Below the pieces are notes generated by a model. It saw only the letters and a list, made by a program, of their open reading frames with translations. It searched no databases and had not been told where the DNA came from. Below, one piece after another: positions 1-17,725 of a DNA stretch of 17,725 nucleotides; positions within the stretch are counted from its first letter, which is position 1, and each line of letters starts with the position of its first letter. The DNA is from Promethearchaeota archaeon (GTDB taxonomy: Archaea > Asgardarchaeota > Lokiarchaeia > Sigyniarchaeales > SOKP01). The position numbers were made by a program, and so were the translations under genes. The DNA is taken from assembly GCA_004524535.1 (NCBI GenBank), contig SDNY01000074.1, positions 1-17,725 on the forward strand, written 5' to 3'.

Positions 1-127
1 CAGTTCTATTTATCGATTTTAGCAAGTTATTTAAGGAATTTTATAAAATAAGTCATTATTTATAAATCTAAGAAATTATTTTTACTTAAAACATTGAAAT
101 TTATAAAAATAAAAAAAGGGTGTAAAA

Positions 128-331
128 ATGCCGGGAAAAGAGATTGGGATTATTGGTGTAATTTTAGGTTTAGTTATGAACATAATTTCAATAATCATCA
201 TAGTTATTATAGGAACTAACGAAGGGGGAATGTTGGCTACTCATATCATTGTTTTAATTACTCTTATCTTGAATATCTTCTTAATAATCGTTTTTCTCAT
301 ACTCTTACTTGCTGCGACAAGGGGTACATAG
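128..331 (+). CDS. Small membrane protein with two predicted transmembrane helices
   Basis: 67-aa ORF with an ATG start preceded by purine-rich AAGGGTG. Two long Ile/Leu/Val-rich stretches are separated by GTNEGG. No family recognised. Confidence 0.65.
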   Translation: MPGKEIGIIGVILGLVMNIISIIIIVIIGTNEGGMLATHIIVLITLILNIFLIIVFLILLLAATRGT

Positions 332-559
332 AATTAAAAAATTCAAATTAAGCAAGGATTCTAATTTTTTTTTTATGAATCGATTTAATTTATCTAAATT
401 ACTAATTTTACCCAATCACTTAAATTTATATGTTTCTTTTTTTTTAATATTAATAAGATATATTTTTTACTAAATAGATATATATTTTAGTAAATAAATC
501 GTATCTAAGTAAGAAGATAAAACAGAAAATTGAAACAAAATCAACTCGGGAAGAAAGAG

Positions 560-730
560 ATGACAGAACAAAAATTAAAAACAAAGTCAAAAGGCTATAT
601 CTGTGAAAAGTGCGGTAATATTATGTTCCCGAGAGTGCTTGCTGTTAAAAAATCTAAGAACTTTAATTTTATAAAAATAATTCAATGTAATGTATGTCGT
701 CATTATGTTGAATTAAAAAAAAAACAATAG
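560..730 (+). CDS. Small zinc-ribbon protein (CxxC...CxxC), 56 aa
   Basis: Contains CEKC and CNVC knuckles. ATG 560, after GGAAGAAAGAG, is preferred to the TTG at 530 given in the ORF track. Confidence 0.7.
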   Translation: MTEQKLKTKSKGYICEKCGNIMFPRVLAVKKSKNFNFIKIIQCNVCRHYVELKKKQ

Positions 731-968
731 AATTAACTATATCAATAATCCAAATTTAATCTATTTACAAACTTCTATTTCTTCATTTAGGTTTTTAAAA
801 TTAACTATATGACTGAATTAAATTTTGCTCAATTCAAGTCTATTTAAAATTATCTTTTGAAACGCTAAAAAGTAGATCCATTAATAAATTATATAATATA
901 TTATTATTTTGAAAATCAAATATCATATATGGAATTTAATATAAAAAATAAAAAGGAATAAATGTATT

Positions 969-1226
969 ATGAGAATCTCTGTGGAAGATAGTCGGACAGG
1001 CAAGCTGATTAAGCTCGATGTAAAAGAACATCATCAGATTGAACGAATTGTAGACATTATCGTCAAACATATGGGGATTATAAGCACTGAACAACGCTCA
1101 TATACTTTAGTTTTGAACGATCAGGAATTGCCTACAACCATAACAATACAAGATGCTATTCACAAATATGGCTTAAAAGAAAATGACAAATTAGCCTTAT
1201 GGGCTAGAGTAGTTGGGGGCTTTTAA
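969..1226 (+). CDS. Ubiquitin-like (beta-grasp) modifier precursor ending in ...ARVVGG-F
   Basis: 85 aa with a ubiquitin-like pattern (MRISV..RTGK.IKLDV, YTLVLNDQEL, YGLKENDKLAL) and a di-Gly one residue before the stop. Lies next to E2, E1 and JAB genes. Confidence 0.88.
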   Translation: MRISVEDSRTGKLIKLDVKEHHQIERIVDIIVKHMGIISTEQRSYTLVLNDQELPTTITIQDAIHKYGLKENDKLALWARVVGGF

Positions 1227-1819
1227 TCGTCGATTATAAGAATATCTTCATCTGCTTCTTCTACTTCTTCTTTTTCAAAATCGTATTTTTCTTTAAGATC
1301 TGCCATCTTATTTTGTTTGAAAAATTCAGTAGCCTCTAAACAAATAGGATAATTTAATGGATCCTCGGGATTTGGATTTTCTACGAGTAGTTTTAGTGCT
1401 TTTATAGTAGTGTCCATATCAGATAAGAGGCTCCATTTCTTGAGCACGTTTAAACATATATATCCCGTTCCAGTTTCACCAGAACCTAATTCGACTGGAT
1501 GGATATTCGGGTGGAAGATAGGGGAATACCAAGCAAAATCTATGCCTCCTGGATAGGGGAAGTTTCGATTAAGTTTCAGCATAATTTTATGATTCTTTTG
1601 AGGGATTAAATCCAAGCTTTCCGCCCCCTCCTTTAAAATAAACCCTAATGATTTTATATTTACAATAAATTCAACTGAGTTTTCCTTGTAAATTATGCTA
1701 TTTTTCTCAAGAACATTTAAATGTTCTAAAGACTCTAGTTCATTTTCGATACGGTCTTTCCAAATTTCCAGATCTCTAAGGAAATCTTAGATTTTTTCTA
1801 GTGGTAATTCTGGACTCAT
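1223..1819 (-). CDS. Ubiquitin-conjugating enzyme E2, interrupted at 1766-1795 by a 30-nt insertion carrying an in-frame TAA (188 aa if removed)
   Basis: UBC motifs NFPY, IFHPNI, GYICL (catalytic Cys), W-S and NPNPEDPLN. The same frame is open upstream of the tracked TTG 1615 and encodes an E2 helix-1 pattern (WKDRIENELESL). ATG 1819 is in frame and TAA lies at 1789-1787. The family call is firm; the 5' structure is inferred. Confidence 0.85.
1766..1795 (-). other. Candidate 30-nt bulge-helix-bulge (BHB) intron in the E2 mRNA
   Basis: Minus strand reads CCA-CUAG-AA^A-AAA-UCUAAG-AUUUC-CUUAGA-GAU-CUGG-AA^A-UUUGG. It has a 4-bp helix CUAG/CUGG with an AAA 3' of each strand and a 6-bp internal stem. 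Excision is in frame and removes the stop. Confidence 0.5.
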
Positions 1820-1951
1820 TCCAATGCACTTCTTAAATTTTATATTGTCATATTCCGTTAGTTTTGAAATTCTTATATTTAATAATTAATTATTGCAAAA
1901 AAATTTAAATCTTTATAATTTAAGAAAAAAAAATATCCTTTAAATTAAATA

Positions 1952-4257
1952 TTAAATAAACTCATCCATATATCTTAATGATCTTTTTTTAAGTCTCCTT
2001 TTTTGTCTCTCGGTTAAGAATTTTTCTTTTTTTATAAGTGGGAATATTCTAAATTTTTTAATTGCATATCTAAACTCAATAGTTGTATTTAAATTTTTTT
2101 CTTGTTGTTCGAATTCTTTTTCTTTTCTCTCAATATATTCTTTTAAGGAATCTAAGTTTTTTTCTTTAATAAATTCAATCAAAGTTTCAAATTCCTCTTT
2201 ATACCATCCATTTATACCAATGAATTTATTAAAAAGCTGAATTGATAAAATCCAATATTGTCTTTATACTTAAATTTACTCATATCTATTTGGTTAAATT
2301 CCACTCCAGATACATTAAAACCAGTTGTATCAACGATAAAAAATAACAAACGCGCATGTTGATATTTTCCAATTTTCTCCTCGATATTTCTTAGCTAAAA
2401 ATTACTAGTAAAATCGAAAGTGATAAAATCTATTTTATTAATTATCTTTTCAGAGATACTTAATGTATTTAAGAGATCAGAATTATGTAGAAGTTTATTT
2501 AATAAGTTATTATGATTAATTAATATCCCATCGATTCTAACATTTCTATTAGAAAAAAGAACAATCTCATTGAAATAATCAATTTTAATTGATTTAAAAA
2601 AATCAGTTAAAATAAATTTTAATGCAGAGTGGCCAAAAATACCTATATCTGCATCATATGAAGTGGGGAATCGATTCTTATAATCATCTATAGAATTTTT
2701 ATATATAATATTTTGGGAGATCCAACTTATTGAATGTGTACTTAAATATAAACCATGAAATTTTAGGAAAGAACTGATTTCACTCAAATTATAATGTGTT
2801 GTCTTGATTTTATTTATAACAAATTTATATATTTCACGATTATCATTGATTTCATCGCATTTTTTTAATAATTCCAATTTTCTTTTATTAGTTAAATTTT
2901 TATGGTTTATTATCCAATTCTCAAAATCTGAGGCTGTAAATTCTCCATAATTTGGATATTTTCTTTTCTGACGATAATAGTTCATAAAAAATTTCTTTAG
3001 ATCATATATATTTTGAAATTTTTTAACATTCCACTTTTGATTTAACCATAAAGGCACTTCTTCATTTACAGGAAATCTTTTTTGATATAACTTTTTATTA
3101 TTTCCAAAATACTTAAGACTAATATCCGTAATTACTTCATAATAACAAGATAATCCCATTCTTTCTAGCAAATTAATAATTTTTTGAATAGAAAAAGATG
3201 TATTAATAATCTTATCAACAATAAACTTCTGTATCTGATTCTTTATCATAATATTATCGCATAGACTTATAAATTTAAATTTCTTTTCAGAATTAGTATC
3301 TAATTCTTCTCTAATCCACTTTTCAAATTTAGGAGTAAAATTTAATGCTAAATTTGGATATTCGTCTTTCTGCTCATAATATTGTTTAAATAAAAGCCAG
3401 ATCTCAATATTATTTAAATCATCATAATCTAAATCCTTTAAATCTTCCATTGTGTAGCTAAATTGTTGAGGAAATCTTTCCTTGTGTTTGTTTAGATCAT
3501 TATTAAATACATTTTCTAAGGCAACCATGCTGATCCAATCCTTAGATATATAAATACCTAATCTTTTTGAGTATGCTGAGATTTTTCGTTGAGATAAAGA
3601 GGTATTTCTAATGTTATCTATGACAAATTTACGAATCTCCAAGTTGCTATTTATTTCATAACATTTCTGAATAGATTTTTCTGCTTCAGAAGGATAATTC
3701 TCTTTAAGCCAATTATAAAAATCTGGAATAATCCGATCTCCTATATTTGCATATTTGAATTGTTTAGCAGTCTTTCTTATATAATTGTGATATTTCTTAA
3801 GTTTATTTTGTAAATTATAATCTAACAAATTAGAATATGATTTAGAATTGATTTTGATTATATCATTTTTAAATAATTTAATAGTTGAAAATCGAAAATC
3901 TTCATTAAAATCATGATTTTTCTTTAAAAAGTCAATTATTTTACTAAGAAAATGCGCGTTTGTATGTGTTGCTCTAATAATGTCAGATTTAAACTGTCCT
4001 TTTGATTTATCAAGTAATCTTTCCATGATATCTGCAACAGTTATGATATAACGGATTTTATTGACATTTTTCTTATTATATTTTAAAGAATTTAGAATTT
4101 CTGAAATTATATTATCTCTATTTAGTAAAAAATCATTTTTAGTTATATCAGGATGCTGTATTTTTTTATATATTCCTTCAAACACTTTATAAATATCATC
4201 TCCTCTAAATGGAGCACCTTTAAAACTATAAAATTTATTATTTTCTTTTTCACTCAT
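1952..4257 (-). pseudogene. Disrupted ~768-aa protein: three ~134-aa repeats plus a C-terminal PD-(D/E)XK-like nuclease domain
   Basis: The 620-aa ORF stops at TAG 2397-2395, but the frame stays open (LRNIEEKIGKYQHARLLFFIV...) to 2215. A 1-nt frameshift between 2263 and 2215 joins it to the frame of ORF 1952..2182. Nuclease-like pattern: IG..GH, E, RIDG, FDFT. Confidence 0.7.
2665..3765 (-). repeat. Three tandem protein-level repeats ending in K-x-R-F-P
   Basis: RFP occurs at aa 261, 394 and 529. Shared pattern: Y(P/A)N...F..W...C..I....I.KF.I..I..T..S...I......G. Confidence 0.8.
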
Positions 4258-4464
4258 AAAATATCTTTATTTTAATAATTTTAAATAGTCGCAATTAATT
4301 TATAGTTAAATTATGTATTTAAATCATCTTTAATTAGCTAACTTAAAATAGGGATGAGATCTACCACTCATCATTATGTAATATTATCTAAATATATTTA
4401 AAAAAGAGGAGTGAAAGTATTTTCTGTGATATTTATAACTTTGTTCATAACCATATATAAGAAT

Positions 4465-5352
4465 TTATTTTTTGTTATATTTTGATGAACAAATCCAACA
4501 TTTAGGATTTTTTATTTTTTTTATTATATCAAATTTATTTGTGAGTCCATTATAATTTAGTTGTTTATTAATAAGTGGTTCTCCTATGTTTGGATGCCAT
4601 TTTCCATGTTCTTTGAAATAATCTATTCCTAAGACAAATTTTAATACCTGTTGTGTTTGAATTCCACCAATTATAGCGGTAGTAGTAATTATAGTGGCTA
4701 TTTTTCCCATTGTCTCCCCATTTTCGGACTTTATTTCTTGTCCAGTACAGGAAAATTTTTTCCACATCAAGTTTAAATCAGTTCCAGTTATTGCACATTG
4801 TAAACAAGCTGCATTTTTAACTCCTGAATATACAGCTTGTACAGAACCAAAAAATCCATCGATACCACTGTCAATAAAAGGAATACCATAATAATAGGTA
4901 TAATTATTTGCTTGAAGTCGGGCTTCGATATTATCAAGACATGAACAGACCACATCAGACTGTTTATAAAGATTTTTGTCAATATCATTTAAATCTTGAT
5001 TTACTGCAACAATTTCTACTTCTGGATTTAGATTTTCGCAGGCTTCTTTAACAACATCAACTTTATATTTATTATCAATTGAACATTCCATGTTAAATAA
5101 TACACAACGATTAAGGTTAGATTTCTCAATAATATCATAATCGATTAAAATAATTTTTTTAATACCAGTAAGTACTAGATTTTTAATTAATTCATTTCCA
5201 GTAGCTCCAGCACCCACAACCATAATCGTTGCATTCGATATTTTATTTTGATCCCATCCAGCTATTCGTTTTTGACGATCGTAAATATCCTCATCTATAG
5301 ATTCTACTCCCAATACTTTATAATCTTTATTAATATCTTTCTTTCTTTTCAT
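4465..5352 (-). CDS. Ubiquitin-activating E1-like enzyme (ThiF/MoeB/UBA family)
   Basis: YDRQ, VVGAGATG nucleotide-binding loop, D.D.IEKSNLNR, CLDNIEAR, zinc pairs CLQC and CWIC, and a likely catalytic Cys in FSCTG. Confidence 0.93.
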   Translation of the reverse strand: MKRKKDINKDYKVLGVESIDEDIYDRQKRIAGWDQNKISNATIMVVGAGATGNELIKNLVLTGIKKIILIDYDIIEKSNLNRCVLFNMECSIDNKYKVDVVKEACENLNPEVEIVAVNQDLNDIDKNLYKQSDVVCSCLDNIEARLQANNYTYYYGIPFIDSGIDGFFGSVQAVYSGVKNAACLQCAITGTDLNLMWKKFSCTGQEIKSENGETMGKIATIITTTAIIGGIQTQQVLKFVLGIDYFKEHGKWHPNIGEPLINKQLNYNGLTNKFDIIKKIKNPKCWICSSKYNKK

Positions 5353-5376
5353 TTTTGCTTTGACATAATAAATTAT

Positions 5377-5871
5377 TCATTTTCGGGAAATAATAGCAAA
5401 ACTTATTGGTTTGTATCCATTTTCAGAATTATTATCAAGACTAAAAAATTTATAATATTTTTTTATGGGATCCACGACTAAAGCTACTTGATACGACTCA
5501 GGAAAGAAAAATCTCTGAGTATCCACATCAGTCGAACTCAAGAAACATCCAAAATCGGGATGTGAGTGCCACCACCCAACTATTCTTAAGTCTTCATTAT
5601 TTTTTTTACTTTTTAACTTCTGAAATTTTTTTTCGTATTTACCCGCAGTTCCTTCTATTTGTGTCGTTGAATATTTATGGCTATGAACAGCACCAGAAAT
5701 ATAAAGTTGATATTCAATGACAACATAAATTATTTCCTTCCATTTTAAAATGTTTCCAATTAAGTAGCCAAAAATTTCTAATTCGTTTTTTATACATAAT
5801 TTTTTAATATAATTTAAAACATCTTCTTCTATATATACGGGGAATACAAAATTTTTTGCATCAATCGTCAT
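5377..5871 (-). CDS. JAB/MPN+ (JAMM) metalloprotease, Rpn11/CSN5-like deubiquitinase
   Basis: N-terminal Glu in LEIFGYLIG, JAMM motif IVGWWHSHPDFGCFLSSTDVDTQ, and ALVVDP. Confidence 0.93.
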   Translation of the reverse strand: MTIDAKNFVFPVYIEEDVLNYIKKLCIKNELEIFGYLIGNILKWKEIIYVVIEYQLYISGAVHSHKYSTTQIEGTAGKYEKKFQKLKSKKNNEDLRIVGWWHSHPDFGCFLSSTDVDTQRFFFPESYQVALVVDPIKKYYKFFSLDNNSENGYKPISFAIISRK

Positions 5872-5901
5872 TTTTTATATAAAAATCTGTTTCTTATTTT
5901 T

Positions 5902-6819
5902 TTAAGATTCTTTATATTGCCTTGCTTTTAATTTCTCTACGATTGAAATCTTTAACATTTCAGTAAATATTGAATAGATTTTTTCTTTTGAGTCTTCTTT
6001 AATCGCTGAGAAGCCGTATGTTTTTATTTCAAAAGCTTTTTCAATTTTTTCAGGTTCAAACGCAGACTCCTTTAAATCTTGAAAATTTGCTATAATATAA
6101 AAATCGGCTTTCTTAACTAATGGTTTCAATCGGTTAAATAAATTCCTAGTTCTACCCAAGTTACTAGCTGCTGAATTAGATACAATACAAATAATTTCGA
6201 CAGAGTCTAATAATTTTCTATAAAGTTTTGATTTATTTACCAATTCTTCTAAATCTATTTCTCTTAATTTAAATTGCTTTAAATTTTCTAAACCAGATAC
6301 TCCTATAAGTTTTTCAATTATTTCATTTAAATCCTCATCCAATTCGAGGACAGTCTGACCAGGAAACAAATCCATTATTGTAGACTTCCCTACTCCAACC
6401 TCACCAATTAATATTATTTTTGGAGGGATAAATATATTTTCTTCGATGAAGTCATCAAAATTTTGGAACTCTGAAACATTTCCGGTAAAATCTTTTAAAT
6501 TTTGACTGTATCTTTTTATAAATTCAGATTTCATTAGGTCTACTTTTGGTCTAGCTTCTTCTTCTAAGTCGTCTATATCGGTCACAATAATAAACATGCA
6601 GCCAAATTCGTTATCATAAGAATATATAAAATTGAAGTTTCTAAAGTTTAAAGCCTTAATATCTCCCCCTTTAATTTCTTGTGCAAAACTGCTAATTGCT
6701 GTAAGAAAACCACTAATTAAATCGTCATCAGCTTCTAAATCACTGGTGCTCTTTCCAAAAAAATTTTTAGAATAACACAAAATCCCTCCTGCCGCTATAA
6801 TTAGTATTCTTGAAATCAT
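5902..6819 (-). CDS. Longin-domain / small-GTPase-like fusion protein with degenerate G3 and G4
   Basis: N-terminal longin pattern (ILII..GGILCYSKNF, DDLISGFLTAISSFAQEI, FIIVTD). C-terminal P-loop GEVGVGKST, IIANFQD and SAI. Confidence 0.8.
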   Translation of the reverse strand: MISRILIIAAGGILCYSKNFFGKSTSDLEADDDLISGFLTAISSFAQEIKGGDIKALNFRNFNFIYSYDNEFGCMFIIVTDIDDLEEEARPKVDLMKSEFIKRYSQNLKDFTGNVSEFQNFDDFIEENIFIPPKIILIGEVGVGKSTIMDLFPGQTVLELDEDLNEIIEKLIGVSGLENLKQFKLREIDLEELVNKSKLYRKLLDSVEIICIVSNSAASNLGRTRNLFNRLKPLVKKADFYIIANFQDLKESAFEPEKIEKAFEIKTYGFSAIKEDSKEKIYSIFTEMLKISIVEKLKARQYKES

Positions 6820-7460
6820 TTTTGTTTTCTTTTTTCCACTTGATAATTGATTTGAATTGAATAGATTTAAAATGATAAATTTTTATTAATTTTTATTTTA
6901 ATCATTCAGATGTTCACGTATAATTTAATTATTTATATGTTTTTTATATTTTTTAATTTATCTTGTTTTAGATTAATAATTACTCTAATGAAATTGAAAA
7001 AAGAATAGACTCAGATTATCGTTTAAGAAATATTTAAAATTCCTCGCTTCTCATATCAAAAATTTGTATCCAGATCACGAAAATAAATATATTATAGCGA
7101 ATTAAAATTAATATTAAAATAAATATAGAACTAACAAGGGTAAATACATTGGGAGAGAAAGAAGAAAAGCACCCAACTATAGTAGAAACTGAAGAGAAAG
7201 AAATACCGGAAAAAAAACCACCTAATGATAAAATTCTCAATTTCACCATAGCAAATAACAAAGATAAAAATTAGGTAAATCCCAATCGATTTTTGTATTA
7301 TTTATTTACTCAAATTTTTTTTATGCTATGGAAAAATATCTTTTAATGATTTTCCACCATCTAAAAGAATTCATTAAATAAAGTATTGTAGAAAAAGTGA
7401 AAGAAATTGATTTTTTAAAAGATAAATATATTTTAGTTTAAAAATAATATAAGATTAGAG

Positions 7461-8876
7461 ATGACACAGATTAAGATAGGTATCGTTGGAGCAGGTTCTG
7501 CAGGATTATTTGCAGCTAAAGAACTTGGAAAATTAAATTTAAATGGCATTGAAATTAAAATTTTCGATCAAGGACCTGAAGTAGATAAACGATATTGTCC
7601 ACTTAAAGAAGAAGAACTTGCATGCGCTCAGTGTTATCCTTGTAAAATTATGAGCGGTATTGGTGGTGCTGGAGCATTCTCTTCTGGTATTTTAAATTTA
7701 AATGAAAATATCGGAGGGCCTCTAGGTGAATTATGCGACAGGGTTAACTTAAATGCAAAAGAAGTAATTCAGAGTATAGATGATTTTTTCGTTCAAAATG
7801 GTGCTCCAAATAAAGTTTTTGACCCTTTTGAAAAGTCTAAAAAGAACAAATTAAAAGAATTAAAAATGAAATGCGTTTCAGTTGACATAAGATTTGTTCC
7901 AATTAAACAGAGATTATTGGGATCTGAAAATACCCCAAAAGTTATTAAATCGATTCGAAAGTACCTCGAATCTAATTTTAATATTCAATTTATTCCAAAT
8001 ACAAAAGTTATTAGATTTGATAAGAACAAGAATCTTTATTTTGAAGATGGCAAAAAGGAGAATTTTGATTATTTGCTTTTAGCCCCCGGCAGATGGGGTA
8101 TGGTATGGTTAGCTGAGGTTTGTAATAAAATAATAATTAAAACATTTTATGAGCCACTGGATATTGGTGTGAGGGTTGAAGTGCCCGCTATCATTATGGA
8201 AGATGTTTGTTATATTCAAAGAGATCCTAAGTTTCATATCATAACACCAACATATAAAGATTTTATAAGAACATTTTGCGTCAATCATAAAGGCTATGTG
8301 GTTAAAGAAACATATGAAAAAAAAATTGCTGGGGTCAACGGGCATCAATTTTCAACTGAAGGAAAATCAGGAAATACCAATTTCGCATTTCTTATTAGGC
8401 AAAGCTTAACGAGTCCTCTTGAAGATACTACGGAATATGGTCGTTCAATAAGCAAGCAAACTTCAATTTTAGGAGGGTATAAGCCCTTAGTCCAAACACT
8501 GGGTGATCTCCGAAGCGGTCATCGCTCACGCTCATCTCTTATTGATAAAAATCCTGTACAACCCACTTTAAAAGATGCAACACCTGGAGATATTGCGATG
8601 GCTTATCCCTATCGTTTTGTAACTGATATCCTAGAGGGACTAAAAATTCTGGATAAAGTAATTCCTGGAGTAAATAACAACAGTACATTGATTTATGCTC
8701 CTGAGTTTAAACGTAGTGCTAAAAGAATTGATATAAATAATTTTTTCGAATCAAATCAAATAAAAAACATATTTTTCGCCGGGGATGGCGCGGGTGTATC
8801 CAGAGGAATTATAGGTGCTGCTGTTACAGGCATAATTGCAGCAAAAGGGATTATTTTAAAGATAACTAATCATTAA
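7461..8876 (+). CDS. FAD-dependent oxidoreductase (COG2509-like) with an N-terminal Cys cluster
   Basis: IVGAGSAG Rossmann motif, CP...CAQCYPC, GIGGAGAFS.G, DIGVRVE, RTFC, VNGH, YAPE and GDGAGVSRGI. Confidence 0.88.
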   Translation: MTQIKIGIVGAGSAGLFAAKELGKLNLNGIEIKIFDQGPEVDKRYCPLKEEELACAQCYPCKIMSGIGGAGAFSSGILNLNENIGGPLGELCDRVNLNAKEVIQSIDDFFVQNGAPNKVFDPFEKSKKNKLKELKMKCVSVDIRFVPIKQRLLGSENTPKVIKSIRKYLESNFNIQFIPNTKVIRFDKNKNLYFEDGKKENFDYLLLAPGRWGMVWLAEVCNKIIIKTFYEPLDIGVRVEVPAIIMEDVCYIQRDPKFHIITPTYKDFIRTFCVNHKGYVVKETYEKKIAGVNGHQFSTEGKSGNTNFAFLIRQSLTSPLEDTTEYGRSISKQTSILGGYKPLVQTLGDLRSGHRSRSSLIDKNPVQPTLKDATPGDIAMAYPYRFVTDILEGLKILDKVIPGVNNNSTLIYAPEFKRSAKRIDINNFFESNQIKNIFFAGDGAGVSRGIIGAAVTGIIAAKGIILKITNH

Positions 8877-8968
8877 CTCAATCTTTCTTCATAATCTATA
8901 TGTTACTCGAATATTTTATAATTTAACCCTAAATAATTGACAAAAATTTAATTAATTTTAATTTACTT

Positions 8969-9145
8969 AAAAGAAAAGAAAAGAGAAGGGCCAACGAAAT
9001 CCAAACAATTTTTGCAAAAATTAGGGAGAAAATTAAACTCTAAACAGAGTTTAATAGAGGGCGAATTTTGGCGTTTTTTGAAGTAAATTTTTTAAACGTA
9101 TCCAATGTTGTGTTTAGATTTTGATTGATTAATTTCCCTTCTTTA
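8969..9145 (-). ncRNA. Candidate structured non-coding RNA or decayed MITE-like element
   Basis: Nested inverted repeats 8984-8990/9136-9142 and 8997-9007/9111-9121, inner palindromes 9007-9022 and 9032-9055, followed on the minus strand by CUUUUCUUUUCUUUU. Confidence 0.3.
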
Positions 9146-9368
9146 AATAGTTATGATTTGTTTTCTTAATAAAGATAGCTTTATTAGAAGTTTTATGTTC
9201 TAATAGAACATACAAATTTTGACAAAAAAATAATTAGATTAAAAACTGTTTTTTATGAAATATTACCTTACTATAACGTCAATTTATATAAAATATAAAA
9301 GATTTAAGTAAGAAATTGTCAATTTTTAAAGTAAAGCCTCTTGCTATTTTTTTAATCGCATTATTCGT

Positions 9369-10172
9369 TTATAGAAGATCCGTAATTTTAATTTTCATCC
9401 CATCTTGAGCAGCAATGATGTTCTTTATCTTGGTGAATTTTTTTAGTTTTTCAACTTGGCTTGGGACATGATTTTTTTTAGAACGTGGCCCATCCATATA
9501 GGACCCAAAATGAGTTATTATTAAGCTGTCAAGCGGGGGATTTATTTTATTTAAATAAGGAATAACTTCATCTGTACATAAATGCCGTTTACATGTAATT
9601 GAGTCTGGTCTTAGAAGATTTAAAATTAGAATATTAACTCCATTAAATTGTTCTGAAAAACCATCAAAAACCATGGTGTCACTGGAGAAAGCTAGTGAGT
9701 AATTCATCAGATTAAATCTAATCCCGAATCCTGCTACATTTGGACTATGAATTACTTTAGTAGCAATAATTTCTATTCCCTTATAGTTAAAAATATCTCC
9801 CGGTGTAAAAATTACAATTTTTTCGAGCATGTTTAAATGATAATCCGAAATAAATCGCTTGGCGTCTTCTGTTGTAAATAAAATCCCTTTTTTAAAGTAG
9901 TTATAATTTCTATCATGAAGAATTTCATGGGAAGATTCAATAATTGCACTTAAATCATTAAAATGATCAATATGCACATGGGTAGCAAAAAATAAATCAG
10001 TTTTAGTTGGGTCTTCTTTATATTGATTTATTCGAACTAAGGCTCCTGGTCCAGGATCTATGTGGGCTTGTGTACCATTAAATTTATAGAGATATCCACC
10101 CGTAGCTCTATGTTGGGTTCTGATATGATGCCTCCCTCCTCCAGATCCGAGTATAATTAATTCATCTTCCAT
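9369..10172 (-). CDS. Metallo-beta-lactamase-fold hydrolase (archaeal GSGGGR type)
   Basis: LGSGGGR, IDPGPG, THVHIDH (HxHxDH), VIHS, SSDT, HL and THFG metal-ligand motifs. Confidence 0.9.
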   Translation of the reverse strand: MEDELIILGSGGGRHHIRTQHRATGGYLYKFNGTQAHIDPGPGALVRINQYKEDPTKTDLFFATHVHIDHFNDLSAIIESSHEILHDRNYNYFKKGILFTTEDAKRFISDYHLNMLEKIVIFTPGDIFNYKGIEIIATKVIHSPNVAGFGIRFNLMNYSLAFSSDTMVFDGFSEQFNGVNILILNLLRPDSITCKRHLCTDEVIPYLNKINPPLDSLIITHFGSYMDGPRSKKNHVPSQVEKLKKFTKIKNIIAAQDGMKIKITDLL

Positions 10173-10188
10173 TTTTCTATGGTTATAA

Positions 10189-10722
10189 TCAATTTATTTC
10201 TTTTTCTATTAATTCTTTTGCCATTCTATTAAATACTTCTTTTATATTATATCCGGTTTTTGCTGATGTTTTAATATAATCAATCATATTAAACCTTTTC
10301 TTAATTTTTACAGCGTATTTATCATTAAAAGCAATTAGATCCTCAAGGTCATTTTTAGTCCCTACAAGAATGATTGGAAGATTTATATCATATAATCTTA
10401 ATATGTTAACCCATTCTGACAAACTATTTTTTTCTGGCATTCTGGTTAAATCTATTAGAAGCAATGCGCCCCTTGCTCCCCTAATATAAGTCGGTATGAG
10501 ATGTCTAAATCTTTCCTGTCCACCTAAATCCCAGAGTTGGAGTAAAAAATTTTTGCCAGATTTGCCAGAGTCAAAATTTACCTTTTTTAAAAAGAAGTCG
10601 ACTCCTACTGTCATTATTGAGCTTTCATCAAACATATCATCTACATATCTTCTTAGTAATGAAGTTTTGCCCACACTTGCGTCGCCACTAATAAGCACTT
10701 TATATATATAATTTTTTGTCAT
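10189..10722 (-). CDS. Rab-like small GTPase
   Basis: G1 GDASVGKTS, G2 TVGVDF, G3 WDLGGQERF, G4 TKND, G5 TSAK. Confidence 0.95.
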   Translation of the reverse strand: MTKNYIYKVLISGDASVGKTSLLRRYVDDMFDESSIMTVGVDFFLKKVNFDSGKSGKNFLLQLWDLGGQERFRHLIPTYIRGARGALLLIDLTRMPEKNSLSEWVNILRLYDINLPIILVGTKNDLEDLIAFNDKYAVKIKKRFNMIDYIKTSAKTGYNIKEVFNRMAKELIEKEIN

Positions 10723-11077
10723 AACCAGAAATCAGTTTTTATTATGTATCCTAAATGAATAGTTACTAAAAAATTACCGTAATTTTGAAGGAATGGATTT
10801 ACTATTATGGTGATTCAAAAGAAGCATTTTATAGTAGCTTTTTATCAAATTAATTTGAAAATTTTAATTCTAAAATTAAGTATTTGTCGATTTTTTTCAA
10901 TATTCGTTTTAGCCTCTTGCTTAGGATGTTTTTAAAAGCCAAAATTTAAATATATCGGAAGGTAAGATATTTGAAAATAGATTTCTATATGGTCCAAATA
11001 TTACTTAGTTTAATTAAGACTTTATATTGCATAATAACATTATAGAAATTATTGATTATTAATTTATTAATACTTCA

Positions 11078-14000
11078 ATGTTAAGACAAGAATTTTTTGA
11101 AATCCCAGAAACTGCCTTAATTAATTATGCAAAACAAATAGAAAGAAATTATAACAGTAAAACTGCTAGTGAATTAACATACTATGATGATTTACGAAGA
11201 TTTTTAGAAGCAATATTTCCACCATCAAAAGGTTATTTAATTCAGTCAGGTTATAAAATAGAGGGTTCATCTAATCGTCCTGATCTAACTGTTACTAATA
11301 ATAGTATCGTTCTCTTTCATATAGAAGCTAAGATTCCAGGCACACCCATCGAAAATATTGTTAGATATAAAAAGGATCATCGATTAAATGATCAAATCTT
11401 AAGATATAGAAATGAAGGTGTTCAGCTTTTGATCACGAATTTTACTGGTATTTATTTAATTGATTCCTTAATCCCTAATGAACCAGATAAACCTCAGAAA
11501 TTTGATTTTAAATGTATTTTATTAGATAAATCAAATAATAAGTTTAAGCCAGCTTCTAACGCTATTCCAAATTTAAGTAGATTATTTATCAAGACTTGTG
11601 AAGATAATCTTGAAACATTATCTAATATAAAAAAAATTATTAACCCATTAGCTGATATTGCAAAAGCAATTAAAAATAAAACAATAAATCTTTTAAATAA
11701 ATCAAAATTGAATAAAAATCTAAACAGAACAGAACTAATTGCAGCAGAATATTTGAAAGCAATAAGGGATGATTTTAAAAAATCAATTTTTAAGGAAGAA
11801 AAAATAGATGAGAATATTCTATTTTCAGATCTCTTTGCCCAGACTATTGTATACGGAGCCTTTTCTGCGTGGATCAATTTCTGCCAAAATATGGGAAGTG
11901 GAGAAAACTTTACAATTCAAAAAGTAGGAGATTATTTACCATATGGTAGTTTTATCCGTGATTTGTTCTTAACATTTAAAAATAAAATTCAATTAATATT
12001 TGAAAAAATTATAATGGAACTTGAAAAACGCTTCCAAAAAACAGAATACAAAGGAAATATTAATACAGAATCTATTATCACAACATTTTATAGTGATTTT
12101 TTAAAATCTTACGACCCCAAAACTGCCAAAAACCGTGGTGTTGTTTACACCCCACAAGAAATAGTTGATTTTATGATACAAGGGATAGATTTTCTCCTTA
12201 AGAAATGGTTAAATAAACCAGATGGTCTAATATCTGAAGATGAAATCCCTGAGATTATAGACACTAAAATTACTAAATCTAAACAAATTGATATTATTGA
12301 AAATCTCCAAAAGATATATTCAAAATCCATAACACGTCTAAGGATCCTTGATCCCGCATCAGGTACTATGGCATTTGCCTGTGGACTTTTACATTTTGCA
12401 AAAAAAGCATTTCAAAAAAAGATCCCTCAATTCCCATTAGCCAAAAGTGCTTTTGAAAAATGGGTTAAGACAACATTCTTCTCAAATGTTTACACTTTCG
12501 AGATATTAATGGCACCTTATGTTCTAGGTCATATTAGAACATTTGTAACTTTAAACAATTTGGATTTACCTCTAGATTTTCAAGAATATTATTTAAAATC
12601 TTTTTTAATGAATACTTTAATGACTCCACCTGAAGGCGAACCAATTGAAAAGTGGATATTTAATAATTTAGATATAGGGCGTGAAATTAAGGAAGCACTT
12701 AAAATTCGGGAAAGAAGAGATATTTTTGTTATTATGGGAAATCCTCCATATAATATAACAAGCCAAAATAATTGTGATTGGATTAATGAAAAGATTAAAG
12801 ATTATAAAAAAGGGTTAAAAGAAAAAAATCTTAAAATTCTCTCAGATGATTATGTAAAGTTTATTCGATTTGGGCAATGGAAGATTGAACAAGTCGGGTC
12901 AGGTATCTTAGCATTTATTACAAATAGTAGATATTTAGATGGTCAAGTTTTTTCGATTATGAGACAATCATTAAGAAAAACATTTGATAGAATATATATT
13001 GTCAATTTACATGGAGATATGAGAAAAAAAGAGTCTGGAAATCCATTTAATATACGCGTAGGTATTGCTATTGCTTTTATGGTAAGATTTGATAATTCGC
13101 CGAATAAGAATGCTTCGATATTTTATATGGATGTTCCAGAAACCACTCGGGAAGAAAAATTTGCTGTTTTAAGTAAAGGATTCCAAGAAAATAAATTTAA
13201 ATTATTAACTGAAACTAAGAAAAATTATTTTATTGAAATTGATACTACATTTATGAGTCGTTTTGAAGATTTTATACCTTTCGATTCGTTTTTTAGAACT
13301 AGTCCTACAAGCGGAATAATGGGTGGCAGAGATAGACTTTTATATGATATAGATAAAGAAGCTTTAAAGTATAAGATCTCTCTTTTCTTTAATAAAGAAT
13401 TTGAGAAATTAAATAACCTAAAAATAAAGGTTAATGATACAAAATCTTGGAAAAAGTCAAAGGTATTTAAGGGAACTAATTTAGAAAAAGTTCTAAAAAA
13501 TATTAAAGTTGTAAATTATCGTGGCTGGGATTTTCGGTATATAGCATATGATAGAGTTTTAGTTGAGGGTCATAGAATGGGATATATCGATCAAATTTCT
13601 AAACGTAATCCCGCTATAACTGTTACTAAGTCATCTCGTAAAAAGAGATTTGAGACTGCTTTTATAGTCGATAATTTATTAGAAAAATGCTTCATGTCTG
13701 TTACAGATACATCTTATGCATTTCCACTCTATTTGAATGGTGAGTTAAATATAATAAAACCTGAATTACCATATCAAGTAGAAGCAAAACAAGTTTTTTT
13801 CTATTGTTATGCTATTCTTTACGCACAAACATATCGGAATAGATATGACGAATATTTAAGGAAAAGTTTTCCTAGAATACCCTTTCCTAAGGACATGAAA
13901 TTATTTTATGAACTTTATGAAAAAGGAAAAATTTTAGCAGATATTCATTTATTGAAAAATAAGATTAGTTTAAAATTAGAATTAGCAGAGTGCAATCCCG

Positions 14001-14323
14001 ATGAATGGAAAATTAATGATTTCACTTATAAGCCTTCCGAGGAGACTTTATATTTTGATAATCCTTTAAGTAAGAGAAAATCTAATAAGAAGAAGATTCC
14101 AACAATAAAAGGAATTAGTCCAGAGGCTTGGAATTTCTCAATAGGGACAATTAAACAAATTGAACAATTTTTAAAGTCTCGTAAATTTGGTAACTTCTTT
14201 CAGAGAGGATTAAATCATGATGAATTAATTTATTTCTTAAAGATGGTTACTGCTATCGAAAAGACTATAGAAATATTACCTGAAATTGATAAAATATATA
14301 AAAAAATTGATGTATTAAATTAA
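11078..14323 (+). CDS. Single-chain restriction-modification enzyme (nuclease, N6-adenine MTase and Type ISP-like specificity domain; no helicase)
   Basis: RPDL...HIEAK nuclease motif, RGVVYTP, ILDPASGT (motif I), GNPPY (motif IV), DDYVKFIR, and YCYAILY...YR.RY...L...FPRIP. Confidence 0.88.
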   Translation: MLRQEFFEIPETALINYAKQIERNYNSKTASELTYYDDLRRFLEAIFPPSKGYLIQSGYKIEGSSNRPDLTVTNNSIVLFHIEAKIPGTPIENIVRYKKDHRLNDQILRYRNEGVQLLITNFTGIYLIDSLIPNEPDKPQKFDFKCILLDKSNNKFKPASNAIPNLSRLFIKTCEDNLETLSNIKKIINPLADIAKAIKNKTINLLNKSKLNKNLNRTELIAAEYLKAIRDDFKKSIFKEEKIDENILFSDLFAQTIVYGAFSAWINFCQNMGSGENFTIQKVGDYLPYGSFIRDLFLTFKNKIQLIFEKIIMELEKRFQKTEYKGNINTESIITTFYSDFLKSYDPKTAKNRGVVYTPQEIVDFMIQGIDFLLKKWLNKPDGLISEDEIPEIIDTKITKSKQIDIIENLQKIYSKSITRLRILDPASGTMAFACGLLHFAKKAFQKKIPQFPLAKSAFEKWVKTTFFSNVYTFEILMAPYVLGHIRTFVTLNNLDLPLDFQEYYLKSFLMNTLMTPPEGEPIEKWIFNNLDIGREIKEALKIRERRDIFVIMGNPPYNITSQNNCDWINEKIKDYKKGLKEKNLKILSDDYVKFIRFGQWKIEQVGSGILAFITNSRYLDGQVFSIMRQSLRKTFDRIYIVNLHGDMRKKESGNPFNIRVGIAIAFMVRFDNSPNKNASIFYMDVPETTREEKFAVLSKGFQENKFKLLTETKKNYFIEIDTTFMSRFEDFIPFDSFFRTSPTSGIMGGRDRLLYDIDKEALKYKISLFFNKEFEKLNNLKIKVNDTKSWKKSKVFKGTNLEKVLKNIKVVNYRGWDFRYIAYDRVLVEGHRMGYIDQISKRNPAITVTKSSRKKRFETAFIVDNLLEKCFMSVTDTSYAFPLYLNGELNIIKPELPYQVEAKQVFFYCYAILYAQTYRNRYDEYLRKSFPRIPFPKDMKLFYELYEKGKILADIHLLKNKISLKLELAECNPDEWKINDFTYKPSEETLYFDNPLSKRKSNKKKIPTIKGISPEAWNFSIGTIKQIEQFLKSRKFGNFFQRGLNHDELIYFLKMVTAIEKTIEILPEIDKIYKKIDVLN

Positions 14324-14475
14324 ACTCTCAATTTTATTGAATAACCTACGTAGAAGCATTAATAATTAAACTCATATTTTAATTATTAGTCTATAATTAA
14401 ACCTTAAATTAAAATTAATTAACATTATCTATTAAATTATTTAGTAATAACAATAAAAAAAGAGATATTTTTATT

Positions 14476-15090
14476 TTGACTACAAGTGAAATTACTCTTT
14501 CCAAAGAACTCGAAAATGGAAAGGAATTTTCATGTAAGGCCTGTGGAGCTTGTTGTCGAGGATTGCTCGAAGGAGATGTGTATCTCTATAGAGATGATAT
14601 TGTTAGACTAGCAAAACATCTAAAATTAAAAGGTAAATTAGGATTAAGAGAATTTGCCAGAAAATATGTAAACATAATTGGTCAAACATTTTATTGGAAA
14701 GAACCCGGAGCAAAACGAGGTCGAAATTACAAATTTAAAACACTAGCTTTTAAATTTACAGGAGATGACGAACACTGCTTTTTTTTAGACGATAATAATT
14801 TATGTACTGTTCATAAAGCCAGACCATTCCAATGTAGTTGTTTCCCTTGGTGGCGAATGATGGTAAATTCGTCTTCTGGTTGGAAAAATTTAATAGATTA
14901 TTCAAAAAAATGTCCAGGGTTACGTGATTCTCTATCAAACAGAGGAAAGTTTTATTCCCGCGATGAAATCTTAAAATGGGCAAAAAGGGAGTATGAGATT
15001 GAAAAAAAGTTTTTCTTGGAAATGAAAAAGAATAATTTTGATATTTATAGAGTTTATGAATTTCTTCCGAAAAATGAAGAGAAAAGTTAA
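14476..15090 (+). CDS. YkgJ-family cysteine-cluster protein
   Basis: FSCKACGACC, CFFL....CTVHKARPFQC..FPWW and CPG. TTG start. Confidence 0.88.
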   Translation: MTTSEITLSKELENGKEFSCKACGACCRGLLEGDVYLYRDDIVRLAKHLKLKGKLGLREFARKYVNIIGQTFYWKEPGAKRGRNYKFKTLAFKFTGDDEHCFFLDDNNLCTVHKARPFQCSCFPWWRMMVNSSSGWKNLIDYSKKCPGLRDSLSNRGKFYSRDEILKWAKREYEIEKKFFLEMKKNNFDIYRVYEFLPKNEEKS

Positions 15091-15150
15091 TATTGACTTA
15101 TATTTTTGATTATTATAGAAAGAAAAGGAACTAAAATTTTTAAAATTTAA

Positions 15151-17541
15151 ATGATTGGACTTTTTTTATGTGATTGCGGAAAAAATATTAGTGGTGTTAT
15201 TGATAACGCTAGATTAAAAGAACATTTTGAGAAATATCCCGATTTATATGTTTTAGGAAATCAATACTTATGTTCAGAAACAGGTTTAAGCGAAATTAAG
15301 GAACAAATAAAAGAAAAAAAAATTGATCGTGTTGTTATTGCTGCTTGCTCTTTTAAATTGCATGGACAACTATTTCGTAAGACAATTGAGGAGGCAGGTA
15401 TTAATAGATTTCTTATTTCATTTGCTAATATTAGAGAGCAGAATTCATGGGTTCATCCTGATGAACCAGAAAAAGCAACTCAAAAAGCAATTGATCAAAT
15501 TAATATGGCTCTAGAACAAGTTAAACTCTTAGAACCGTTACAAGTTCAATATTCTACTGTTACACCAGCCACTTTAATTATTGGAGGAGGAATAGCGGGG
15601 ATTAAAGCAGCAATGGTAATTGCGGATGCAGGATATAAAGTGTATTTAGTAGAGAAGGACCTGACTATCGGAGGTCATATGGCTTTATTTGATAAGACTT
15701 TCCCTACATTAGATTGTTCGATTTGTATTTTGGGACCATTAATGAGTGAAGTTAATGATCATCCTAATATTGAATTATTAACATATTCGGAAGTTGAGAA
15801 GGTTGAGGGCTATGTTGGGAATTTTGATGTAGCTATAAAAAAACACCCTCGTTTTATTGTAGAAGAAAATTGTGTTGGTTGTTTTGATATATGTCGAGAT
15901 GTTTGTCCCATTGATGTTGAGGATACTTTCTTTCCGCGAAAAGCAATAGATGTTCCCTATCCTCAAGCAATCCCCCTTTTCCCTAATATAATGGAAGATT
16001 ATTGTATCGGTTGTAAAGCCTGCCAACAAGCATGTGGAGATAGAGATGCAATTGATTTTGATCAAAAGACGGAGATTGTAAACATTAATATAGGTACTAT
16101 TATTGTCGCCACAGGATTTAAAACATTCGATCCTACTTTGCTCTCAGAATTAAATTACCAGAGATATCCAGATGTTATAACTACAATGCAAATGGAACGA
16201 TTATTAAATAGTGATGGCCCAACTAAAGGAAAAGTTGTGAGACCATCAAATGGTAAACCTCCAAAAAAAGTTTCTTTTATTTTATGCGTTGGTTCAAGAA
16301 ATAAACAAATTAATCATGAATATTGCAGCCAAGTTTGTTGTAATGTGGCAATTAAACAAGCAGTTTTATTAAAAAACGAACATCCTGATATTAAAATTAA
16401 TATTTATTATACAGACATAAGGGCTGTGGGTAAAAATTGTGAAGAATTTTATAATAGAGCACGAGAAGTTTTTGGAATAAGATTTATAAAAAGTAATGTT
16501 TCAGCAGTATTAAAAAGCGATACATCTGATGAATTGTTAGTCCGTGGCGAAGATGTTATCGAGGCTCACCTTTTCGAGAATAAAACAGATTTAGTGGTTT
16601 TAGCTGTAGGTACTGAACCTGCAGAAGGAACGGATAAATTAAGCCAAATATTGAATATCTCTCAAGATCCTTATGGATTTTTACTTGAAAAACACTTAAA
16701 AGTTAAACCTTCAGAAACATCCGTAAATGGAATATATCTTGCAGGAATGATCCAAGGACCAAAAGATATCCCTTCAAGTATAGCTCAAGCAGAAAGTGCT
16801 GCAGCTAAAGCAATATCTTTAATAGCTGCCGGGAGAGTTGAATTAGATCCACATATTGTCTATTTCGATTCAGAAAAATGCGATCTTTGTAGGTTGTGCC
16901 TAAACATTTGCGGTTTTAATGCTATAGAAATAAAAAATAATCAATTAAATATAATTCAAGCTAATTGTACTGGTTGTGGGGCATGTGCAGCGATGTGTCC
17001 CAATGATGCTCTCTTTATTCCTAGTTTCACAAAACCACAAATCTCGGCTCAATTCAAATCTGTATTAGAGGAGAAAAAAGAATCTCCATTGATTGTTGGA
17101 TTCTTATGTAATTGGTGTTCTTATTTAGGTGCTGATCTTGCAGGAACTAGTAAATTGAAATATCCTACTAATATTAGATCTGTCCATGTAATGTGTACCG
17201 CAATGCTTGACCCCGCATTGGTTTTTGATGCTTTCTTTAATGGAGCGGACGGAGTCTTAATTGCGGGTTGCCATGAACAAGACTGTCATTATAAAGAAGG
17301 TTTCATAAAAGCTAAGACAAGATATGAAAGTATAAAAGAAATGCTAGCTGAATCAGGAATAAATGAAAAAAGAGTAAAGATTGTGAGTATTTCCGCAGGC
17401 GAAGGCGAAAAGTTTGCTCAAACTATCTCGGAATTTAAAGAAGAATTAGAGAAATTAGGTCCCATTAAACCAGAAGAATATAAGCACGAAGTAATGAGAG
17501 AGGAAAAAGTAAAGGAAAAAGCTCATTTGGATGAGATATGA
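15151..17541 (+). CDS. hdrA: Heterodisulfide reductase subunit A fused to a C-terminal MvhD (hydrogenase delta) domain
   Basis: CDCG, ACS, NIREQ.SWVH, GGGIAG, DKTFPTLDCSICI, CVGSR..YCSQVCC and four ferredoxin-type Cys motifs. MvhD motifs GFLCNWCSY.GAD, MCT and GCHEQDCHY follow. Confidence 0.93.
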   Translation: MIGLFLCDCGKNISGVIDNARLKEHFEKYPDLYVLGNQYLCSETGLSEIKEQIKEKKIDRVVIAACSFKLHGQLFRKTIEEAGINRFLISFANIREQNSWVHPDEPEKATQKAIDQINMALEQVKLLEPLQVQYSTVTPATLIIGGGIAGIKAAMVIADAGYKVYLVEKDLTIGGHMALFDKTFPTLDCSICILGPLMSEVNDHPNIELLTYSEVEKVEGYVGNFDVAIKKHPRFIVEENCVGCFDICRDVCPIDVEDTFFPRKAIDVPYPQAIPLFPNIMEDYCIGCKACQQACGDRDAIDFDQKTEIVNINIGTIIVATGFKTFDPTLLSELNYQRYPDVITTMQMERLLNSDGPTKGKVVRPSNGKPPKKVSFILCVGSRNKQINHEYCSQVCCNVAIKQAVLLKNEHPDIKINIYYTDIRAVGKNCEEFYNRAREVFGIRFIKSNVSAVLKSDTSDELLVRGEDVIEAHLFENKTDLVVLAVGTEPAEGTDKLSQILNISQDPYGFLLEKHLKVKPSETSVNGIYLAGMIQGPKDIPSSIAQAESAAAKAISLIAAGRVELDPHIVYFDSEKCDLCRLCLNICGFNAIEIKNNQLNIIQANCTGCGACAAMCPNDALFIPSFTKPQISAQFKSVLEEKKESPLIVGFLCNWCSYLGADLAGTSKLKYPTNIRSVHVMCTAMLDPALVFDAFFNGADGVLIAGCHEQDCHYKEGFIKAKTRYESIKEMLAESGINEKRVKIVSISAGEGEKFAQTISEFKEELEKLGPIKPEEYKHEVMREEKVKEKAHLDEI

Positions 17542-17613
17542 AAGACTTTTCAAATTATTATTAGGTTCTCTTAAAAATTAATCTTTATTATATTTAAAAT
17601 ATTAAAAACTATT

Positions 17614-17725
17614 ATGAAAGAGAATGGAAATAATAGATATGTGATTGATTCATTTCATTCTAAAACCTTAGAAGGAAATCCTTTAGGGACAACTGCTGAT
17701 CGAGATATTAACATCTATTTACCTC
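17614..17725 (+). CDS. 5' fragment of a putative esterase (alpha/beta hydrolase, enterochelin-esterase-like), cut by the window end
   Basis: ATG 17614 opens MKENGNNRYVIDSFHSKTLEGNPLGTTADRDINIYLP, matching the S..L.GNPLG....R...YLP N-terminus of this family. Not in the ORF track. Confidence 0.65.
   Translation, partial: MKENGNNRYVIDSFHSKTLEGNPLGTTADRDINIYLP

Follow-up and report, generated by a model that had tools for sequence, protein, structure and literature searches.

A candidate 30-nt BHB intron in the E2 gene of a Promethearchaeota archaeon, most likely one of many mini-introns interrupting its protein genes

To our knowledge, archaeal mRNA introns have been treated so far as a curiosity confined to the cbf5 gene, for the intron of which Yoshinari 2006 is said to be the reference. 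In the available text of one paper (PMC2738675), this intron of the Desulfurococcales and Sulfolobales is described as a short BHB intron in a protein gene, associated with a hetero-oligomeric splicing endonuclease and with patchy gain and loss, and this text, as of 2009, names no other archaeal mRNA with confirmed splicing. The insert analyzed here, which interrupts the E2 gene of a Promethearchaeota archaeon, is likewise a putative short BHB intron in a protein gene, patchy in its occurrence among relatives. However, cbf5 represents a single gene from one phylum, whereas the present case involves an Asgard host, an E2 gene and a population of at least 24 ORF inserts in one genome, with several inserts at sites common across genera. 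The splicing of cbf5 was shown experimentally, whereas we infer that of the E2.

Asgard archaea also have tRNA introns, which, according to the available parts of two sources (10.64898/2026.10.13.758758; PMC11291895), arose through recent, repeated gains on terminal branches by a route of arrival that has not been identified. These BHB introns have the same motif (a 4-bp helix and two 3-nt bulges), size range and presumed enzymes as the E2 insert, but they reside, in those same parts, in tRNA genes, whereas the hosts in the present case are mRNAs. The literature searched yielded no description of BHB introns in protein-coding genes of Asgard archaea, and the supplements of 10.64898/2026.10.13.758758 and PMC11291895 might mention non-tRNA introns. 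In the genome studied here, Aragorn found 12 tRNAs, eight of which have introns, and this low count fits the existence of tRNA genes that are too interrupted for detection.

The HAC1 and XBP1 mRNAs are processed by IRE1 together with a tRNA ligase or RtcB, at twin stem-loops, as a stress-regulated switch. The E2 insert resembles them in being a short mRNA intron that would be removed without a spliceosome, by an endonuclease and an RNA ligase, and whose removal is needed for the full reading frame; it differs in that IRE1 and the twin stem-loops belong to those systems and that no regulation is evident for the E2 insert. In translational bypassing (phage T4 gene 60; Magnusiomyces mitochondria byp), on the other hand, the take-off and landing codons of the ribosome match, and a stop follows the take-off codon immediately. 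The likeness lies in short coding inserts (27–55 nt) with stops and hairpins, and the codons at the two ends of the E2 insert match, but most members of the class described below, as well as the E2 insert of L166, have no such matching codons, rRNA also contains inserts of the class, and the covariation of the helix involves exon bases.

The window, i.e., the whole stretch of 17,725 nucleotides that was analyzed, comes from a 198-contig, metagenome-type assembly that is 99% complete (G000). Its relevant features are the following:

1796 to 1819, minus strand: putative exon 1 of the E2 gene, ATG plus seven codons (MSPELPLE), from the sequence and its translation
1766 to 1795, minus strand: candidate BHB intron of 30 nt, with predicted cuts after 1796 and after 1766
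1787 to 1789, minus strand: in-frame TAA within the insert, from translation, kept by the X2 strain variant and by the L124/L125 insert
1775 to 1791, minus strand: hairpin of the candidate intron, a 6-bp stem (1791–1786 with 1780–1775) and a 5-nt loop (1785–1781)
1768 to 1771, minus strand: intron strand of the central helix, CUGG, followed by bulge 2 (1767–1765), with the predicted cut after 1766
1223 to 1765, minus strand: putative exon 2 of the E2 gene, 180 codons plus stop, a UBC core with an HPN motif and a cysteine in a GYICLN context
969 to 1226, plus strand: convergent ORF of 85 aa ending in GGF, likely a ubiquitin-like protein
4465 to 5352, minus strand: E1-like gene of the ThiF family (Pfam ThiF, E 5.4e-50)

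As the original prediction had stated, the minus-strand ATG at 1819–1817 lies in the frame of the E2 ORF, and this frame is interrupted, after 10 codons, by a TAA, which was located at 1789–1787 on re-reading; past the TAA, the frame stays open until the stop at 1225–1223. The part downstream of the TAA is recognized by Pfam as UQ_con (E 1e-09, 38.6 bits, with a cut-off of 27 bits). An ORF scan bore out the claim that no ATG, GTG or TTG lies between the TAA and 1615, where a TTG is the first such in-frame codon and would yield an ORF of 130 aa, and translation did the same for the claim that the excision of the 30 nt at 1766–1795, TAA included, gives a 188-aa E2, with the junction ...PLEIWKDR. 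Because the unspliced mRNA stops after 10 codons, which would give a 10-residue peptide, the synthesis of the E2 would depend on the removal of the insert.

The exon side of the central helix is CUAG (1801–1798), which, together with the two bases that begin bulge 1 (1797–1796), would close exon 1. The CUAG pairs with the CUGG at 1771–1768 through 4 bp, one of them G·U, and an AAA stands 3' of each strand of this helix (1797–1795 and 1767–1765) as a 3-nt bulge; the 4-bp central helix and the two 3-nt bulges are present in the E2 insert, and the corresponding cuts give an in-frame product. All of the pairings originally described exist, including the perfect 6-bp stem, and the flanking helices, originally described as imperfect, are weak in the window allele, where a single A–U pair closes each bulge, a 2x2 mismatch stands between bulge 1 and the hairpin stem, and the nearest good candidate for an outer helix is found 7 nt away, on the 5' side. 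The resulting BHB score is 4/1/1, that is, four central pairs, one outer and one inner. The canonical forms, hBHBh', HBh' and hBH, have at least one flanking helix of two or more contiguous pairs, as given in the available part of a preprint (10.64898/2026.10.13.758758). The window BHB falls outside this rule, which requires at least two contiguous pairs flanking a bulge, and is among the weakest of its class; given that it has one pair per bulge, the window allele is therefore a relaxed BHB, and it may represent an intron in decay whose splicing is poor.

The central helix is present in the MFE fold of the window insert. However, the 81-nt fold, with an MFE of -14.1 kcal/mol, has a z of -0.58, and 49 of 200 shuffles are at least as stable, so folding energy was rejected as evidence, stability being uninformative alone. 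A motif of equal quality, defined as four pairs in the center together with one or more closing pairs on each side, occurs in 0.6% of random 30-nt windows from the long ORFs of the genome, or in 3.5% when the cut is allowed to slide by ±4 nt. The strong evidence for the insert is therefore comparative, and comes from the orthologs, the homologous inserts at the same site and the genome-wide class.

Of the 108 comparable E2 orthologs, 105 are uninterrupted and read P.LP.(E)IW (11 of the 11 found in 39 relatives, 55 of the 58 found in metagenomes with the N-terminus included in the contig, and 39 of 39 from species representatives); the ortholog comparison gives M(S)PELP.EIW as their N-terminus. 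A clean 30-nt gap stands opposite the insert in all three relatives that were aligned, and the insert is missing both from the closest relative, G008, and from the nearest relatives of each insert carrier. At this site, two other E2 lineages also have an insert, which contains a stop or shifts the frame and keeps the 4-bp helix and the 3-nt bulges. The E2 proteins of L124 and L125 are mutually identical and 68% identical to that of the window, and their 30-nt insert has 25 of its 30 bases (83%) in common with the window insert and also contains a TAA; its score is 4/1/3, with four Watson–Crick central pairs and three contiguous inner pairs adjoining the bulge, and through this central and inner pairing it is canonical. 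In L166, whose E2 is 57% identical, the insert is an unrelated one of 29 nt that shifts the frame, scores 4/0/3 with four Watson–Crick central pairs, is canonical under the same rule, and restores ...PLEIWRDR when excised.

Compared with the window, L124 shows one pair of the central helix changed on both sides, from U·G to A–U (columns 26 and 57 of alignment A4), and pair counting in this two-sequence alignment has no statistical power, given that 243 of 500 shuffles reach the count. Alignment A2, which includes L166, was left out of the counting because the L166 helix is shifted in register by one base. The original prediction had also allowed for a duplication or a mobile-element footprint as the source of the CT(A/G)GAAA repeat at the ends of the insert, and a direct repeat of CUAG does pair automatically, because CUAG is self-complementary. 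This concern is answered by the L124 homolog, where the repeat has decayed (two mismatches in seven) while the complementarity is perfect, and by the class, where the flanking microhomology is of 1 nt or less in 12 of 19 members.

The insert-bearing E2 genes evolve under purifying selection. The dN/dS is 0.18 in relation to the insert-less G008 and 0.087 in relation to the insert-bearing L124, and the E2 of the window differs from that of X2, which also has the insert, by six synonymous and two non-synonymous changes (P = 0.0012 in a binomial test that takes 20% of sites as synonymous). G000, X2 and L124 all have an intact exon 2, and the synonymous sites of the E2 are saturated between the G000 and L124 lineages, even though the candidate intron is 83% identical.

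The insert and its TAA are present in Logan contigs from the runs X1, X2 and X3, which represent three samples and two studies, X1 being possibly the source sample, X2 another sample of the same study and X3 from another study. The X2 insert has two substitutions, one of which changes the minus-strand A1792 to a C that pairs with G1774, so that the stem grows to 7 bp, while the other (1784) falls in the hairpin loop. Given these substitutions of its own, X2 is a separate strain rather than the same data. In X3, an intron-less, G008-like allele is found at a higher depth than the insert allele (47 vs. 10).

A motif-free comparison of G000 with G008 was preferred to a BHB-first scan with an ORF-joining filter, in which operon junctions were estimated to yield enough chance hits to drown the signal. 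This comparison, in which 1.32 Mb were aligned uniquely and 1.98 of the approximately 3.2 Mb of G008 were compared, retrieved 37 non-tandem inserts of 26–36 nt in G000 versus five in G008, with smaller indels being symmetric. Among the 21 inserts of this G000 census located in ORFs, eight have a canonical and 11 a canonical-or-near BHB on the sense strand, versus none on the antisense strand, with a chance rate of 1–2.3% for the class motif; no ortholog-consistent excision was found for five census events (C118:27388, C119:15530, C120:21662, C156:13203 and C77:7885). An ortholog-guided table contains 24 inserts of 29–39 nt that bear a stop or a frameshift within conserved ORFs, 12 of them exactly 30 nt long and 12 shifting the frame. 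Fifteen of the 24 are canonical and 18 canonical-or-near, in counts inflated by taking the best of 4–17 near-equivalent placements (chance of approximately 6% at ±4 nt), versus just three canonical cases in 18 non-disruptive in-frame indels (Fisher P = 0.0045). The six that are neither canonical nor near are the E2 insert, C17:449, C182:292, C52:18535, C180:254 and C135:24669, and in other placements C180:254 scores 3/6/9 and C135:24669 scores 3/2/9.

These inserts occur in single-copy genes, such as those of RNA polymerase A' (two inserts), adenylosuccinate synthetase (purA, two inserts) and ribosomal protein S10 (30 nt, with four in-frame stops), and their excision restores GHFGHIELA, SWGDEGKGK and NAGHT in the interrupted essential genes. 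The class is also found in CODH/ACS subunits and acetyl-CoA synthetases, and a G000-specific 30-nt insert in the 23S rRNA, with a score of 4/1/9, served as a positive control. One RNA polymerase A' insert is present at the same site in G000, G006, G021 and G010, with 96.2% of cells paired versus 74% in shuffles, none of the 500 shuffles reaching the observed value; eight of its 13 pairs have changed on both sides, and the pairing is 36–50% in slid controls. In three of the eight rpoA' regions (G033, G026 and G025), no BHB-consistent insert was found within the query positions scanned, up to 900, despite stops inside. The BHB inserts in purA share one common site in G000, G009 and G013. As a separate observation, the S10 genes of G003 and G013 have stops inside without extra length.

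No similarity was found among the inserts of the class (best local score of 11), and flanking repeats are mostly absent. A multi-copy mobile element, such as a MITE or a transposon footprint, was considered for the window 30-mer and rejected, since blastn-short retrieved no second copy of it, the second-best match having 14 nt (E 0.2).

With a probability of approximately 0.78, the stretch from 1766 to 1795 on the minus strand is a 30-nt archaeal BHB intron in the E2 pre-mRNA, eight codons after the start, and it most likely belongs to a group of dozens of similar mini-introns interrupting protein genes of this genome. In the proposed mechanism, four bases of the exon (CUAG) would pair with the four intron bases that immediately precede the 3' bulge (CUGG), forming a 4-bp helix flanked by two 3-nt AAA bulges on opposite strands, with a hairpin in the middle of the intron. 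A heteromeric EndA, composed of a catalytic and a structural subunit, would cut each bulge after its second base, and the exons would be joined by RtcB into an mRNA for the 188-aa E2 with its PLEIW junction, while any mRNA left unspliced would end after 10 codons, making the E2 dependent on splicing. The E2 intron would then be a member of a large population of BHB mini-introns of approximately 30 nt located in protein genes, the 23S rRNA and probably tRNAs. With such mini-introns widespread in the genes and rRNA of the lineage, the removal of the E2 intron is most likely constitutive housekeeping rather than a ubiquitin-specific switch. It is also quite likely that routine, obligatory mRNA splicing by EndA and RtcB is a property of a Promethearchaeota family (Lokiarchaeia-type), with dozens of BHB-interrupted genes per genome and introns that are gained, lost and possibly transferred.

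The original prediction that a BHB intron splits the E2 gene was supported on several sides by the checks that it had itself proposed: the contiguous PLEIW of orthologs is read unbroken in 105 of 108; variable inserts that keep the BHB at the same site are found in L124/L125 and L166; the contigs from X1, X2 and X3 retain the insert and the TAA at the DNA level; and 24 disruptive inserts versus the relative provide the similar cases in other ORFs. The splicing itself, i.e., the cleavage, the ligation and their efficiency, is the part that we infer. The genome encodes, on C100 and C84, two EndA (tRNA_int_endo) paralogs of 201 aa each, one of which has the Tyr/His/Lys that we take to be the catalytic residues of EndA and has 3p1z_B as its best PDB match (7.6e-37), while the other has no His. 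RtcB, encoded on C101, is intact, with 561 bits and no internal stops. Asgard archaea are reported, in the available part of the source (PMC5829648), to have an (alpha-beta)2 EndA with an L1 loop and a broad specificity. The subunit roles and a broad specificity would apply here by analogy with PMC5829648 and with the catalytic residues assumed above. No joints or indels are listed in the runs searched, where the one RNA run that contains part of the stretch, X22, reaches 1444–1711 only, with a 268-nt contig of a relative (22 differences) that ends before the insert.

The original prediction went further and compared the insert with HAC1/XBP1, as a gate on ubiquitination in which conditional splicing by EndA and RtcB would switch the output of the E2 and, with it, ubiquitin-like conjugation. 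The dependence of E2 synthesis on removal is a prerequisite of such a gate, the sub-optimal BHB of the window could make splicing rate-limiting, and a second UQ_con gene of the genome also has a BHB insert, of 29 nt (C123:17016-17044). However, the presence of the same inserts in RNA polymerase A', S10, purA, CODH/ACS, acetyl-CoA synthetases and the 23S rRNA agrees better with neutral or selfish introns that are constitutively removed than with a ubiquitin switch, the absence of the insert from 105 of 108 orthologs and from the nearest relatives of its carriers is unexpected for a conserved regulatory device, and no sensor or condition-specific element was seen, which leaves the regulated gate unlikely. 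Slightly less likely again is a disabling insertion, in which a mutation or decayed intron that is never removed would make the E2 a pseudogene, or leave at best the 130-aa product from the TTG at 1615. This would agree with the in-frame TAA and the lack of a start codon before 1615, with the weak flanking helices of the window allele, and with the absence of the insert from G008, but exon 2 has no other defect, its dN/dS is 0.09–0.18, and the changes between two insert-bearing strains are six synonymous to two non-synonymous. The insert and the TAA also persist in three samples of two studies and in a lineage that is 68% identical, and the single-copy rpoA', S10 and purA, which are interrupted in the same way, cannot be dead genes in a 99% complete genome. 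The relaxed selection or further disabling mutations expected of a pseudogene were not found (dN/dS 0.087–0.18; exon 2 intact).

Translational recoding is a very improbable explanation, in which ribosomes would either hop from GAA to GAA over the 30 nt or read through the TAA. Identical GAA codons do precede and end the insert, both in the window and in L124, with a stop and a hairpin within the gap; on the other hand, the stop comes two codons after the take-off GAA rather than directly after it, and the 29-nt insert of L166 contains no matching codon on which landing would produce ...EIW. Neither the microhomology of at most 1 nt in 12 of the 19 class members, nor the frameshifts caused by 12 of the 24 inserts, nor the covariation, which favors an RNA helix that includes exon bases, agrees with recoding, and translation cannot remove the inserts of the class in the 23S rRNA. 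The chances of an assembly artefact, or of a rare strain variant without biological meaning, are close to negligible: the 198-contig, metagenome-type assembly and the deeper intron-less, G008-like allele of X3 (47 vs. 10) speak for it, but the independent Logan contigs of X1, X2 and X3 all contain the insert, the substitutions peculiar to X2 mark a separate strain, and a homologous insert is found in two further metagenome contigs.

If the BHB intron reading is correct, this E2 should be counted as functional, with its expression dependent on the tRNA-splicing machinery, and an Asgard lineage would have many mRNA introns, including in essential genes. Gene callers would then give truncated, split or pseudo genes for the E2, rpoA', S10, purA and others, so that some of the functions and tRNAs "missing" from Asgard MAGs may be artefacts caused by introns that went unrecognized. 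Protein genes split by introns would also already exist in a close prokaryotic relative of the eukaryotes, which has neither nucleus nor spliceosome, and, because transcription and translation are presumably coupled there and yet the mRNAs would need splicing, ideas on intron invasion and the origin of the nucleus would become testable. Introns that share sites and covary would provide a natural data set on the arrival and spread of BHB introns.

Finally, the 85-aa ORF at 969–1226 on the plus strand, convergent with the E2 gene, has no Pfam match, and is likely to encode a ubiquitin-like protein, given its size, its C-terminal GG and its neighbors.

In the window, the minus-strand reading frame opening at ATG 1819 translates as MSPELPLEKI and then meets a TAA at 1789-1787, beyond which it stays open for 187 codons up to the stop at 1225-1223. 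The E2 domain (Pfam UQ_con, E 1e-09, 38.6 bits vs a 27-bit cut-off) falls in this downstream part, the HPN motif and the cysteine in its GYICLN context are intact in exon 2 (1765-1223), and the first in-frame start past the TAA is TTG 1615, from which a 130-aa product would result. Two further features lie near the E2 gene:

4465-5352, E1-like ThiF gene
969-1226, 85-aa ORF with a GGF end

With a probability of a little under 0.8, 1766-1795 is an intron of relaxed bulge-helix-bulge (BHB) type, which the splicing endonuclease EndA would cut after 1796 and after 1766, and whose exons the ligase RtcB would seal, yielding a 188-aa E2.

Judged against its orthologs, the 30-nt stretch is an insertion. 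The E2 gene is present in 12/40 genomes (that holding the window, G000, and 39 relatives), and the contiguous reading sought in these relatives was borne out, M(S)PELP.EIW being unbroken in 11/11 orthologs outside G000, among them that of the closest relative, G008 (91% protein identity), while the DNA alignment has a clean 30-nt gap in 3/3 relatives aligned. In a scan of 67 metagenome loci, 55 of the 58 orthologs with the N-terminus on the contig, which were those counted, are uninterrupted, as are 39/39 comparable orthologs among species representatives (44 loci, 43 examined, with L226, which has no N-terminus, left out, and L227-L230, whose match starts at residue 37, outside the comparison).

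An assembly artefact, one of the readings that the direct repeat at the insert ends had seemed to allow, was rejected on independent assemblies: Logan contigs from the runs X1 (possibly the source sample), X2 (another sample of the same study), and X3 (another study) all have both the insert and the TAA, with no indels or joints listed in them. The insert is real DNA, and stable. The X2 contig differs from the window at 6 positions in 1443-2200, 2 of them within the insert, i.e., minus-strand A1792 to C, which pairs with G1774 and makes the stem 7 bp, and U1784 to A, at a loop position. The sole RNA run, X22, has a relative's contig, which ends at 1711, short of the insert. X3 also has a contig that departs from the window at 1768 and resembles the intron-less G008 allele, and in this run the depth of the intron-less E2 allele is 47 vs 10 for the intron-bearing G000-like allele (window 1739-1768).

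The pairings claimed in the original prediction are all present in the minus-strand RNA, with a central helix of CUAG (1801-1798) and CUGG (1771-1768), AAA next on each strand, and an intron hairpin with a perfect 6-bp stem (1791-1786 with 1780-1775) and a 5-nt loop. On their own, these local pairings are weak evidence. The 81-nt fold is no more stable than shuffles (z = -0.58; 49/200 equal or better), and a motif of the same quality occurs in 0.6% of random 30-nt windows in the long ORFs of the genome, a rate that rises to 3.5% with the cut sliding +-4 nt. A second copy of the 30-mer was not found in the G000 genome. Splicing may be inefficient, given that the window BHB is among the weaker ones of its class.

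Inserts that keep the BHB at the same site, the comparison by which the original prediction was to be judged, do occur in the metagenome loci L124 and L125 (the same sequence, E2 68% identical to that of the window) and L166 (57% identical). The L124/L125 insert has 30 nt, the TAA included, and 25/30 bases in common with the window's; CAAG and CUUG form its central helix, all four pairs being Watson-Crick, and its inner helix consists of 3 pairs, a mismatch, and 5 pairs, which is canonical by the preprint rule applied here. From the window to L124 a U.G pair becomes A-U, both sides having changed, and the flanking repeat is down to 5/7 matches, which removes the concern raised over it; on these alleles, the conserved feature is complementarity, not repetition. 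The insert in L166 is unrelated, has 29 nt, and shifts the frame; its four central pairs are all Watson-Crick, its inner helix has 3 bp, and without it L166 reads MPSLPLEIWRDR. The proposed structure pairs at 89% vs 18-54% for slid controls in two sequences, a number that leaves the covariation count with no power (243/500 shuffles reach the observed value). Since the insert is missing from the E2 relatives closest to each carrier (92%, 76%, and 79% identical), its distribution is patchy. The introns at L124:1492-1521 and window 1766-1795 are 83% identical, between exons with saturated synonymous sites (pS 0.73), which points either to strong constraint acting on the intron or to its transfer between lineages.

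Similar inserts were also found elsewhere in the genome. In comparison with G008 (1.98 Mb fetched, ~90% DNA identity, 1.32 Mb uniquely aligned to G000), there are 37 non-tandem 26-36-nt inserts in G000 vs 5 in G008, with indels of 6-25 nt in roughly equal numbers, and the commonest insert length is exactly 30 nt, with 14 events in the full histogram. Of the 37, 21 are within long ORFs, where the sense strand has a canonical BHB in 8 and a canonical or near-canonical one in 11, and the antisense strand in 0; by chance, 1.05% would be expected at the exact position and 2.3% with +-1 nt allowed, and the sense-strand excess has P ~4e-7 even at a 3.6% rate. A protein-level census took the 1,783 G008 ORFs no shorter than 120 aa, 1,324 of which had a match at 70% identity or higher. 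With four sites added by hand, placement guided by the orthologs yielded 24 inserts (29-39 nt) with a stop and/or frameshift, a count that leaves out 5 further census events.

Lengths of the 24 disruptive inserts
30 nt, 12
31 nt, 4
29 nt, 3
32 nt, 2
34 nt, 2
39 nt, 1

The BHB is canonical in 15 of them and canonical or near-canonical in 18, vs canonical in 3/18 in-frame indels without a stop (Fisher P = 0.0045), although the best motif of 4-17 placements was taken, which somewhat overstates BHB quality. The inserts have no sequence similarity to each other (best local score 11), and the flanking microhomology is at most 1 nt in 12/19. Far more of the G000/G008 differences are insertions in G000. 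G008 has its own 31-nt frameshifting insert (G008:C22:94227-94257, near-canonical BHB, 3/2/5 central/outer/inner pairs) in an ORF intact in G000, which indicates gains or losses on both branches.

Interrupted genes of G000, named by Pfam on the intact G008 orthologs
Essential single-copy genes: RNA polymerase A' (rpoA'), ribosomal protein S10, adenylosuccinate synthetase (purA)
Further genes: CdhD, CdhC, two acetyl-CoA-synthetase-like genes, MoxR ATPase, AFOR, TldD, DeoC, FAD-binding protein (two inserts), ABC ATPase, metallo-beta-lactamase-fold protein, second UQ_con gene

Inserts in rpoA', S10, purA (stops or frameshifts, stated as 30-31 nt), and 23S rRNA (G000-specific)
G000:C17:309-338 and 449-481, rpoA'
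G000:C135:24669-24698, S10
G000:C126:25463-25493 and 25580-25610, purA
C174:55725-55754 (30 nt, strong BHB, 4/1/9) and 56314-56445 (133 nt), 23S rRNA

The rpoA', S10, and purA genes are single copy in the 99%-complete assembly, and excision brings back GHFGHIELA, SWGDEGKGK, NAGHT, and the S10 core. The 23S inserts are within the LSU rRNA (region L233:3393-6909), and neither is present in G008. The second UQ_con (E2) gene is interrupted by 29 nt that shift the frame and have a canonical BHB (G000:C123:17016-17044, 4/1/5), its G008 ortholog being intact.

Sites are also shared with other genera, in which the hairpins of the rpoA' and purA inserts are unrelated and the central helix covaries. Internal stops in purA are present in 3/36 genomes with a match (G000, G009, and G013), each with a 30-31-nt BHB insert at a common P-loop site (regions L231 and L232 for the latter two), where the exon strand is GGGG in all three, with CCCU, CUCU, and CUUU as partner strands and unrelated hairpins. 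In rpoA', stops lie within the main match in 8/39 genomes with a match, and 5/8 fetched regions of relatives have a BHB insert at most 8 nt from the junction of GHFGH and IELA:

G006 (L240), G021 (L241), and G010 (L242), 30 nt
G023 (L243), 40 nt
G020 (L246), 50 nt

Across the 30-nt versions of G000 and these three relatives (G006, G021, and G010), aligned gap-free, pairing reaches 96.2% of cells vs 74% in shuffles (0/500 as high) and 36-50% in slid controls, with both sides changed in 8/13 pairs, and the exon Gly codon has a variable third position that covaries with the intron base opposite it. G033, G026, and G025 have stops inside rpoA' with no BHB insert assigned among the 8 fetched regions. 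Two S10 matches, G003:C196:1289-1600 and G013:C196:607-927, each contain a single in-frame stop, TGA in the former and TAA in the latter, and no extra length.

A pseudogene, in which the TAA would mark a decayed E2, was rejected on the selection data and the occurrence of the class in essential genes. The dN/dS of exon 2 is 0.18 vs G008 and 0.087 vs the insert-bearing L124 (synonymous sites saturated), and between the insert-bearing G000 and X2, 6 of the changes in exon 2 are synonymous and 2 non-synonymous; by these measures, the interrupted gene is not dead. Translational bypass, by which the ribosome would skip the insert, was rejected on L166, the microhomology missing in most members, the exon-intron covariation, and the 23S rRNA member, which excludes purely translational skipping. 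The original prediction also suggested that E2 splicing might act as a switch on ubiquitination, an improbable role to which nothing points.

The machinery for an EndA-cut, RtcB-sealed intron is encoded in G000, with two tRNA_int_endo paralogs (201 aa) and an intact RtcB gene. One paralog has Tyr, His, and Lys at what we take to be the active-site positions (best PDB match 3p1z_B, 7.6e-37), and the other is without the His. According to PMC5829648, the Asgard EndA is an (alpha-beta)2 enzyme with an L1 loop and broad specificity, a type that the two paralogs would fit. Aragorn detects only 12 tRNAs in the assembly, 8 with introns, which is consistent with the heavily interrupted tRNA genes reported for some Asgard groups, most tRNA genes of G000 being presumably too interrupted for recognition.

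This kind of intron is already known from cbf5 in Crenarchaeota, which, according to PMC2738675, was as of 2009 the sole archaeal mRNA with confirmed splicing, and the passage on mRNA introns in a 2025 EndA paper cites only the cbf5 work. Unlike cbf5, the host here is an Asgard archaeon and the gene an E2, with splicing that we infer from sequence, and no report of BHB introns in Asgard protein-coding genes was found in the literature searched, supplements aside. What is new, on the sequence comparisons, is this host and gene, the uniform ~30-nt size, the many introns per genome, essential genes included, and the recurrence at shared sites with covariation.

Further G000-specific BHB inserts lie in G+C-rich stretches that are not ORFs (C113:6524-6555, C188:21796-21826, C65:33272-33300, and C81:29123-29151), with no Rfam match at the gathering score. 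Finally, the window holds a second G000-specific insert:

9066-9099, minus strand, 34-nt insert with a canonical BHB (4 central/1 outer/5 inner pairs)

It is located between ORFs ending at 8876 and 9369, with no ORF of at least 50 aa around it, and its host may be a non-coding RNA or a small gene not recognised as such.
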